Positions 1 through 64,000 of a DNA stretch of 64,000 nt are shown here, one piece after another. Made by a program: the position numbers and the translations under genes. The notes under the pieces are model-generated. The model did no database searches. It worked only from the letters and a program-made list of their open reading frames with translations, and was not told the origin of the DNA. Origin of the DNA: Parcubacteria group bacterium. Lineage in GTDB: Bacteria; Patescibacteriota; Patescibacteriia; UBA2169. Location of the stretch: assembly GCA_016181765.1 (NCBI GenBank), contig JACOYR010000005.1, positions 18,733-82,732 of the forward strand, in the 5' to 3' direction. Every line of letters starts with the position of its first letter. Position 1 is the stretch's first letter.

Positions 1-3000
1 GCAAGTACAAGCGCATCCGCTACAAGGGCATTGTGTGCGACAAGTGCGGCGTTGAAGTGACGCGCGCCTTGGTGCGGCGCGAGCGCATGGGGCACATTGA
101 CCTGGCGGCTCCGGTGTCGCACATCTGGTTTTTGCGGGGCGTGCCCTCCAAGATCGGATTAGTGCTTGATCTTTCGGTGCAGGATTTAGAAAAGGTCATC
201 TATTTTGCGAGTTTTATCGTGACTTCGGTTGACGAGGAAAAGAAGAAAGCGCTCATTGAGCAAGTTGGCCAGGAGTTTAAGAGCAAGGGCGCGCAGCTTT
301 CCCGCGAGTTTGAGAAAGCGCTCTCCGACAGGCACTCACAGCTCGCCGCGAGCGGCATATCCGGCGCCGAACTCTCGGACCGCGCCAAACAGGAGAAAGC
401 AATTCTTGAGAAGCTCTTGGCGGAAAAGCGCGATCAGCTTGAACGCGCCTTTGAGCTTGCGTGCGAAGAGCTCAACGGGCTTTCCCCCATGCAGATCGTA
501 TCAGAGAGCGCGTACCACGACCTTTCGCTTAAGTACGGGCATATTTTTGAGGCCGGAATCGGCGCCGAGGCCATCCATTACCTGCTCTCAAACGTTAATT
601 TGCAGGCGTCCATTGCGGCCATGGACAAGCAGCTTGAGAAGGCAAAAGGCGGCAAGCGCAAAAAGATCATGCGCCGCGCCAAGCTGCTCTCAAGCCTTTT
701 GAAGACCGGCATAGCGCCCCAATCCATGGTGCTCACCGCGATTCCGGTGATTCCTCCGGATTTGCGGCCCATGGTGCAGTTGGACGGGGGGCGGTTCGCC
801 ACGAGCGATTTGAATGATTTGTACCGCCGCGTCATCAACCGAAACAACCGCTTAAAGCGGCTCAAGGAACTGAACGCTCCGGAAGTCATTGTGCGCAACG
901 AAAAGCGCATGTTGCAGGAAGCGGTAGACGCGCTCATAGACAACGGTGCCAGGCACGGCAAGACCGTGACCGCTTCAACGGGCCAGCGTCGCGTACTGCG
1001 GTCCATCGCGGACATGCTCAAGGGCAAGCAGGGCCGGTTTAGGCAGAACTTGTTGGGAAAGCGCATTGATTACTCGGGCCGCTCGGTGATCGTGGTCGGC
1101 CCCAAGCTCAAACTGCACCAGTGCGGCTTGCCCAAGACCATGGCTTTGGAGCTCTTCAAGCCGTTTGTCATCAGCCAGCTCATCAAGCGGGAGACCGTGC
1201 ACAATGTACGGTCAGCTAACCGCTACATTGAGGCTGGGCACGCGGACGTGTGGGACATCCTGGAAGAGGTCACGCGAGATGCGCACGTGCTCCTAAACCG
1301 CGCCCCCACGCTGCACCGTTTGGGCATCCAGGCATTCCAGCCCGTGCTGATTGAGGGCAAGGCAATCCAGGTCCACCCGCTCGTCTGCAGCGCTTTTAAC
1401 GCCGATTTTGACGGAGACCAGATGGCCGTGCACGTGCCCCTGACCACGGAGGCCCGCAAAGAGGCTGCCGAGATCATGCTCTCCGCCAAAAATCTTTTGA
1501 AGCCGGCAACCGGAGAACCGGTAGTGACTCCGGGGCTTGATATCGTGTTCGGCTGCTACTTTTTGACTCAAGTTGATGAACAAACAGAACCCTACCAGGG
1601 AGTGTTTTCGTCTTCCAGCGAGGCCAAGCTCGCCTATGACTCCGGGTACATTACCTTGCACCAGCGCCTGACCGCCTCCCACGAAGGAGAACGCATGGAA
1701 ACCACGGTCGGCAGGCTCCTCTTTAACGAAATCATGCCGGAAGGCATTACCTACATAAATACGGTTACCAATAAAAAGGTGCTTAAAGATATTACGGGCC
1801 AGTGCTTCTACCTCCATGGCCTGGAGCGCACCGCAAAGATGCTTGATGACATGATGCGCCTGGGGTTTTTCTACGCGACCCGGTCCGGCATGAGCTGGGC
1901 CATGGCTGATCTGCCGAATTTGGGCCAGAAGCGCGAGCTCCTCGCCCAGTCTCAAGCCGAAGTGGATTTGGTCGCCTCGCAGTACGAAGAGGGTTTGCTC
2001 ACGGACGATGAGCGCCACGCGCGCGTGATTGAAATTTGGGCCCGCGTCAAAGACCAGGTAACCCTCGCCGCCCAGAAATCGTTTGAAGGCAATAAGCTGA
2101 ATCCTGTGTACACCATGATTGAGTCCGGCGCGCGCGGCTCCTGGGGCCAGACCACGCAGATGATGGGCATGAAGGGTCTCGTGACTTCGCCCAGCGGCGC
2201 CACCATGGAGTTGCCGGTGAAGGCGAATTTCAAAGAGGGATTTGACGTTTTGGAGTACTTTATTTCCACGCACGGCGCGCGCAAGGGCTTGACGGATACC
2301 GCCTTGCGGACCGCGAATGCCGGGTACCTCACGCGCCGGCTTATTGACGTGGCCCAGGACATTATTGTTTCCGAGGATGATTGCGGCGACACCGGAGGGT
2401 GGGAGATAACGCGGCTGGATTCCGAAGCCTTAAACACCACGGTTGCCGAGCGCCTGCTCGGGCGCGTGCTCGCAGAGCCCGTTACCGGGCCGCGCGGCAA
2501 AGTGCTTATTGCCGCCGGGGAGTTCGTATCGCGCAAGGATTTGGAAAAAGTTGCGGGCGCGAGCCTTGAGTTCGCCAAGATCCGTTCGGTGCTTTCGTGC
2601 CACTCGCGCCGCGGCACCTGCCGCAAGTGCTATGGCTATGACCTGGGGTACAACACTCCGGTTGAGCTCGGTACTGCGGTGGGCATCATTGCCGCCCAAT
2701 CCATCGGGGAGCCGGGCACCCAGCTCACCATGCGCACGTTCCACACCGGGGGCGTCGCTTCCAGCCAGGACATCACTCAAGGGTTGCCGCGGGTGGAAGA
2801 AATTTTTGAGGCTCGCCGCATCACCAAGGGCGCCGTGGTTTCCGAAATCACGGGCACGGTCCGGCGCATTGCCGAAGAGGGCGGCATCCGCACGATTGAG
2901 GTGGTGGCGAGCGCCAACCAGGAGGAGAAGTACGATTTGGAAGAGTACGGGGAAGAGAGCTGCAAGGTTTCCGATGGCGACCGCGTCAAAAAGGGAGACG

Positions 3001-3659
3001 TGCTGTTCTCGGACGGGGACGACGTGGTGAACGCGGTTCTTGACGGCACGGTCAAAAAGACCAAAAAGTTTTTGCGTGTGGTTGCCGCCGCAGGCGACGC
3101 GGTGGCGTATGCGGTCCCGGGCGTGTTTGCGGCGCTCGTTTCGGAAGGCGATCTGGTGAATGCCGGAGACGTGCTCACCGAGGGGAGCGTTGACCTGCAC
3201 CAGCTCTACGAGCTCAAGGGCGAGGATGCGGCAAAGCGGTACATCATGGCCGAGATCCAGAACATCTACTCAAGCCAGGGCCAGAAGCTCAATGACAAGC
3301 ATCTGGAAATCATCGCGCGCCAGATGTTTTCGCGCGTGTACGTAAAAGAAGCCGGAGACACGGATTTTTTGCCCGGCGAAATCGTGGACCGCGCGAATTT
3401 CAATGCGGTAAACCGCGACATGGCAAAAGCAAAAAAACAGCAGGCAACCGGCGAGGTCCTGCTCCTGGGCGTTACCAAGGCATCGCTTTCCACCGAAAGT
3501 TTCCTCTCCGCGGCATCGTTCCAGGAGACGGCCCGCGTCTTGATTGATGCGGCCATTTCCGGCAAAGTGGACCATCTGCGGGGCCTCAAGGAAAACGTCA
3601 TCATCGGCCGCCTCATACCGGCGGGTACCGGCTTCCAGGCCTCTCTGGACCGGAAGTAA
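1..3659 (+). CDS. rpoC: DNA-directed RNA polymerase subunit beta' (5'-truncated by window edge; frame begins at nt 3)
   Basis: 1208-aa ORF with ...YKRIRYKGIVCDKCGVEVT (Zn-finger region), NADFDGDQMAVHVP catalytic Mg motif, trigger loop/bridge helix regions; ORF is open to window start. Confidence 0.95.
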   Translation, partial: KYKRIRYKGIVCDKCGVEVTRALVRRERMGHIDLAAPVSHIWFLRGVPSKIGLVLDLSVQDLEKVIYFASFIVTSVDEEKKKALIEQVGQEFKSKGAQLSREFEKALSDRHSQLAASGISGAELSDRAKQEKAILEKLLAEKRDQLERAFELACEELNGLSPMQIVSESAYHDLSLKYGHIFEAGIGAEAIHYLLSNVNLQASIAAMDKQLEKAKGGKRKKIMRRAKLLSSLLKTGIAPQSMVLTAIPVIPPDLRPMVQLDGGRFATSDLNDLYRRVINRNNRLKRLKELNAPEVIVRNEKRMLQEAVDALIDNGARHGKTVTASTGQRRVLRSIADMLKGKQGRFRQNLLGKRIDYSGRSVIVVGPKLKLHQCGLPKTMALELFKPFVISQLIKRETVHNVRSANRYIEAGHADVWDILEEVTRDAHVLLNRAPTLHRLGIQAFQPVLIEGKAIQVHPLVCSAFNADFDGDQMAVHVPLTTEARKEAAEIMLSAKNLLKPATGEPVVTPGLDIVFGCYFLTQVDEQTEPYQGVFSSSSEAKLAYDSGYITLHQRLTASHEGERMETTVGRLLFNEIMPEGITYINTVTNKKVLKDITGQCFYLHGLERTAKMLDDMMRLGFFYATRSGMSWAMADLPNLGQKRELLAQSQAEVDLVASQYEEGLLTDDERHARVIEIWARVKDQVTLAAQKSFEGNKLNPVYTMIESGARGSWGQTTQMMGMKGLVTSPSGATMELPVKANFKEGFDVLEYFISTHGARKGLTDTALRTANAGYLTRRLIDVAQDIIVSEDDCGDTGGWEITRLDSEALNTTVAERLLGRVLAEPVTGPRGKVLIAAGEFVSRKDLEKVAGASLEFAKIRSVLSCHSRRGTCRKCYGYDLGYNTPVELGTAVGIIAAQSIGEPGTQLTMRTFHTGGVASSQDITQGLPRVEEIFEARRITKGAVVSEITGTVRRIAEEGGIRTIEVVASANQEEKYDLEEYGEESCKVSDGDRVKKGDVLFSDGDDVVNAVLDGTVKKTKKFLRVVAAAGDAVAYAVPGVFAALVSEGDLVNAGDVLTEGSVDLHQLYELKGEDAAKRYIMAEIQNIYSSQGQKLNDKHLEIIARQMFSRVYVKEAGDTDFLPGEIVDRANFNAVNRDMAKAKKQQATGEVLLLGVTKASLSTESFLSAASFQETARVLIDAAISGKVDHLRGLKENVIIGRLIPAGTGFQASLDRK

Positions 3660-3666
3660 ATTTTCT

Positions 3667-4734
3667 TTATTTCTTGATTATACGATAATTCGTTGACCGG
3701 CCTTGGCCGAGGCGTTCAACTTTCTTTAGTTTCAGCAATTTAGTCAGTGCCTGCCGGACCGTGGGCTGGGCAACAGCAGTGGCTTGGGCGATCTCGCCCG
3801 GCGCGGCCCCGTCAACCTTTTGCAGATATTCCCAAACCGCGAGCTGTTTTTTGGTTAATAGCTTCTCAATGTTTTCTTTGGATAATAAATCCAGGGCCAT
3901 GGCTGATTGTTTCAAGATAATATCCAAAAAGAAATCAAGCCACGGAGTAATACTCTCTTGATTGGCGCCAAAGGTTTTTTGGCTTTTGCGGAGCGCTACA
4001 TAATATGCTGGCTTATTGTCTTCTATCAGCTTTTCATGGGAAACATATGGCATATACTCGTAGCCGGCTTGCAGAAGGAGCAGGTTAGTCAGAATCCGCG
4101 ACAGCCGACCGTTGCCGTCTTGAAAGGGATGGATTTTCAGGAAGGAGACAACAAAGTGGCCAATAGTCAAAAGCGGGTGATAGGCCTTGGTTTTGAGCGC
4201 GTCAGCCGTCCATGCCGCCAGTTCTTGCGTTTCTTTCGGAGTAAGATAGGCAGGCGTAGTGTCAAATAGAACCGCTACGCTCTGGCCGCTGGCATCAAGC
4301 ATCTGCACTCTGTTTTCCTGTTTTTTGTAATCACCGCGATGCGCTTCATCCTTGGTCGCGTATTTAAGCAATTCTTTATGGAAGTGCTTAATGTTATTCT
4401 CGCTGAACGGCAGATTTTTCCAGCCATCAAAAACATGCTCCAGCAGTTCATAATAGCCCCGGGCTTCCTGGGAATCGCGATCCGCGAATTTCTGCACGGC
4501 CAAGCCGGACATGAGTTTTTCAATGTCCTCGTCAGAGAGCTTGGCGCCTTCAATGCGGGTTGAGGCCCCGGTTGAAGTAATTAAAACCGACCGCTTGAGC
4601 CGACCCAGCGCTTGCGGGGAGAGCTTGGCTCCGGCAATCCACTGGCCTTGCAGATGGTCAATTTTCGTGATTTTCTGCCAGATTGAGTCTGGAATTGATT
4701 TGAGCCTTTGGTCAAATTGCTTGATTTCGAGCAT
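3667..4734 (-). CDS. Fic/DOC family protein (class II, N-terminal inhibitory SxxxEG helix TRIEG; Fic motif HPFQDGNGRLSR) with C-terminal winged-helix
   Basis: HPFxDGNGR core motif, S-T-R-I-E-G inhibitory motif upstream, C-terminal wHTH-like tail; 355 aa. Confidence 0.85.
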   Translation of the reverse strand: MLEIKQFDQRLKSIPDSIWQKITKIDHLQGQWIAGAKLSPQALGRLKRSVLITSTGASTRIEGAKLSDEDIEKLMSGLAVQKFADRDSQEARGYYELLEHVFDGWKNLPFSENNIKHFHKELLKYATKDEAHRGDYKKQENRVQMLDASGQSVAVLFDTTPAYLTPKETQELAAWTADALKTKAYHPLLTIGHFVVSFLKIHPFQDGNGRLSRILTNLLLLQAGYEYMPYVSHEKLIEDNKPAYYVALRKSQKTFGANQESITPWLDFFLDIILKQSAMALDLLSKENIEKLLTKKQLAVWEYLQKVDGAAPGEIAQATAVAQPTVRQALTKLLKLKKVERLGQGRSTNYRIIKK

Positions 4735-5074
4735 AGGATAATATGATATTTTAACTATATCAGATTATATCAGAATAGATAACAGCTTACAAGGCAAGGG
4801 TTGCTCTGGAAATATTATCCCGCCTTGCGCGGATCGTGCTTGCCTTGCTGAGCGGGCACCTGTATCGCTGCTTGCCGGTGCGCGTGGCGTCCCACCGCTG
4901 CATGGTAATGTGATGAAGAGAACATGTTTTTTTTCATAGAGAGTTACTTTCCCTAACCATATCAGATTCTGCCTAACATTAGAACAAAACAGGCGTTTTT
5001 ACCAACACGGAATTTCCATTAACTCCAAATAGTTGGATATTTTGCTTATATCCGATTACTTCATTTTGTTTTTC

Positions 5075-5503
5075 TTATACAATCTTTTCATGCAGTTTTT
5101 GTAAACGCGTTCCTAATTTGAAGTACCGATCTTGTGCAGCATTGTACAGTCGTGAGTTTTTTGAAACCTCTTTAAGGCTGATGTGATTGTTTTTAAAGCT
5201 GCGGCTTGCGGTATAAAACTTTTTTTGATTTTCGCTCAATATTTTTGCCGCGTCTGCTACAGCTTTTGCCCAGTCAACGAGGGCATCATAGACTTGACGC
5301 TCAGAGACTGAAAGATCATTGTAAAAATGCATCTTAATTTCCGTTTCAAGGCCTATAACAACATTTGCCCACTCATTTGCTATTATTTTTGACTCTTTGG
5401 AGATCTCATCAAACGGTACCTTAAAGAAAAGACTCTTTAGCGTTCCAGATTTTTTAAGAGCTGAATCAGAAAAACTAATGAATTCAGTGAGTTTTTCATT
5501 CAA
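5075..5503 (-). CDS. hypothetical protein (AT-rich islet)
   Basis: 142-aa ORF in low-GC segment 4735-5840; no recognisable motif. Confidence 0.4.
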   Translation of the reverse strand: MNEKLTEFISFSDSALKKSGTLKSLFFKVPFDEISKESKIIANEWANVVIGLETEIKMHFYNDLSVSERQVYDALVDWAKAVADAAKILSENQKKFYTASRSFKNNHISLKEVSKNSRLYNAAQDRYFKLGTRLQKLHEKIV

Positions 5504-5531
5504 GGATTTCAGTACTTTATCAAGTTTTTGT

Positions 5532-5693
5532 CTAGGTAATTAGTGCGAAACGTAACCAAAATAGATGTTTAAGAATAGTTTGAACAAATTGTCCGACTTG
5601 ATTTGTCGCATGATTAGATTTTCGGAGTGCTACGATAGAGATGATGACACTGATTACTGCACAAATTGCAATAATTGATTCTATGTAGATCAT
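5532..5693 (-). CDS. possible small hydrophobic peptide (53 aa, MIYIESIIAICAVISVIISIVALRK...)
   Basis: hand-translated ORF in AT-rich DNA (stop-rich context makes 53 codons non-trivial); no SD; speculative. Confidence 0.2.
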   Translation of the reverse strand: MIYIESIIAICAVISVIISIVALRKSNHATNQVGQFVQTILKHLFWLRFALIT

Positions 5694-5826
5694 ATGGTTG
5701 ATTTTACGGGTAAGGTTAGGTATAATGAGCGCACCTCATATCAATCATACACCACGTATGAAACAAGGCAAGCAGGGCAGAGGGGCGGTATTCACAACAG
5801 CATCTTGTATATATTTAAATATATAT

Positions 5827-5832
5827 TATAAT
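5827..5832 (+). promoter_or_regulatory. -10 element TATAAT placed 8 nt before ATG 5841 (leaderless transcript likely)
   Basis: ttataatatatacatATG; no SD between -10 and start codon. Confidence 0.4.
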
Positions 5833-5840
5833 ATATACAT

Positions 5841-6014
5841 ATGAGCAGGCGAACCCAAAAGGAAAAACACATACGAAAGCTCACGCGCTTGGGCGGAAGC
5901 GTAGTGGTATCCATTCCGGCCGAGGATATTACCGCGCTTGCGTGGCGCGAAAAGCAAAAAGTCACAGTCAAGAGAGTCGGCAAAAAGCTCGTCATTGAGG
6001 ACTGGAAGGAGTAG
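5841..6014 (+). CDS. AbrB/MazE (SpoVT-AbrB swapped-hairpin)-like small DNA-binding protein, 57 aa
   Basis: hand translation MSRRTQKEKHIRKLTRLGGSVVVSIPAEDITALAWREKQKVTVKRVGKKLVIEDWKE; pattern K..+LG.S..V.IP.E....L......V.V...G..LVIE typical of AbrB/MazE fold; below 60-aa ORF-track cutoff; stop TAG 6012-6014 two nt before next ATG. Confidence 0.5.
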   Translation: MSRRTQKEKHIRKLTRLGGSVVVSIPAEDITALAWREKQKVTVKRVGKKLVIEDWKE

Positions 6015-6016
6015 GT

Positions 6017-6619
6017 ATGCGCGTTCCTGCGTTGCGCGCCCGGGGCATTTCCACGCTCATCCTGGTTGTGCTGGCAGCGGCAGTCGGTTTTTTGTACGCC
6101 AAAAAAAATCAGCTTCCCCTCATCGGTGCAGAGTCCCGGGAGGCAGTAGTTGTTGACTATGCCATAGACGGCGACACCATCAAGCTGCCGAGCGGGGAGC
6201 GCGTGCGCTTGATCGGCATTGACGCTCCGGAAAAGGGGCAGTGTTTTTACGAGGAGTCGCGGCAGTTCGCCCAGTCGTTCCTGGACGGCCGCACCGTCAT
6301 TCTAGAGCGGGATATTTCCGGTGAGGATGATTACCAGAGGCTCTTGCGGTATGTGTTTTTTCCGGCCCCGTCAGAGAGTGAGGATCGCGAGTTTGTAAAT
6401 GATGCGCTTGTGCGCCAGGGGTATGCCCGGGCAGTGGCCAGCCCGCGGGCTTCCGCAAGGCAACCAACTGCCCTTAGGCCGGATCATCTAGCGTCCGCAT
6501 TAAATCCTCAACCATGCGCAATGCTTCCGCGGTTGAGCTTTTTACCGCGGCAAGCTGTTCTTTGCGCTCTTGGTTTTTTGTTTCGCTGTTATCCGCAAGC
6601 AAATGCGCGGCCCATTTGA
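6017..6619 (+). CDS. membrane-anchored thermonuclease (staphylococcal nuclease/SNase-like); C-terminal ~50 aa look non-native (P/A/R-rich) and overlap convergent ORF, possible truncation/frameshift
   Basis: N-terminal signal anchor ISTLILVVLAAAVGFLYA, SNase signature DGDTIKLP...RVRLIGIDAPE, later ...DALVRQGYARAV; expected C-terminal helix absent. Confidence 0.6.
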   Translation: MRVPALRARGISTLILVVLAAAVGFLYAKKNQLPLIGAESREAVVVDYAIDGDTIKLPSGERVRLIGIDAPEKGQCFYEESRQFAQSFLDGRTVILERDISGEDDYQRLLRYVFFPAPSESEDREFVNDALVRQGYARAVASPRASARQPTALRPDHLASALNPQPCAMLPRLSFLPRQAVLCALGFLFRCYPQANARPI

Positions 6620-6785
6620 GGTGCGTCAGTTTGACGCGGATATCATGCAGCCCGGATGTGGCGTGTTCGCGCTTTTTTTTATACTGATACTCAAGCTGTT
6701 CAATTGCTTCGCGCAGCTTTTTATCCCGCTCTTTGAGGGATTGTATTGTTTTGTCTTTGTCATCCATACTGGTATGATACGCCAT
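6474..6785 (-). CDS. hypothetical coiled-coil protein (103 aa)
   Basis: charged heptad-like sequence; 3' 145 nt overlap with SNase ORF tail so one of the two ends is probably mis-called. Confidence 0.4.
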   Translation of the reverse strand: MAYHTSMDDKDKTIQSLKERDKKLREAIEQLEYQYKKKREHATSGLHDIRVKLTHLKWAAHLLADNSETKNQERKEQLAAVKSSTAEALRMVEDLMRTLDDPA

Positions 6786-6788
6786 TTT

Positions 6789-7634
6789 TTACGCTATCAC
6801 AAACCGAGTGTCCTGTTTTTTGAGCAACCCTTCGGTTTGCATCTGTGCGAGAATACGCGCCGCGCGCACGGGATCAGCATCCAGTTCTCTGATAAGCTGC
6901 GTTTTGGTTTGATGCCGCTTTTTAAGCAGCAGTTTTATGATGTTTCCGCGAATTTCCCGGTTTGAGCCGGCAAACCGGGATTGCACGCTATGGTGGCGGC
7001 TCGCGCGGCTCGGGTTGGGAACTGTTTTTTTGAGGTGGGCCCCATAGTCCATGAGCGCCGAATACCACTTCCGTGGGTTGCGCACGTCAAGCGCCTGCCC
7101 AATCAGGGGCTCAAGCCGTGCGTCATCCACACCTTTTTTGTTTGGAAAAAAGTGGTGCAAAAATACGGAGCGGATGTTTGTTTCAATCATGGCGTGCGGC
7201 TGGTTGAACGCGAACACCAGCACGGCCCGCGCCGTGTACGGCCCGAGCCCCGGAAGTTTTTGGAGAGCGCCCGCGTCTTTGGGGATGCGGCCGTTGTGTT
7301 CTGTTATAATGGCGCGCGCCGCCTCCCAGAGCATTTTGGCGCGGCGGTTGTACCCGAGTCCCTGCCATTGCCGGATGACTGATTTGAGCCGGGCTCGCCC
7401 GAGTGCGCCCACCGTGGGGAAGCGCTCCATAAAGAGGGGGTATTGTTCTGACACGCGCTCTGCCTGGGTCTGCTGGAGCATGATTTCCGACACCAGAATC
7501 TTGTACGGGTCGCGGGTGTTCCGCCACAAAAAAGGCCGGGCCCCTGTCGCATAGTGCCTGTAGACTGTTTTCCGGAATGCGCGGATTTGCTCCTTAGAGA
7601 GCTTCTTCGGTTGTGGTCGCGGTTTCTTGGTCAT
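6789..7634 (-). CDS. HhH-GPD superfamily DNA glycosylase (MutY/Nth-like) lacking Fe-S cluster cysteines
   Basis: LVSEIMLQQTQAERV, GLGYNRRAKML, LPGLGPYTARAVLVFAFN (helix-hairpin-helix + GPD); no Cx6Cx2Cx5C; start chosen at MTKK (7634), longer alternative to 7715. Confidence 0.7.
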   Translation of the reverse strand: MTKKPRPQPKKLSKEQIRAFRKTVYRHYATGARPFLWRNTRDPYKILVSEIMLQQTQAERVSEQYPLFMERFPTVGALGRARLKSVIRQWQGLGYNRRAKMLWEAARAIITEHNGRIPKDAGALQKLPGLGPYTARAVLVFAFNQPHAMIETNIRSVFLHHFFPNKKGVDDARLEPLIGQALDVRNPRKWYSALMDYGAHLKKTVPNPSRASRHHSVQSRFAGSNREIRGNIIKLLLKKRHQTKTQLIRELDADPVRAARILAQMQTEGLLKKQDTRFVIA

Positions 7635-8439
7635 CCGGGCTTGTCGCGAGTTCTGGTTCCCCAACAATTGAAACGAGCAAGTCCCTGAACGCTTCATAGC
7701 TCTGCGGGTTCTCAATCCGCTCGCCGTTCAGCACAAACGTGGGCGTTCCATTCACCCCGAGCCGCCTGCCTGCGCTTTCGTGCGCGCGGACCGCGTCTTT
7801 TACGGCGCTTGATTCATAGTCAGCCTCAAATTGCGCCGCATCCAATCCTATGCCATTGGCGTATTGCGCGAACAAATCAAACGGATTCCCCGCGCCGGAC
7901 CATGCGCTCTGGTTCTCAAACAGCGCATCATGCATTTCCCAAAAACGCCCCTGTATGCCTGCCGCTTCTGCGGCGCGGGCCGCAGGCTCGGCGTTCGGGT
8001 GGATCGCGTTCAGGGGAAAGTGCCGGTACGCAAACCGCAGGTCCTCCCCGAATTCTTGGGTCAGCTGTTTGATGATGGGGTAGTAGGCGCCGCAGGCCGG
8101 GCACTGGAAGTCGCTGTACTCAATGATCTGTGCCGGGGCGGCTTCGCTTCCGTGGGTCCAGTCGCGCGCCGCTATTTCGGAGGGCGGGGGCGCTTCCGCG
8201 CTGCCCTGCGAGTTTGAACTCGCTACAAGCCACGCGAGTCCCAGGGCGATCACGGCAATCGCGGCAATCCACGCTGCCCATGTTTTTACCGTCCTCCCGC
8301 GTTCCGCGTGCTGCCTCTGTTCGCGCTTTTCCAGTTTTTTGAGGGCCCTGCGCTGCTTTTTGGTCAGCGTATCCGTCGCGGAGGCGGACTGCTCGGTTTT
8401 TTGGTTTCCCTGTGCGGATTGTGTTTGTTCTGGTTCCAT
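7594..8439 (-). CDS. DsbA-like thiol:disulfide oxidoreductase, N-terminal TM anchor
   Basis: CPACGAY active site (CxxC), thioredoxin-like length, TM helix WAAWIAAIAVIALGLAWLVA. Confidence 0.8.
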   Translation of the reverse strand: MEPEQTQSAQGNQKTEQSASATDTLTKKQRRALKKLEKREQRQHAERGRTVKTWAAWIAAIAVIALGLAWLVASSNSQGSAEAPPPSEIAARDWTHGSEAAPAQIIEYSDFQCPACGAYYPIIKQLTQEFGEDLRFAYRHFPLNAIHPNAEPAARAAEAAGIQGRFWEMHDALFENQSAWSGAGNPFDLFAQYANGIGLDAAQFEADYESSAVKDAVRAHESAGRRLGVNGTPTFVLNGERIENPQSYEAFRDLLVSIVGEPELATSPDDQETATTTEEAL

Positions 8440-8578
8440 AGTGAGGAATGATTAGGGGGCTGTTGCGATGGAGCGCGCGTTTTTGGCCTGCTCAAGGGCA
8501 CATACAGTATACCCATTCTGCTTGAGCTTGTCTAAAAGCAGGTGCGCACTCGGAGGGCGCTGTCAATTTTTGGCCTGT

Positions 8579-8607
8579 TTGACAATGTGCGGCTTTGCGG
8601 GTAGGAT
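8579..8607 (+). promoter_or_regulatory. sigma70-like promoter upstream of pyrB (TTGACA-17-TAGGAT)
   Basis: tttgacaatgtgcggctttgcgggtaggat, about 80 nt before start. Confidence 0.4.
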
Positions 8608-8688
8608 AGTTTGGAGTACCTGCAGTATCCGGCCCGTGGGGAGCGGGTCGGCATACAACGTTCATTCGCAATTCGGGGAGGAGTTGGG

Positions 8689-9633
8689 ATGCCTTTGCGA
8701 CATGTGGTTGAAGCCCAGCAGTTTAGCCGCGGGTTTCTGGATGATGAGCTTTTTCCGGCAGTTAACGCGATGAGAGATCGCGTTAGGCGCCGGGATCCAG
8801 ATCTGCTGCGGTGCCTAACCGGCCGTGTCATGGTGACGTTGTTCTATGAGCCCAGCACCAGAACCAGGCACTCGTTTGAGTCTGCGATGCTTCGGCTTGG
8901 CGGAAGCGCGATCAGCACCGAGAACGCTCTAGATTTCTCTTCAGCAGTCAAAGGAGAAACGCTTGCGGATACGGTCCGGGTTGAGGCGTGCTACGCGGAT
9001 GTCATTGTACTGCGGCACTTTGACCGATGGTCAGCCAAAATCGCCGCGGCGTATTCTCCGGTTCCGGTCATCAATGGCGGCGCAGGTCCTGGGCAGCATC
9101 CAACCCAGGCATTACTGGATGTGTACACGATCCAGGATGAAATCGGCCGACTGGACAACATCGCCATTGCCATGGTGGGGGACCTCGCAAACGGGCGCAC
9201 GGCCCGTTCGTTGTGCTACCTGCTTGCCAAGTACGAATATCCGAGGATCTTTTTCGTTTCGCCGGCGCGGATGCGGATGCGGAAAGATGTCCGGAGGTAC
9301 CTCCAGCGGCGCGGCGTTCGCTTTGAGGAGTGTGATGACATCAGAGAAGTTGCCGGCAGAGTAGACGTAATCTACATGACGCGCGTGCAGCAGGAGCGTA
9401 TGCGCGGCAAACCTGTTCGGCTCAATGGTCGGTTTGTCATGGATGCCTCGGTCCTCAAGCTTATGCGTCAAGACGCACGAATCATGCATCCCCTGCCGCG
9501 CACCGGCGAGATCAAGAACAGGGGCAGGGTAGATGCGGATCTGCGCGCCGCGTACTTCAGGCAGGTTCACAACGGGCTCTGTGTGCGCATGGCTTTGCTC
9601 AAGATGATTCTGGCGCCGGACGCGCCGCTGTAG
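8689..9633 (+). CDS. pyrB: aspartate carbamoyltransferase catalytic subunit
   Basis: FYEPSTRTRHSFE and HPTQALLD motifs (ATCase rather than OTCase); start at MPLRHV with GGAGGAG SD. Confidence 0.85.
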   Translation: MPLRHVVEAQQFSRGFLDDELFPAVNAMRDRVRRRDPDLLRCLTGRVMVTLFYEPSTRTRHSFESAMLRLGGSAISTENALDFSSAVKGETLADTVRVEACYADVIVLRHFDRWSAKIAAAYSPVPVINGGAGPGQHPTQALLDVYTIQDEIGRLDNIAIAMVGDLANGRTARSLCYLLAKYEYPRIFFVSPARMRMRKDVRRYLQRRGVRFEECDDIREVAGRVDVIYMTRVQQERMRGKPVRLNGRFVMDASVLKLMRQDARIMHPLPRTGEIKNRGRVDADLRAAYFRQVHNGLCVRMALLKMILAPDAPL

Positions 9634-9723
9634 AGCGCCTTCTTGCGGCCGCGCAGTTCCTTCCACGACGGGATGTCCTCCTTTGGGCTTCCCGTCCTCT
9701 TTTTTTTATGGTATGCTTTTTTC

Positions 9724-10128
9724 ATGCGTACTGCACAGAAATTAGCATCCTCCCATTATGCCTTGGTGGCCGCGCTTCTCATTGCGGCATTTATTGTTAC
9801 ATGCCGCGGCCTGGTGGCCGGGGGCATGGCCGCGCCCATGGATCACGGGGCGCACCAAACCCAAAAGCAACCCCACGCACTCTGCTGCTCTGTGGAAGAC
9901 GCGGCTGGGAGCGCGGTGCTGCACAGCCAGTTCCAGTCCGCCCTTCCCTCGGCGTACCTGCTCTTTGCGGCGCTTGTCTTTATTTTCTTTTTTCCGCTTG
10001 TCCGCGCGCTCGTTGTTGTGGCGCCTCCCTATGCGGGCTCACTTGAACGCAGGTACGGAGGCACGAGGCTTTATTCCAAGTACGCGGAATTGTTCTCGCA
10101 GGGAATTTTGCATCCAAAAACATTTTAG
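9724..10128 (+). CDS. hypothetical membrane protein (first gene of metal/redox operon?)
   Basis: two predicted TM helices; start uncertain (9643 or 9724). Confidence 0.35.
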   Translation: MRTAQKLASSHYALVAALLIAAFIVTCRGLVAGGMAAPMDHGAHQTQKQPHALCCSVEDAAGSAVLHSQFQSALPSAYLLFAALVFIFFFPLVRALVVVAPPYAGSLERRYGGTRLYSKYAELFSQGILHPKTF

Positions 10129-10211
10129 GTTTTGACGAACGCGCAAGAGCTGCTGCGGTTTTTTGTCGCGTTTTTTGCGTTGCAGCGATTACTGTTTAAG
10201 CATTGATACGT

Positions 10212-10685
10212 ATGAGAAAGATTATTATAGGAGTTGCGGCTGCGGCGGCGCTCGGGGGGATTGTCCTGTTCCAGCGCTCTCTTCTTCCTGCCTCCCCCCG
10301 CGGTGCGGGCGATGGTGCGCCAATGGCTGCGGTGGTGCACAAGACTCCGACGTGCGGGTGTTGCGCCAACTACATCACCTACCTCAAGCGCAAGGGGTTT
10401 GAGGTAGAAGTCCAAAACCATGACGATCTCACGGCCATCAAAGAGCAGTATGGCGTCCCGGGCGGATTGGAGAGCTGCCACACCACGGTGATCGGGGACT
10501 ATGTTTCCGAGGGCCATGTTCCGGTTGAGAGCATTATGAGTATGCTTGCCGAAAAGCCGGCGATCGCGGGCCTTGCCTTGCCCGGCATGCCCGCAGGCGC
10601 TCCGGGCATGGGCGGGGTGGCGCGCGGCGAGTTTCCGGTGTACGGCTTTACCGCTTCCGGGGATGTTTCGCGGTACCAGGAGTAG
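10212..10685 (+). CDS. DUF411-family metal-binding protein (CGCC motif; often in copper-resistance loci)
   Basis: signal/anchor then HKTPTCGCCANYITYLKRKGFEVEV...CHTTVIGDYVSEGHVP. Confidence 0.7.
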   Translation: MRKIIIGVAAAAALGGIVLFQRSLLPASPRGAGDGAPMAAVVHKTPTCGCCANYITYLKRKGFEVEVQNHDDLTAIKEQYGVPGGLESCHTTVIGDYVSEGHVPVESIMSMLAEKPAIAGLALPGMPAGAPGMGGVARGEFPVYGFTASGDVSRYQE

Positions 10686-10688
10686 CGT

Positions 10689-11210
10689 ATGAAGCGAACT
10701 ACGTACTATGCGCTTGCTGCTGCGGCGTTCGGGGCAGGCGCGCCAAAGTTGGTACTCGCGCACTGCCCCTTGTGCACTGTAGGCGCGGTTGCCATTGGCT
10801 TGGGCGCGTACCAGCTCGGCGTTTCCACGCTGTCCGTGGGCATTGCCCTTGGAGCAGCGAGCCTTGCCCTCGGCATGTGGATGGCGAAGCTCGTCCGGGT
10901 CCGGTATTTCCGCGGTCAAGGCCTGGCAATCGCATTCCTGGTGTTTGTTACGACTGTCGTGCCGGTTGCCCCGTTTTTGCCCGGCGCGCGCGGGCTCTAC
11001 CTGGCAGGGATCGGGCAGTACGGAACCACGCTCGTGATTCCGAATGTGCTCATTGGCGCGGTTGTGGGCGGCCTCCTGGTTCTCGGGAGCCCGCATGCTT
11101 CTCGCGGCCTTACCCGCCTGCGGAACGGAAAGCACGTGCCGTTCCAAGGAGTTTTTGTTGTCCTGCTGTTGCTTGCGGCCGGCATCGCGCTTGTTGAAGT
11201 AATCGCCTAA
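10689..11210 (+). CDS. hypothetical polytopic membrane protein with HCPLC motif
   Basis: 173 aa, 4-5 TM helices, N-terminal HCPLCTVGA. Confidence 0.5.
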   Translation: MKRTTYYALAAAAFGAGAPKLVLAHCPLCTVGAVAIGLGAYQLGVSTLSVGIALGAASLALGMWMAKLVRVRYFRGQGLAIAFLVFVTTVVPVAPFLPGARGLYLAGIGQYGTTLVIPNVLIGAVVGGLLVLGSPHASRGLTRLRNGKHVPFQGVFVVLLLLAAGIALVEVIA

Positions 11211-11214
11211 CCAT

Positions 11215-11751
11215 ATGGCTGATGCTACTACCATTGAACGTTTGAACGAGTTTGTGGCGCGCGTGGACGCCATGAAAAAGCAGGACAAGATGGATTTGTC
11301 TTCTGACCAGGATTTATCCATTGCCATCATGAACCTCGTTTCCATTGAAGAGCACTTTTTCTTTACCGGCGCAAAAACCGGCAAGCACGAGTATTATGAT
11401 ATGATCAAAGAGGTGCGCGAGATGCGCAAGGAGCTGTTAAAAAAGATCATCAGAGAGTACGAGGGCGAGGTGTGGTGCATCTCAAAGCACTTGCTCGCGG
11501 CATGCATGCGGCTTATGGAAGTCGGCACCAAAGCCCTCGGACTCGGCCGGAACAGCGAGGCGTATGATCTGTTCGGCAAGGCGTACAGCCTCTACTCGCT
11601 GTTCTGGGGCATCAACCTGAAGCTCGTGCCAATCAAGGACGCCAAAAAGATTGATGAGCGCGCGCTCAACGTTCATGACGCCAAACCGCAGGGCTTTCTC
11701 GGTTCGCTCGGGGCCATGGTCAAGAAAGTGTTTGATTGCTGCATTGAATAA
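11215..11751 (+). CDS. hypothetical cytoplasmic protein (178 aa, C-terminal DCC)
   Basis: no known motif; translationally coupled in operon. Confidence 0.45.
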   Translation: MADATTIERLNEFVARVDAMKKQDKMDLSSDQDLSIAIMNLVSIEEHFFFTGAKTGKHEYYDMIKEVREMRKELLKKIIREYEGEVWCISKHLLAACMRLMEVGTKALGLGRNSEAYDLFGKAYSLYSLFWGINLKLVPIKDAKKIDERALNVHDAKPQGFLGSLGAMVKKVFDCCIE

Positions 11752-11769
11752 TTCGTTACTTGCATTCAT

Positions 11770-12690
11770 ATGAAACTACCTACATCAGTTTCGTTCTGGC
11801 GCACCACAACGCTTGTCGTGCTTGTGTTGTTCCTCTTTAACGCGTTGTTTGTGGTCCGCATTACGCCCCGGTTCACCCGCAGCGCGCCCGCGGCAGCGCC
11901 CCAGGGCGCATCGCGCGCTACCGAGGATTCAATCAGCGCGTATGCCGCGGCCGTGATTCCCGAGCAAGGGGTGGTGCTTCCGGTTGCCTGGGGAGACCTC
12001 GGTAGCAAGATGATCGCAAGCGGGGTCATTGACCAGCAGGCGTTTGAGTCAATCTACCAAAACCGCGGCGGCCTCACCGAGGAGGAGCAGGCCATGCTTT
12101 CCGGAACCCTTGCCGGGGATGTGCGCATTACTCCACAAAACGCGGGCGTGCTCTTGAATGTGCTGTGGGCGTTCGGGCTTGCCAATAAGAACCCGGTTCT
12201 GGACCAGGGCCCCATGCAGGATCCGGAGTACGGTGGCGCGGGCAGGTTCGCCTCAACCGGAGGCTGGACGCTTGCGTCCGGGGATCCTATGGACCATTAC
12301 AGCATGCACGAGTTCGTAACGCTCACTTCGGAACAACAGCAGATGGTTGAGCGGGTCGCCCAGGGAATCTATAGGCCGTGCTGCGGCAACTCGGTGTACT
12401 TTCCGGACTGCAACCACGGCATGGCAATGCTCGGATTGCTTGAATTGATGGCCGCAAACGGAGTTGCTGAAGCGGATATGTATCGGTATGCGCTTGCGGT
12501 GAACGCATACTGGTTCCCGGAGACCTACCTCACCATTGCCAAGTACTTGGGCACCCAAGGCCTCTCGTGGCAAGACGCCGCTCCGAAGGAAATCCTGGGG
12601 TACGATTTCTCGTCAAGCGCCGGGTACCAGAACATCGCAGCCCAAGTTGAGCCGGTTTCGTCCGGCGGCGGGGGCGGGTGCGGAGTGTAG
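11770..12690 (+). CDS. hypothetical secreted/anchored protein with CCGNSVYFPDCNHG cysteine cluster and C-terminal GGGGGCGV
   Basis: N-terminal TM/signal, 306 aa. Confidence 0.5.
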   Translation: MKLPTSVSFWRTTTLVVLVLFLFNALFVVRITPRFTRSAPAAAPQGASRATEDSISAYAAAVIPEQGVVLPVAWGDLGSKMIASGVIDQQAFESIYQNRGGLTEEEQAMLSGTLAGDVRITPQNAGVLLNVLWAFGLANKNPVLDQGPMQDPEYGGAGRFASTGGWTLASGDPMDHYSMHEFVTLTSEQQQMVERVAQGIYRPCCGNSVYFPDCNHGMAMLGLLELMAANGVAEADMYRYALAVNAYWFPETYLTIAKYLGTQGLSWQDAAPKEILGYDFSSSAGYQNIAAQVEPVSSGGGGGCGV

Positions 12691-12743
12691 GCGCAAGACG
12701 GGCATGATATACTGTATTCATTAGTACTTAACAAACAAAACAT

Positions 12744-12995
12744 ATGCGATTACGTTCTCTGTTCGCAACGTTTGCCGCATTTGCGGCACTGGTTCCGGCT
12801 TCGGCATCCGCTGAATCGGACGGTTCTTTTAACTGTTCCGGATTCGGCTCCGGATTCGGGGGCATGATGGGCAGCTGGGGAGGCGGCATGATGGGCTACG
12901 GCGGAACCGGGCTCGCCATCTCAACCGTCACCACGGTATTGCTGTGGCTGGTGCTCGGACTCCTTGCGGCCTACCTTTGGAAGCGGGTGAAGTAG
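12744..12995 (+). CDS. small secreted Gly/Met-rich protein with C-terminal TM helix (possible Cu(I)-binding Met motifs)
   Basis: signal peptide AALVPASASA; GFGGMMGSWGGGMMGYGG. Confidence 0.4.
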   Translation: MRLRSLFATFAAFAALVPASASAESDGSFNCSGFGSGFGGMMGSWGGGMMGYGGTGLAISTVTTVLLWLVLGLLAAYLWKRVK

Positions 12996-13080
12996 GCGCC
13001 ATACGCCGGCCGGATGCAGGCGTTCCATTGGCGCTTCGTCCGGCTCCGCATGGTCCGTAATTTGTTAATGGTTTAAATTT

Positions 13081-13932
13081 ATGGATTTACTCGTTGGCAC
13101 ATCACTGGCGGCGGCGTTTATAGCCGGGTTGGCCGCTCTGTTCGCTCCCTGCTGCATTACGGTGCTGTTGCCGTCTTATTTTGCCTCCGTTTTTAGAGAG
13201 AGAACGAAAATTTTTTTTATGACTTTTGTTTTCTTTTTGGGCGTGCTGGCGGTATTCTTGCCGCTGGGGCTCGGCGCGGCTTTTTTTGGGCAATTTTTAA
13301 GCCGCTACCACAACGCAATATTCGTCTTCGGCGGGATTTTTTTGCTGGTGCTCGGGCTGATAATAATTTCCGGCCGGCACCTGGCCCTGCCCTGGCACGT
13401 TAATCCCGCCATTAAAAATTACCATCCTTTTTCCGTATTTATTTTAGGAATTTTATCCGGCATCGCCACCACTTGCTGCGCGCCGGTCTTGGCCGGCGTT
13501 TTAGCCCTGTCCGTCCTGCCCGGTTCCGTGCTTTGGGGTTTGGCCTATACCTTAAGTTACGTTTTGGGAATGGTCGCGCCGCTGTTTTTTTTGGCATCCA
13601 TTTTGGACAAGAGCGCGGCGAATAAAAAAATGATGGTATTGCGCCGGAGCATCTCATACCACCTTGGCTCGGCAGAAATCAATGTGACGATGGGCGAATT
13701 GGTTTCCGGCGCCATGTTTACCCTGATGGGCATGTTGATTTTGTTTTTATCCTTCACCAATCGCCTGGCCGCGCATTCGGCGTGGCAGGTTGATATCAAC
13801 ATTTATTTGACAAAATTGTTGCATTTGATTAACGGTTTTATTGCCGCGGTTCCGGAGTATGTTTGGGCGGCCGTTGTTTTCACCTTGTTTATTTTTATAG
13901 TTACAAGAGCGGTTAATTCATTAAAAAAATAA
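13081..13932 (+). CDS. CcdA/DsbD-family thiol-disulfide transporter (ScsB-like)
   Basis: conserved Cys pairs in TM1 (FAPCCITVLLP) and TM4 (TTCCAPVLAG), about 6-8 TM. Confidence 0.75.
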   Translation: MDLLVGTSLAAAFIAGLAALFAPCCITVLLPSYFASVFRERTKIFFMTFVFFLGVLAVFLPLGLGAAFFGQFLSRYHNAIFVFGGIFLLVLGLIIISGRHLALPWHVNPAIKNYHPFSVFILGILSGIATTCCAPVLAGVLALSVLPGSVLWGLAYTLSYVLGMVAPLFFLASILDKSAANKKMMVLRRSISYHLGSAEINVTMGELVSGAMFTLMGMLILFLSFTNRLAAHSAWQVDINIYLTKLLHLINGFIAAVPEYVWAAVVFTLFIFIVTRAVNSLKK

Positions 13933-13936
13933 TCTT

Positions 13937-14647
13937 ATGAGCAGAAGCCACAGCGATTGCGAGCCGGAGAAAGCAAAAGGACAATTTAACAGAACAAACG
14001 TCGTCATTTTGGCGGGGATTGCTTCTTTTACCATTATCGTGGTGGCTGGCATGTGGTTTTTTGCCGGCCCTGGCCCCATAGCCACGGTTGAGCCGCCGGT
14101 TCAACTCGCGCCCGCGGTTGCCGGGGACAGCATGGCCGACCACCATCCGCAAAGCTCTCCGGAGGCGGCGGGGCCGCTCAATGATTTGGTGGGCAAACCT
14201 GCGCCGGATTTTTCTCTGCTGGACGGCGCGGGAAGGAAGTATGATAAAGAAAATCTAAAAGGCAAAAACGTGGTTTTGTTTTTTAACGAGGGGTTAATGT
14301 GCTATCCCGCTTGTTGGAATCAGATAGTGGAATTGAACAAAGACCCGAGGCTGAATACCGCCGATACTGTAGCTCTGTCCGTGGTGGTTGACTCGCCCAA
14401 TGATTGGCAGCAGGCCGTGGAAAAAATGCCCGATTTGGCCGAAGCCACGGTTTTATTTGATGTCGGAACAGAGGTATCGCAAAAAATGAACATGCTCACC
14501 ACGCCGTCCTCCATGCACTATGGTTCTCTGCCCGGGCACAGTTATTTGATTTTTGATAAGGCCGGGATTGTGAGATTTGTTCTTGACGATCCAACAATGA
14601 GCATTCAAAATAGCCGTTTATTTGGTGAACTGCAGAAGTTATTATAG
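13937..14647 (+). CDS. membrane-anchored thioredoxin-like protein (TlpA/ResA/ScsD-like redoxin)
   Basis: TM anchor then redoxin fold with CYPAC (CxxxC variant) after KNVVLFFNEGLM. Confidence 0.65.
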   Translation: MSRSHSDCEPEKAKGQFNRTNVVILAGIASFTIIVVAGMWFFAGPGPIATVEPPVQLAPAVAGDSMADHHPQSSPEAAGPLNDLVGKPAPDFSLLDGAGRKYDKENLKGKNVVLFFNEGLMCYPACWNQIVELNKDPRLNTADTVALSVVVDSPNDWQQAVEKMPDLAEATVLFDVGTEVSQKMNMLTTPSSMHYGSLPGHSYLIFDKAGIVRFVLDDPTMSIQNSRLFGELQKLL

Positions 14648-14700
14648 TATGCACAGGCTGGCTTGTTGACAAATAGGGTATAGGGGTATAAGATATATGT

Positions 14701-14973
14701 ATGGTGGACCAAAAGCTAAAAAAACGAGCCATTCACCGGGCCAAAATCATTCGCGGCCAGCTGGATGGGCTGATTAAGGCGATTGAGAAAGAGGCCTACT
14801 GCCCCGAGCTTTTAGGGCAGTCGCTCTCCATGCAAAGATCGCTCAAAAGCCTGGACGCTTTTCTCCTGGAGAACCATCTGCGCACCCATGTCAAACACCA
14901 GATGCAGAGCCCGGGCGACGAGGAGAAAGCGGTCAAAGAATTAATCAGGATTTACACGTTATCCAATAAATAA
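14701..14973 (+). CDS. csoR: CsoR/RcnR-family metal-sensing transcriptional repressor
   Basis: RIEGQ-like IRGQLDGLIKAIE, YCPELLGQ (Cys ligand) and ENHLRTHVKH (His/Cys ligands); 90 aa. Confidence 0.8.
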   Translation: MVDQKLKKRAIHRAKIIRGQLDGLIKAIEKEAYCPELLGQSLSMQRSLKSLDAFLLENHLRTHVKHQMQSPGDEEKAVKELIRIYTLSNK

Positions 14974-14985
14974 ATATCGTAATAT

Positions 14986-15189
14986 ATGCACGAGCATAAG
15001 GCCGAGCAAAAAAGATCCAAATGGAAATGGATTGTAATCTGCTTTATTATTTTGGCCGCCGTTCTCATCTTGGCTGGCCGTAGAGTTAATCTGCTTGGCG
15101 CTTGGCCATATCTTCTGATTTTGGTTTGCCCGCTGTTGCATCTGTTCATGCATAAAGGCCATGGGCACGACCATGATGATGGCAAATAA
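14986..15189 (+). CDS. small His-rich membrane peptide (DUF2933-like, LVCPLLHLFMHKGHGHDHDD)
   Basis: one TM helix followed by CPLLHLFMH and His-rich tail; typical of small proteins in metal-efflux loci. Confidence 0.5.
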   Translation: MHEHKAEQKRSKWKWIVICFIILAAVLILAGRRVNLLGAWPYLLILVCPLLHLFMHKGHGHDHDDGK

Positions 15190-15191
15190 CT

Positions 15192-15647
15192 ATGTCGCAA
15201 AATATTGTTAAACCCGTACTTTATGGCGCGCTCGCCAGTTTGATTCTGCTGGGAGTATATTTTGCGGCGCTGACGCTGGTTTCCGGCTGGCCTTTTGCCC
15301 AAAGCCAGTTTAAGCAATTCTGGTATTTTATCGTCAGTCTGGCCTTGGGATTCGGCCTCCAAGCTGGGCTCTATACTTATCTCAAGCAAGCCATCCGGTC
15401 GCACGGCAGCCAGGGAGCGGGCGGCGCCGTGGCCGCGACCGGCGCCACTTCAACCCTGGCCATGGTCTCGTGCTGTGCTCACTATCTGGCTAACATCATA
15501 CCGATATTAGGTATTGCCGGCGCTCTGACTATTGTGGCCCAGTACCAAACAGAGCTGTTCTGGGTCGGCATTGCTTTCAACGTGGCCGGCATCGCTTACA
15601 TTACCAATAAAATCATAAAATATCAGCGGCAACATGAAGCTAAATAA
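15192..15647 (+). CDS. hypothetical membrane protein (SCCAHY motif)
   Basis: 151 aa, 4 TM. Confidence 0.45.
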   Translation: MSQNIVKPVLYGALASLILLGVYFAALTLVSGWPFAQSQFKQFWYFIVSLALGFGLQAGLYTYLKQAIRSHGSQGAGGAVAATGATSTLAMVSCCAHYLANIIPILGIAGALTIVAQYQTELFWVGIAFNVAGIAYITNKIIKYQRQHEAK

Positions 15648-16080
15648 AATCATCCTGGCTGTAATCATCTTCGTTGCTCTGGTTCTCGTGCTTTTGGTTA
15701 TTTCAAGAAATGACGAGGAAACGCCGCCGCCGGGACAACCAGCCGCGACTTGGGAAACTAAAACTGACGAGCGGCCGCCGGTTACCGTTACCGTGACTCC
15801 GGTTGAATTCGGCAGCGGTTCAAAAACATGGAAGTTTGATGTTGTCTTTGACACCCATTCCGGAAGCCTGGATGACAACATTCTCACGGCGGCGTCTCTT
15901 ATTGATGACAAGGGCAACGCCTATCAGCCGATTTCTTGGGAAGGGCCGGGGCCTGGCGGGCACCACCGCGAAGGAGTTTTGGTATTTAGCGCAGTCAAGC
16001 CAGTCTCGTCATTTATAGAATTAAAGATTAAAAATGTTGGCGGCGTTGCCGAGCGTTTGTTTAGGTGGAGCTTAAAATAA
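15634..16080 (+). CDS. hypothetical membrane-anchored protein
   Basis: N-terminal TM, 148 aa; overlaps previous gene by 14 nt. Confidence 0.45.
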   Translation: MKLNKIILAVIIFVALVLVLLVISRNDEETPPPGQPAATWETKTDERPPVTVTVTPVEFGSGSKTWKFDVVFDTHSGSLDDNILTAASLIDDKGNAYQPISWEGPGPGGHHREGVLVFSAVKPVSSFIELKIKNVGGVAERLFRWSLK

Positions 16081-16086
16081 ATTATA

Positions 16087-16767
16087 ATGTCCAAGCTCAC
16101 TTTTATCATTTATTTAATTCTGTTCGCGGCGTTGCTGTTGCACCCGCATCTTATCGAACACATCGGCCCAATATCCAAACCGTATGTGGAGTCTATTTTG
16201 AATGTTGTCATTATCGGGCTGGGGCTTCTTACTTACTATCTGCATCAGCGCCGACTTGCCCGCCAGGAGAAAGCCCTAAATATCTCTAAAGCAAAATTAC
16301 TGGAGTCGTTTAAATATATCGGCTTGGTCAACCGCCAGCTGCCTCTGTTGCGGCAGGTCAGCACGGACCTGATGGCGAATAATAATGGCGCCAAACAAGG
16401 CAAAAAGACGGTGTTTGATAATCTTTTGGCCATCGCCGTTGTTTCCATCGCGAAAAAGAAATGGGGAGTCTTGCGGTTTATCGCTGTTGATAGCTACCAA
16501 ACAGTTAAAGAATTTATACACACTCATAACAAAGCGCTTGTTGCCAGCCGCATCAGTAATCGTGAATTAGTCGTGGCGTCTGGCCAGAGTAACTTTGCCA
16601 CCGCTCAAGATTTCTATAGTATACATACCAGCGACCAGGCGGCAGTGGTTAAGGCCTATTTAATCTTTCCCCGCGGCTCCGGCGCCGAGGACCTGGCCAA
16701 TGAATATTCGGTCTTGCAGGCCATTACCGACCAGGCGCAGCTGTTTTTTAAATATTTGTATGTCTAA
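16087..16767 (+). CDS. hypothetical membrane protein (226 aa)
   Basis: 2 N-terminal TM helices; no motif. Confidence 0.45.
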   Translation: MSKLTFIIYLILFAALLLHPHLIEHIGPISKPYVESILNVVIIGLGLLTYYLHQRRLARQEKALNISKAKLLESFKYIGLVNRQLPLLRQVSTDLMANNNGAKQGKKTVFDNLLAIAVVSIAKKKWGVLRFIAVDSYQTVKEFIHTHNKALVASRISNRELVVASGQSNFATAQDFYSIHTSDQAAVVKAYLIFPRGSGAEDLANEYSVLQAITDQAQLFFKYLYV

Positions 16768-16791
16768 ATAATTAAACAAGGAGACAATGTT

Positions 16792-17058
16792 ATGCAATTG
16801 CAACAAAATAAATTAGCCTTGGCCGGAGCCGAGGCGGTTTCCGTTCTTTATCTGGCCTGCGTCATCTTGGTCTGGATTGCGCCCGCGTTCGCGGTTAAGT
16901 TCTTCAGCTACCTGTTCCATGGCATCAACCTCGCGGCCATTACCACTGACGCGGGGCTGAATCTGGGCGCGGTGATCATCGGCCTGGTTGAAGCCTTTGC
17001 CTACACCTACGCAAGCCTGTACCTGTTCGCCTGGTTCTATAACCGCTCGGTGAAATAA
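16792..17058 (+). CDS. small membrane protein (88 aa)
   Basis: 3 hydrophobic segments, directly precedes ATPase. Confidence 0.4.
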   Translation: MQLQQNKLALAGAEAVSVLYLACVILVWIAPAFAVKFFSYLFHGINLAAITTDAGLNLGAVIIGLVEAFAYTYASLYLFAWFYNRSVK

Positions 17059-17060
17059 CC

Positions 17061-19130
17061 ATGCCAGAACACGATCACAGTTGCTGCCACCATTCGGCAG
17101 ATACTCCGGTACTGCCTGTCGGCAACGGCACGCAAACCTATACCTGCCCCATGCACCCGGAAATCCGGCAGGATCGGCCCGGCATGTGCCCGGAATGCGG
17201 CATGAACCTCGTTCCAGCAAAAGAGAAAAAAGGGGCAATGGACCACGCTGGCCACGACAAGCACGCCGGCCACTCAACGGCCTTGTTTTTGCGCAAGTTT
17301 TGGGTGAGCTTGATTCTCACTGTTCCGGTGGTGTTGTACGCGGATGTTGTTGAGAAGATTTTCAAGTGGTCGCCGCCGGCTTTTTCGGGTTCTGACTTTC
17401 TGCCGTTGGTTCTCGGTTCAATCGTGTTTTTCTACGGGGGCTGGGTATTCCTTGCCGGAGCTGGGCGCGAGATCCGCGGCCGCCTGCCGGGCATGATGAC
17501 GCTCATCGGCATCGCCGTTTCAGCCGCTTATTTTTGGAGCGTGTACGCGGTTTTTGCGGGCGCAGAAGCCCTATTCTGGGAGCTCACGACATTGATTACT
17601 ATTATGCTCCTGGGCCACTGGCTTGAGATGCGGGCCGTGAGCGGTGCCCAAGGCGCGCTCAGAGAACTCTCAAAATTACTTCCGGACACCGCAGAAGTAA
17701 TCCGCAACGGCCAGCCGACAACGGTTCAGTTGTCCGAACTTAGAGAGGGTGACGTTGTCCTAGTGCGGCCTGGAGCCAAAATTCCTGCGGATGGCCGCAT
17801 TGCTGATGGTGAATCAGACGTAAATGAATCAATGGTTACCGGAGAATCAAAGCCGGTGGCTAAAAAGGAGGGCGATGCGGTGATTGCCGGAACCATCAAC
17901 GGCGACGGCGTGCTCAAGATCAGCGTTTCAAATATCGGCGAGAAAACGTTTCTGGCTGGCGTGATGCGCCTGGTTGCCGAAGCCCAGGCATCCAAATCGC
18001 GGCTTCAAATCCTCTCGGACCGGGCCGCGCTCTATTTGACCGTTGTCGCCGTTTCCGGGGGCCTAGTGACGCTCGTTGCGTGGCTTGCCGCGGGCGCGGA
18101 AGTCGGGTTTGCGGTTGCGCGGCTGGTTGCGGTGCTCGTCATTGCGTGCCCGCACGCCCTGGGACTTGCGGTGCCCCTGGTTGCGTCCATTTCCACCACC
18201 AAAGCTGCGCATAACGGTTTTCTTGTAAAACAGCGCCTTGCCTTGGAGGCGGCGCGAAGCGTTGATACGGTTTTGTTTGATAAAACCGGAACCTTGACCC
18301 GCGGCGAATTCGGCGTGGTATCCTATTCTTCAGACGAAGCGTTGGCGCTCGCGGCATCAGTTGACGCGCACTCCGAGCACCCCATTGCTCGCGGCATTGT
18401 TGCGGAAGCCAAGAAACAGGGGCTCGGGCTCCGGGAAGCAAAAAATTTCAAGCGCATCCCCGGTGTCGGCGCCGAAGCCGAAGTGGACGGCAAAAGGGTC
18501 TTTGTCGGCCACCGCGGAAAATCTGATATACAAGTGGAACTGGACGGCGCTGCAGTCGGCACCCTTGCTGTTGCAGACACCATCCGCGTTGAGGCAGCCG
18601 AAGCCCTGCAAGAGCTCAAAGGCATGGGTATGCGGCTTGCCATGATCACCGGCGATTCCGAGGAAGTGGCGCAACAGGTGAGTAAAGAACTTGGCATTGA
18701 CGAATACTTTGCCCGCGTCTTGCCGCACCAAAAGTCAGAAAAAGTCAAAGAGCTCCAATCACGCGGTTTGAGAGTGGCTATGGTTGGCGACGGCATCAAC
18801 GACGCTCCGGCGCTTACGCAGGCTGACCTCGGCATTGCCATTGGCGCGGGAACCAATGTGGCCATTGAATCAGCCGGCATTATCCTGGTCCGGAACGATC
18901 CGCGGGATATTGCCAAAATAGTCAGGCTGTCCAAGATGACGTACGCAAAGATGATCCAGAACCTTTTCTGGGCGACCGGCTACAACGTCGTTGCACTGCC
19001 GCTCGCGGCCGGCGCGCTCTCCGCGTGGGGCATCATTCTTGAGCCGGCCCTTGCCGCGGTGTTCATGTCCGCGAGCACGGTCATTGTGGCCGCCAACGCC
19101 CTGCTCCTCAAACGCGCGCCCTTGGTATGA
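17061..19130 (+). CDS. heavy-metal (copper) translocating P1B-type ATPase, CPH-type (CopB-like) with N-terminal CPxCG metal-binding domain
   Basis: YTCPMHPEIRQDRPGMCPECGM; TM CPH motif VIACPHALGLAVP; DKTGTLT phosphorylation site; GDGINDAP hinge. Confidence 0.9.
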   Translation: MPEHDHSCCHHSADTPVLPVGNGTQTYTCPMHPEIRQDRPGMCPECGMNLVPAKEKKGAMDHAGHDKHAGHSTALFLRKFWVSLILTVPVVLYADVVEKIFKWSPPAFSGSDFLPLVLGSIVFFYGGWVFLAGAGREIRGRLPGMMTLIGIAVSAAYFWSVYAVFAGAEALFWELTTLITIMLLGHWLEMRAVSGAQGALRELSKLLPDTAEVIRNGQPTTVQLSELREGDVVLVRPGAKIPADGRIADGESDVNESMVTGESKPVAKKEGDAVIAGTINGDGVLKISVSNIGEKTFLAGVMRLVAEAQASKSRLQILSDRAALYLTVVAVSGGLVTLVAWLAAGAEVGFAVARLVAVLVIACPHALGLAVPLVASISTTKAAHNGFLVKQRLALEAARSVDTVLFDKTGTLTRGEFGVVSYSSDEALALAASVDAHSEHPIARGIVAEAKKQGLGLREAKNFKRIPGVGAEAEVDGKRVFVGHRGKSDIQVELDGAAVGTLAVADTIRVEAAEALQELKGMGMRLAMITGDSEEVAQQVSKELGIDEYFARVLPHQKSEKVKELQSRGLRVAMVGDGINDAPALTQADLGIAIGAGTNVAIESAGIILVRNDPRDIAKIVRLSKMTYAKMIQNLFWATGYNVVALPLAAGALSAWGIILEPALAAVFMSASTVIVAANALLLKRAPLV

Positions 19131-19681
19131 TGCGGGGAATCGCCATAGTATTCTCGCAGTGGCGCTACGCAGCGCTCGCCGCATCCATTGCGCTGGGGTT
19201 GTTTTTGTTTATCGCATGGCTGCCGAACCGCGCGTTGCTCGGATTTGCGCTTGGGTCTGAAACTATTTCATTTTGGAAGCTCATCTGGCAGAGTCCGCAG
19301 TTTTTTGTGGCCAATGAAACGCGCACGAGTGCGTTTATCGCGCTGGCCGTCATCATCCTCTCGGCAACCAACACTGCTCTGCTTGCGTATTATCTCAAGC
19401 GCAGGATCCATTCACAGCGCGGCGCAGGCATTGGCCTTGCCGGAACCGTGGTCGGGCTCTTGGGAGTCGGATGCGCGGCGTGCGGCTCAATCATCCTCTC
19501 ATCAATTTTCGGCCTTGGCGCTGCTGCATCCTTTTTGGGAGTGTTGCCGTTTGGGGGCCTTGAGTTCGGGGTTGTTGGCATTCTCGCGCTCGCTTTTTCA
19601 ATCAGGCTCTTGAGCCGGCGCATTCAAGATCCGGATGCCTGCGCCGTGCCGGGGCGCGCCACAAACCCCCCATTCCACTAA
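19127..19681 (+). CDS. hypothetical membrane protein (GVGCAACG motif)
   Basis: 184 aa, 5 TM, overlaps ATPase stop by 4 nt. Confidence 0.45.
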   Translation: MMRGIAIVFSQWRYAALAASIALGLFLFIAWLPNRALLGFALGSETISFWKLIWQSPQFFVANETRTSAFIALAVIILSATNTALLAYYLKRRIHSQRGAGIGLAGTVVGLLGVGCAACGSIILSSIFGLGAAASFLGVLPFGGLEFGVVGILALAFSIRLLSRRIQDPDACAVPGRATNPPFH

Positions 19682-19718
19682 ACGGGATTTGCTCGCGGAA
19701 AAATCCGAATGTTTCAAT

Positions 19719-19795
19719 TGGTCGGGGTACTGGGATTTGAACCCAGAATCCCCACGTCCCAAACGTGGTGCCTTAGCCAATTAGGCCATACCCCG
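19719..19795 (-). tRNA. tRNA-Pro (anticodon UGG), CCA encoded
   Basis: hand-folded cloverleaf: acceptor CGGGGUA/UACCCCG, anticodon loop UUUGGGA, T-loop UUCAAAU. Confidence 0.8.
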
Positions 19796-19860
19796 GCGTC
19801 AGCCGCGCGCTTCAGGTTCCAGATACTCCTTTGAGTACAAAGCAGTATCTTTCACCTTGC

Positions 19861-19933
19861 GCCCGCGTCTTCCTTTCAAATTTCTGCTTAACCTCGGCGA
19901 GTACGCCTCGGCCCAAGCAGAAATTTGTGAAGA
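19861..19933 (-). repeat. structured tRNA-leader repeat, copy 1 (between tRNA-Ile and tRNA-Pro)
   Basis: gcccgcgtcttcctttcAAATTTCTGCTTaacc...cccAAGCAGAAATTTgtgaaga; long hairpin with inner tetraloop hairpin. Confidence 0.6.
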
Positions 19934-19946
19934 CACATGTATTTTC

Positions 19947-20023
19947 TGGTGGGCGATCGAGGAATCGAACCTCGGACCTCGTCATTATCAGTGACGCGCT
20001 CTAACCATCTGAGCTAATCGCCC
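19947..20023 (-). tRNA. tRNA-Ile (anticodon GAU), CCA encoded
   Basis: acceptor GGGCGAU/AUCGCCC, anticodon loop CUGAUAA, T-loop UUCGAUU. Confidence 0.8.
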
Positions 20024-20024
20024 G

Positions 20025-20264
20025 TGGTGCCGCGGGGGTGAGTCGTCATCACCCCGTTAATACGGGGGCCAGGCGCTTCCCGTCCGCCATATGGCAGACG
20101 GTACTCCCAAAAGGGATAGTCTCTACACCTTTCCGCCTCATCGGCGGACTTGGCTCGGGATTGCCCGCATGGGGTTTCCCCGAATTCACCTGGTTTGCTG
20201 TAGCCTATTACTAGGCTAAGGCCCAAAGATTTAGGCCTTCGCTCTACCGCTGAGCTACCGCGGC
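20025..20264 (-). tRNA. intron-containing tRNA gene (about 240 nt); canonical 5' exon (acceptor GCCGCGG, D-arm UAGCUCAGCGGUAGAGC) and 3' end CCGCGGC-A-CCA; identity uncertain (anticodon possibly GAA/Phe if splice after U33)
   Basis: perfect 7-bp acceptor complementarity between ends, canonical D-arm, encoded CCA; interior has group I P1-like hairpin with U.G at putative splice site and Azoarcus-like core motifs; T-arm appears non-canonical (9-nt loop). Confidence 0.6.
20080..20232 (-). ncRNA. putative group I (IC3-like) self-splicing intron inside tRNA; boundaries approximate
   Basis: motifs GGUGAAUUCGGGGAAACCCC, CCGAGCCAAGUCCGCCGAUGAGGCGGAAAGGUGUAGAGACUA closely resemble Azoarcus pre-tRNA-Ile intron (GCCGAGCCAAGC...GCCGAUGAAGGUGUAGAGACUA); P1 hairpin AAGGCCU|AAAUCUUUGGGCCUU. 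Confidence 0.5.
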
Positions 20265-20292
20265 ACGCGGTAATTATCAATTCTTTTCTTTC

Positions 20293-20369
20293 TGGTGGAC
20301 GATGGAGGATTTGAACCTCCGACCTCGTCGATGTCAACGACGCGCTCTAACCAACTGAGCTAATCGTCC
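20293..20369 (-). tRNA. tRNA-Val (anticodon GAC), CCA encoded
   Basis: acceptor GGACGAU/AUCGUCC, anticodon loop UUGACAU, T-loop UUCAAAU. Confidence 0.8.
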
Positions 20370-20426
20370 TCGTCAGAGTCGGACTGCGGGTTGCGCGTGC
20401 GAGCAAGCTCGCCCGCTCCACCCTTC

Positions 20427-20503
20427 GCCCGCCTCTTCCTCTCAAATTTTTTCTTAACTTCCCTCGCGTTCGCTCGGTCAGCCCAAGAAAAAATTTGTGA
20501 AGA
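20427..20503 (-). repeat. structured tRNA-leader repeat, copy 2 (16S-tRNA-Val spacer)
   Basis: gcccgcctcttcctctcAAATTTTTTCTTaact...cccAAGAAAAAATTTgtgaaga; stem changes compensatory relative to copy 1. Confidence 0.6.
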
Positions 20504-20514
20504 ATCACCCAACC

Positions 20515-20543
20515 AGAATAGCAGAAACGCCTGGATTTTTCAA
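20515..20543 (-). promoter_or_regulatory. possible internal promoter in 16S-tRNA spacer (minus strand TTGAAA-17-TATTCT)
   Basis: minus-strand cttgaaaaatccaggcgtttctgctattct upstream of leader element copy 2. Confidence 0.3.
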
Positions 20544-20778
20544 GGGGTAAAAAACAACCCGCCCTTTTGGGGCGAGCTGTTTTTTCTTGAGTGATGATAT
20601 GGTTGCAAAACGTCCGCTAGAGCATATGTGGGTACACTACTCACATAGTGGCTCTAACCTGCCCCTTGGTTTTAACCTTGTAGAGGCGACACAAAGGCTG
20701 TACCCCGTACGCTCGGAGAGCGGTACGGGTTCGACCAGCAATAGTTCTGCGCATGACCGCAGAACGGTGATCTCCCTA

Positions 20779-22186
<1,408 letters not shown>

Positions 22187-22404
22187 AACTATATCATTGC
22201 TCAAGTTTACCCCCGCGAAAGCGGGGGTTAGTGGCGCTTACCAAGAGTTTTGGGAAACTCTGGTAAACATGAGTTGTCAAAGAGATAAAAAATGCCTGCC
22301 CAAGAGGCAGACACACGACAAGATACAGTCTCGTTTTGTTGATAGTATTGAATATATCCTATCGTGTGTCTCCTGAACTGAATTGATTACTGCTAACTAC
22401 TCGT

Positions 22405-22433
22405 AGTATAGCGCAGGCGCGTATAAGTGTCAA
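22405..22433 (-). promoter_or_regulatory. near-consensus sigma70 promoter for 16S rRNA (TTGACA-17-TATACT), inside 3' end of trmD
   Basis: minus-strand cttgacacttatacgcgcctgcgctatact about 210 nt upstream of 16S 5' end. Confidence 0.5.
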
Positions 22434-23119
22434 GAAGGGGGTTGTGGACGTTTTGTGGGCTGTTTTCGCTTGCTTTTGCGCCATTTTGCGATTTCGGCGT
22501 GGTTTCCGGAAAGCAAAATTTCCGGCACTTTCAACTCTTTTTTATCATCAGTGATAAAAATTTCGGGCCGGGTATACTGCGGGTACTCGCTGGAATTCTC
22601 GTCGCTAAAGGATTCTTCGCGGGATGACTCATCTTTGCCCAGCACGCCCGGAATGAGCCTGCTCGCGGCCTCAACCACGGCCAGGGCAGGCAGTTCTCCG
22701 CCGCTTAAGACAAAATCGCCGATTGAAATTTGCTCATCAACAAATTCAGCAACACGCTCATCAATGCCCTCGTACCGGCCTGCGATGAGGATGATTTGAT
22801 CGTATTGGGTTAGCCGCTGCGCATCTCTTTGTGTGAATCGTTTACCTCGTGGAGTAAGGAGAATGATTCTAGTGTCATTGCGAGGAGCCGCTCGTATGTC
22901 GTTGATGGCTCGGTATAGCGGCTCCGCCATCATGACCATGCCAACTCCGCCGCCGTACGGCGAATCATCCACGGTGCGGTGCGTATCGCTCGTGTAGTCC
23001 CGCAGGTTGTGTATGTTGATTTCAACCAGGCCATTTTTTTGCGCGCGAGCTAAAATAGACTCTTTTAGGTAAGAGTCAAAAATGTTGGGAAAAATTGTAA
23101 TGATGTCAAATGTCATAAA
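22430..23119 (-). CDS. trmD: tRNA (guanine37-N1)-methyltransferase
   Basis: MTFDIITIFPNIFDSYL..., SPOUT-fold motifs SDTHRTVDDSPYGGGVGMVM, conserved order rpsP-KH-trmD. Confidence 0.85.
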   Translation of the reverse strand, partial: FMTFDIITIFPNIFDSYLKESILARAQKNGLVEINIHNLRDYTSDTHRTVDDSPYGGGVGMVMMAEPLYRAINDIRAAPRNDTRIILLTPRGKRFTQRDAQRLTQYDQIILIAGRYEGIDERVAEFVDEQISIGDFVLSGGELPALAVVEAASRLIPGVLGKDESSREESFSDENSSEYPQYTRPEIFITDDKKELKVPEILLSGNHAEIAKWRKSKRKQPTKRPQPPS

Positions 23120-23199
23120 CCAAAAACCGTACTGGCATAAACCTAGCACGGTTTTTGTAATTTTTCAATCAGAGCGCGCGAGCCTCTTCGGCTGGCAGG

Positions 23200-23571
23200 T
23201 TACAGCTTGAGGTCGTCCACGGCGCTGGTGTCAATCGGATCCTCTTTCGGTGCTGCGGCCGCGGGCCGGGAGTAGTCGCGCCGCTCGCCTTCTTCGCGCG
23301 GCTTGCGTGGCGCACGGGTGGAGCCTTCGGGCTCGTGGATTTTAAGGTTCACGCGCGCGTTGTTCTTGGCGCCCACGACCCGGAGCAGGGTGCGGATGGC
23401 GCGCGCGGTGTTGCCGCTCCTGCCGATGATCTGGCCCATGTCTTCGGGGTGTGTTTTGAGGGTGAGGAGCACTCCCATTTCATCCACGGTACGCTCTACC
23501 TGGATGTCATCCGGGTGATCCACCAATGACTTTACCACGAAGTCCAGAAACTGTTGATCTAGTTCTGCCAT
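23200..23571 (-). CDS. KH-domain RNA-binding protein (YlqC/UPF0109 family)
   Basis: GxxG-type KH core IIGRSGNTARAIRTLL; position between rpsP and trmD. Confidence 0.7.
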   Translation of the reverse strand: MAELDQQFLDFVVKSLVDHPDDIQVERTVDEMGVLLTLKTHPEDMGQIIGRSGNTARAIRTLLRVVGAKNNARVNLKIHEPEGSTRAPRKPREEGERRDYSRPAAAAPKEDPIDTSAVDDLKL

Positions 23572-23682
23572 ACTGATTACCTACTTGTTAAACGACTGCG
23601 TGTGCCAGCCGTGGCGCGTGATTGGCGGGCTGACGAAACCCCCGCGCCTGCCGACAGCAGCTTTTTGGAGTATACCACAAAT

Positions 23683-24051
23683 TTATGCCCCGTCAATTTT
23701 TGGCGCTTCAGCTGGCGTTTGTTCTTTCGGCGCTTCAGCCTTAGGCGCGGGAGCGGCTTCTTTTGTTTCTTCGGCTTTTTTCTTGGGCCTCCATGCCCGG
23801 ACTTTTTTTCCTTCTATCACGCCCTGCTTCACCAAAAGGTTGTGCACGGTTGCTGAGGGTTGCGCCCCTACGGAGAGCCAGTACTTGATGCGGTCCGCTT
23901 TCAGGCTTATAGTCTTGGGGATAGCGACCGGATCGTAGTTGCCCAGGATTTCGTTGTGGCGGCCGTAGAGGTCGCGCTTGTGCTCGGAAACAACCACCCG
24001 GTAGGAGGGGCGGTTCTTTTTGCCGATTCGTTGGAGCCTGATTGCTAACAT
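23683..24051 (-). CDS. rpsP: 30S ribosomal protein S16 with Lys/Ala/Pro-rich C-terminal extension
   Basis: MLAIRLQRIGKKNRPSYRVVV... Confidence 0.85.
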   Translation of the reverse strand: MLAIRLQRIGKKNRPSYRVVVSEHKRDLYGRHNEILGNYDPVAIPKTISLKADRIKYWLSVGAQPSATVHNLLVKQGVIEGKKVRAWRPKKKAEETKEAAPAPKAEAPKEQTPAEAPKIDGA

Positions 24052-24083
24052 AATGAAGATACTATATGAAATCCGTATTCCTG

Positions 24084-26318
24084 TCAAGCAACGCTCGCGA
24101 GCGCTTTTTCCAGGTCAACGGACAGGAGTTTGGAGACGCCGTTGTCTCCCATGGTTACCCCATAGAGGATGCTTGATTGCTCCATGGTGGCGCGGTTGTG
24201 CGTGATGGCGATGAACTGGGTGTCGCGCGAGAGTGTTGCCAGAATGTGGGCAAAGCGTTCGCTATTCGCCTCGTCCAGCGCCGCATCCACCTCGTCCAGC
24301 ACCACGAACGGCGAGGGGTTGGCGCGGATGATGGCACAGATTAAGGCGATTGAGGTGAGCGCGCGCTCACCGCCCGAGAGCACGCTTATGGAGCTTACTT
24401 TTTTGCCCGGGGGCGATGCCTTGATCTCAATGCCTGTTTTTACGCTCTGCGCCAGGCTCTCTTGTTCTTTTTTGGTAAGCCCGGCAGCCAGGTCCTCGGA
24501 AAGCATCTCCAGCTCGTTCTGTTTGTACATTACGAGCTTTGCGGAACCGCCATTGAACAGCGTTTTGAAATACTCGCTGAATCCGGCTTCAATTTTTTGG
24601 AATGCGCTGGTGAATTGTTTTTCAATGGTTGCGTCCAGTTCAAGAAGCGCGCGTTTTGTTTTTTCAAGCCCCGTGTCCAAATCCTTAAGCTGCAGAACCA
24701 GGAAGTCGTGCCGTTTTTTTGCTTCGCGGTACTCGCTGTCCGCTGACTCTTCAATCCCGCCGATCATTTCCAGCTCACTCTTGATGGCGGCAATTTTTTC
24801 CCACGCAACGCCGCTTTGCGCGCCCGGACCGGGATGGTAGTTTTTGATGGCGATGCACAGATCGCGCGCAACTTCGCGGTCAATTTCGCTCTGGAGGTCA
24901 AGGCTGCGGGTTTCAACTTTCGCGGCCTCAACGTCAATGGCGCTTGCATGCGCCGCCGCCTGGTGCAAGTCCCTCTGGAGCTCCTGGTACTTCCGCTGGG
25001 TTTCAAACACGTCGGTGGTCGCTTTTGACTCGGCGTGCCTGAGCTTGTCCACCAGATTCTGTTTTTCCGCAACTTCCTGTTCGGCTCTCGTGAGGTCGCC
25101 GTGCAGCGCTGCGATGTTCCGGGTAAGTTCGGAAATTTTTTCCGAAATCCGCGAGGTACCCGCGTTCGTTTCATTGAGAACGCTTTTGAGCTCGGCCGCG
25201 AGGGAGGCGGCTTTCGCTTTGAGCGCCTTGAATTCGGCAAGCGACGAGGCGCGTCCGAACGCTTCCAAAAAAGAAACGTGCCGCCGCGCGCTCGCAACGA
25301 GCTTTTCGGCGTCAATGCCTGTTGGGTGCTCTTTTTCCACGCGCTTAAGAACTTCAAGCTCGCGCTTGATCCCGGCAAGCGCTCCGGTAACCTCGTTTTT
25401 CTTGGCGAGGGACTCGCGGTACGCGGATTGCACCTTGTCGTACCCCCCCACCACGGCGCTCTTTTGCTCTTTTTCCAGTTTGGCAAGCCGGTTCTGTAGT
25501 TCGGAAAGTTTTTTGGCGAGCGCGAGGTGGTCTTTTTCAATGCCGCGCTTCCGGTCCCGCAGGGCCTCGCGCTTGGTTGCGGTATCGTGCCAGAGCGAGC
25601 CGTAGTAGCTTGTCTGGAGTATCGCGAGCTCTTTTGAGAGCTGTTCGCGTTTTTTGCGTTTTTCCATCTGGTGCGCAAGCAGCTTGACGCGCGGGGAAAT
25701 TTCCCGGATCAATCCCCGCACCTCGGCGAGATTCTCTTCAGTAGCCTTGATTTTGCTTACTGCGCTTCCGCGCTTGATTTGGAACTGCTTAACCCCGGTC
25801 GCCTCGTCAAAAAAATTTTTCCGCTCAAACGGGGACGCGGAGAGGATTGCGTCGGTCATCCCTTGTCCGATGACGCTGTAGGAACGGCCCCCGAAGTTTG
25901 CTTGCGCGAGCAGGAGCTGGATATCCGCCAGGCGCACTTTGGAATTGTTGATGCGGTACTCGCCCGTGCCATCTCGGTATACGCGGCGCTTGATGACCAG
26001 TTTTTCGTACTCAACGTCCGTTTTTTTGTCCTCATTGTTCAGGTAGAGGGCGACTTCGGCAAAACCCAAACGCGCGAGTTTTGCGGAACCCGAGAAGATC
26101 ACGTCTTCGCTTTTCTTGCCGCGCAAGAGCTTTAAGCTCTGCTCGCCCAGCACCCAGCGCACCGCGTCCGCGGTGTTGGATTTGCCGCTGCCGTTCGGCC
26201 CCACGATGGCGGCGATTCCCGGGGAATGCGCTCCGGCCGACCGCACCGGGAACTCTAGGACCGCCTTGTGCGCAAACGATTTAAATCCTTGTAGTTCAAG
26301 TTTCTCTAGGTACATGGC
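24084..26318 (-). CDS. smc: SMC-family chromosome segregation ATPase (short form, about 744 aa)
   Basis: Walker A GPNGSGKSN, long coiled coils, signature LSGGERALTSIALI and Walker B VVLDEVDAALD; adjacent to rnc as in Firmicutes; start at MYLEKLELQGFKSF. Confidence 0.75.
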   Translation of the reverse strand, partial: AMYLEKLELQGFKSFAHKAVLEFPVRSAGAHSPGIAAIVGPNGSGKSNTADAVRWVLGEQSLKLLRGKKSEDVIFSGSAKLARLGFAEVALYLNNEDKKTDVEYEKLVIKRRVYRDGTGEYRINNSKVRLADIQLLLAQANFGGRSYSVIGQGMTDAILSASPFERKNFFDEATGVKQFQIKRGSAVSKIKATEENLAEVRGLIREISPRVKLLAHQMEKRKKREQLSKELAILQTSYYGSLWHDTATKREALRDRKRGIEKDHLALAKKLSELQNRLAKLEKEQKSAVVGGYDKVQSAYRESLAKKNEVTGALAGIKRELEVLKRVEKEHPTGIDAEKLVASARRHVSFLEAFGRASSLAEFKALKAKAASLAAELKSVLNETNAGTSRISEKISELTRNIAALHGDLTRAEQEVAEKQNLVDKLRHAESKATTDVFETQRKYQELQRDLHQAAAHASAIDVEAAKVETRSLDLQSEIDREVARDLCIAIKNYHPGPGAQSGVAWEKIAAIKSELEMIGGIEESADSEYREAKKRHDFLVLQLKDLDTGLEKTKRALLELDATIEKQFTSAFQKIEAGFSEYFKTLFNGGSAKLVMYKQNELEMLSEDLAAGLTKKEQESLAQSVKTGIEIKASPPGKKVSSISVLSGGERALTSIALICAIIRANPSPFVVLDEVDAALDEANSERFAHILATLSRDTQFIAITHNRATMEQSSILYGVTMGDNGVSKLLSVDLEKALASVA

Positions 26319-26343
26319 TTTTGTTTTTGTCCTCCGGCAGCGG

Positions 26344-27033
26344 TCACCAGCCCTTTGCGGCAAGGCCCGCGTGCGCTGCCGCGGTCTCGGCTTCCTGCTT
26401 TGAGGTGCCCGACCCTTGAGCGATTTCATGACCCCCGATTTTTACGGCGACCGTAAAGCGCTTGTTGTGGTCCGGCCCGCTCTCGCTCGTTACATGGTAC
26501 GTGGGCGTTGCCGAAAGTTTTTCTTGGGACGCTTCCTGGAACGCGGTTTTGGGGTCCCGGTACAGCTTATGGAGAAGGATGTCCGGGAGTTTTGAAATGA
26601 TGTATTTTTCTACGAATTGTTTCGCGCTCTCGTACCCCTGGTCAAGGTAGACGGCCCCGATGGCCGCTTCCATGGCATTTGCCAGTATGTAGTTGCGCGC
26701 TTTGGCATTTGCGTCTTTGCTCTCCCCCTTGGAAAGGTAGAGGTACTCTTCAAGGCCCGCTTCGCGGGAGGAGGCGGCGAGCGTGGTTGAGTTCACGAGC
26801 GCGGCGCGCCAGTTGGTGAGTTCGCCCTCGGGGTTCGGGTAGCGGCCGTAGAGGTGCTCGGTCACCACCAATTCCAATACCGCGTCTCCCAGGAATTCAA
26901 GGCGCTCATTGTGGTCAAGCTCAAACGACGGGTTTTCGTTCAGGTACGACCTATGAACCAAAGCCTGTTGCAAGAGCCTTGAGTTGTTGAATCGTACGCC
27001 TAATGAATCTTCTAGGGGGGACAGGTCGTGCAT
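26344..27033 (-). CDS. rnc: ribonuclease III
   Basis: ERLEFLGDAVLELVV RNase III signature, C-terminal dsRBD. Confidence 0.9.
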   Translation of the reverse strand: MHDLSPLEDSLGVRFNNSRLLQQALVHRSYLNENPSFELDHNERLEFLGDAVLELVVTEHLYGRYPNPEGELTNWRAALVNSTTLAASSREAGLEEYLYLSKGESKDANAKARNYILANAMEAAIGAVYLDQGYESAKQFVEKYIISKLPDILLHKLYRDPKTAFQEASQEKLSATPTYHVTSESGPDHNKRFTVAVKIGGHEIAQGSGTSKQEAETAAAHAGLAAKGW

Positions 27034-27042
27034 ACCGTTCAG

Positions 27043-27522
27043 TTACTCCTTAACGTCTTTTTGTTCCACTTTCCGCGGCGCGTCGTTCGCCACCTTGGGG
27101 TGGTTCTGCGCCGCCATGTCTTTGTAAATGGAGCCCAAAACGCCGTTGACGAATTTTCCGGAAGCGCCCCCTCCGAACGACTTGGCGAGCTCAATGGCTT
27201 CGTTGATGGCGACTTTCGGCGGAATGGCGGTATCCAGCGTGAGTTCGTAGATGCCAATGCGAAGCACGTTTCGGTCAACGACCGTTATTTGTTCAAGAGG
27301 CCACTCGGGTGCGTACCCCTCAATGGTCTTGTCTATCTCGGCCCTGTTTTTTTCAACGCCGGCAGCGAGGTTGCGCGCAAAATCCTGGTCAGCGAGCCCG
27401 GGCGCCAAATTCACCAGGTTTTTTTCCGTTATACGGCCAAGCGCGTTATCCTCTTTTCCGTGAAAATCCCATTCATACAGGCTTTGCATGGCAATGGTTC
27501 TGGCGAGGTGCCTGTTGGACAT
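27043..27522 (-). CDS. nusB: transcription antitermination factor NusB
   Basis: [14 protein letters not shown]..., NusB-like helical protein of 159 aa. Confidence 0.8.
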
Positions 27523-27526
27523 ACTA

Positions 27527-27712
27527 CTAGGACTTCGTTATGGGGGATGCCTTGGAAACTTTGCGGTACTCGCCGCATTGCGGGCACACCCGGTGGGGCA
27601 GGACGAACGCGCCGCAGCCCGCGCATGCCGAAAGCGCGCTCGGTTTGAGCGCGTGGTGCGAGGCGCGGCGTTTGCCGTGGGAGCTGGTTCTTCGTTTGGG
27701 AGGTACTGACAT
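27527..27712 (-). CDS. rpmF: 50S ribosomal protein L32
   Basis: [23 protein letters not shown]...CxxC...CPQCG zinc ribbon. Confidence 0.8.
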
Positions 27713-27842
27713 AGTATGGGTACTATACTGAATATTTTTTCTTTTTGCAAGTATCCCCAGGCTACCCACACCTTGTGCGCATGTTGTTTCATTTTACAGC
27801 CGCACAAAGTGTGATATAGTAGAAACCGTCTAAAACGCCCCT

Positions 27843-29234
27843 ATGAATCCGGAACAACTCTGGCAAGCAACCCTCGGGGAACTGGAACTCTCGGTTTCCA
27901 AGGTGCACTTTACGACTTGGTTTCGTAACACCTTTATCGTTGAGTGGAATGAGGATCAAGTAGTGGTCGCGGTGCCCAACAATTTCACCAAAGCGTGGCT
28001 TGAGAACAAATACCACAAATCCATCCTCAAGGTGCTCCAGAATATCACCGAGAACCGGATTGGGCGGATTGAGTATAAGGTTGAAACATCCCCTCGGCGC
28101 GCGGCGCAGCTCGTGTCTTTGGTTTCTGCGCCGCAAGCCGAGGCTGATCCTGCTTCGGAATATGCGCTCTCCCCTGTTGCTGCCGCATCCTCCCGGACGT
28201 CCGGGGCGGCGCCGGCTTTCAACCCGCGGTATATTTTTGCGAACTTCGTGGTGGGAAAAGGCAATGAGCTCGCGTATGCGGCAAGCGTGCGGGTCGCCAA
28301 AGAGCCGGGCACCAAGTACAATCCCCTGTTTTTGTACGGAGGCGTGGGCTTGGGCAAAACGCACCTCATGCTCGCCGTGGGCAACGAGCTCGCGCGCACC
28401 AACCCGTCGCTCAAGATTCTCTACATCTCCGGAGAGCAGTTCACCAACGATTACGTGGGCTCATTGCACAGCGGCACCGTGGAAGAGTTCAAGCAGAAGT
28501 ACCGGACTCCGGATCTGCTCTTGGTGGATGACATTCAATTCATTGGCGGCAAAGAGCAGACCCAGGAGCAGTTTTTCCACGTGTTCAACATCCTGCGGGA
28601 CTCGCACCGGCAGATTGTACTTACCTCGGACCGGCCGCCTAAAGCCATTCCCGCGCTTGAGGAGCGGCTCATTTCGCGGTTTGAGTGGGGCATGATCGCG
28701 GACATCTCAAGCCCGGATTTGGAGACGCGCACCGCGATTCTCGCATCCAAGAGCAAGGAGCGGGGAATTGTGCTGTCCGAGGAGGCGCTGCGGTTTTTGG
28801 CGAGCCACATCCAGAGCAACGTGCGCGAGCTTGAGGGCGCTCTGAACAAGCTGCTCGCGCACTGCGAGCTGCACAACATTGAGCCGAACATGGATGTGGC
28901 GCGCGAGGTTGTTGCGTCCATTACCTTGAGCCAGCGCAGGGGCACCGTGAGCTCGCGGGAGCTCCTCAAAATCGTGTCTGAATACTTTGATATTTCACTA
29001 GATGACCTCACGGGGCAATCCCGGCGCAAGGAGCTCGTGGTGCCGCGGCAGATTACCATGTTTTTGATGCGCGAAGAGATGGACGCCTCGTACCCGACCA
29101 TCGGCAACGAGCTCGGCGGCCGCGACCACACCACGGCCATGCACGCGTACGCCAAAATCAAGCGCGACTTTGACAGCGACGAGCGCGTGCGCCAGGACAT
29201 TGGCTCAATTCGCCAACGGTTGTATAATGGATAG
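27843..29234 (+). CDS. dnaA: chromosomal replication initiator DnaA
   Basis: AAA+ Walker A GGVGLGKTHL, LLVDDIQFIGGKEQTQEQFFHVFN, C-terminal DNA-binding domain ...TTAMHAY. Confidence 0.95.
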   Translation: MNPEQLWQATLGELELSVSKVHFTTWFRNTFIVEWNEDQVVVAVPNNFTKAWLENKYHKSILKVLQNITENRIGRIEYKVETSPRRAAQLVSLVSAPQAEADPASEYALSPVAAASSRTSGAAPAFNPRYIFANFVVGKGNELAYAASVRVAKEPGTKYNPLFLYGGVGLGKTHLMLAVGNELARTNPSLKILYISGEQFTNDYVGSLHSGTVEEFKQKYRTPDLLLVDDIQFIGGKEQTQEQFFHVFNILRDSHRQIVLTSDRPPKAIPALEERLISRFEWGMIADISSPDLETRTAILASKSKERGIVLSEEALRFLASHIQSNVRELEGALNKLLAHCELHNIEPNMDVAREVVASITLSQRRGTVSSRELLKIVSEYFDISLDDLTGQSRRKELVVPRQITMFLMREEMDASYPTIGNELGGRDHTTAMHAYAKIKRDFDSDERVRQDIGSIRQRLYNG

Positions 29235-29254
29235 GTAAGATTGATGATTGTGTC

Positions 29255-29353
29255 GGAGCCGCGTGTGCTCCCAATTCAGCAGGGAACCCGCCCCTGTCCG
29301 AGGCGTAACTCGGACAGGGGCACCCTGGGTGAATTGTCCGCACACGCGGCTCC
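29255..29353. repeat. nested inverted-repeat element with core CCGAG-GCGTAA-CTCGG hairpin, downstream of dnaA (family copy A)
   Basis: outer arms GGAGCCGCGTGTGC / GCACACGCGGCTCC; inner CCCCTGTCCGAG GCGTAA CTCGGACAGGGG. Confidence 0.6.
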
Positions 29354-29364
29354 TCTAAGTCCGT

Positions 29365-31095
29365 ATGTCTCAGAATAACCCATCCATTGAGGACCTCCTC
29401 AAAAAACAAAACGCCCCGCAACCGGACGAGCTCGCGGAACAGAGCCAGGACGAAGGCGCCGAACAGCAGCTCTCGGAGAAAATCGGGCAGATAGAGCATG
29501 CGGGCATAGAGCGTGAAATCGCGCAAAAGGCCCGGGAGCTCGGTTTGGGGTATATTGATTTTGCCAGTTCACCCATTGACCGCGAGGCCCTGCCCTTGCT
29601 TTCCCGGGAAGAGATGCAAGCGTTGTCCTCGGCCGTATTTTTGAACCGCGCGGGCCAGTTGCGCATGGCTTCCACCAATCCCTCGGATGCGGTTCGGCAG
29701 AAGATGGGCGAGCTCGCCGCAAAGCACTATGCGGAAGCGAAACTGTATCTGATTTCCGAGGACAGCCTCACAAAAGCGCTCCATGAGTATGACCGGATTC
29801 CCAAAAAACCAAAGCCGCAAAAGGCGGTTGCCATAACTGCGGATGACTTATCAAAGTACGAGGCTGATGTTCGCGACCTTTCATCCCTGCCCGAGAAGCT
29901 TTCTAAAATTCCCCTTACCGATGTGATGACCATTATCCTGGCTGCGTCCGTTGCGGCTGAAGCCTCTGACATACACATTGAGGCCGAGGAAAAGGGGATT
30001 AAGCTCCGGTTCAGGCTGGATGGGGTCCTGCACGAGCAAGCAGAGCTTTCGCGCGAGGTGTGGGAGCATCTCATCTCCCGCATCAAACTGCTCTCCCGCC
30101 TCAAGATCAACATTACGGACAAGCCCCAGGACGGCCGCATCTCCATTGAACTGCCCAATGATAAGCTGGACATCCGCGTGTCCACGATCCCCACGTCGTA
30201 CGGGGAGAGCGTGGTCATGCGCCTCCTGCGCTCAAGCGCGGTTGGTTTGCAGTTTGAGGACCTTGGCTTGCGCGGTAAATCGTTCAACGATCTTAAGCGC
30301 GAGGTGGAGCGGCCGAACGGCATGATCCTCGCGACCGGCCCAACCGGAAGCGGAAAAACCACCACGCTCTACGCCATCCTCAATAAGCTCAATGACGAGG
30401 AAACAAAAATCATCACCCTGGAAGACCCCATTGAGTACAAGTTGGAGGGCATTAACCAGAGCCAGATAGACAAGTCGCGGGACTATGATTTCGCAAAAGG
30501 TTTGCGTTCCATCCTGCGGCAGGACCCGGACGTGGTCATGGTCGGAGAAATACGGGATTTGGAAACCGCGGACACAGCCATCAATGCCGCGCTCACCGGG
30601 CATTTGGTGCTCTCCACCCTGCACACAAATGAGGCGTCCGGCGCCATTCCGCGGTTTTTGGCGATCGGCGTTAAGCCGTTTCTGCTCTCCCCGGCGGTCA
30701 ACGCTGTCATCGGCCAGAGGCTGGTGCGCAAGATATGCGAAAAATGCAAAGAGAAGGTTGATTTGGACAGCGCAACGCTCTCGCGCGTGTTTGAGGTTGC
30801 TAAAACCATTCCCGCAACCGCGGGTGCATCCATTGACCTTGCGGGCGCGGCGTTCTATCGCGGCCGCGGGTGTAATGCGTGCCACGCGAGCGGGTACAAA
30901 GGCAGGATCGGCATTTTTGAAATTTTCACCATCACTCCGGACATTGAGAAGCTGATCCTTGCGGGCAACATTTCCGAGAACGATGTCAAGCTCGCCGCCC
31001 AAAAAGCGGGCATGCTCACCATGGTGCAGGACGGCATACTCAAAGCCGCGGACGGCATTACCACGGTTGAGGAGGTGTTTAGGGTCACGGAATAG
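29365..31095 (+). CDS. GspE/PilB-family secretion/type IV pilus assembly ATPase
   Basis: N-terminal GSPII_E_N-like domain, Walker A GPTGSGKTTTLYA, His box, tetracysteine CEKCKEKV...CNAC. Confidence 0.9.
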   Translation: MSQNNPSIEDLLKKQNAPQPDELAEQSQDEGAEQQLSEKIGQIEHAGIEREIAQKARELGLGYIDFASSPIDREALPLLSREEMQALSSAVFLNRAGQLRMASTNPSDAVRQKMGELAAKHYAEAKLYLISEDSLTKALHEYDRIPKKPKPQKAVAITADDLSKYEADVRDLSSLPEKLSKIPLTDVMTIILAASVAAEASDIHIEAEEKGIKLRFRLDGVLHEQAELSREVWEHLISRIKLLSRLKINITDKPQDGRISIELPNDKLDIRVSTIPTSYGESVVMRLLRSSAVGLQFEDLGLRGKSFNDLKREVERPNGMILATGPTGSGKTTTLYAILNKLNDEETKIITLEDPIEYKLEGINQSQIDKSRDYDFAKGLRSILRQDPDVVMVGEIRDLETADTAINAALTGHLVLSTLHTNEASGAIPRFLAIGVKPFLLSPAVNAVIGQRLVRKICEKCKEKVDLDSATLSRVFEVAKTIPATAGASIDLAGAAFYRGRGCNACHASGYKGRIGIFEIFTITPDIEKLILAGNISENDVKLAAQKAGMLTMVQDGILKAADGITTVEEVFRVTE

Positions 31096-31107
31096 ACAAA
31101 AAAAGAA

Positions 31108-31145
31108 GGAGTTCAGCTTTAAGGGCAACTGAACTCCTTGTGGTG
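31108..31145 (+). terminator. hairpin downstream of pilB-like gene (weak U-tract)
   Basis: GGAGTTCAG-loop-CTGAACTCC then ttgtggtg. Confidence 0.35.
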
Positions 31146-31192
31146 CGCGGCGAGCGGTCAAACCCGCAGCCTGCGCGGTTTGCGTGGCGCTA

Positions 31193-31417
31193 CTAGCCCT
31201 CCAGGGCCGCGAGGACCTCATCCAGGGCCCAGATGCGCTCTGCGTCCTCCAGGAGCGCATCTATGATGAAGGGGTGGGCCTTCACGGTGTGGCTGTCAAT
31301 GAACTCAAACCCCGGCGACCACCTGCCGTCGCGGTCCTTGACGAACATGCTTTTGTCCTCAATGACCGTGAGTTCGTCTGCGCCCCCATGCGCGCCTTTG
31401 TACCGATAGTACGGCAT
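31193..31417 (-). CDS. hypothetical small protein (74 aa)
   Basis: ORF only. Confidence 0.3.
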   Translation of the reverse strand: MPYYRYKGAHGGADELTVIEDKSMFVKDRDGRWSPGFEFIDSHTVKAHPFIIDALLEDAERIWALDEVLAALEG

Positions 31418-31520
31418 AGTTCACCTCCCCATGGGTGCGCTGTGTGTAGAATCAATGAACCCAAACTACAGCCAAAAGTATAGGCCGTAGTTCCGTAATT
31501 GTCAAATAAAAAGACTGATA

Positions 31521-34205
31521 CTAGCCATTTTTTTCTAGTTTACTCCGTGCGTCTTTGAGTTTTTTCTTTTTTTGTTCTACCACGGCTTTGGGCGCGTTTT
31601 TGGTAAACTGCTTATTGGAGAGCTTTGCTTCCAGGCCAGTGATGTACTGCTCAAGATTTTTTCGCGCCTTTGCCAGTCGGGCTTCTTGATCGTGCAGATG
31701 ATCTTTGCCGATTTTGAGGTAGATGTCAAACGAGCTAGTGTGCACCCGGACGTATTCCTCTTGTCCCGCGGGCTTGGTGGGCAGTACTTGGATGCGGATT
31801 TTGGTGAGCCGCTCAACGACAAGCTCCTGTTCTTGGAACAGGTTTTTATATGTTGCCGTGGTGATGGCTGCGTCCAAAATTTCTGCGTAGGGAAGGTTGT
31901 GCTTGGCGCGCAGGTCGCGCAGGGATGTCACAAGCTCCTGGAGCGCTGTAAAGTTTTCTTCAATTTTTGGTTTGGCTAGCTTGGGTTGCGCCTTGGGCCA
32001 CGGTGAGCCAGCCAGAAATTTGTCGTCCGCATCAACCAGTTTTTCTTTTTTCAAGAGCTGATAAATCTCTTCGGTTACAAAAGGGGTAAACGGGTGCAAG
32101 AGCTTGAGGCCGTCAAGCAAAATAGCTGGAGCAATGGTGTGCGATTGCTGTTTTGAAATTTCCAAATACCAGTCCGCAAGCTCGTGCCAGAGGAAGTTAT
32201 AGATTTTTTCCCCGGCTGCCGAAAATTCAAACCGTTCAAAGTACTGATCCACGTCCGCAATCAAATTCTGCAAGCGAGATTCAATCCACTGGTCAGCCAA
32301 GGTGGGTGTAGCGGCGTGGACGCTTCCCGTGGCTTTGACGCTCTGATGCATCAAAATAAACCGCGAGATGTTCCAGATTTTGTTTACAAAGTTCCGGTAG
32401 CCGGCGACTTTTTCTTCGTAGAGCCGCGTGTCGTTCCCGACCGTGGTTCCGATCACCAAGGAGAGGCGAGTCGCGTCCGCGCCGTACTGCGCGATCATGT
32501 CTAAGGGGTCAATGCCGTTTCCCAAGGATTTGGACATCTTGCGCCCCTTTTGGTCGCGCACCAGGCCGTGGAGGTACACTTTTTTGAACGGCACTTCCCC
32601 GAGCGCATACGTGGTCATCAAGATCATGCGAGCAACCCAAAAGAACAGGATGTCATACCCGGTTTCCATAATACTCGTGGGATGGAACGTGGCCAGGTCA
32701 GCGCCCTTCTTTTTGTTGCGTTTGATCCATGAGTCCAGGGTATCGTTTTTTTTGGGCGCATCCAACAAGGTTGAAAATGTCCATAACGCGGACGAGAACC
32801 AGGTATCAAGAGTATCCGGATCTTGACGCAACATTTTGGAACCGCAGTGCGGGCAGGCTTTTGGTTGTTCAATTTGTATAATCGGATTTTTACATTCCAA
32901 TTTACATTGATGTTTGTCGTCGCCGGAGCAGTACCACACCGGAATGCGGTGCCCGAACCAGATTTGGCGCGAGATGCACCAGTCATGCAGATTCTCCATC
33001 CAGTGGAAGTATGTTTTGTTGAACCTATCAGGGATGATTTCAATATCCCCGGATTTCACGGCGCGGATGGCCATTTCCTTGAGTGACGTCTTTTGTGCGG
33101 GAATTTTTTTATCCACATCAACAAACCACTGCTCGCTCACGAGCGGCTCAACCGGGGTATCACAGCGGTAGCACACGGAAAGGTTATGCACGTAGTTCTC
33201 GTCAATTTTTTCCACCAGGCCTTTCTTCTGCAGGGCCTTGACGATTGCCTCGCGCGCTTCCGCAACCAACATGCCCGCGAACGCGCCGCTGTTCTTGGTC
33301 AATTTTCCGTCCGGCCCGATGATCTGCTTGATTTCAAATCCGTGCTTTTGCGCCAACTCAAAGTCCACAAAGCTGTGCGCCGGAGTGATGGTCATGGCGC
33401 CGGAACCGAAATCCATGTCAGCGGCAATGTCCGCGACAAACGCGGCCTTTACGGTGCCGTCAATCCAAGGCACGTCCAATGTCTTTCCAATATACTTCTT
33501 GTACCGCTTATCATCAGGATGAACGATAATCACCTTATCAAGCACTTTGGTTTCCGGACGGGCCGTACCAATCACAACAGGTCCGTACTTGAGGTAGTAG
33601 AAGGGCGCATACTGTTCTTTGTATTCCACCTCGTCATCAGCGAGCGTGCTTTGGCAGCGCGTGCACCAGTTCACAATCCGGTGGCCGCGGTAAATCAGCC
33701 CGTCATTGTGCATTTTGATGAACACTTCCGAAACAGTTCGCGAGAGGCCTTCATCTAAAGTATATCGTTCGTGCGACCAGTCGCAGGACGCGCCCATTTT
33801 CCGCACCTGGTTTTTGATGGTGCTCTGGGAGTCCGCGACAAACGATTCAACCTCTTTCAGGAACGCTTCACGCCCCAGTTCCTGCTTGGTTTTTCCCTTT
33901 TTTTCCAGCAGGTTTTTTTCCACTTTGTTCTCGGTTGCGATGGACGCATGGTCAGTGCCCGGCACCCAGAGCGTCTTGCGCCCATTCATGCGCGCATGCC
34001 GGATCATGATGTCTTCAAGAGCGAGCATCACCGCGTGCCCCAAGTGGAGGGTGCCGGTCGCGTTTGGCGGGGGCATGGCAATGGAAAACGGCTTGCCGCG
34101 AGCGTTCATATCAGGACGAAACAAACCCGAATCCTCCCACTTTTTATAGAGGCCATCTTCAACCTTTTGCGGCTCGTACGCTTTTGGGATGTTTTTGTCG
34201 GGCAT
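31521..34205 (-). CDS. valS: valine--tRNA ligase
   Basis: HIGH motif PPPNATGTLHLGHA, KMSKSLGN, editing domain, C-terminal coiled coil; 894 aa. Confidence 0.95.
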   Translation of the reverse strand: MPDKNIPKAYEPQKVEDGLYKKWEDSGLFRPDMNARGKPFSIAMPPPNATGTLHLGHAVMLALEDIMIRHARMNGRKTLWVPGTDHASIATENKVEKNLLEKKGKTKQELGREAFLKEVESFVADSQSTIKNQVRKMGASCDWSHERYTLDEGLSRTVSEVFIKMHNDGLIYRGHRIVNWCTRCQSTLADDEVEYKEQYAPFYYLKYGPVVIGTARPETKVLDKVIIVHPDDKRYKKYIGKTLDVPWIDGTVKAAFVADIAADMDFGSGAMTITPAHSFVDFELAQKHGFEIKQIIGPDGKLTKNSGAFAGMLVAEAREAIVKALQKKGLVEKIDENYVHNLSVCYRCDTPVEPLVSEQWFVDVDKKIPAQKTSLKEMAIRAVKSGDIEIIPDRFNKTYFHWMENLHDWCISRQIWFGHRIPVWYCSGDDKHQCKLECKNPIIQIEQPKACPHCGSKMLRQDPDTLDTWFSSALWTFSTLLDAPKKNDTLDSWIKRNKKKGADLATFHPTSIMETGYDILFFWVARMILMTTYALGEVPFKKVYLHGLVRDQKGRKMSKSLGNGIDPLDMIAQYGADATRLSLVIGTTVGNDTRLYEEKVAGYRNFVNKIWNISRFILMHQSVKATGSVHAATPTLADQWIESRLQNLIADVDQYFERFEFSAAGEKIYNFLWHELADWYLEISKQQSHTIAPAILLDGLKLLHPFTPFVTEEIYQLLKKEKLVDADDKFLAGSPWPKAQPKLAKPKIEENFTALQELVTSLRDLRAKHNLPYAEILDAAITTATYKNLFQEQELVVERLTKIRIQVLPTKPAGQEEYVRVHTSSFDIYLKIGKDHLHDQEARLAKARKNLEQYITGLEAKLSNKQFTKNAPKAVVEQKKKKLKDARSKLEKNG

Positions 34206-34206
34206 A

Positions 34207-34878
34207 TTAGGCGAGGAGGGTTGAGAGGTACGTTTTACCGGCGGAGCTGAACAGTGCTTCTATGCTCTGTTTCAGGCGCGCGAGATTTTTTTCTTTCGTA
34301 AGGAGCGGCTTGATTGCGGAGAGTTTCGCGGCAGCCGCAAAAGCCTGGCTCGCGAGTTTTGCCTGGTCAATGTCAATGCCGAATTTTTTACTCGCCAGCG
34401 CGGTGAGTTGTTTGATGCCCCATGATTTTTTTTCGGCAATGTAGAAAAGATCAACCGCGTCTTTTGGTTCGCCGCGTTCGTAGAGCGCGAATATCTTGTT
34501 TGCGGCAATGTCTTTGAGCTGTGCGACGCGCACCGGCCAGGGCGCAACCTTTTTTGGCTTCATAATCGCCGGAAACGGGAAATAGACGAATTCAATCTTG
34601 AGTGTTTTGCCGCCTTTTTTCAGTTGGTACTGTTGCCGGTTCAGATGGGTCCGCTGGCTTAAGCCCGCTAGTTTAAGTGAACGCTTAATGCGTTGCATTG
34701 TCATCAGCACAACTTCTTCGGCAATCAAGTCATCGGAAAAAAAATCCAAATCTTCGGACTCGCGGTGATGCAGGTAGTGGGCGGAGAGCAACGTGCCGCC
34801 GGTCCAATAAAAATAGTTCGCCAAATCGCTTTGGCCGATGGCGGCAAGGAGCTGGTTTTGCAGGGCGGTGAGTTTCAT
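34207..34878 (-). CDS. nucleotidyltransferase of AbiEii/AbiGii (DUF1814) toxin family
   Basis: YFYWTGGTLLSAHYLHHRESEDLDFF NTase-like motif; start at MKLTAL overlapping upstream small ORF by 4 nt (ATGA). Confidence 0.55.
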   Translation of the reverse strand: MKLTALQNQLLAAIGQSDLANYFYWTGGTLLSAHYLHHRESEDLDFFSDDLIAEEVVLMTMQRIKRSLKLAGLSQRTHLNRQQYQLKKGGKTLKIEFVYFPFPAIMKPKKVAPWPVRVAQLKDIAANKIFALYERGEPKDAVDLFYIAEKKSWGIKQLTALASKKFGIDIDQAKLASQAFAAAAKLSAIKPLLTKEKNLARLKQSIEALFSSAGKTYLSTLLA

Positions 34879-35111
34879 GCGAGCGCGCGCGTTAAAAATT
34901 TTTTCATTCCCGGCGCAAGGGAAAGCCGCGGGAGATGTTTTTTGATGTCTGCCTTCCGCAGCCCTTTCCAGTCGCCCCAGTTGATCCGGCGCGCTAAGTA
35001 CCAGCGCATGACCCAAGGGTCGGAAAAGTCCGCGGCGCTGATGTCATAGTCCCAGACGGCTGAAGTTTTTTGGCGGTTATAGGGGTGCTTCATATAGTTG
35101 AATTTTATCAT
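34875..35111 (-). CDS. small protein translationally coupled to AbiEii-like gene (possible cognate partner/antitoxin)
   Basis: 78-aa ORF, W/R-rich, stop overlaps downstream start. Confidence 0.35.
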   Translation of the reverse strand: MIKFNYMKHPYNRQKTSAVWDYDISAADFSDPWVMRWYLARRINWGDWKGLRKADIKKHLPRLSLAPGMKKFLTRALA

Positions 35112-35187
35112 ATTTCAAGCTATAAAACAATGTCGATGCTTAAGATGTTTGGTTGATTTTTTGGCCTTTTCAGACTAGACTGATGAT

Positions 35188-35532
35188 ATGGAAATTACAG
35201 TTATTAGAGACAAAATAAGTCGTGAAAAAGTTCGCCAGTCGGCTCAAGCCAGCTTTGGCGATATGGTTAAGGCGGTAGTGGACATAAAACAAGGCTCTAT
35301 GGCGTTAGGCGGGGAGTGGCACTGCGAAGCCGAGGCGGTTTTATTAGAACACGGCTCAAAGCAGGAAAATTTGTGGGGCATCAATATTTATCCTGATAAT
35401 AATGATGAAAGTTTGATTGCTTTCGTTTCACTTATAAACATTCGACCACGCGTTGGTAATCGATCAATGGAGATTCAGGATCTGATGATTCGCGAAAAGA
35501 TCAAAGGTATTGTGACGCGTTTAATTGTCTAG
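35188..35532 (+). CDS. hypothetical protein (114 aa; first gene of 5-gene operon)
   Basis: ...KAVVDIKQGSMALGGEWHCEAEAVLLEHGSKQENLWGINIYP...; unknown family. Confidence 0.45.
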   Translation: MEITVIRDKISREKVRQSAQASFGDMVKAVVDIKQGSMALGGEWHCEAEAVLLEHGSKQENLWGINIYPDNNDESLIAFVSLINIRPRVGNRSMEIQDLMIREKIKGIVTRLIV

Positions 35533-35535
35533 ATT

Positions 35536-35826
35536 ATGGATATACAAAAATGGCAATCTATGTCTTGGCCGCAAAAGATGGGTAATATCGGCAGTGAAAT
35601 TACGCGCGCGCGGATATGGGAAGAGAAGAATAATCGTCCAGCCGCCAGGCAATCTTTCGAAAGAGTTTTAGAAATGCTGCAAGCTTCGGCCGGCAATGCG
35701 GAAACTGATTTATTGCGCGAGGTGGTGGCTGATTTGGTTAAAGACGGAGAACAATACCAAGTGACACCTAAAGAGTTAGAAGATTATTGTTTACCTTTTG
35801 CGTTATTGGCGCGCAAGAATGTATGA
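35536..35826 (+). CDS. hypothetical protein (96 aa)
   Basis: starts 1 nt after previous stop; stop overlaps next start (ATGA). Confidence 0.45.
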   Translation: MDIQKWQSMSWPQKMGNIGSEITRARIWEEKNNRPAARQSFERVLEMLQASAGNAETDLLREVVADLVKDGEQYQVTPKELEDYCLPFALLARKNV

Positions 35827-37280
35827 GTAAATTAAGCGACAAATATTTATTCGCCCACGAGGAGACGCACATAAATTACCTTTCCATTTTGCTTAATGGT
35901 CGGGCTTTTGCGCACCCCATGTTTAAACATTTTTTTGGGATGCCGTATTTTTATGACCACTGGATGATTTTTGTAAAAGGTGATGAGCGCTGGTATTGTA
36001 ATGCCAAAATGTTTGACGCTGTAAGCGAAAGAGTAGCGCAAAAAATCACCAAAGATAAATCATTTAGCCGTAAAATAGTTAGCCGCTCTAAAATAGTCGG
36101 TAGCCGTCTTTATGGCCAATGTTACGCTGCGTTAAGAGAAATTAAAAAAGGCCAATTGCCGGTCCGCCGCTGGATGGAAATTTTTGAGTTATTTTATCAG
36201 CTTTGCGCTCTGGGTTTGGGAGCGGTAATGTCTGATTTAGAACATAACCGTTTGTCACAAAAATTAGACACGATTGTTAATGAGAAAATAAGCCAACATC
36301 GTCTTAAGCGGTCGTTGGGAGAGTATATTGCCATTTTAGTGCAGTCAGACATGTCGACTTATACACTGGCTGCTAAGAAGGAATTATTGAAGCTAGTTAA
36401 AAATAAGCCAACGGACGCGGCTTTGAACAAATATCTCAAAAAATATTGCTGGCTGAATTATGGCCACCGCGGTCCGGCCTTAACTAAAGAAGATTTAATG
36501 CAACAGTTAGAAAAACTTTCAAAAAACGTTGCGGAGCGAAAAAATTTAACTATGGCGGTTGATCGGCGCGGCCAGATATTGCGCCAGGCGCGGTTGATGC
36601 AGGAGCTGCATTTGTCCGCGGCCGAGAAGCGGCTCTTTACTGTTGCCCGGGATTTTAACGGCATTAAAGCTTATCGGGCGGATTTAATGTTTTTAACTTT
36701 TTACGCCCTCAATCAAGCGGTAAATGCGCTGTCGCGGCAACTAGGCGCGCCAGTGAATGATTTATATTCTCTTTTGCCGCAGGAGTTCTTGGCAGCTTTA
36801 CGGACTAAAAAAATTCCCAGCCCGCAAATATTAAGACAGCGTTTTGATAAATCCGTAGTCCATATAAAGACTTTTGATAAGCTGGAAGTTTTTTTAGGCA
36901 GCCAAGCGGACGCCTTTGTTAAAAAGCATACGCCTAAAACCGGGGAAACGAGCACAGCTAAAGTTATAAAGGGTTTTGTGGCTTCATCAGGCAAGGTGAG
37001 GGGCATGGTCAAAATAATTAATAATGTCAGCGATATCCATAAAATAATCAAAGGCGATATTTTGGTGGCCGCGCAAACGATTCCGCAGTATTTACCGGCC
37101 ATGGCCAAGGCGGCAGCCTTTGTGACTGATATTGGCGGTATCACCTCGCACGCGGCCATTGTGGCGCGAGAAATGAAAAAGCCCTGCATCATTGGCACCA
37201 AGATTGCCTCTAAGGTTTTGCGAGATGGGGATATAATAGAAGTGGATGCAGAAAAAGGCGAAGTAATAAAAATTAAGTAA
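35823..37280 (+). CDS. PEP-utilizing-enzyme mobile (phosphohistidine swivel) domain protein with about 390-aa N-terminal domain of unknown function
   Basis: C-terminal ...AAFVTDIGGITSHAAIVAREMKKPCIIGT (PEP-utilizers His motif); N-terminal region no known motif. Confidence 0.7.
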   Translation: MSKLSDKYLFAHEETHINYLSILLNGRAFAHPMFKHFFGMPYFYDHWMIFVKGDERWYCNAKMFDAVSERVAQKITKDKSFSRKIVSRSKIVGSRLYGQCYAALREIKKGQLPVRRWMEIFELFYQLCALGLGAVMSDLEHNRLSQKLDTIVNEKISQHRLKRSLGEYIAILVQSDMSTYTLAAKKELLKLVKNKPTDAALNKYLKKYCWLNYGHRGPALTKEDLMQQLEKLSKNVAERKNLTMAVDRRGQILRQARLMQELHLSAAEKRLFTVARDFNGIKAYRADLMFLTFYALNQAVNALSRQLGAPVNDLYSLLPQEFLAALRTKKIPSPQILRQRFDKSVVHIKTFDKLEVFLGSQADAFVKKHTPKTGETSTAKVIKGFVASSGKVRGMVKIINNVSDIHKIIKGDILVAAQTIPQYLPAMAKAAAFVTDIGGITSHAAIVAREMKKPCIIGTKIASKVLRDGDIIEVDAEKGEVIKIK

Positions 37281-37285
37281 AAAAT

Positions 37286-38233
37286 ATGCAAAATTTAATT
37301 TTACCCTTCAATAAAATAAATAAATCATCAGTCGCTGCGGCCGGCGGCAAGGGCGCGTCTCTTGGGGAAATGTCGCAAGCTGGTTTGGCTGTGCCGCCCG
37401 GATTTGTAGTGTTGGCCAGCACCTTTGACCGTTTTGTCGAGGAGGCGGATATTGTGGATGACATTCAAGGGGAGCTGGACAAAGTTAATTATAAGGACAC
37501 GAACGCGATTGACCGCGCTTCAAACGTGATTCGGGACATCATCCGTGGTACTGAAATGCCGAAAGATGTGGGTTCTGTCATCTTGAGCGCAGCGAAGGAT
37601 CTGGACGCCAAGTACATGGCGGTCCGCTCCAGCGCGACCGCGGAAGATTCCAAAACCGCGTCCTGGGCAGGGGAGCTGGAAACATACCTGTTCGTCACCA
37701 AGAAGAACCTTTTGGAGCAGGTTAAAACCTGCTGGTCATCCCTGTTTACGCCGCGGGCCATTTTTTACCGCCACGAGAAGAAACTTCTTAAAACCAAAGT
37801 GAGCGTGGCCGTAGTGGTGCAGAAAATGATCAATTCCGAAGTCTCGGGCATCACATTTACTGTGCATCCAGTAACCGAGGACCGCAACCAAATGATCATT
37901 GAGGCAGGCTACGGCTTGGGCGAGGCCATTGTGTCCGGATCAATAACGCCTGACTCGTATGTGATTGATAAGAAAGATGAGTTGATTATGGATGTTTCTA
38001 TTGCAAAACAGGAAAAGATGATGGTCATTAAAGGCACAACCGGAGGTCTCAAAACCGTGAGCGTGCCAAAAGCAAAACAGGAAAAACAAAAGTTAGCTGG
38101 TCCGAAAATTATTGAGCTTGCCAAGCTGTGCGCGAAAATTGAAAAACACTACCAGCATCCGCAGGATATTGAATGGGCTTTGGAAGGCGGCAAGCTCTAC
38201 ATTCTGCAGTCCCGGCCCATAACCACGCTATGA
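37286..38233 (+). CDS. PPDK_N / PEP-synthase-type ATP-grasp nucleotide-binding domain protein
   Basis: AAGGKGASLGEM, MAVRSSATAEDSKTASWAGE, ...QDIEWALEGGKLYILQSRPIT (pyruvate-phosphate-dikinase N-terminal domain signature). Confidence 0.75.
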   Translation: MQNLILPFNKINKSSVAAAGGKGASLGEMSQAGLAVPPGFVVLASTFDRFVEEADIVDDIQGELDKVNYKDTNAIDRASNVIRDIIRGTEMPKDVGSVILSAAKDLDAKYMAVRSSATAEDSKTASWAGELETYLFVTKKNLLEQVKTCWSSLFTPRAIFYRHEKKLLKTKVSVAVVVQKMINSEVSGITFTVHPVTEDRNQMIIEAGYGLGEAIVSGSITPDSYVIDKKDELIMDVSIAKQEKMMVIKGTTGGLKTVSVPKAKQEKQKLAGPKIIELAKLCAKIEKHYQHPQDIEWALEGGKLYILQSRPITTL

Positions 38234-39167
38234 ACATTCACTCTTTCAAACACAATGATTGGACTAAAATCTACGATGGGAGATGGAGTTTTTTGAGTAG
38301 CACTCATTTTATTGAACAGTACACCAGAGAAATCAAGTTCGGCGGCCGGCCGTTTAAAACGCAGTCAATTGTTTTTGTGTCTGGGGGCCGCAGTTCTGGC
38401 TGGATGCGGCAATCGGACAGGGACAGGCTGGGCAATTATTTATCCAAATCTATGACGAGTTTTGGCGGCGACTGCTGGTTTACTACCAGCCGCATATAAA
38501 CATCAAGTATGTCGTGGACTATTTGCAGGAAGATTTACTCAAGAAGTATTTGCCGGATTTAGAGGCTGCTCGCCTGGCGGCGGAGCCGGTTCTGAACCGA
38601 ACAGAAGATTTTATGGTTAGTTTCGCAAAACTGTTGGCAAAACAGACGAAGTATCATTACATGTCATTACTCTGTTTGACCAAAGAGGAGTTGCAGCGTT
38701 ATTTTATTGCCGGGACACTGCCTAAAGAGCAGGAACTAAAACAGAGAAATACGAAAGCAGCGCTCCTGCGTGACCGCAAGGAATTCAAATTTTTTACCGG
38801 CAGGAACGTTAATGCAATTGAACGGTTGGTGCACGCAGGCAGCAAGGCCTCATCGGTGAAAGGGGTAACGGCTTTCGGCGGTAAGGTGTTAGGGGTGGCG
38901 AGGATTGTTCTTGACCCGCGTTTGTCAAAAGGGTTCAACGAAGGCGATATTTTGATTTCCGGTTCAACCAGGCCCGAGTTTTTGCCCTTAATGCACAAAG
39001 CCGCGGCTTTTGTCACGGACGCGGGTGGCATTCTTTCGCATGCAGCCATCACGGCCCGCGAGATGAAAAAGCCCTGCATTATCGGCACTAAAATCGCGAC
39101 CCAGGTGCTCAAAGACGGGGACCGGATTGAGGTGGATGCGGAAAAGGGGATTGTGAGGAAACTTTAA
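38230..39167 (+). pseudogene. frameshifted paralog of the upstream PEP-utilizing swivel-domain gene (two overlapping reading frames: 38230-38499 frame 1, 38358-39167 frame 0)
   Basis: frame-0 ORF has intact C-terminal GGILSHAAITAREMKKPCIIGT but no ATG (only GTG at 38514) and is open upstream to 38358, overlapping a frame-1 ORF (MNIHSFKH...) that resembles the paralog N-terminus. Confidence 0.45.
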
Positions 39168-39202
39168 CAGCCTTGACACTATATCATTTACGATATATAC
39201 TT

Positions 39203-39568
39203 ATGGAGGAGGAATACAAAATTAGATACTACATGAACAGCCGGACAGGAGAAGAACCGACGGTTGAATATGTGGAAAATCTCGACAGTAAGAGCAGAGG
39301 TAAAGTTAAAAAGTATGTTGAATATTTGCGGTTATGCGAAGGATATTTAGATGAACCATACTCGCGGCATATAACCGGTAAAATTAGAGAACTGCGAGTT
39401 GATTTTTCCAACAATCGCCACAGAATTTTTTACTTCACATTTATCAAAAAGACCATTATTTTATTGCATGGCTATACCAAAAAGACGCCGAAAGCGCCGG
39501 AAAGTGAAATTAAAAAAGCCGTTGAAAATTATTATGATGTTATAAATAATCCGCAACTATATGAATAA
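39203..39568 (+). CDS. RelE/ParE-superfamily toxin, HigB/Gp49-like
   Basis: ...LRVDFSNNRHRIFYFTFIKKTIILLHGYTKKTPKAPESEIKKA; toxin-first gene order. Confidence 0.65.
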   Translation: MEEEYKIRYYMNSRTGEEPTVEYVENLDSKSRGKVKKYVEYLRLCEGYLDEPYSRHITGKIRELRVDFSNNRHRIFYFTFIKKTIILLHGYTKKTPKAPESEIKKAVENYYDVINNPQLYE

Positions 39569-39860
39569 GAATGATAAAAAATTCAAGGCAACCGATTGGC
39601 AGGAGATGTTGGCCAAGGATTTAAAAAATCCCGTATTCAAGCGCTATTACGACGAGTTCGGCAAGCAACTGGAGATTTCGTACAACCTGCTCTTGATGCG
39701 CAAAAAGGCGCGCATGAGCCAGGCTCAGCTCGCCAAAAAGCTCGGCACCACCCAGAGCAATGTGGCGCGCATGGAGGCGGGAAACCAGAACTTCACGCTT
39801 GGCATGCTCCAGCGAATTGCGGATGCGTTCGGGAAAGATTTGAATGTTTCGTTCGGGTAG
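39561..39860 (+). CDS. XRE-family HTH antitoxin (HigA-like)
   Basis: MSQAQLAKKLGTTQSNVARMEAGNQNFTLGMLQRIADAFG; overlaps toxin stop. Confidence 0.7.
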   Translation: MNKNDKKFKATDWQEMLAKDLKNPVFKRYYDEFGKQLEISYNLLLMRKKARMSQAQLAKKLGTTQSNVARMEAGNQNFTLGMLQRIADAFGKDLNVSFG

Positions 39861-39864
39861 TAGT

Positions 39865-40203
39865 ATGAGTGCCTGGAGTTTTGCCATTGTCAATGGGCGG
39901 CTCGCTGAAGTGCATTTTGATGAACGCAAAAAAATCTATGGACACTGCTACGTGGCTCGCGAAGAGTATAAAACCAAACAGGAACTGCGATGGATTGATG
40001 AAGACACCAAACGGTTGAGAATCGTGTACCGGAATAAAAAGTATAGGCAGGTTGAAAAAATGAAAAACGGGAAACTCGCGTTGGTTAAGCATCTCAAAAT
40101 AGCCCACTTCGATACCTCAAAGAAGAATATGTCGCCTGCATTTGATATGGCTCCCGATGCGATTGTGTGGCTGAATAGGGATAGGAAAACAAAAACAAGG
40201 TGA
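39865..40203 (+). CDS. hypothetical protein (113 aa) following HigA
   Basis: ORF only. Confidence 0.35.
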   Translation: MSAWSFAIVNGRLAEVHFDERKKIYGHCYVAREEYKTKQELRWIDEDTKRLRIVYRNKKYRQVEKMKNGKLALVKHLKIAHFDTSKKNMSPAFDMAPDAIVWLNRDRKTKTR

Positions 40204-40208
40204 GATAG

Positions 40209-40253
40209 GTGGAGGTGGATGCGGAGCGGGGAGTGGTGCGGAAGATTTGACAG
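40209..40253 (+). other. relic duplicate of 3' end of PEP-utilizing gene (encodes ...EVDAERGVVRKI*)
   Basis: about 70% nt identity to 39124-39167 (IEVDAEKGIVRKL*) and to end of 35823-37280 gene (IEVDAEKGEVIKIK*). Confidence 0.5.
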
Positions 40254-41384
40254 CTACACCAGCTCCCAGTGCGCATTCGCGGTCAGTTTGGCGGGATCGT
40301 CAAACTGTTTTTTTGCGATTTTGCGGTACGCGCTAACGGCAATCATGGCGCCGTTGTCCTGGGAGTAGGAAAGCGGAGAGATAAACAGATTGGTGTTCTT
40401 AGGAAGTTTTTTTTCCAGTTGAGTTCTCAATTCTGTATTTGCCGCAACGCCGCCCGCGAGAATGAAAGTCTTGGGTTTGGTTTGTGCGATTGCAATCAGG
40501 GATTTGGTGATGAGGATATCAACGATTGCCTGCTGGATGGAGGCTGCCAAGTCAGCTACGATGTCATTCTGGAGCCGCGTATTCGCGGCGATAGAATCCC
40601 GTGGATTGTTCGCGGAGATCCTATCGTCCGCTGCGCGGCCTCCAGGATGACGGGTTGATTTGAGACCTTCAACCAACAACCTAATGGCGTTTTTCATGCC
40701 GGAGAAAGAAAACTCGCAATCATTCCGTTCAATCATGGGCCTAGGAATCTCAAAACTCTCCGAGTCGCCTTTTTCTGCCGCTTTGGAAATAGAAGGTCCC
40801 CCGGGATAAGGAAGGCCGAGCATGAACGCGGCTTTGTCAAACGCTTCGCCCGCGGCATCGTCCCGTGTTTTGCCGAGGAGTTGGTACTCTCCGTGGCCGG
40901 GCATGAGAATCAATTCTGTGTGCCCGCCCGAAACAATCAAAGCAACCGCGGGGAATTTGATTTTTGCGGTAGCGCCGAAACCACCCCCTGACCCCCTCCT
41001 GTGTACAGGAGGGGGAGGCAATAGCACGGAGTAGATGTGGCCTTCCATGTGGTTCGTGCCAACCAGGGGCACGCTCCAGGCGAGAGAAAGGGTTTTTGCG
41101 GTTTCAACGCCAACATGCAATGAGGTCACGAGGCCCGGGCCTCTGGTCACAGCGATTGCATCAAGCGCGGATGGTTTGGTGTTGCCGAGTGCCTCATGAA
41201 CCGCGGGAATGATATTTTTCAAATGGTTGCGCGCCGCAAGCTCGGGCACCACGCCGCCGTACTTGTTGTGCAGCTTTGCCTGGGAGATGATCACATTTTT
41301 TCGTACGTAAAATTTACCGCCTCTGGCTTCCACCAGGGCAACACCCGTATCATCGCATGAGGTTTCAATACCCAGTATCATCAT
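40254..41384 (-). CDS. tsaD: tRNA N6-adenosine threonylcarbamoyltransferase
   Basis: GIETSCDDTGVAL, HMEGH metal site, ASKH fold; Gly/Pro-rich insertion. Confidence 0.9.
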   Translation of the reverse strand: MMILGIETSCDDTGVALVEARGGKFYVRKNVIISQAKLHNKYGGVVPELAARNHLKNIIPAVHEALGNTKPSALDAIAVTRGPGLVTSLHVGVETAKTLSLAWSVPLVGTNHMEGHIYSVLLPPPPVHRRGSGGGFGATAKIKFPAVALIVSGGHTELILMPGHGEYQLLGKTRDDAAGEAFDKAAFMLGLPYPGGPSISKAAEKGDSESFEIPRPMIERNDCEFSFSGMKNAIRLLVEGLKSTRHPGGRAADDRISANNPRDSIAANTRLQNDIVADLAASIQQAIVDILITKSLIAIAQTKPKTFILAGGVAANTELRTQLEKKLPKNTNLFISPLSYSQDNGAMIAVSAYRKIAKKQFDDPAKLTANAHWELV

Positions 41385-41968
41385 AGTTTGTTGATGCAGA
41401 CGAGGTAGGTTTCAAAACTGCGTTCCCGCGAGGCTTTTGGCTTGTAGAGGCGTACCTGCTTGAACATGCGTTCAGCGCGTTTCATCAAGTTTTTGGTTTC
41501 AGAACTCTGGAAGAGTTTGGCAACCAGGCTGCCTCCTGCCGCGAGATGCGTTGCCGCAAGCTCCAGGCTGCGTTCAACCAATTCTAAGGACTTTGCCTGA
41601 TCCCGGTCTTTGATGCCGCTCGTGTTCGGGGCAGCGTCAGAGAGTATTGCGTCAAATGGCCCATAGTCCGCCAACATGCCGCTTAAGCCAGGAGAGAGAA
41701 TATCCTCCTGCAGCGCAACCACGTTTTTTGCGCGGTACGCGATGGGTGAAATATCAACCCCGACCGCGCGGCCGGACGTTTCCACCAGCTCGCTTGCCAC
41801 CTGCAGCCATGAGCCGGGAGATGCGCCCAAATCAAGCACCGCATTCCCGGGGCGTATGAGGGCGTACTTGTCAGCGATTGCCTTAAGCTTGTAGGCGCTG
41901 CGCGCCAAATACCCTTCGGAGCGGGCCTTCCGCGCGTATGCGTCATTGGGAATGAATGGTTTTACCAT
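41381..41968 (-). CDS. rlmE: 23S rRNA (uridine-2'-O)-methyltransferase RlmE/FtsJ
   Basis: YLARSAYKL...LDLGASPGSW...DAILSDAAPNTSG. Confidence 0.9.
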   Translation of the reverse strand: MVKPFIPNDAYARKARSEGYLARSAYKLKAIADKYALIRPGNAVLDLGASPGSWLQVASELVETSGRAVGVDISPIAYRAKNVVALQEDILSPGLSGMLADYGPFDAILSDAAPNTSGIKDRDQAKSLELVERSLELAATHLAAGGSLVAKLFQSSETKNLMKRAERMFKQVRLYKPKASRERSFETYLVCINKL

Positions 41969-42038
41969 ACCAGTACTATACCACGGCCCGGGGACAACAA
42001 AAGCCCCAGCGTGCGCCAGGGCTTTTGTTGTTAGGTCG

Positions 42039-42128
42039 TCTTAAGCGTCGCCGCCTTCACCTTCTTCGCCAGCGCCTTCATCCGTGCCATCGCCTGCGCC
42101 TTCTTCGTCATCTTGGAAAATAATCATA
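42039..42128 (-). CDS. possible tiny acidic peptide (MIIFQDDEEGAGDGTDEGAGEEGEGGDA)
   Basis: GAGGAG SD 9 nt upstream; 29 codons; speculative. Confidence 0.2.
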
Positions 42129-42249
42129 ACGATTATCTCCTCTGCGCGCCTGTTGCGCGGAATGGGTCCGCGAGCCAGGCCAGGCAATGGTTTTGCGTCA
42201 ATCAGCGCTCATCCACAACTGTGCAAAAATCATCTTGACAGTAAAAATT

Positions 42250-42324
42250 TGGTACCGCTACGGGGAATCGGACCCCGATTACCAGGATGAAAACCTGGCG
42301 TCCTAACCATTAGACGATAGCGGC
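42250..42324 (-). tRNA. tRNA-Glu (anticodon UUC); the 3' terminus reads ACC, so CCA is not encoded (the adjoining CCA-like triplet lies on the opposite strand)
   Basis: acceptor GCCGCUA/UAGCGGU (G1.U72), D-stem GUC/GAC, anticodon loop UUUUCAU, T-loop UCCGAUU. Confidence 0.7.
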
Positions 42325-42386
42325 GCGGCGTCAGAGTCGGGGCTTCGGCTTACGTGTGCTGCTTACGCAGCCCACTCCAGCCTCGG

Positions 42387-42454
42387 CCCGCCTCTTCCTT
42401 TCGGATTTTTCCTTAACTCGCGAGTACGCGAGCCCAAGGAAAAATCCGGAGAGA
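42387..42454 (-). repeat. structured tRNA-leader repeat, copy 3 (5' leader of tRNA-Glu)
   Basis: gcccgcctcttcctttcGGATTTTTCCTTaactcgcgagtacgcgagcccAAGGAAAAATCCggagagaa. Confidence 0.6.
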
Positions 42455-42472
42455 AAATCCAAGAACATAGCG

Positions 42473-42501
42473 AGTATACAAAGTTTTTGGTTTTTGGTCA
42501 A
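42473..42501 (-). promoter_or_regulatory. sigma70-like promoter for tRNA-Glu (TTGACC-17-TATACT)
   Basis: minus-strand tttgaccaaaaaccaaaaactttgtatact immediately upstream of leader element copy 3. Confidence 0.5.
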
Positions 42502-42567
42502 ATTGCTATTGTTGCGGGAGGATTTTTTTAGTATACTTACGGGAGTTACGCATTAACCGCAAGAGCT

Positions 42568-43053
42568 ATGGTGCATTTTCTCAACAAATTGATTGGCATC
42601 AAGGAGGGGGAAGAAGAGGAGGTGGCGGCAGGCTCCGGGGAAGGGGGGCTGGAACGCGATTCCGATTCCGCATCCGCGGGCAAAGGCGGCGAAAAAGAGA
42701 AGGGCTGGCTTGATGAAAACTACGAGGGCCAGCTCTCGGTTGACGTGTACGGCACCGAGAGCGAGGTGGTGGTGGTTTCTACCATAGCGGGGGTCAAGCC
42801 CGAGGATATAGACATTGCCATCAACAACGACATGCTCACCATCCGCGGCCAGCGTTCCCAGGAAAAAGAGGATTCCGTTTCAGACCACTATTACCAGGAG
42901 TGCTACTGGGGCGGATTTTCGCGCTCCATCATCCTGCCGGTTGAGGTGGAGGCGGACAAGGTGTCCGCAAGCCTCAAGAACGGGGTGCTCGTTGTGCGCT
43001 TGCCGCGGGCGCGCAAGTCCAAGAGCATTTCCGTGCGCGTGAAAGAGGAGTAG
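42568..43053 (+). CDS. small heat-shock protein (Hsp20/alpha-crystallin family)
   Basis: alpha-crystallin domain, SLKNGVLVVRLPRA. Confidence 0.8.
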   Translation: MVHFLNKLIGIKEGEEEEVAAGSGEGGLERDSDSASAGKGGEKEKGWLDENYEGQLSVDVYGTESEVVVVSTIAGVKPEDIDIAINNDMLTIRGQRSQEKEDSVSDHYYQECYWGGFSRSIILPVEVEADKVSASLKNGVLVVRLPRARKSKSISVRVKEE

Positions 43054-43056
43054 GGT

Positions 43057-43257
43057 ATGCAGGCAAAGGTGGTGCACCATGCAGGAATGTATCGCCTGGC
43101 GTTGCCTGACGGCACGTCAGTGGCTTTGGATTCATCCGCCATTCCCAAGGCATTGGCCCAGGGCGGCGACTGCCAGATCGTGGTGGTGCCGGCCGGGGAG
43201 AGCGTGCCGGACGCGCAAGGGCGCGAACTGTTGAACCAACTATTACATACCGCATAA
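43057..43257 (+). CDS. hypothetical small protein (66 aa)
   Basis: GAGGAG SD; ORF only. Confidence 0.35.
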   Translation: MQAKVVHHAGMYRLALPDGTSVALDSSAIPKALAQGGDCQIVVVPAGESVPDAQGRELLNQLLHTA

Positions 43258-43281
43258 CGTAACGCCCTTTTTGAGCGCGCC

Positions 43282-45153
43282 ATGTGGGATTCCATAAAAA
43301 AGCATATACGGCATAACGCCTGGGAACGGCTCCTCGTGGTTTGCATTGTTGTTGCCGCGGTTGCGGTTGGGGCGTCCGCGGCGTACGCAGCCGTGTACCG
43401 GGATCGCGTGTACCCGGGCGTGTTCATTGGATCCTACCCGGTCGGGGGGCTCTCGGAGGGCGAAGCCCGGGAGCGCATTGCCGCATCCAGTGATGCGCTT
43501 GACCAGAGCGGGCTTATGTTCGTGTTCCGCGACCGCAAGGTGAACGTTCCCACGGTGGTCGCGACTACCGAGGATCCCGACCTCTCGTACCCTTTGATTA
43601 ATTATGACGTTGACTCAACCGCAGATGAAGCGCTTGCATACGGGAGGGAGGGCGGCGTGCTGCGGCAGTGGCAGGAGCGGGGAGCGGGGCTCATCGGCCG
43701 CGCGGCCGTGGTCCCGCATTACAGCTGGAAGCAGGACATCATTGCCGAGCTCCTGCGCAAAAATCTTTCGTCTTTGGAAGAGCCCCGCCGCGAGGCCCAG
43801 CTCGCCATTGAGAATGGGGTTGCCCATATTGTGCCGGAGCGGGAGGGCATTGTGTTTGATTACGGACGCGCGCTCGCGGACGCGCGAATACAGCTTGAAT
43901 CGCTTGCGTTCTCTCCGATTCCCCTCAAGCTCAAGCGCGACGTTCCGCTCCTCACCGCGTCCGCTTCCGAACCCCTGCTGCCCGAGGTCCAAAAGGCGCT
44001 GTTTAGCTCCGGAGCTTCCATCCAGTATCAGGGCAAGTCCTGGTACTGGCCGGCCGCAGCGCTGAACAGCCTGATTGAGATTAGGATCAACACCGAGGGC
44101 AGTGCGGAGCTCGGGTTTAACTATGAGCGGTTTTCGGAGCTGCTTGCGCCCATTGCCCAGGAGATTAATGTAGAGGTCCAGGAGCCTAAGTTCGCAATAC
44201 AAGGCGAGAAAGTGGTTGAGTTCAAAACTCCGGCCCCCGGCCAAAAAGTGGCGCTTAGCCACACCTTTACGACCTGGGAGCACGCTCTGCTTTTTAACCG
44301 CAGCGAGACTGTTGAGCCGGCCGTGGAAACCATTGAGCCGAGCCAGGGCATCGCTGACATCAACGATTTGGGCATCACCGAGCTCTTGGGCGTTGGCACG
44401 TCAAGTTTTGCGGGATCCCCGGCAAATAGGCGGCACAACATTGCGGTTGGCGCTGCCGCAGTGAACGGCAGCCTGGTTGCTCCGGGCGAGGAGTTCTCCC
44501 TGCTCAAAACACTTGGCACAGTTGATGCCAAAGCAGGGTATTTGCCCGAGCTCGTCATCAAAGGCAACAAGACTGTGCCCGAGTACGGCGGGGGCCTCTG
44601 CCAGATCGGCACCACCACGTTCCGCGGCACCTTGGCTGCGGGATTGCCCGTGACCGCGCGCCAGAACCACTCGTACACAGTGTCGTACTACTTTGACGAG
44701 AAGGGCCTGCCCGGCACGGACGCCACCATCTATGACCCAGCGCCTGATTACCGCTTTAAGAACGACACCAAAAATTACGTGCTCATTGCCACGCGCATAG
44801 AAGGGGACGAACTTTTTTTTGAGTACTGGGGAACCAAAGACGGCCGCACTGCCACGCAGTCGGACACGCGCATCTGGGACCGCGTGCCCCCGCCCCCCAC
44901 CAAGTACATTGAAACGCTGGATCTGCCGGTCGGAAAGACCAAGTGCACCGAGACTCCGCACGCGGGCGTGAAAGCCGCGTTTGACTACGCCATCACGTAC
45001 GCGGATGGGACCATTGATGAAACCACATTTACGAGCCAGTACCGGCCGTGGCAGGAGGTGTGTTTGATTGGCGTGGAAACGCTCTCCGAGGAACTGGACG
45101 AGCAGGGCCTTGAACTGGAAGACGCCGACATTTCCGCCGGAACTGTTGAGTAA
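43282..45153 (+). CDS. VanW/YoaR-family protein with N-terminal TM anchor
   Basis: VanW-domain region ...EYGGGLCQIGTTTFRGTLAAGLP...; 623 aa. Confidence 0.7.
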   Translation: MWDSIKKHIRHNAWERLLVVCIVVAAVAVGASAAYAAVYRDRVYPGVFIGSYPVGGLSEGEARERIAASSDALDQSGLMFVFRDRKVNVPTVVATTEDPDLSYPLINYDVDSTADEALAYGREGGVLRQWQERGAGLIGRAAVVPHYSWKQDIIAELLRKNLSSLEEPRREAQLAIENGVAHIVPEREGIVFDYGRALADARIQLESLAFSPIPLKLKRDVPLLTASASEPLLPEVQKALFSSGASIQYQGKSWYWPAAALNSLIEIRINTEGSAELGFNYERFSELLAPIAQEINVEVQEPKFAIQGEKVVEFKTPAPGQKVALSHTFTTWEHALLFNRSETVEPAVETIEPSQGIADINDLGITELLGVGTSSFAGSPANRRHNIAVGAAAVNGSLVAPGEEFSLLKTLGTVDAKAGYLPELVIKGNKTVPEYGGGLCQIGTTTFRGTLAAGLPVTARQNHSYTVSYYFDEKGLPGTDATIYDPAPDYRFKNDTKNYVLIATRIEGDELFFEYWGTKDGRTATQSDTRIWDRVPPPPTKYIETLDLPVGKTKCTETPHAGVKAAFDYAITYADGTIDETTFTSQYRPWQEVCLIGVETLSEELDEQGLELEDADISAGTVE

Positions 45154-45159
45154 AAACTA

Positions 45160-45275
45160 AAAACCGCCCAACACTGCAGTCAAGAAGATAATTTCTAAGA
45201 GAATGGCAGCTAAAGCCGCTATTCCTTATGAAGACTATCCCCATGCTTGTCGTGACTGCAGTGTTGGGCGGTTTT
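45160..45275. repeat. 23-bp perfect inverted repeat (AAAACCGCCCAACACTGCAGTCA / TGACTGCAGTGTTGGGCGGTTTT) separated by about 70 nt
   Basis: read directly; lies between vanW-like stop and nif3-like promoter. Confidence 0.7.
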
Positions 45276-45337
45276 CAATGAGTGTGCCTGGAGATTTGTT
45301 TCTTTTTTGGGGACAAGAAAGCATTCTATCATACCCC

Positions 45338-45366
45338 TTGACGTCTGTCAAGGCATGCGCTAAAAT
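45338..45366 (+). promoter_or_regulatory. sigma70-like promoter (TTGACG-17-TAAAAT) overlapping palindrome CTTGACGTCTGTCAAG
   Basis: about 24 nt upstream of nif3-like start. Confidence 0.45.
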
Positions 45367-45389
45367 CACCTACTTAACCACATACGCAT

Positions 45390-46421
45390 ATGATGACCAT
45401 CAGCCAAATTTATAATCTTGCGGTCTCCGAGGGAATCAGCAAGGATCTGCGCGGTCCGGCTCGGGTTCGCGAGCTTTTGAAGCGCGCCAAGTCAAAGTTT
45501 GAGAAGCTCTCGGACGAGAGCAAGGAGGCGTTTGACCAGGAGTCCCTTGCCAATCCCTACTCTGACACGCGCGTGTTCCACGGGGACCTCGGAACCCGCG
45601 TCAAAAAGGCCATGGTTGGCGTTGACATTGATACCGGGGAGGTGATGCTCGCGAACGAGCTCAACCGCCGCAATCCGCAAAGCCCCATTGATTTGATTAT
45701 CAGCCACCACCCGCTCTCGGGCGGCTTGGCTGGTTTGCACGAGGTCATGGATTTGCAGATTGAGCTCTTGGCGCACTACGGAGTTCCCATCAACATTGCG
45801 GACAAGCTCACGCGCCAGCGTATCGGCCAGGTTGAGCGCAGCGTGTCGCCCGCAAACCACGGCCAGTCCGTTGACGCGGCAAAGCTTCTCGGGTTTCCCA
45901 TTATGAGCGTGCACACGCCGACCGACAACCACGTTGCGTCGTACTTGTACAAGGAAATCAAGAAGCGCGAGAAAGAACTGGTGTACGTAAGCGATGTGAT
46001 GCAATTTTTGAAGACCATCCCCGAGTACCGGGAAGCGGCCAAGCAGAAAGCGGGCCCCAAGATTTTTACGGGCTCTCCGGAGAGCTTTGCCGGCAGAATC
46101 GCGGTCACCGAGGTCACGGGCGGCACGGACGGGGCAAAGGAAATCTACGAGCGCTTGGCGCACGCGGGGGTGGGCACCATCATCTCCATGCACCAGCGCG
46201 AGGAGTGGAAAGAAGAGGCTGCCAAGCACCACATCAACGTCATCGTTGCGGGCCACATGTCATCCGATTCGCTCGGACTGAACCTTTTCCTGGATAACCT
46301 GGAGAAGAAGGGCGTGGAAATCGTGCCATGCTCGGGCCTGATCCGCGTGTCCCGCGCGGGCAAAACCTCACCGGCGCGCGGCGCATCAAAGCCGCGGTCC
46401 CGCGTCCGTCCGCGGTGGTAA
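45390..46421 (+). CDS. Nif3/YqfO/YbgI-family dinuclear metal centre protein
   Basis: ...DLIISHHP... and GHxxSE metal-site context; C-terminal Arg/Pro-rich tail. Confidence 0.75.
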   Translation: MMTISQIYNLAVSEGISKDLRGPARVRELLKRAKSKFEKLSDESKEAFDQESLANPYSDTRVFHGDLGTRVKKAMVGVDIDTGEVMLANELNRRNPQSPIDLIISHHPLSGGLAGLHEVMDLQIELLAHYGVPINIADKLTRQRIGQVERSVSPANHGQSVDAAKLLGFPIMSVHTPTDNHVASYLYKEIKKREKELVYVSDVMQFLKTIPEYREAAKQKAGPKIFTGSPESFAGRIAVTEVTGGTDGAKEIYERLAHAGVGTIISMHQREEWKEEAAKHHINVIVAGHMSSDSLGLNLFLDNLEKKGVEIVPCSGLIRVSRAGKTSPARGASKPRSRVRPRW

Positions 46422-46495
46422 GCTGTATTTTAAAAGAGCCTGCCTTATCGGCGGGCTCTTTTTTAACCCATGAATCCGTGGTAAGCTGATAAACT

Positions 46496-47518
46496 ATGGA
46501 AGAAGAGCGCATCATATCATCACAGGTCCGGAACCAGGAAGATACAGTGCTTGACGTGACCTTACGCCCCAGGCGCCTTGTTGAATATATCGGCCAGGCC
46601 AAGGTAAAGCAGAACCTTGAGATTTTTATGGCTGCCGCAAAAAAGCGCGGGGAGCCTATTGAGCACGTGCTTTTGTACGGGCCGCCCGGATTGGGCAAGA
46701 CCACGCTTGCCGGGGTCATTGCCAACGAGATGGGTGTTTCCATCCGCGTCACGAGCGGACCTGCCATGGAGCGCGCTGGGGACGTGGCCGCAATCCTCAC
46801 CAACCTCCAGGAGGGGGACATCCTCTTTATAGACGAAATCCACCGCCTGCCCAAAACCGTGGAAGAGGTTCTGTATCCGGCAATGGAGGATTATTCGCTT
46901 GACCTCATCGTGGGCAAGGGGCCCTCGGCGCGGGTATTAAAGCTTGACCTTCCGCGCTTCACGCTCATCGGGGCGACCACGCGTATCAGCATGCTCTCGT
47001 CCCCGTTGCGCGACCGGTTCGGCGCCGTGTACCCGTTGAGCTTTTATGAGGAGGATGAAATCGGTAGCATCATAGCGCGGAGCGCGAACATACTCAAGAT
47101 CAATGTTGAAAGACAAGCGAACACAATTATTGCTCAACGCGCGCGCCGCACCCCGAGAGTCGCAAACCGGCTCTTAAAGCGCGTGCGCGACTACGCGGAC
47201 GTGAAAGCAGACGGCATCGTGACCGAGAACCTTGCGTATGACGCTCTTGATTTGCTTGAGGTGGACGCGCTGGGGCTTGATACGGTTGATCGGAAAATTC
47301 TCACTGCCATTATTGAGAAGTTCGGGGGCGGGCCGGTTGGCCTCGGGACCCTTGCCGCGGCAACCAGCGAGGAAGAGGCAACCATTGAAGACATCTACGA
47401 ACCGTTCCTTATGCAGCTCGGATTTTTGGAGCGCACGCCGCGCGGCAGAATGACCACGGACCGTTGCCACGAGCACCTGGGAGTGTCCCTTGATGCTGTG
47501 CCAAGATTGTTCGCATAG
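46496..47518 (+). CDS. ruvB: Holliday junction branch migration helicase RuvB
   Basis: Walker [15 protein letters not shown], sensor motifs, C-terminal wHTH. Confidence 0.95.
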
Positions 47519-47636
47519 GGGTTGCTTTTTTCGGTTAGTTGTGCTATACTGACAATAGTTAAGTTTCCCAGACAGGCACCGAAGCGCATTCGGTGTCTTT
47601 TTGCGTTTAGCGCTCCTATGGGGCCCTAAACGCAAT

Positions 47637-48275
47637 ATGATACTTACGCGGAAACAGTATAGGCGGCTCAAGCGGCTCCTTAGCGTGGCCGTTTTTGCCA
47701 TTATATTTGAACTTGGGCTTCCTCCGGTTTCTTTGGCTGCATACGAGAATTATGCGGCGCTCGCGAACGGAGAAGCAAAACCCTATGAATACGGGGTATT
47801 TGGCGCACAGCCTTCGGTTGATTCGGAAACCATGGTGCTCTCGCGCGAAGAGCGGCTGGATGCGCCATACGCCCTTGATGCGGGCGAATACGCGGGATTG
47901 CCCATTGAAGAAGAGCCTACGGTCGTGCGAGAGCACTGGCTGACCGCGACCGCATACTCGTCCGAGCCCCGGCAGACTGATTCCACGCCGTTCACCACTG
48001 CCTGGATTACGCCGGTGCGCGACGGCGTGGTTGCCTTGAACTTTCTGCCCAAAGGATCAATGGTGCGGTTCCCGGACCTGTACGGGGACAAGGTGTTTAT
48101 TGTTGAGGACCGCATGAACGTGCGCTACCAGTACCGGGTTGACATTTGGATGAACACGCGCGCGGAAGCGAAACAGTTCGGCCTTAAGTACGTGCGCATG
48201 GAAGAGCTCGGCGGCCGCGTGCCGCGCGATTATGTGCTGACCCACTATGAGGCAGCGTTTCCGGGAATGAAGTAA
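47637..48275 (+). CDS. 3D-domain (MltA/RlpA/YoaR-like) cell-wall protein with N-terminal TM
   Basis: TATAYSSEPRQTDSTPFTTAWITPVRDGVVA...FIVEDRMNVRYQYRVDIWM (3D domain three-Asp pattern). Confidence 0.6.
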   Translation: MILTRKQYRRLKRLLSVAVFAIIFELGLPPVSLAAYENYAALANGEAKPYEYGVFGAQPSVDSETMVLSREERLDAPYALDAGEYAGLPIEEEPTVVREHWLTATAYSSEPRQTDSTPFTTAWITPVRDGVVALNFLPKGSMVRFPDLYGDKVFIVEDRMNVRYQYRVDIWMNTRAEAKQFGLKYVRMEELGGRVPRDYVLTHYEAAFPGMK

Positions 48276-48385
48276 TGAACACAAAATGTGTACGCGGGCC
48301 CAGCGTTAAGGTTAAGGCTGGATTTTTTTTAAGAGGTAGCGTATGGTGTATATACGGATTTGACGTTTCTCCGCGCCTGCGGCGC

Positions 48386-48458
48386 GGCCACGTGGCCGAG
48401 TGGTTAGGCAAGGGTCTGCAAAACCCTTTACACCGGTTCAATTCCGGTCGTGGCCTCC
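48386..48458 (+). tRNA. tRNA-Cys (anticodon GCA), U73 discriminator, CCA encoded
   Basis: acceptor GGCCACG/CGUGGCC, anticodon loop CUGCAAA, T-loop UUCAAUU. Confidence 0.75.
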
Positions 48459-48462
48459 ATAA

Positions 48463-48499
48463 CAAAACGACCCGCCGGTTCGGCGGGTCGTTTTGTTTG
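48463..48499 (+). terminator. intrinsic terminator after tRNA-Cys
   Basis: AAAACGACCCGCC-GGTT-CGGCGGGTCGTTTTGTTTGT. Confidence 0.6.
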
Positions 48500-48652
48500 T
48501 GAACCGTTACCCTGGAGGTATCGGCTTTAGCGCCTGATAGTCTCCACAGCACTGTGTTCCACAAATAAAAAAGAAAGAGCGGATCTCTCTGTAGGGATCC
48601 AACGAATCATGAATGAATCGCTCTATCGCACAGAAAGACCGCAGGAAGTATA

Positions 48653-49549
48653 TCACGCGCGCGCGGCTGCGTCAACCATTTTTAGTTTAGCTTCTGTGGA
48701 TATCCCGCCTCCTCGGCGGGCAAGCCGCGCGAGGAGCGCGGTATTCTTGAGCAGCATGGCAACGGTCATGGGCCCCACGCCCCCGGGGACCGGGGAAATC
48801 CACGCAGCTTTCTTTTTGCAGGATGCATCAACGTCACCGGTAATCTTTCCATCAACTTCCGAGGTTCCTACGTCAATCAGTATGCACCCTTCTTTAATCA
48901 TATCGCGAGTGAGCCAGCCCGGCGTGCCCACTGCGGTGATGACAATGTCCGCTTTTTGGGTTTTTTCCGCAATGCGAGGATCCCCGGGCTGCGCGTGTAC
49001 CGGGGCGGCGCCGAATGAGGAGAGAGCGCGCGCGAGGATTTTGACGAATGCTTCGTGCCGGGCAATAATGGCCGCCTGTTTCCCGTGTAATACTTCGCCT
49101 GTTGCAGCGATGAGCTGCACGATTCCCGCAACCAGGCCGGGCATCATTTTTTGCGCGCCCAACCGCTCTGCCTGGATGTTTTTGGGGTGAAATCCGTCTA
49201 CGTCTTTTTTGTAATCCATTGCGGCAATGATCTTGTCTTCATCCAGGTGCGGAGGGAGCGGGAGCTGTATGAGCATAGCATGAATGCCGGGGTCCTCGTT
49301 AAGCCAGCGGACGGTTTGCAGGATTTCGCCTTCTGCCGCATGTTCGCCAAACCGGTACAGGTGAAAATCAATCCCCACCTTTTGGGAAGCTTTCTGCTTG
49401 AGGGACACGTACCGTTCGCTTGCCGGATCATTTCCAACCAGAATCACGGCCAGGCCCGCTTTGAGCTTGAGTTTTTTAATCTGTTCCGCAACTTTTTCCT
49501 GGATTTCATCAGCAATGGATTTTCCGTCTATCTTGTCTGCGTCTGCCAT
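48653..49549 (-). CDS. folD: bifunctional methylene-THF dehydrogenase/methenyl-THF cyclohydrolase
   Basis: ...YVSLKQKA...DVDGFHP...GVGPMTVAMLL. Confidence 0.9.
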   Translation of the reverse strand: MADADKIDGKSIADEIQEKVAEQIKKLKLKAGLAVILVGNDPASERYVSLKQKASQKVGIDFHLYRFGEHAAEGEILQTVRWLNEDPGIHAMLIQLPLPPHLDEDKIIAAMDYKKDVDGFHPKNIQAERLGAQKMMPGLVAGIVQLIAATGEVLHGKQAAIIARHEAFVKILARALSSFGAAPVHAQPGDPRIAEKTQKADIVITAVGTPGWLTRDMIKEGCILIDVGTSEVDGKITGDVDASCKKKAAWISPVPGGVGPMTVAMLLKNTALLARLARRGGGISTEAKLKMVDAAARA

Positions 49550-49552
49550 AGG

Positions 49553-50845
49553 CTACTCTCCGGGTGTTTCGTAGGTCCAGCCTTCATAGAGCGGGTGGGA
49601 GGCGGTCATCTCGCGGACGCGGGCGGCCACGCCCTCCCGCACGTCTCTTTGAGTGGAATTGTGCAATACGTGCGCTATCATTTCTCCGACCTGGGTGAGT
49701 TCATCCTCGTCAAAGCCGCGGGTCGTAAGCGCTGCAGTGCCCACGCGCAGTCCGGACGGGTCCATGGGTTTGCGCGGGTCATAGGGGATCATGTTCTTGT
49801 TCGTGTAAATGCCCACGCCGTCAAGCGCATGCTCCGCTTCTTTTCCGGAGAGTCCGGTGGCGGTCAGATCCAGGAGCACTAAGTGGTTGTCCGTGCCGCC
49901 GGACACCAAATCAATGCCGTTATTCATGAGGCTCGCGGCCAGTGCTTGCGCGTTTTTGATGATGTTTTCCGCATAGTCCGCAAACGAAGGGTGCAAGGCT
50001 TCCTTAAACGCAACCGCCTTGGCCGCAATCACGTGGTCAAGCGGGCCGCCCTGCATAAATGGAAATACCGCAAAGTCCACTTTTTGCGCGAGGTTCTTTT
50101 TGCCGTCCGGCCGCAGGCGGTCTTCTGTTTTGGAGAAAATCGCGGCTCCCCTTGGGCCGCGCAGGGTCTTGTGCGTGGTGGTGGTGACCACGTCCGCGTA
50201 CGGGAACGGCGAGGGGTATGCTTCGCCCGCCACCAGGCCCGCGAAGTGCGCCATATCAACCATCAAGTAGCTGCCGACTTCGTCCGCGATTTTTTTGAAT
50301 GCCTTAAAGTCAAGTATCCGCGTGTACGCGGTGTAGCCCGCGAGCAGCACCCGCGGTTTTTCGCGTACCGCGATCTCCCGCACCTCATCCATGTCAATCA
50401 GGTGCGTGTCCCGGCGCACGCCGTAGGGGACAATCTTAAAAAGCTTGCCGGAAAAATTAACCGGCGAGCCGTGCGTGAGGTGGCCGCCCATGGCAAGGTC
50501 CATGGCCATGACTTTGTCACCGGGCTCTGCCAGGGCAAAGTAGGCTGCCATGTTTGCCTGGGAGCCCGCGTGCGGCTGCACGTTGGCGTGCTCTGCGCCG
50601 AAGAGCTCGCACGCCCGGTCGCGCGCCAGATTCTCTATCACGTCAATGAACTCGTTGCCCCCGTAGTAGCGCTTGCCCGGGTAGCCTTCGGAGTATTTAT
50701 TCGTCAGCGGCGAGCCCAGGGCCTCCAGGACGCTGCGCGAAACCAGATTTTCCGAAGCAATCATTTCCAGGCCGGTTCTCTGCCTCGCGATCTCGTTCTC
50801 AATTTGTTTCGCTACCTCCGGGTCGGACTTCTGTAAATTTTGCAT
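49553..50845 (-). CDS. glyA: serine hydroxymethyltransferase
   Basis: PLP site [14 protein letters not shown]. Confidence 0.95.
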
Positions 50846-50995
50846 ATGGTTTAGATGAAAAACGCGGACCCCCATCCGCTTATACTGGTATCATACCGCG
50901 CTTGCCGCGTTTGTCAAAATAAAGAGGGGCGGCTGCTGATTTTTCCGAATCAGCGGCCGCCCCCGTGCGTAATGCCGTTTTAGGGCATCTTTGAT

Positions 50996-52582
50996 CTATA
51001 CCAGGAGGTGCCCGAGCCCTGCTTCCATCTTTGAGCAATGTGTTCTGTAGGCAGGGGCGCTCACAAAGCCGATTACCGCGTTGCCTGCGGTGTTCCAAAT
51101 TGAGCTCTCCGGCTCTGTGCCGAGCAGCAGCAGCAACTGCTCGCTTCGGCGCAGGGTTCCCTGAGTGTGATCAAGGTGCGCTCGCATGGTTTGTGGCGCA
51201 GGAAGCAGATGTCCTGATTCTTCGTGCGCCATCACCAGGCACCAGGGAGCGGATGGCGTATCAGGGTGTCCCAAGGAAACCGCAATGGGCCTGCCTCCCG
51301 GCACCTTGCCTTGCTTCCCGAAGGCAAGAACCGCGCCTTTTGGCTTTACTTTGTGCCCGTTTGCCATTGCCGCCAGAACAGAGGCGAATATGGACTGGCA
51401 CTTTGCACCGTCACCCGTAAGGTCAAAGCCGCCTATGGTGAGGCGCATTGCCAAGTCTGAAAGCACGTCCGCCGCGCGTTCGCCTTGCATTGAGCGGTCC
51501 ACAACCTGCTCAACCACGGTCAGGGTGAGCGCACAAGCGATATACGTGCTGTCCAGCAGTTCCATAGTGCCCGTGGTTCCGTCAGTTCCGCTGAACGACA
51601 TCGCCGTATGGACCATCGGGGAGCTTGCTGGAGCGTACATCCGCCGTTCGCTCGTGACGGAGCCTGTCCCGTCGTCCGTGGTGATGCGCACCATCCCATT
51701 ACTCAACCAGATGTTGCCGTGGTCGCGTATGAGGTCGTCGACGGTGTCGGGAAGCCCGGGTTTCTGTTCGCAGATGAGTTGGTAAATGCATGCGCTGTAC
51801 GCCGCATGGTTCTGCGCGGTGACGTCTCCTTTAGCTACGGAACCGATGTTCATGAACAGAGCCCCCAGGAATTCAGCCACCAACTCTTCCGCGGTTACGA
51901 CGAGGTTGAGCAGAATCTTGAGGTGGTGCACGCACCACATTGCCTCTAAGCTGTACTGGAAGAGGCAATGCGCGCTTTGGTCATCCAACGGCGGCAAGCC
52001 TTTTAGTTCGGCAAGCCGTTGTCCGTCGCCGTTCAGCAGGTTCTCGGCGATGGGTAGCATCACCTCTTGTAGTTCCGGAAGCGCTTCGCGCGCTTCGGTG
52101 AGCTGCTGGATGACAATGGGATCGCGCGTGTCATGGTGCGTGTCCAGGGGCTTCCCCATAAGGTTGTGGACGAGCGCGGTGCTGCACCTAATGAGATGCA
52201 CCACCCTGTCCCGCGCGTACTTCGCGCTCGTGCGGTAGAGCCTCGTCTTGGTAGTTCTGCTTTGCGTTCGGCTGCTGGTGGCCTTTCCGAAGAGCTCATC
52301 CTTGCGGCTCTTGAGTTCGTTTGGAATGAATACGACGAGTACTTCGGGGATGTGCCGCTCAATGAGCCAGTCAACTTGCTTGGATTCAATCGGCCCCTTG
52401 CTCGGGATCGGAGTGCTGGTAGCTTTCCATGTTTCTGGTCTGACTGCTTCGGCTGCATACACCCGCCAGCCGCTTTCTAGGTGAAGCCTGATTTCCGAGG
52501 GAGTGGCATACGCTGAAAATACGCGTTTTTCCCTCCGGTCGTTTCCTGTGACGAATTCGTTGGTACCATGATATTCTCGCAT
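50996..52582 (-). CDS. hypothetical protein (528 aa), no recognisable domain
   Basis: long ORF with protein-like composition; contains HEESGH. Confidence 0.4.
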   Translation of the reverse strand: MREYHGTNEFVTGNDRREKRVFSAYATPSEIRLHLESGWRVYAAEAVRPETWKATSTPIPSKGPIESKQVDWLIERHIPEVLVVFIPNELKSRKDELFGKATSSRTQSRTTKTRLYRTSAKYARDRVVHLIRCSTALVHNLMGKPLDTHHDTRDPIVIQQLTEAREALPELQEVMLPIAENLLNGDGQRLAELKGLPPLDDQSAHCLFQYSLEAMWCVHHLKILLNLVVTAEELVAEFLGALFMNIGSVAKGDVTAQNHAAYSACIYQLICEQKPGLPDTVDDLIRDHGNIWLSNGMVRITTDDGTGSVTSERRMYAPASSPMVHTAMSFSGTDGTTGTMELLDSTYIACALTLTVVEQVVDRSMQGERAADVLSDLAMRLTIGGFDLTGDGAKCQSIFASVLAAMANGHKVKPKGAVLAFGKQGKVPGGRPIAVSLGHPDTPSAPWCLVMAHEESGHLLPAPQTMRAHLDHTQGTLRRSEQLLLLLGTEPESSIWNTAGNAVIGFVSAPAYRTHCSKMEAGLGHLLV

Positions 52583-52737
52583 GGCCTATCGCTCCTTGAT
52601 TATGAGATGCAGTTTGATGCAGTGTAAAGTCCAAATTGGGAATGTGCGTTGGTTTGCTAAATTGTTTTTATCACTTTTCTATATTTTTGTCAATATTTTG
52701 GTTGCCAGCGCTTCGGCAAGATGGTACGATGTTTCAT

Positions 52738-53739
52738 ATGAAAGCAGGATTTTTTTTACCTCTGGCAGTACTCATTTTGTTCGCGGGAACGCCGCAAACG
52801 CTTGCCAAGGAGGCTGACCCCGCCAGCGCTCCTTGGCAAGCGAAGGATTATTTTTCCTTTGTCGCGGAGGTGCGCGTTCCCGAGGAAGGGGCGCGGGACG
52901 TGGTTGCGGCCGGGGGCGTGGTTGACATCAACAATCCGGTGGCGCAGGACGTGCTTGCTCTCGGGGGAACGGTCATCATCCAGTCGCAGGTATCGGGGGA
53001 CGTGCGACTGGCCGGAAAGCGCGTGGTGATTGCATCCGACATCAGCGGCAACGCGGCAGTGCTCGCGCAGACCGTTGAGATCAGGCCCGGCAGCACCATC
53101 GCGGGTTCCATGGAAATACGCGCCAAGGACGTGGTGATTGAGGGAACCATTCTCGGCGACGCGCACATTGCCGCGGAAACGCTTTTGCAGAACGGCACTA
53201 TCGGCGGAGAACTCACGCATGACCCCATTGGCACGCCAGGCTATGAGCGCTCTCCGATTGCGTGGTTTTTCCGCATCATAAGCCTGTTCGGCATGCTGGT
53301 TACCGGCCTCGTGCTGGTGAGCGTCACTCCGTTGCTGGTGCGCTACATGGTGCGCGAATCAATAAAAAATCCGGGCCGCGATATTCTCTGGGGCGTTGCC
53401 GCCTTGGCGCTCGTGCCCATTGCCGCCTTGGTGCTTAGCCTTACGGTTATCGGGTTTCCGCTGGGCGTGATTCTGGGAACGAGTTTGTTCGTTGCGCTGT
53501 ATATTGCCAAGATTCTGGTTGGTATTGCGCTCGGCACGTACCTCATTGGCGCGTTCCGCGGGCGCGAGGAGGCGCAGAAAGCATCCCTGCTCTGGACCAT
53601 GGTGCTCGGTATCGCCGTGCTCTGGCTCGTTATCGGCATTCCGAGCATTGGCTGGCTCTTGAAGCTCGTTGCTCTGGTATGGGGTTTGGGCATGCTCGTG
53701 CGCCTTGGATTCCGTTTGTTTAAGGCGCTGGAATCTTAA
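52738..53739 (+). CDS. secreted/membrane protein with bactofilin-like beta-helical repeats followed by 4-5 TM helices
   Basis: signal peptide MKAGFFLPLAVLILFAGTPQTLA, repeats GGVVDIN.../GGTVIIQ.../GDVRLAG.../SGNAAVLAQTVEI... Confidence 0.45.
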   Translation: MKAGFFLPLAVLILFAGTPQTLAKEADPASAPWQAKDYFSFVAEVRVPEEGARDVVAAGGVVDINNPVAQDVLALGGTVIIQSQVSGDVRLAGKRVVIASDISGNAAVLAQTVEIRPGSTIAGSMEIRAKDVVIEGTILGDAHIAAETLLQNGTIGGELTHDPIGTPGYERSPIAWFFRIISLFGMLVTGLVLVSVTPLLVRYMVRESIKNPGRDILWGVAALALVPIAALVLSLTVIGFPLGVILGTSLFVALYIAKILVGIALGTYLIGAFRGREEAQKASLLWTMVLGIAVLWLVIGIPSIGWLLKLVALVWGLGMLVRLGFRLFKALES

Positions 53740-53742
53740 GGT

Positions 53743-55077
53743 ATGGGCATCAATCCGAAAATTTTTAAGGCGTACGACATCCGCGGCATATACCCCGGCG
53801 AAGTCAATGAGCATGCCGCGCAGCGGATAGGGCGCGCGTTTGTCGCTTTTTCGGGCGCGCAAAAGATTATCGTGGGCCGTGACGGCCGCGTTTCTGGCCC
53901 GGCTCTGCACGCTTCTCTTGTGAAAGGCATCACCGAGGGGGGGGCTGATGTTTTGGACATCGGCCAGGCATCAACTGACATGTTCTACCACGCGTGCGGC
54001 TCAAAAGGATTGCCCGGCATTATGGTGACCGCGTCCCACAACCCGGCAGAGTACAACGGATTCAAGCTCGTCAAAAAGATGCCGGATCTGGTGAGCGGGG
54101 AGGATTTTCGTGACGCGGTTGCGGGAGCCGAGCTTGCCGCATCTCCTGCAAAGGGTTTGGTGAGCGAGCTGGACATCAAAGATGAGTACGGAAAGAAGAT
54201 GCGGTCGCTGATTGACACGAGCGCCATTCCCCGGGGATTGACGATTGTGGTTGATCCGGCAAACGGCATGGGCGGGGTTGCGTATGATAGTGCGTATAGC
54301 GGTTTGCCGGTGCATACGGTAAAACTGTTCTTTGAGCCGGACGGCACGTTCCCGAACCACGGGGGCGACCCCCTCAAAGAAGAAAACCGGCGCGACCTGT
54401 GCAGCCGCGTGAAAGCGGAAGGCGCTGATCTGGGGTTTGCGTTTGATACGGACGCGGACCGGTTTTTCGCGGTAGATGCGACAGGCACGTACGTTCCCAA
54501 TGACTTTCTCGGCGCTCTACTCGCCAAGTATTTGATTGAGAAGCACGGAGGCGGCACCATTGTGACGGACGCGCTCATCGGCTGGGCCATGCGGGATTTG
54601 GCCAAGGCGGCCGGAGGAAGCGTCTGCATGTCCCGCGTGGGGCACGTGTTCATCAAGCGGGAAATGGACAAGAACAAGGCGCTCTTCGGCGTTGAGAAGA
54701 GCGGGCACTACTATCTCCCTGATTTTTACTTTGCTGAGTCAGCCGTGGGCACGTCTTTGATGCTTTTGGAGATGCTCGGGCACTACGGCAAGCCGCTCCA
54801 TGAGCTCATTCGCCCTCTGCGCGAGAAGTACCACATGATTGAGCAGATGAATTTTGAGGTTAACGATCCAGATGCGGTGCTCGCCGCTGTCCGCGAGCGC
54901 TATTCGCCAAGCTGTGAGATTCAGGAATTGGACGGGATTTCCATCATTGCCGAAAACTGGCACGCGAACGTGCGCAAATCAAACACCGAACCCATGGTTC
55001 GGCTGAATGTGGAGGCGTTGGATAGGGGATTGATGGAACAAAAGCGGGACGAGCTTTTGAAGCTGATTCAAGGATAA
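53743..55077 (+). CDS. phosphomannomutase/phosphoglucomutase family protein
   Basis: active-site TASHNPAEYNGFK, metal loop DTDADR. Confidence 0.85.
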   Translation: MGINPKIFKAYDIRGIYPGEVNEHAAQRIGRAFVAFSGAQKIIVGRDGRVSGPALHASLVKGITEGGADVLDIGQASTDMFYHACGSKGLPGIMVTASHNPAEYNGFKLVKKMPDLVSGEDFRDAVAGAELAASPAKGLVSELDIKDEYGKKMRSLIDTSAIPRGLTIVVDPANGMGGVAYDSAYSGLPVHTVKLFFEPDGTFPNHGGDPLKEENRRDLCSRVKAEGADLGFAFDTDADRFFAVDATGTYVPNDFLGALLAKYLIEKHGGGTIVTDALIGWAMRDLAKAAGGSVCMSRVGHVFIKREMDKNKALFGVEKSGHYYLPDFYFAESAVGTSLMLLEMLGHYGKPLHELIRPLREKYHMIEQMNFEVNDPDAVLAAVRERYSPSCEIQELDGISIIAENWHANVRKSNTEPMVRLNVEALDRGLMEQKRDELLKLIQG

Positions 55078-55095
55078 TTGACCCAAAGGTGATTA

Positions 55096-55192
55096 GTAAA
55101 AGGCATATGCTCACGATTTAGCGGGACCCCCCGCTTGCCCGAGGCGTAACTCGGTCAAGCGTACCCGATAATCGTTCGCATATGCCTTTTAC
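55096..55192. repeat. nested inverted-repeat element with core CCGAG-GCGTAA-CTCGG hairpin between convergent pgm-like and trpS genes (family copy B)
   Basis: outer arms GTAAAAGGCATATGC / GCATATGCCTTTTAC; inner GCTTGCCCGAG GCGTAA CTCGGTCAAGC. Confidence 0.6.
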
Positions 55193-56163
55193 CTGACTCC
55201 TATTTTTTCTCTGACCTCGCGCATGGTTTGTTGCGCGATTTTTTGCGCGGCCTCGGCACCTTCAATCAATATTTCACCGATGCGCTCCCGTTCTTTTTCC
55301 AATGCGGCCCTGCGTTCGCGGATCGGTTTTAGGTGGCTGATGATGGTGTTGGCAACCACGTCTTTTAGGTCAGAGTACTGCAGTGAACCTTTTTTGTGCT
55401 GGCGCTTGAGTTCGTCCGCGAGTTTTTCGCCACCCAATGCCTCAAGAATCGCGAACAAGTTCTCAACCCCGGGAGATTTTTCACGGCCCTCGGTTGCCGT
55501 AACCGCGCACCGGACTTTCTTTTTGATCACCTCATCAGAATCCGAGAGCGCGATGTAGTGCTTGTCTCCGAGGGACTTGGACATTTTTTTTGTTGGGTCG
55601 GATAAAGACATCACGCGCGCCTGCTTGGTCAAAAGCGGTTTTGGTTCGGGGAATAGTTTTCCGAACGCCTTGTTAAATCGGCGGCTAATCACGCGCATCA
55701 GCTCCACGTGCTGGACCTGGTCTTCGCCCACTGGCACCAGGTTTGCTTTGTACAAGAGCACGTCAGCGGCCTGGAGCACGGGGTAGGTGAATAAGCCGGC
55801 ATTGATGTTTTGCTTGTTCTGTTCGGACTTGTCTTTGTACTGCGTCATGCGTTCCAATTCGGCGATCGGCGTCAGTGTATTAAAAATCCACCCTAGCTCC
55901 GTATGTTCCGCAACCTGGGACTGGACGAAGAGCGTTGCTTTTTCCGGATCAATGCCGCACGCCAACAGGTCAAGCGCCAAGCCGCTGATTCGTTCCGGCA
56001 GCTTCTTTGGGTCATACTCAATAGTCATCGCATGGTAGTCCACAATGCAGAATATGGACTCATGCTCATGCTGGAGGTCTGTCCATTGCTTGACCGCGCC
56101 CAGGTAGTTGCCGAGGTGCAGAGCGCCGGTTGGCTGGATTCCGGAGAAGATGAGATTTTTCAT
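55189..56163 (-). CDS. trpS: tryptophan--tRNA ligase
   Basis: class I HIGH-like GIQPTGALHLGNYLGA and KMSKS. Confidence 0.9.
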   Translation of the reverse strand: MKNLIFSGIQPTGALHLGNYLGAVKQWTDLQHEHESIFCIVDYHAMTIEYDPKKLPERISGLALDLLACGIDPEKATLFVQSQVAEHTELGWIFNTLTPIAELERMTQYKDKSEQNKQNINAGLFTYPVLQAADVLLYKANLVPVGEDQVQHVELMRVISRRFNKAFGKLFPEPKPLLTKQARVMSLSDPTKKMSKSLGDKHYIALSDSDEVIKKKVRCAVTATEGREKSPGVENLFAILEALGGEKLADELKRQHKKGSLQYSDLKDVVANTIISHLKPIRERRAALEKERERIGEILIEGAEAAQKIAQQTMREVREKIGVR

Positions 56164-57884
56164 ATGCGTTTACTATACCTTAAGCACCACAGGCAAGACC
56201 ATAGGCTCGCGCTCGGTTTCCTTGAACAGGAATTTGCCCAGATCATCCCGCAGCTTGGCGCGGATTTCGCCCCAGTCTTCGCTCTTTTTGGGCATTTTTT
56301 TCGGTTGCCCATGACCTTGCGGGTTTTGGTGTTGACCTGCACCACGACCACGACCATGCCGTCCGATGCCATGACCTGCCGGTCTTTCAATACCACGTTG
56401 CCCACGTCCCCGACTCCGAGCCCGTCCACGAACACTGGGCTCGTATCCACCTTGGTATCCGTGGCCCGGCCGCCGCGGGAATCAAACTCCGCGATTTGGC
56501 CGTTATCAAGCACCAAGATTTTTTCCGGCTTAAAGCCGTTGTCGCGCGCGAGCTTGGCCGCCTCGCGGAGCATGTAGTGGTATGCGTACACCGGAATGAA
56601 GTAGTCCGGCTTTACGGTATTCAAAATGAATGTGATGTCCTCGCGGTTGCCGTGGCCCGAGACGTGGATGTCCATGAGCTCGCCGTGGATCACGTTGTCG
56701 CTCTGCCGGTAGAGCTCATCCTTGAGCTTCTGGATGGTCGCCTCGTTGCCGGGAATGATGGAGGAGGAGAGGATCACGGTGTCGCTCTTTTTGAGGCGCA
56801 CGTTCTTGTGGCTGCCGGTGATGATGCGGGAGAGCACGGCATTGCCCTCGCCCTGGGCGCCGGTTGCGATGACCACGATTTTGTCGTCCGGAATATCGTC
56901 AATCTGGCTGATTTTAATCAGGGTTCCCTTGCGGGCCTTGATGTACCCGAACGTAGCCGCGATCTCAATGTTCATTTTCATGCTGTACCCGTCCAGCGCG
57001 ACTTTCTTGCCCAGCGCTTCCGCGGCGGCAATGATCCAGCCGATGCGCTCAATCTGCGAGGCGAACGTGCCGATGATGATCCTTCCGGGCGCGGTGCGGA
57101 TCAAGGTTTCCAGGTTTTTTTTCATCTCGTCCTGGGTCCCGCTCTTGCGCACGTCAATGGCGCCGAGAGACTCAAGCATCAGAATGCTCGGCCGCTTGAC
57201 TTTTGCGAGATGCCGGTAGTCAACAATGGGATTGCCGGTTCGGGAATCGCGTTCCAAGGTCCAGTCTCCGGGATGGATGATAGAGCCGGCCGGCGTTTCC
57301 AGAATCACGCCCACCGCGTCCATGATGGAGTGCTCAATCCGGAAGAACGAGACTTTGAACGCGCCGAACGTAAACCGGTCCGAGAGCGATTTGATGGTAA
57401 TGGGCTTGAGCCGGTTGGTTGATTTCGGCTCATAGTCTTCCTGCCGGTGCTTGACCATGGCCAGGGTCAGGGGGCGCCCCACAATGGCGGGGTAGCCGAG
57501 GCGGCCGAGCAGGATGGGGGATGCGCCGATGTGGTCCAAATGCCCGTGCGAGAAAATCACGGCGCGCACGTTCCGCTCCTTTCCCTTCAAGCAGGAGATG
57601 TTGGGGATGATGTAGTCAATGCCGTGCTGGTCCTCTTCCGGGAATTTCAGTCCCATATCCAGGATGATGATGTCATTGCCGTACTCAAATACGGTCATAT
57701 TCTTGCCGACCTCTTCCATGCCGCCGAGCGGGATGATTTTAAGCTTGTTCTGCTTGCCGGCCGCAGTACTTGGGAGTGTGGATGTTTTTTGGCCGCGGCC
57801 GGGCGGCCGCGGAGTAGCGCGGCCGCTCCTTCCGAAGCTTCGCCGGGGGCGGCGTTTTGCTGATTTAAGTTGTGTTGGAGTCAT
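56160..57884 (-). CDS. rnj: ribonuclease J (metallo-beta-lactamase/beta-CASP) with Arg-rich N-terminal extension
   Basis: LKIIPLGGMEEVGKNM, HGHLDHIG, beta-CASP and C-terminal domain. Confidence 0.85.
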   Translation of the reverse strand: MTPTQLKSAKRRPRRSFGRSGRATPRPPGRGQKTSTLPSTAAGKQNKLKIIPLGGMEEVGKNMTVFEYGNDIIILDMGLKFPEEDQHGIDYIIPNISCLKGKERNVRAVIFSHGHLDHIGASPILLGRLGYPAIVGRPLTLAMVKHRQEDYEPKSTNRLKPITIKSLSDRFTFGAFKVSFFRIEHSIMDAVGVILETPAGSIIHPGDWTLERDSRTGNPIVDYRHLAKVKRPSILMLESLGAIDVRKSGTQDEMKKNLETLIRTAPGRIIIGTFASQIERIGWIIAAAEALGKKVALDGYSMKMNIEIAATFGYIKARKGTLIKISQIDDIPDDKIVVIATGAQGEGNAVLSRIITGSHKNVRLKKSDTVILSSSIIPGNEATIQKLKDELYRQSDNVIHGELMDIHVSGHGNREDITFILNTVKPDYFIPVYAYHYMLREAAKLARDNGFKPEKILVLDNGQIAEFDSRGGRATDTKVDTSPVFVDGLGVGDVGNVVLKDRQVMASDGMVVVVVQVNTKTRKVMGNRKKCPKRAKTGAKSAPSCGMIWANSCSRKPSASLWSCLWCLRYSKRI

Positions 57885-57899
57885 GTTTTGCCTAACTGA

Positions 57900-58475
57900 T
57901 TATTTAATGGTGTCCGCGACCACGGCGCTCATGGAGGCCGGGAACGCGACAATGATGGTGCGCTTGAGAGTGAGTATGAAATCCATTGACCAAGGTCCCA
58001 CTTCAATCACCGAGAGCAAGCCCGCGACCACGAGCAGAGAGAAGAAGTAGGTTGAGAGCACGCGCTTTACATACTCGTCCCAATGCTCGGTGAACGTGCC
58101 GCGGTAGTAGTTGTAGTACACGAACGTGCCGATGAAAATAATGGAAATCACGGCGAGGATCGCGATGCGCGAGGCGGGCAGCTCGTTGGCAAGCCTCCAT
58201 GATTCCTCGGAGAGCCCCACGGGCGCCGCAAGGATAGTGGCTCCGATCACGACCTGCAGCAGGTCTTTGAGCAGGAATTCGGTCCGCAAAGGGTTGGTGG
58301 CGCGGCGCAGAATATCCTGCACCTCGTCGCCGACGGCGCGGGCAACGTCCAGGGGCAGGGTTGCCACGTCCTTGATGGTGCCTGCAACAGCTCCGGCGGC
58401 TTCGGCCATGGTTTCGGTGACTGACGAGAGGTTGAGAGAGGAGGCAGGGCTGCTTTTTTGTTTTGCTTTTGGCAT
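57900..58475 (-). CDS. hypothetical membrane protein (191 aa)
   Basis: 3-4 TM helices. Confidence 0.4.
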   Translation of the reverse strand: MPKAKQKSSPASSLNLSSVTETMAEAAGAVAGTIKDVATLPLDVARAVGDEVQDILRRATNPLRTEFLLKDLLQVVIGATILAAPVGLSEESWRLANELPASRIAILAVISIIFIGTFVYYNYYRGTFTEHWDEYVKRVLSTYFFSLLVVAGLLSVIEVGPWSMDFILTLKRTIIVAFPASMSAVVADTIK

Positions 58476-58508
58476 AGATGATGGTGTGATAATTTGAAAA
58501 AATTAATG

Positions 58509-58595
58509 GTGGTGCCGGAGGGGAGACTTGAACTCCCACCCTGCAAGCAGGACAGCGCTCTGAACGCTGCGTGTCTACCAGTTTCACCACTCCGG
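58509..58595 (-). tRNA. tRNA-Leu (anticodon CAG), class II long variable arm, CCA encoded
   Basis: acceptor GCCGGAG/CUCCGGC, anticodon loop UUCAGAG, variable arm UCCUGCUUGCAGGGU, T-loop UUCAAGU. Confidence 0.75.
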
Positions 58596-58604
58596 CGCGT
58601 CGTT

Positions 58605-60512
58605 TTAGAATTGCAGACGTTTTTTGGTTTTGATGTACCAGGAGGCGATGTTTGAGAACCGGTCCGAGGGATGGTTGATGCGTTCCGTGGCAATCCCCTT
58701 GAGGTTGCCCGGAGTCAGGTAGGTGTACTGGAGGCTGTACAGGAAGATGGCCGGAACATCATCTGAAACTTGTTTTTGGAACGTCGCATACTTTTCTTCG
58801 CGCGTTTTAGGGTCGCTGGTTTTACGGGCGTCTTCCAGGAGCGCGTCCACTGCCTTGTTCTGGTACAACGCAAGGTTCAGCCCCGGGTCATTGGCCTGGG
58901 ACGAGTGCCAGAACGGGTAGGGGTCCGGGTCTTTTCCGATGATCTGGCCGAACAAGAGCACTTCGTACGCGCGCGGCTTGATGACGTCTTTCTGGATGCT
59001 TGCGACCTCAACGATGTTGAGGTTCACTTTGACGCCGATGCCCTGCCAGAGATCGCGGAGCGTTTCCGCCACAATGATTGAATCTTCGCGCTGGATGGCG
59101 GTCAAGGTCAGGCTAAGCTCGGCGTTGTTTTTTTGGCGCGTGTACGGCGGCCGGGTTTGGTCCGGCGCGCCCAGGGTTGCGCTGCCCCGCGTCACGGCCG
59201 GCCCTGCAGCGCCTCCATCATCCGTTGCGATGCGCTTCCACCCCGCATCATCCAAAAGCTTTTCCGCCTGGGCCGGGTCAAACAGGGTTCCGGAGGCTCT
59301 TTCCGTGTACCCGAGCATGCCCGGGAGAATGGGCCCTGCCACGGGAAGCGCCTCTCCTCCGAACGCGTTATCAATGATTTCCCGTTTGCTGGTTGCGAGG
59401 GAGAGGGCCAGGCGCACGTTTTTTTCTTTCAGGGCCGCGTTTGCTTCCTGGTTAAAGAAGAGGGCTGTGTACTGGGGCAGCGAGAATTTGTGGACTGCCG
59501 CCTGGCCGGTTGCTGACGTGGTCTGGTGCTGGGGCAGGAACCCGATACCGTCCACGTTGCCGTCCCCGAATGCGGCGTACGCTTCTTCAAAGCTCCCGAA
59601 GAACTTCAGCGCCACCTTCTCGACGAACGGCCCCTCGTTGTAGTAGCCGCTGAACCGTTTGAGCCGGTACTCCTTGATGTTGCCGTTCCGGTCTTTTATG
59701 AACTGGTCAAACCGGTAGGGGCCGCTTCCGACTGGCTTGAGGTTCAGTTCCGCGAGGATCGCGTGGGCCGGGTCAATATTTGACCAGAGGTGTTCGGGCA
59801 GGATCCCGAAGGTCATGACCGAGAGGAACGGGGCAAACGGCTCCGCGAGCGTAAAGCTTATAGTGTATTCGTCAATTGCCTGGGCGCGCACGTTGCGGAA
59901 AGTCGCATACAGCGGACTCTTGAATGCGGGGTCCTGGATGCTCTGTACCGTGAATGCGACGTCCCGGGTGGTCAGGGGCTCTCCGTCGTGCCAGCGCACA
60001 TTGGGCCGCAGGGTGACGGTATACGTGGTTTGGGATTCGTCAATACTGTAGGATTCAGCAAGATCAGGCACCAGGCTTCCGTTTTCATCCAGCTTCATCA
60101 GGCTTCCGAACACGAGCCGCGCGATGTCCTGGTCAACGTCATTGGTTTGCGCGAACAGGGGGTTTATGTACGTTGGCGCGCCAACGGCCGCTTCCGCGTA
60201 TTCGCCGCCGTGTGCGGGCTTGCGCACCAAATTGTTTTGGTAGAGCAGGACGCCGAGCGCCAGAGAAGACGCGAGGGCCAGGAAGAGCGCTGTCTTTGTG
60301 GCGAGGAGTTCGGTGGGGCTGTAGAACTTGGTGAGATACTTGAGCTGGGTGAGGTTGGGAACGCGCTTCTCGGCGATGACTTCAAACACAAAATCCTGGT
60401 CCGTTTTTTCGGTAAGCGAACGCGCTCCCCTGCGTGAGAGTTTTTTAGCGATAGAACTGAAGTAATCGGCAATGCCAGATGCAAGAGAAGCGCCAATCAT
60501 AACATGCGCCAA
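58605..60512 (-). CDS. ABC transporter substrate-binding protein, family 5 (peptide/Opp/Dpp-like), N-terminal TM anchor
   Basis: SBP_bac_5-like length and motifs; 635 aa. Confidence 0.75.
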   Translation of the reverse strand: MAHVMIGASLASGIADYFSSIAKKLSRRGARSLTEKTDQDFVFEVIAEKRVPNLTQLKYLTKFYSPTELLATKTALFLALASSLALGVLLYQNNLVRKPAHGGEYAEAAVGAPTYINPLFAQTNDVDQDIARLVFGSLMKLDENGSLVPDLAESYSIDESQTTYTVTLRPNVRWHDGEPLTTRDVAFTVQSIQDPAFKSPLYATFRNVRAQAIDEYTISFTLAEPFAPFLSVMTFGILPEHLWSNIDPAHAILAELNLKPVGSGPYRFDQFIKDRNGNIKEYRLKRFSGYYNEGPFVEKVALKFFGSFEEAYAAFGDGNVDGIGFLPQHQTTSATGQAAVHKFSLPQYTALFFNQEANAALKEKNVRLALSLATSKREIIDNAFGGEALPVAGPILPGMLGYTERASGTLFDPAQAEKLLDDAGWKRIATDDGGAAGPAVTRGSATLGAPDQTRPPYTRQKNNAELSLTLTAIQREDSIIVAETLRDLWQGIGVKVNLNIVEVASIQKDVIKPRAYEVLLFGQIIGKDPDPYPFWHSSQANDPGLNLALYQNKAVDALLEDARKTSDPKTREEKYATFQKQVSDDVPAIFLYSLQYTYLTPGNLKGIATERINHPSDRFSNIASWYIKTKKRLQF

Positions 60513-60533
60513 ACGAGCCGCGTCCTTTTGTAA

Positions 60534-60749
60534 TTAGACGATGAAGATGTCTGCTGCGAGCAGACCGAAGAAGATGAGTGCGAACACGATGGTGGCGATA
60601 TGGAGCACCTTTTCGCCGCCCCGTTTTTTAGTCCGGTACATATTTCCGCCGCCGCCGAAAGCCGCGCCCAGGCCGGTCCCTTTCTGTTGCATCAGGATGG
60701 CGGTGATGAGCAAAACTGCGAATATGACTTGAAGAATCTGGAGTAGCAT
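60534..60749 (-). CDS. secG: preprotein translocase subunit SecG
   Basis: 71 aa, two TM helices with Gly-rich loop LMQQKGTGLGAAFGGGG. Confidence 0.8.
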   Translation of the reverse strand: MLLQILQVIFAVLLITAILMQQKGTGLGAAFGGGGNMYRTKKRGGEKVLHIATIVFALIFFGLLAADIFIV

Positions 60750-60829
60750 GAATGGCTTACATAGTAGCAGAAAGAGGGTGTTTGTGTCAAATCTTTGTGC
60801 ACCCCATTATTTATAGGTATACTGGCAGT

Positions 60830-62986
60830 ATGCAAAATTTATTAAGCGAACTCAATGAGCGCCAGGCGCAGGCCGTACAAGCAACGGACGGGCCGGTGTT
60901 GGTTATCGCAGGAGCGGGATCAGGCAAGACCAAGACCTTAACGCACCGCATCGCGTACCTGGTTACCGAAAAGGGAATCAAGCCGCACCAGATTCTGGCG
61001 GTGACGTTCACGAACAAGGCGGCTGATGAGATGCGCAACCGCGCGGCCAAGCTCTTGGGCGCCAAGCCAAACCAGTGGAAGACCTGGCAAGGTTTCGGGT
61101 CTGGCCCTGCTTTGGGCACGTTCCACGCGATTTGCGTCCGAATCTTGCGGCAGGAGGCCGGGCGCGTGGGATTTAAGCGCGAGTTTGCCATCTATGACAC
61201 CGACGAGCAGAAGAGCGCCATCAAAAAGGTCATGTACAACGAGGGCGTTTCACCTAAAGACGTAAATCCGAATGCCGTGCTCAACATCATCAGCCGCGCC
61301 AAAAACGAGCTTCTCACTCCGTCAAAGTTTGCCAATCAAACCGACGGGCCGTTTGAGGAGATTGTTGCGGGCCTCTATGAAAACTATCAAGAGTATCTCA
61401 AAGAAAACCAGGCAATGGATTTTGATGACCTGTTGTTCAACGCCGTCACCTTGTTCAAGAAGCATCCGGAAGTGCTCACCTCATATCAAAAAAGATGGCC
61501 GTACATCATGATTGATGAATACCAGGACACGAACCAGAGCCAGTACGAGTGGGCGCGGCTCTTGGCCGGCAAAACCAAAAATATTTTCGTGGTGGGTGAT
61601 GATTGGCAGGGCATCTACTCCTGGCGTGGGGCAAACATCCGCAATATCTTGGAGTTTGAAAAAGATTACAAGGGAGCGCAGACCATTCTCTTGGAACAGA
61701 ACTATCGCTCAACCGCGCCTATCGTTGCCCTGGGCAACGCGATTATTTCGGGCAACGCATCGCGGATGAAGAAGAAGCTCTGGACCGACCGCGAGAAAGG
61801 CGCAACACCCGAGGTGTGGCAGGTGGAGAACGAGAGCCGGGAAGCGGAAAAGGTTTTGGAGAAGGTGTGCGAGCTGGAGGGGCTTGCGGCTCCGGCGCAA
61901 AAGCTTCCGGACCAGGAGGAAGAAGAAGTCACATATGACTACGCGGCAGAGGGGAACGGTTCCGGCATTCTTGACCAGATCATGAAAGGCTTTAAGGCGG
62001 GCAAGCGCACGTACCGCAGTGGAGACATGCGTTTGCAGCCGTCAAAAATCATTCCCTTTGACCTGGGAACGAGAAAACTGGCCTGGAACGATTACGTGGT
62101 CCTGTACCGCACCAATGCGCAGTCGCGCGTGCTGGAGGAGGCCATGCTGCGCTACGGCGTGCCCTACCGCTTGGTCGGCGGCATCCGGTTCTACGACCGC
62201 AAGGAGGTCAAAGACACGCTCGCGTACCTCAAATTTTTGCTGAACCCGAATGACGTGCTTGCCCTGGAGCGCATCATCAACGAGCCGGTGCGCGGCATCG
62301 GCAACAAGACATTGGGCACGGTGTACACGCAGGCTCGGTCCGAGGGCAAGGATATTGTGGCCTGCGTTTTGGAGAGCGAATCAATTGAGGGCCTAGCCTT
62401 GAGTCGGCTTGAGGCGTTCAAAGCGTTTGCGGACGTGTTTTCGCGCGGCCAGGAATCATTGCCCGAGATGACGGTGGCCGAGGCAATTGATTTTTTGCTC
62501 AAGCGCTCCGGGTACATTGATGCTTTGAAAGCTTTAGGCAATGACGGGAATGACAAGTTGGAGAATGTGGCTGAACTTAAGTCTGTTGCCAAAAAGTTCG
62601 CTTCCCTAAAGGGTTCGGAAGGAGTTCAGGCGTTTTTGGAAGATGTTGCTTTGGTTTCGGACCAAGATACGTTTGATCCTGAATCCGGGCAAGCCATCAC
62701 CCTCATGACCTTGCACAGCGCAAAAGGCTTGGAGTTCAAGAATGTGTTTCTGGTTGGCATGGAAGAGGGCCTGCTGCCGCACGCAAATTCCATGATTGAC
62801 CCGCAACAATTGGAAGAGGAGCGCAGGCTGTGCTATGTGGGTATCACGCGCGCCAAGGACCGCTTGTTCATGCTGCTTGCGCGCTCTCGCACCATTTACG
62901 GGTCAGTCAGCATCACCACGCCCTCCCGCTTTATCGCTGAACTGGGTGATGAGCATGTGGAGTTTTTTGAAGATGGCGAATCTTGA
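60830..62986 (+). CDS. pcrA: ATP-dependent DNA helicase PcrA/UvrD (SF1)
   Basis: LNERQAQAV...GAGSGKTKTLTHRIAYL, DEYQDTNQSQY, ...VGITRAKDRLF. Confidence 0.9.
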   Translation: MQNLLSELNERQAQAVQATDGPVLVIAGAGSGKTKTLTHRIAYLVTEKGIKPHQILAVTFTNKAADEMRNRAAKLLGAKPNQWKTWQGFGSGPALGTFHAICVRILRQEAGRVGFKREFAIYDTDEQKSAIKKVMYNEGVSPKDVNPNAVLNIISRAKNELLTPSKFANQTDGPFEEIVAGLYENYQEYLKENQAMDFDDLLFNAVTLFKKHPEVLTSYQKRWPYIMIDEYQDTNQSQYEWARLLAGKTKNIFVVGDDWQGIYSWRGANIRNILEFEKDYKGAQTILLEQNYRSTAPIVALGNAIISGNASRMKKKLWTDREKGATPEVWQVENESREAEKVLEKVCELEGLAAPAQKLPDQEEEEVTYDYAAEGNGSGILDQIMKGFKAGKRTYRSGDMRLQPSKIIPFDLGTRKLAWNDYVVLYRTNAQSRVLEEAMLRYGVPYRLVGGIRFYDRKEVKDTLAYLKFLLNPNDVLALERIINEPVRGIGNKTLGTVYTQARSEGKDIVACVLESESIEGLALSRLEAFKAFADVFSRGQESLPEMTVAEAIDFLLKRSGYIDALKALGNDGNDKLENVAELKSVAKKFASLKGSEGVQAFLEDVALVSDQDTFDPESGQAITLMTLHSAKGLEFKNVFLVGMEEGLLPHANSMIDPQQLEEERRLCYVGITRAKDRLFMLLARSRTIYGSVSITTPSRFIAELGDEHVEFFEDGES

Positions 62987-63141
62987 TAGGAGTTGCTAAG
63001 CGGCGTGGACGCTCCTTTGCGGCCGCGACGCTCTATTGACAGGATGTTATTGATGTGGTAAAAAGTAGTGTTCGCAACCACGAACGAGAAGTTTCTTTGA
63101 AAACCCATGTCCGGCCGCATGGCCGGACGCAACCGCGAGGT

Positions 63142-64000
63142 ATGAGGAAATGGCAGGCGAGTATCAGGGTCCGCTGACCGTTGCGTTGTTGGAGAAGAGC
63201 GATGATGAGATCGCGCAGATCATCGCAGGGTTGCCGGGTGACGCGGAGATCGTCGCAACGCCACTGATGGACGAGCTGATATACCGGCGCAAGGACTACA
63301 GTCGCGGCATTGACATCTGCGAGCGAGCCATCTCGAGCGGCGCGGCTTCTCCTCTGCGGGTCGCTCAACTCCAGATCGCCATAGCCAACCTCAAGCGCCG
63401 TCGGCCGGAGGCGGCGGGCCGCGAGCTTGAAATCCAATGGTGGATGCGGCAAGCTGCCGCCCTGTTCGGTCCTATGGATATGAACGCGCCGGGTGTCCGT
63501 AGGACCGTCATCATGTGGCATTACAACCATGCGTTGCTGTGCCGACTCGCTGGCGATTTTGAAGGAGAGGCCGAGCATCACCGCGCGATCGGCAACATCG
63601 CGGAGGACGAGTTCAGCCGCAACAACGCGGCATACATGGCAGAGTTCGCCATGATGCTGCACTACGTCAAGGAAGGCACTGCCACGGACGAGATGTGGCA
63701 TGACTTTCTAGACGCAGGCGATGCGTACCGCGCCACGCTGGACAGCAATGTTCCACGCGAGGCCCAGTGGATGGCCAATGAGTGGGGGCACCGGATCCAG
63801 GTGGTAATCCTCTTTGGTGAACGTTTGGATACCGACCTGGTCTTCAATTGGCTGGACGACGGATACAGCGAGTTGGATGACTTGCTGGAACGGGGCGTTC
63901 CAGGGAGCGCCCGCTTTGCCTTGCGGCTCATGACTGCCCTGACTCTTTTGTGCGACGCGCACGAGAGAATGGCGCTCCGCGAGGCGGAAAGTGTCATGAG
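63142..64000 (+). CDS. hypothetical protein, 3'-truncated by window end (286+ aa)
   Basis: hand-translated ORF MAGEYQGPLTVALLEKSDDEIAQII... open to window end with GAGG SD; absent from ORF track probably because no stop is in the window. Confidence 0.4.

Follow-up and report, generated by a model that had tools for sequence, protein, structure and literature searches.

Leader units at three tRNA loci

The window, by which we mean the whole 64,000-nt stretch of DNA analysed here, carries three copies of a hairpin motif on its plus strand, at 19861-19933, 20427-20503 and 42386-42454. Each copy lies 58-66 nt upstream of a tRNA gene that ARAGORN and Rfam both place on the minus strand. A preliminary description had reported them as a ~70-nt element preceding minus-strand genes for tRNA-Pro, tRNA-Val and tRNA-Glu. 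All three copies and their partners are present, but copy 3 starts at 42386 rather than 42387 and the letters of copy 1 are GCCCGCGTC instead of GCCCGCCTC. The proposed length has to be abandoned: alignment of the three leaders revealed conservation that continues up to the tRNA, and the hairpin forms just the first of four helices (P1) in a module, hereafter the unit, that spans 122-133 nt in the window. The features of the loci are as follows.

19719-19795, minus strand: tRNA-Pro(UGG), the partner downstream of unit 1 (ARAGORN, Rfam)
19797-19929, minus strand: full leader unit 1, 133 nt, with a P2 of type B; covariance model score 110.1 bits, fold -68.0 kcal/mol, z = -9.2
19797-19800, 19801-19870, 19871-19876 and 19877-19927, minus strand: tail GACG, P2-P4, linker AAAGGA and P1 of unit 1, respectively
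20293-20369, minus strand: tRNA-Val(GAC), the partner downstream of unit 2 (ARAGORN, Rfam)
20371-20499, minus strand: full leader unit 2, 129 nt; 122.7 bits with covariance model R1, minimum free energy (MFE) fold -59.8 kcal/mol, z = -6.0
20371-20374, minus strand: tail GACG of unit 2, separated by a single A from position +1 of tRNA-Val
20375-20436, minus strand: P2-P3-P4 rod of unit 2, with P2 AGAGGCGGGC/GUCCGACUCU, a 3x3 loop GAA/GCA, P3 GGGU/ACCC (4 bp), a 3x3 loop GGA/GCA and the P4 hairpin
20437-20442, minus strand: linker AGAGGA of unit 2, Shine-Dalgarno-like; the family consensus is ARAGGA
20443-20497, minus strand: P1 of unit 2, corresponding to the element first described, with a 12-bp lower stem, two G.U pairs and a bulged G (CUUGGGC/GUUAAG), and a variable apical hairpin
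20515-20543, minus strand: promoter-like site TTGAAA-17-TATTCT with a TG extension, ahead of unit 2 (promoter scan)
22189..20780, minus strand: 16S rRNA gene (Rfam), 3' end ...GGAACAACUCCUUUCU
22274-22285: boxA-like sequence TCTCTTTGACAA in the 16S leader, which has no unit
42250-42324, minus strand: tRNA-Glu(UUC), the partner downstream of unit 3 (ARAGORN, Rfam)
42329-42450, minus strand: full leader unit 3, 122 nt; covariance model score 118.7 bits, fold -68.0 kcal/mol, z = -7.4
42329-42332, 42333-42395, 42396-42401 and 42402-42448, minus strand: tail GACG, P2-P4, linker AAAGGA and P1 of unit 3, respectively
42473-42501, minus strand: promoter-like site TTGACC-17-TATACT, ahead of unit 3 (promoter scan)
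58597-58603, minus strand: ACGACG-C directly before tRNA-Leu(CAG)

Unit 1 is located between tRNA-Ile and tRNA-Pro, where there is no space for a promoter, and its 3' end is 1 nt before tRNA-Pro(UGG); unit 3 ends 4 nt short of tRNA-Glu(UUC). As judged from the promoter scan, the site at (-)20543..20515 appears to drive unit 2 together with the operon of tRNA-Val, the intron-containing tRNA-Phe, tRNA-Ile, unit 1 and tRNA-Pro, and that at (-)42501..42473 appears to drive unit 3 and tRNA-Glu. These data agree with the earlier proposals that sigma70-like promoters precede two of the copies, that the remaining one lies inside a polycistron and that the element is not itself a promoter, since it sits in 5' leaders downstream of promoters or within a polycistronic cluster.

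Architecture of the unit

Read 5' to 3' on the gene-sense strand, the unit consists of P1, the linker ARAGGA, P2, a 3x3 loop, P3, a second 3x3 loop, P4 and the tail GACG, and has an overall length of ~125 nt (range 120-140 nt). It begins with YRCA... and ends with ...GACG. P1 and P2-P3-P4 form two rods that are joined by ARAGGA, and the GACG tail closes the unit. The lower stem of P1 has a constant length of 12 bp and is topped by two invariant G.U pairs and a bulged G (CUUGGGC/GUUAAG); the apex is a variable hairpin in which tandem G.A alternates with Watson-Crick pairs. P2 is constant in length and occurs in three covarying types, AGAG...CUCU, GACGCG...CGCGGCU and GUAG...CUAC. The two 3x3 loops, GRA/GNA (GNA/GNA), are found on either side of the 4-bp P3. 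Type-C tails read CUACGACG, and CUGACG is confined to type A and B tails, where the next base is A, C or U. The loop sequence UACU is common to P1 and P4, which may merely reflect relatedness.

The lower stems are fixed in length and the apical parts vary. Hence, the conserved P1 motif and the first GNA loop are held at a similar distance from the junction, each ~13-15 stacked positions away by hand count, as expected of a docked tertiary fold. AGGA of the linker may pair with GACG of the tail, which would lengthen P2 by a single G-C pair plus sheared G.A pairs in tandem; as there is little variation at these positions, this pairing is one that we infer from the sequences. In length, P1 (~22 bp) and P2-P4 (~30 stacked positions) would each suit RNase III, which takes about two turns of near-continuous duplex.

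Comparison with relatives altered several details drawn from the window copies. The flank GCCCGCCTCTTCC, thought to be constant, is in fact the 5' strand of P2 and covaries with CCCGACUCU beside the tRNA. Neither the UUCUUCAC flank nor a constant lower stem of the UCUUC/GAAGA type is kept in relatives, and both were discarded. A small ORF following the purine tract was likewise rejected: the candidate GUG/CUG/AUG codon falls on a covarying position of P3, which identifies the region as RNA rather than coding sequence.

Distribution and covariation of the family

Scanning GTDB genomes with the pattern CTTGGGC-N8-32-GTTAAG-N9-GARAGGAAGA yielded 27 loci in about nine Patescibacteria/Parcubacteria metagenome-assembled genomes (MAGs), several of which are labelled 'Gammaproteobacteria' in their records and were counted as Patescibacteria by inference. 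A slightly looser pattern retrieved 62 loci from metagenomes. As several MAGs contain 4-7 loci each from the strict pattern alone, a genome probably harbours tens of copies. Twenty-seven full units were aligned as a seed, for which RNAalifold proposed 41 pairs, 30 of them with compensatory change, and covariance model R1 was built from this alignment. R1 matched 40 units in the window together with the genome loci, and 94 units in loci from metagenomes, including many copies outside the search pattern, with E-values of 1e-10 to 1e-24 across dozens of independent contigs, the significance of the training sequences being high by construction. Altogether, the covariance model recognizes ~100 distinct copies in Patescibacteria MAGs and metagenomes. 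Retrieval of loci by pattern under-samples the breadth of the family and partly biases core conservation, so that the invariance of CTTGGGC, GTTAAG and GARAGGA in these loci is to some extent imposed; matches found by the model only display the natural variants GUUGGGC, GUUAAY and GGAGUA.

Among 91 distinct units, 95.0% of the cells are paired and 36 of the 41 pairs exhibit change on both sides. The covariation score of 0.70 compares with 0.21 for shuffled alignments (none out of 500 reached 0.70) and with 0.07-0.10 for slid partners. Mutual information recovered the model pairs alone and gave no signal for pseudoknot or loop-loop contacts beyond them. The invariant G.U pairs are present in 90 of 90 and 87 of 90 sequences, respectively, and G.U is far commoner than A.C; since the invariant G.U pairs would be A/C mismatches on the opposite strand, the functional strand is the gene-sense strand. 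In agreement, the full window units fold on the minus strand with z-scores of -6.0 (unit 2), -7.4 (unit 3) and -9.2 (unit 1), their plus-strand folds are 8-18 kcal/mol weaker, and the single-sequence MFE folds match the comparative structure. Fold z-scores and covariance model matches thus place the copies far beyond chance. The tRNA-Pro unit of the window and its ortholog L010 differ by many compensatory changes with pairing kept, indicating that the structure is maintained locus by locus.

The preliminary description had noted that the 12-bp outer stems vary in sequence between copies and keep their complementarity, and had taken this as the mark of a selected structure, with palindromic DNA as the alternative to an RNA transcribed in tRNA sense. 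The stems are as described, the compensatory change extends throughout the family, and the conserved G.U pairs together with the stronger minus-strand folds favour the RNA. Its call for further tRNA-linked copies and for covariation in relatives was answered decisively, by 64 distinct copies and the 36 covarying pairs. As a whole, that first interpretation is partly supported.

Genes attached to the unit

A same-strand tRNA gene follows the unit in 64 of 100 distinct unit-plus-flank sequences, and 33 isoacceptors are represented. The gap between unit and tRNA is 1 nt in 48 cases, 3 nt in nine, 4 nt in three, 0 nt in two, and 5 and 6 nt in one each, compared with tRNA-tRNA spacers of 0-84 nt in the same loci. 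The tail reads GACG in 58 of the 64 tRNA-linked units. Two further units, at L007 and L028, are linked to tmRNA; tRNAs and tmRNA make up ~80% of the copies. Other units precede ORFs, whose ATG follows GACG after 0-2 nt without a local Shine-Dalgarno sequence.

L019: unit before the genuine N-terminus of L11
L057: unit before the genuine N-terminus of L20
L083: unit before the genuine N-terminus of S4
L030: unit before the genuine N-terminus of S14
L079 and L054: unit before the genuine N-terminus of a conserved unknown protein
L008: unit before the genuine N-terminus of a further protein, FtsK-like there as judged by eye
L047: unit before the genuine N-terminus of another protein
L031: unit before the genuine N-terminus of Fpg, with a GTG start

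The original view of a tRNA leader element is therefore correct for the tRNAs that it precedes but too narrow, as tmRNA, ribosomal-protein and other ORFs, as well as antisense positions at tRNA 3' ends, have to be included.

Of 91 units, 26 have a promoter-like site in the 75 nt upstream (background 6%), at distances of 5-37 nt; other units are internal to operons, and the ORF-linked units have promoters of their own. In tandem arrays, the 3' strand of P2 (P2') and GACG are kept solely by the gene-adjacent unit.

The presence of the unit varies at orthologous loci. The tRNA-Leu and tRNA-Cys genes of the window lack units that their relatives have, and L038, the ortholog of the window tRNA-Leu(CAG) locus, displays a full sense unit as well as a second one in antisense at the 3' end of the tRNA. 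ACGACG-C at 58597..58603 is probably the leftover tail of a lost unit. Remnant tails of this kind were found before 8 of 41 unit-less tRNAs; a general preference of tRNA leaders for GACG was rejected, as the motif is present only beside recognizable longer unit remnants. The units of L031 and L054 are identical, as are their upstream flanks, but the downstream genes differ; metagenome contigs are possibly chimeric at repeats, and this pair may be an assembly chimera.

Among the long ORFs of the window, 7 of 48 have a Shine-Dalgarno-like sequence (background 9%) and in 11 of 48 a -10 box precedes the start by 4-10 nt (background 8.6%), with ORF starts and leaderless transcripts assigned heuristically from crude ORF calls. 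Such closely placed -10 boxes and the small number of Shine-Dalgarno sequences make 5'-terminal AUGs plausible templates for translation.

Antisense units

About 8-10 units, ~10% of the distinct copies, face the 3' ends of convergent tRNA or tmRNA genes (L038, L080, L069, L028, L002, L006, L034 and L046). They end 0-5 nt from the complement of CCA and often form an inward-facing pair with a sense unit. Most of them belong to a separate subfamily, characterized by P2 GCAAUGC/GCAUUGY, the tail AUGACY and an altered linker, and they retain the sense-strand G.U pairs. No convincing promoters of their own were detected, with their upstream regions scoring at most 8/12. Pairing of sense leader and antisense trailer into an rRNA-like processing stem was rejected, because the units are too different in sequence.

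Comparison with known elements

At gathering score, a scan of the window with the 4,227 covariance models of Rfam 15 returned only the 16S rRNA and tRNAs. At E<=10, window positions 19500-20800, which cover two full units, and positions 9650-10700 of L088, which cover three, gave hits to tRNA, group I intron and miRNA-hairpin noise only. A scan of viral contigs produced no match to the unit, and phage origin was rejected on this ground. Our literature search retrieved no description of the element; the nearest reports concern the divergence of RNase P in CPR bacteria (PMC8172020) and group I introns in Patescibacteria tRNAs (PMC13011429).

The hallmarks of established classes were sought one by one. 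The hammerhead core (CUGANGA...GAAA...UH) is absent, as no stem II follows CUGACG and Rfam gives no match. For self-cleavage in general, the compact conserved fold and the exact 3' junction are indirect hints. No unit has a boxA-like tract (UGCUCUUUAACAA-like) downstream of its hairpin. A terminator scan detected no intrinsic terminator or attenuator at the units, in which P1 is followed by ARAGGA and P4/P2 by GACG. As regards a riboswitch, the fold has aptamer-like complexity; no terminator or alternative helix was found, and mutual information reveals no competing pairs. The internal loops are symmetric (3x3) and lack the 3-nt bulge of a kink-turn, though tandem G.A is possible at AGGA/GACG and GNA/GNA. 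Mimicry of an rRNA protein site (for example that of S8) was rejected, as 16S rRNA contains GUUAAG words without a matching context.

Mobile and recombinational repeats share some features with the unit. Like REP/BIME, Correia, MITE/PATE and attC elements, the unit is a repeated, strand-specific, imperfect intergenic palindrome, and some of those repeats are co-transcribed or processed; its word GTTAAG even resembles the attC core GTTRRRY. Unlike them, it has old copies that change in a compensatory manner, and it keeps a fixed position and orientation at gene starts. Its ends are not inverted repeats, and comparison of the filled site in L038 with the empty site of the window revealed no target-site duplication. 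GTTAAG is found mid-stem, 9-10 bp above the stem base, where it faces CTTGGG via two G.U pairs and a bulge, and it has no complementary core.

There are also resemblances to functional leaders. The rrn boxB-boxA(-boxC) leaders also combine a variable hairpin with a conserved single-stranded tract just 3' of stable-RNA promoters and within the precursor. The unit differs from them by its four covarying helices, its fixed 0-6-nt junction, its occurrence before ORFs and the lack of boxA. STAB-SD, the 5' stabiliser of Bacillus thuringiensis cryIIIA (GAAAGGAGG), and the hairpin-bridged split ribosome-binding sites of phage T4 genes 38 and 25 share with the unit a Shine-Dalgarno-like GAAAGGA(G) far upstream, for which a folded insert could restore canonical spacing to AUG. 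Most units, however, precede non-coding RNAs, their Shine-Dalgarno-like bases are part of a conserved junction, and ribosome binding is a prediction only. The lariat-capping GIR1 ribozyme and hammerhead-type insulators such as RiboJ free the 5' end of a downstream RNA. As in these systems, the unit is a structured RNA directly upstream whose 3' edge coincides with the 5' end of a functional RNA independently of the promoter; in contrast to them, it has neither sequence nor covariance-model similarity to Rfam ribozymes, and its cleavage is hypothetical.

In mitochondrial tRNA punctuation and in Nanoarchaeum equitans, whose leaderless tRNA transcription is mentioned in PMC8172020 with reference to Randau 2008, streamlined genomes set the 5' ends of mRNAs and tRNAs by a structural mark or by exact promoter placement and use leaderless mRNAs. 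In the present case, a dedicated upstream fold other than a tRNA would serve as the mark, and RNase P RNA, though diverged, is reported to be present in CPR genomes (PMC8172020), which sets them apart from this comparison.

Rfam, viral contigs and the literature provided no match, and the hallmarks of hammerhead ribozymes, boxA leaders, intrinsic terminators, attC sites, MITEs and kink-turns are lacking, with only complementarity to the Shine-Dalgarno-binding tail of 16S rRNA being present. The element thus appears to represent a novel, orphan class of RNA at the family level.

Models for the function of the unit

Any explanation must cover the fold, its strand, the tight junction at the 5' ends of three gene classes and purifying selection locus by locus. 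We tentatively favour, at somewhat less than even confidence, a 5' leader cassette that can be detached, with a fold that directs a cut to GACG-N and thereby frees near-mature tRNAs and leaderless-type mRNAs. According to this proposal, which we derive from sequence comparison, the leader would be transcribed in the sense of the downstream gene and fold autonomously, bringing the junction beside the helix ends. The fold would then be the determinant of an endonucleolytic cut at or next to GACG-N, for which the RNA itself or a fold-reading host RNase would be responsible; an RNase III-like, an RNase Z-like or a diverged CPR RNase P are candidates, and cut, position and enzyme are all postulated. 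The cut would release a tRNA or tmRNA with zero or a very short leader, or an mRNA with its AUG at or at most 2 nt from the 5' end. The latter would suit an organism that is seemingly poor in Shine-Dalgarno sites and rich in promoter-proximal starts. With the leader cut off, a defined 5' end could be delivered from any promoter or upstream transcript. The cassette is supported by selection on the fold, by the strand, by the tight junction and by the recurrence of the same junction in three gene classes. The tandem arrays, in which P2' and GACG are confined to the gene-adjacent unit, the scarcity of Shine-Dalgarno sequences in the window, the compensatory divergence of orthologous units and the fixed lower-stem lengths speak for it as well.

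Several observations oppose the cassette. RNase P alone would make tRNA 5' ends, whatever the leader, so for four out of five copies a role in processing brings no obvious gain. At ORFs, where the units have promoters of their own, leaderless mRNA could arise without a cassette. A single fixed cut site would not generate exact ends, because some gaps measure 3-6 nt and the ORFs start at offsets of 0-2 nt. We know of no ribozyme class that cuts its own 3' edge without pairing to downstream sequence. Furthermore, units are dispensable at some loci, as exemplified by tRNA-Leu and tRNA-Cys of the window, and the antisense units at tRNA 3' ends, mostly promoterless, are not accounted for.

An uncleaved expression leader, which we regard as unlikely, would act through 5' P1 and the Shine-Dalgarno-like ARAGGA by blocking 5' decay; at ORFs, it would form a split ribosome-binding site from which P2-P4 is looped out, so that the Shine-Dalgarno sequence is effectively 4-6 nt from AUG. 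The preliminary description had pointed to complementarity between the purine tract and the 16S tail, and indeed GARAGGA, formed by the linker and the G that closes P1, shows complementarity to the tail ACUCCUUUC over 7 nt (GAAAGGA), as does GAAAGGAGU of type-C units over 9 nt, although only ARAGGA lies outside Watson-Crick helices; pairing of ARAGGA with 16S rRNA is possible. The variable linker position is A or G, either of which pairs with U, and GGAGUAG-like sites serve the few Shine-Dalgarno-led genes of the window. No other Shine-Dalgarno sequence accompanies the ORF-linked units, and with P2 formed, GACG plus 0-2 nt provides canonical spacing. The enrichment of promoter-like sites 5-37 nt upstream (26 of 91) also speaks for this reading. 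Yet, an uncleaved leader leaves the 1-nt junction with tRNA and tmRNA, and thus ~80% of the copies, without a reason, and since the pre-tRNA leader is lost to RNase P, little would be gained by stabilising it. Shine-Dalgarno use is weak in this genome, AGGA may be taken by GACG, and the two flanking adenines never become G despite the tolerance expected of a free Shine-Dalgarno sequence; moreover, the elaborate conserved loops stay unaccounted for.

Quite unlikely, in our estimate, is a regulatory gate, in which the P2 extension (AGGA/GACG) is stabilised up to position -2 by some factor, such as a ligand or a ribosomal protein, so that access of RNase P or the ribosome is blocked or permitted, with translation-machinery genes being co-controlled. 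The complexity of the fold would fit such a gate, with its invariant non-Watson-Crick motifs (two G.U pairs with the bulged G, two GNA/GNA loops) and fixed helix lengths, as would the reach of the structure to 1 nt from the functional start and the prevalence of translation-apparatus genes (tRNAs, tmRNA, L11, L20, S4 and S14). However, neither an alternative conformer nor an expression platform is apparent, mutual information offers no covariation for a switch, the FtsK-like, Fpg and unknown ORFs are not translation genes, and the sequence suggests no candidate for the ligand or protein.

We consider it highly improbable that the unit is a selfish or recombinational repeat, a REP/PATE/MITE-like single-stranded DNA hairpin or recombination site that gathers at gene boundaries with little function for host genes. 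The many copies per genome, the variable presence at orthologous loci, the remnant tails and tandem arrays, the inward-facing copies that flank tRNA and tmRNA genes and the shared unit of L031 and L054 would all be natural for such a repeat, and single-stranded DNA hairpins would tolerate G.T wobble too. In contrast, copies within a genome and at orthologous loci have diverged and yet stay paired via many compensatory changes, which implies selection at each locus and no recent burst. Terminal inverted repeats and target duplications are lacking, ~90% of the units are oriented with the downstream gene, neither an associated transposase nor viral copies were found, and a 4-nt target cannot explain exact placement at mature 5' ends and start codons.

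Equally improbable is an element acting on transcription, whose nascent two-hairpin RNA would modify RNA polymerase (put-like or rrn-leader-like antitermination, anti-Rho) for highly expressed, largely untranslated genes: its position just 3' of stable-RNA gene promoters and its outline of two stem-loops with a conserved single-stranded tract resemble boxB-boxA or put, but the 16S leader of the window has a canonical boxA of its own and no unit, a fixed 0-6-nt gene junction is unnecessary for this purpose, and some units are found within operons directly before single short tRNA genes.

Implications

Returning to the detachable cassette, a fold that sets the cut at its own 3' boundary would offer a portable means, of natural origin, of making 5' ends, and the unit would be the first dedicated structured leader common to tRNAs, tmRNA and mRNAs. 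In its furthest-reaching form, which is possible but doubtful, the element would constitute a new class of RNA punctuation, perhaps controlled by an effector, in which a ribozyme acting on its own 3' edge or an RNase-steering fold makes the 5' ends of tRNAs, tmRNA and leaderless ribosomal-protein mRNAs. The formation of tRNA 5' ends and the exposure of start sites would then be partly uncoupled from recognition by RNase P and from Shine-Dalgarno initiation.

These proposals bear on how tRNAs mature in ultra-reduced CPR bacteria, whose RNase P RNAs are reported to be diverged, many of them without the CCA-binding motif (PMC8172020), on how CPR bacteria translate mRNAs with few Shine-Dalgarno sites, and on how the genes of their translation apparatus are co-ordinated. 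The element also accounts for intergenic sequence beside tRNA genes that is left empty by annotation pipelines. Should it turn out to be a mere stabiliser or gate, it is still a large class of ~125-nt RNAs with strong covariation that neither Rfam nor the searchable literature contains.

Variant arrangements of the leader unit

Among the unit-bearing loci on contigs of relatives (L numbers), one group of units lies antisense to the adjoining gene, a convergent tRNA or tmRNA, and faces its 3′ end at 0–5 nt from the CCA complement (27 nt at L046). These units form a separate subfamily with the tail AUGACY and are often paired with a sense unit across the same tRNA or tmRNA gene. A recognisable promoter is usually absent from the antisense units at the eight loci listed.

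Unit variants in relatives (coordinates within each locus)
L038 3089-3210 (-), antisense unit
L002 1708-1824 (-), antisense unit
L080 12102-12231 (-), antisense unit
L069 375-504 (+), antisense unit
L028 3802-3919 (-), antisense unit
L006 2448-2573 (+), antisense unit
L034 1215-1347 (-), antisense unit
L046 3688-3823 (-), antisense unit
L052 310-700 (-), tandem units
L002 2103-2351 (+), tandem units
L021 367-615 (+), tandem units
L018 2233-2491 (-), tandem units
L031 343-462 (+), unit identical to that of L054
L054 942-1061 (+), unit identical to that of L031

The four tandem arrays hold two or three units, of which the upstream ones have lost both the 3′ strand of helix P2 (P2′) and the GACG tail; in their place stands either GGUA or an AU-rich sequence resembling a promoter. 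The identical units of L031 and L054 also share the 70 nt upstream, whereas the ORFs that follow differ, encoding Fpg (GTG start) in L031 and a conserved unknown protein in L054. This sharing reflects either an assembly chimera at the repeat or recombination precisely at the 3′ edge of the unit.

Short remnants consisting of P2′, GACG and the next base directly adjoin the 5′ side of 8 of 41 unit-less tRNAs, with examples in the window at 58597-58603 (-) and in L006, L009, L010, L059 and L070. They are probably footprints of unit loss through 5′-side deletion.

Stable RNA genes and translation starts in the window

Features of the window and tRNA-tRNA abutments
20024-20292 (-), tRNA gene split by a group I intron, between tRNA-Val and tRNA-Ile
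20780-22189 (-), 16S rRNA; leader to about 22433, trailer to about 20590
22428-22433 (TTGACA) and 22405-22410 (TATACT), promoter of the 16S gene itself
22274-22285, boxA-like TCTCTTTGACAA of the 16S gene
20023/20024 (-), tRNA-tRNA abutment; in relatives, L002 1618/1619 and L010 1301/1302

At these abutments, exemplified by ...GCACCA C GGGCGAUU, neighbouring tRNA genes with encoded CCA are 0–1 nt apart, and therefore a single cut would have to generate the 3′ end of the first tRNA as well as the 5′ end of the next.

The split gene was not called by ARAGORN. Its intron matches RF00028 (group I) with 48.7 bits, slightly below the gathering score of 50, and seems to be inserted after U33; group I introns in Patescibacteria tRNA genes have been described (PMC13011429). 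The exons resemble tRNA-Phe(GAA) of L010, and the Ile-Phe-Val-unit-Pro synteny with that relative supports the tRNA-Phe identity. The gene is atypical in its variable and T-loop region, where the T-loop reads UGACGAC.

The 16S rRNA measures only 1410 nt. As ...GGUUAAG runs straight into GAAGGGACGACGUCAA, roughly E. coli positions 1095-1175 are absent, and the 3′ tail is altered to AACUCCUUUCU. A long stem joins leader and trailer, followed by a terminator-like hairpin (GC stem, then GUUGUUUUUU on the minus strand), whose plus-strand form was called by the scan at 20560-20574. The gene is not linked to 23S; a separate tRNA operon comes after it.

Across the whole window, SD-like sequences precede 7 of 48 long ORFs (background 9%), and a -10-like box lies 4–10 nt upstream of the first start codon in 11 of 48 (background 8.6%). 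The scarcity of SD-like sequences, together with -10-like boxes close to starts, suggests that leaderless mRNAs are frequent in the source organism.

Follow-up and report, generated by a model that had tools for sequence, protein, structure and literature searches.

Group I introns have been described in the tRNA genes of Patescibacteria, where they span 184-894 bp and have been classed as subgroup IA, none of them as IC (PMC13011429). Introns at position 33/34 are known from tRNA-Met and from the tRNA-Phe(GAA) gene of the Doudnabacteria genome GCA_016699995.1 (Nakagawa et al., mSystems 2026, PMC13011429, Table 1 / Table S3). Those of tRNA-Asn(GUU) as well as of tRNA-Asp(GUC) are inserted at 35/36, belong to subgroup IA and self-splice in vitro (PMC13011429). 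The locus analysed here lies in a 64-kb stretch of DNA, the whole of which is called the window below. Comparison with related genes indicates that it is very probably the remnant of a Parcubacteria tRNA-Phe(GAA) gene with a group I intron after U33, inactivated by one deletion of 64-65 nt and thus left as a pseudogene.

The interrupted tRNA and its ribozyme core

The element covers 240 nt of the minus strand (20264..20025), and every sequence quoted in a preliminary description of this DNA was located there. It belongs to a cluster that also holds 16S rRNA (22189..20780), tRNA-Val(GAC) (20369..20293), tRNA-Ile(GAU) (20023..19947) and tRNA-Pro(UGG), with 28 nt between the element and tRNA-Val and one spacer base between it and tRNA-Ile. 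Folding of the 240-nt RNA gave a minimum free energy (MFE) of -116.7 kcal/mol, against -86.8 +/- 5.0 kcal/mol for shuffled sequences (z = -6.0; 0/200 shuffles as stable), and the stretch is genuine rather than a chance pattern. A metagenome scan with the lineage-specific P1 sequence revealed two complete genes, L247 (Ga0210057_1046643) and L248 (Ga0210057_1000232). The 3' half of the L247 16S rRNA is 99.4-99.6% identical to the 16S rRNA of the window. In L248 the gene order is identical (16S, Val, Phe, Ile, Pro), with spacers of 146 nt to tRNA-Ile and 749 nt to tRNA-Val, and by this order the window element is identified as the syntenic tRNA-Phe locus.

Several observations concern the neighbouring genes. 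Contigs from eight short-read samples that carry the neighbouring 184-aa gene all end inside tRNA-Ile. In both L247 and L248 an ORF of about 230 aa adjoins tRNA-Phe and the spacers are longer than in the window; a Pfam search of these ORFs gave sub-threshold HTH matches only. An exact-protein look-up returned no record for the 107-aa spurious ORF across the element or for the trmD ORF, and two larger neighbouring proteins were absent from the protein cluster collection.

The two ends of the element form a perfect 7-bp acceptor stem, GCCGCGG/CCGCGGC, followed by A-CCA, with the D-arm after the 5' strand. The 5' exon (20233..20264) comprises GCCGCGG, U8 and A9, the D-arm GCUC-AGCGGUA-GAGC, G26, AAGGC, C32 and U33, and is identical to the intact genes of L247 and L248 at 32/32 nt. 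At the other end, the acceptor 3' strand CCGCGGC, the discriminator A73 and the encoded CCA (20025..20035) are likewise identical to both relatives and pair with 20264..20258. The exon sequence AAGGCCU and the intron bases AA pair with the guide sequence UUGGGCCUU to form the P1 hairpin AAGGCCU|AAAUCUUUGGGCCUU (20218..20239), in which a single U.G pair (U33.G) marks the 5' splice site between 20233 and 20232. This hairpin appears in both the Rfam alignment and the MFE fold, is identical in L247 and L248, and has equivalents in other tRNA-Phe introns. As proposed in the preliminary description, a group I-like intron would interrupt the tRNA gene immediately behind U33, and a P1-like hairpin would carry a U.G pair at the presumed 5' splice site. 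P1, the two relatives and a full-length alignment to the Rfam model Intron_gpI (RF00028) bear out both points.

A permissive scan with RF00028, a check that the preliminary description had suggested, aligned the full-length model to positions 20242 to 20020 of the window with 48.7 bits and an E value of 1.9e-11 for the local scan and 2.4e-9 for the whole window. This score falls just below the gathering score of 50 bits, so the default scan missed the window copy. The intact relatives score 58.6-94.5 bits overall, with 76.3 bits for L247 and 85.3 bits for L248. Default ARAGORN and Rfam at the gathering score made no call at the element; they also miss the intact relatives, and these misses are therefore not evidence against a tRNA or an intron. 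A tmRNA-like or permuted RNA was considered as well and is unsupported, Rfam giving only an E value of about 3 for such families. By the RF00028 alignment, the ribozyme core runs through the stretch earlier read as the 3' exon and extends nearly to the CCA end.

The conserved core helices P3, P4-P6 and P8 are present in the window copy. P2 (AGCCUA-GUAA-UAGGCU, 20202..20217; Rfam alignment and MFE fold) has one pair that reads G-C, G.U and A-U across the window, L247 and L248, with pairing kept. The P3 5' strand CCAGGUG (20187..20193) pairs with 20075..20069 in the MFE fold and the Rfam alignment, and the four variable pairs of P3 are complementary in 29/29 relatives, in 15 distinct combinations. 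The P4-P5-P6 domain, placed by the Rfam alignment at 20127..20183, reads UCGGG GAAA CCCC..GGG CAAU CCCGA and GCC AA GUCCGCC GAUGA GGCGG AAA GGU; compared with L247 it carries compensatory changes in P4 (G-C vs U-A) and P6 (U-A vs C-G). J6/7 and the P7 5' strand follow (GUAGAGACUA, 20117..20126; Rfam alignment). The P7 helix itself is incomplete in the window, as the 5' strand GACUA has no UAGUC partner. Among fetched introns with the same P7 5' motif, AUAGUC follows downstream in 227 of 233; over 900 nt of the window no such partner occurs. Pairings of GAG with CUC and of GGGAGU with ACUCACC were also tried by hand in place of P7, and none restores a canonical G-binding helix; comparison with the relatives left no need for them.

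In the Rfam alignment the P7 5' strand is followed, ahead of the P3 3' strand, by a 39-nt insertion filled by two hairpins, both seen in the MFE fold. P7.1 (UCCC-UUUU-GGGA, 20105..20116) is conserved in L247, L248, L183 and L188, the last two being further relatives described below. P7.2 (CCGUCUGCC-AUAU-GGCGGACGG, 20080..20101) is a palindrome of 9 bp, and its changes in L248 leave the stem paired. The 1990 scheme of Michel and Westhof is said to recognise subgroup IA by extra hairpins of this kind, P7.1/P7.2, placed after the P7 5' strand and before the P3 3' strand. On these predicted helices the core is assigned to the IA type with P7.1/P7.2, not to IC3. The hairpin at 20101..20080, previously read as an 8-bp P9-like element, is thus P7.2.

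Downstream of P7.2 come the joining sequence GAAG (20079..20076), which is conserved intron sequence, and the P3 3' strand CGCCUGG (20069..20075), with P3' placed by Rfam at GCGCCUGG (20076..20069). P8 (CCCCGU-AUUA-ACGGGG, 20052..20067) is formed in the MFE fold and set by Rfam at CCCCGUAUUAACGGGG. Next is a remnant of J8/7, UGAUGA (20046..20051), which aligns to UGAUGA|UAUAGUCC of L247/L248 and to the Rfam J8/7 consensus. A terminal G at 20080 and a 3' exon starting with GAAGCGCC, as suggested before, do not agree with this arrangement: GCGCCUGG is the P3 3' strand (29/29), and P8 and J8/7 follow it. The tRNA-Phe(GAA) identity given earlier stands. The GAA chosen as its anticodon (20079-20077) does not: it is conserved within the intron and is shared with tRNA-Asn introns, and the real anticodon was lost with the deletion.

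The deletion and the intact relatives

In the published Doudnabacteria gene J8/7 is followed by ...gatgatatagtcc aaaatgacgcag|GAAGAGCGTC...GTCAGTTCAATTCTGACC CGGGGCA. The window, compared with it, reads tgatga and then directly CGACTCACCC CCGCGGCACCA, by appearance a T-loop tail, a T-stem 3' strand and an acceptor strand. An internal deletion was therefore suspected, and the two close relatives revealed its extent. Over aligned bases, the window is identical to L247 at 225/238 positions (94.5%) and to L248 at 214/240 (89.2%), as counted in a single-gap global alignment; MAFFT had set the window 3' tail against P7'/P9. The last 21 nt are identical among all three sequences. The sole large difference is one gap, of 65 nt vs L247 and 64 nt vs L248, which falls between 20046 and 20045. 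The missing stretch as found in L247 is UAUAGUCCAAUCCCUGGAGCAAUCCAGGUUACUCACAGGUUCG|GAAGAGCCUUGCGUCGGGUGUU; the window junction reads GGGGTGATGA|CGACTCACC, and the junction 26-mer is GGGGTGATGACGACTCACCCCCGCGG.

Within the stretch absent from the window, Rfam places J8/7, the P7 3' strand (AUAGUC) and P9 (CCUGG-AGCAAU-CCAGG) of L247. The window copy has lost the P7 3' strand (UAGUC), P9, the terminal G, the 3' splice site and tRNA positions 34-55, that is, the anticodon GAA, the anticodon-stem 3' strand, the variable loop, the T-stem 5' strand and two T-loop bases. Its anticodon arm is incomplete, with positions 34-43 deleted and GCCUU present only as guide sequence. The terminal G and a 3' exon able to pair with the guide sequence (P10) are absent, where relatives end in ...GGUUCG|GAAGAG. 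What remains of the 3' exon before the acceptor strand are the last five T-loop bases CGACU and the T-stem 3' strand CACCC (20036..20045), identical in L247/L248. Instead of a T-arm whose T-Psi-C loop has 7 nt, the window copy has a substitute hairpin with a 9-nt loop (AUGACGACU). This loop, which had been described as a 9-nt T-loop, is the deletion junction, where AUGA of J8/7 is fused to CGACU. The false T-arm with CACCC arises from a chance resemblance of P8/J8-7 (GGGGUGAUGA) to GGGUGUU, the T-stem 5' strand and loop start that were lost. A class II tRNA in which P8 would form the long variable arm was considered and rejected, as the P8 3' strand overlaps the only possible T-stem, and P3 and P8 are intron elements.

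The two breakpoints share an imperfect 'GGGTGnT' similarity of about 7 bases, by which the deletion may have been favoured. The stems that remain are all intact and show compensatory differences from the relatives in P2, P4 and P6; the deletion therefore looks recent. An intron of about 150-165 nt, formerly thought to be the smallest known, is a by-product of the 65-nt deletion, as the intact relatives have introns of 211-240 nt. The fallback reading of the preliminary description, that the gene is decaying, agrees with the 64-65-nt loss vs L247/L248.

With introns allowed, ARAGORN calls seven genes as tRNA-Phe(gaa), namely those of L247, L248, L159, L183, L188 and L229 and the published one, and their introns measure 211-240 nt. 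All seven introns end in G directly before GAA, the boundary being ambiguous by one G in two of them. The introns of L247 and L248 measure 240 and 230 nt and lie at sequence position 33, which corresponds to the canonical site 33/34 because the D-loop is one base short; their joined exons form a canonical 75-nt tRNA-Phe. The window copy was not called by ARAGORN in any mode, intron mode included. The site after U33, earlier considered unprecedented, has a published counterpart at 33/34 (PMC13011429, Table 1). Among the matches listed in a core-motif scan of the genome collection are intact tRNA-Phe introns in Taylorbacteria (L183), Ryanbacteria (L165) and Saccharibacteria (L167), as well as in L188, L229 and L159. 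Also among the matches listed are tRNA-Asn introns with a near-identical core, for example L149 with 82.6% identity over element positions 69-197. As read from the sequences, P10 pairing joins the start of the 3' exon to the guide sequence beside P1, and it covaries: in the window lineage as in L183 and L229 it is GAAGA against UCUU(U/C), and in L188, L159 and L167 GAAAA(C) against (G)UUUUC.

Consequences of the deletion and alternative explanations

In an intact gene of this family, P1 and P10 would align the exons on the guide sequence, and a guanosine bound in P7 would attack the 5' splice site after U33. The terminal G would then occupy the same site and the exons would be ligated, giving the 75-nt tRNA-Phe. 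Splicing in two steps with guanosine and terminal G is established group I chemistry. Related Patescibacterial tRNA introns have been demonstrated to self-splice in vitro, and a change of the terminal G to C blocked exon ligation (PMC13011429). With P7 lost, the window copy would have no guanosine-binding site, and with the terminal G and the start of the 3' exon lost, there would be nothing to ligate. Even perfect excision would yield no tRNA; therefore, we interpret the locus as a pseudogene. Judged from the missing elements, the window allele should be catalytically dead. The window copy has the homologous tRNA-Phe 5' exon, the intron directly after U33 and the homologous core; exons that join to a canonical tRNA-Phe are found in L247/L248, and the window copy could not provide them. 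It descends from the tRNA-Phe(GAA) 33/34 intron family as a defective, not a working, member.

Patescibacterial genomes mostly carry one tRNA-Phe gene, occasionally two (Table S2, PMC13011429). As the window element is the syntenic locus, a real deletion would therefore require an unseen second copy. The 64-kb window contains neither another tRNA-Phe nor a copy of the lost exon nor a further group I intron; the separate intact tRNA-Phe that the preliminary description had proposed to look for was sought over the same range. One of three situations must apply, namely a second gene outside the window, a variant captured by the metagenome-assembled genome (MAG), or a wrong assembly. We regard it as unlikely that the deletion is foreign to the organism's only allele, but reflects an error in the assembly or the consensus, a read chimera or a minority variant captured by the MAG, with the real gene intact as in L247/L248. 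The indispensability of tRNA-Phe, the usual single gene and the syntenic position speak for such an origin, as do the lack of decay in the remainder of the gene and the variation of the region between strains, the contigs of eight samples breaking inside the adjacent tRNA-Ile. No independent assembly carrying the junction was found, and the metagenome scan gave no second copy of the deleted allele. However, the 'GGGTGnT' similarity is far too short for a false join by a k-mer assembler, and a 65-nt loss is atypical as a sequencing error. An assembly error seems improbable: with only some 7 imperfect bases in common at the breakpoints, reads with the junction must have existed. The spacers to tRNA-Ile and tRNA-Val also differ from those of L248 (1 and 28 nt vs 146 and 749), so the locus has been remodelled in other ways too. 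Taken as a real deletion in a living genome, the pseudogene would be accompanied by a working tRNA-Phe elsewhere. It is highly improbable that the deletion is real and this is the sole tRNA-Phe locus, in which case the organism would have no conventional tRNA-Phe gene and would be supplied, for example, by a host or by a split, trans-spliced tRNA. If this were true, the trans piece would separately encode P7', the terminal G and the 3' exon.

The remaining alternatives would give the truncated locus a function of its own. A mini-intron of about 153 nt (20232..20080), excised after U33 with G20080 as its terminal G, would leave an 87-nt tRNA-Phe(GAA) with a long variable region, CGCCUGG serving as its anticodon-stem 3' strand. 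ARAGORN accepts this hypothetical product as tRNA-Phe(gaa), and GAAG at 20079-20076 could pair with the guide UCUUU as P10. Yet such an intron would be without the 3' strands of both P3 and P7, since GCGCCUGG covaries as the P3 3' strand in 29/29 relatives, and GAAGCGCC is also found in tRNA-Asn introns, where GAAG cannot be a Phe anticodon. In the degenerate 87-nt cloverleaf the anticodon stem would contain an A.G mismatch, the variable region 17 unpaired nucleotides and the 9-nt loop no T-Psi-C. ARAGORN in intron mode gives no call for the window gene, and the true 3' splice site and exon, known from the close relatives, are both deleted in the window. We consider the mini-intron extremely unlikely. 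It is very unlikely, too, that the truncated RNA is kept for a new role, for example as a stable tRNA-like or ribozyme-derived RNA processed by RNase P from the rRNA-tRNA transcript, or as a split gene's 5' part, to be joined in trans with a 3' part encoded elsewhere. The perfect acceptor stem with CCA, the minihelix-like GGGUG/CACCC stack, the intact remaining helices, the position within a transcribed rRNA-tRNA cluster and the lack of another tRNA-Phe in the window would fit such a role. But this is a single instance whose nearest relatives carry an ordinary intact gene, and an intact remainder is what a recent deletion is expected to leave. Moreover, the retained 21-nt 3' tail fits an internal deletion and not a split gene, and the window holds no partner sequence.

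Significance and comparison with known systems

Read as a pseudogene, the locus matters mainly as a correction: an apparently record-small intron at a seemingly new site is an ordinary Patescibacterial tRNA-Phe intron, of a kind described in 2026, with a 65-nt hole. It also illustrates that intron-bearing tRNA genes of Patescibacteria are invisible to default annotation (ARAGORN without intron mode, Rfam at the gathering score). As even intact copies are missed, tRNA-based estimates of MAG completeness need intron-aware searches. A broken syntenic tRNA-Phe in a streamlined genome flags a second tRNA-Phe gene, strain heterogeneity or a problem of MAG assembly. The three related loci indicate that the 16S-tRNA cluster is often rearranged, which may be of interest for research on intron and endonuclease dynamics in these bacteria.

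The core had been likened to the IC3 intron of Azoarcus tRNA-Ile(CAU), which we take to share GAGCCAAG...GAAGGUGUAGAGACUA with the window. This motif is widespread, with at least 120 matches each in the viral and the genome contig collections. The Azoarcus intron is inserted at 36/37 and is not known to have hairpins between P7 and P3'. The resemblance to IC3 gives way to the IA type with P7.1/P7.2, and no Patescibacterial tRNA intron has been classed IC (PMC13011429). The introns of Patescibacterial tRNA-Asn and tRNA-Asp are closer, with a very similar core, P7.1/P7.2, GAAGCGCC before P3' and UGAUGAUAUAGUCC in J8/7; they differ from the window in the host tRNA, the site 35/36 and the guide sequence, and they are intact.

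The published Doudnabacteria gene has the same tRNA and the same insertion point after U33 as the window. P1 follows the same design, ..CCU|gaaucuucgggcc in the published gene against ..CCU|aaaucuuugggcc in the window, and P4 (aaucccgagccaag) and the J6/7-P7 motif (aaggtgtagagacta) are shared, with the 5' exon and P6 also matching. The interval between P7 and P3' holds one longer hairpin in the published gene, whereas two short hairpins occur there in the window, L247, L248, L183 and L188. The published gene is complete, with P7' (gatatagtcc), the terminal G, the 3' exon GAAGAGCGTC... and a 211-nt intron, all of which the window copy is without. The window copy is almost certainly a deletion-inactivated member of this published family and not a new kind of intron.

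Gene order and spacing around tRNA-Phe

Comparison of window 19700-20800 with the close relatives L247 (Ga0210057_1046643) and L248 (Ga0210057_1000232), both carrying an intact intron-bearing tRNA-Phe(GAA), revealed that the surroundings of tRNA-Phe differ in order and spacing among the three. In the window, the 16S rRNA gene is followed by tRNA-Val, 28 nt, the tRNA-Phe copy with the 64-65-nt deletion, 1 nt, tRNA-Ile and tRNA-Pro. L248 has this gene order too, with 749 nt between Val and Phe and 146 nt between Phe and Ile. In L247, Ile comes first after 16S and lies 31 nt ahead of Phe; Val follows Phe at a distance of 771 nt and precedes Pro. Downstream of tRNA-Pro, the three sequences are unrelated to one another, and therefore the 16S-tRNA cluster sits at a synteny break. 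In the window, tRNA-Ile(GAU) (19943-20023) and tRNA-Val(GAC) (20289-20369) share 85% identity over 81 nt, the 3' flank included; these two genes resemble paralogues of recent origin, and recombination within the cluster could use them as substrates. In addition, the spacers that separate the 16S gene and the tRNAs contain a conserved module more than once (19908-19933 and 20436-20504), with a direct repeat at 88% identity and, around an AAATTT-rich sequence, an inverted repeat of 20 nt. The same module is also found in L248 after tRNA-Phe, and it may be a stem at which the precursor transcript is processed.

Open reading frames adjoining tRNA-Phe in the relatives

An ORF of about 230 residues directly adjoins the intron-bearing tRNA-Phe in both relatives, encoding 228 residues in L247 (2145-2916, plus strand) and 232 residues in L248 (7106-7855, minus strand). 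Pfam searches with the two ORFs gave only HTH matches, all of them sub-threshold. Judged by eye, both contain a putative LAGLIDADG-like motif, LYLGEGSK or LYWGEGHK. Searches of the window by blastn and tblastx found no trace of either ORF. A putative free-standing endonuclease could explain the rearranged state of the tRNA-Phe locus.

The 16S rRNA gene and other RNA genes

ARAGORN called a tRNA-Leu(CAG) at 58510-58596, which the Rfam tRNA model listed neither at the gathering score nor at E <= 0.01. No 23S gene was found within the 64-kb window; the 16S gene is followed by the tRNAs and then by convergent protein genes. The 3' half of the 16S gene (window 20822-21364) is 99.4-99.6% identical to that of L247 (compared over L247:1-1392). 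Near its 3' end, the L247 gene carries an insertion of 71 nt and, in addition, a group I intron (604-1392, about 785 nt, Rfam 75.6 bits); both are missing from the window. This intron varies in presence between very close relatives. The window 16S gene (20780-22189) spans only 1410 nt against the 1533 positions of the model, with shortened helices, as is usual in Patescibacteria.
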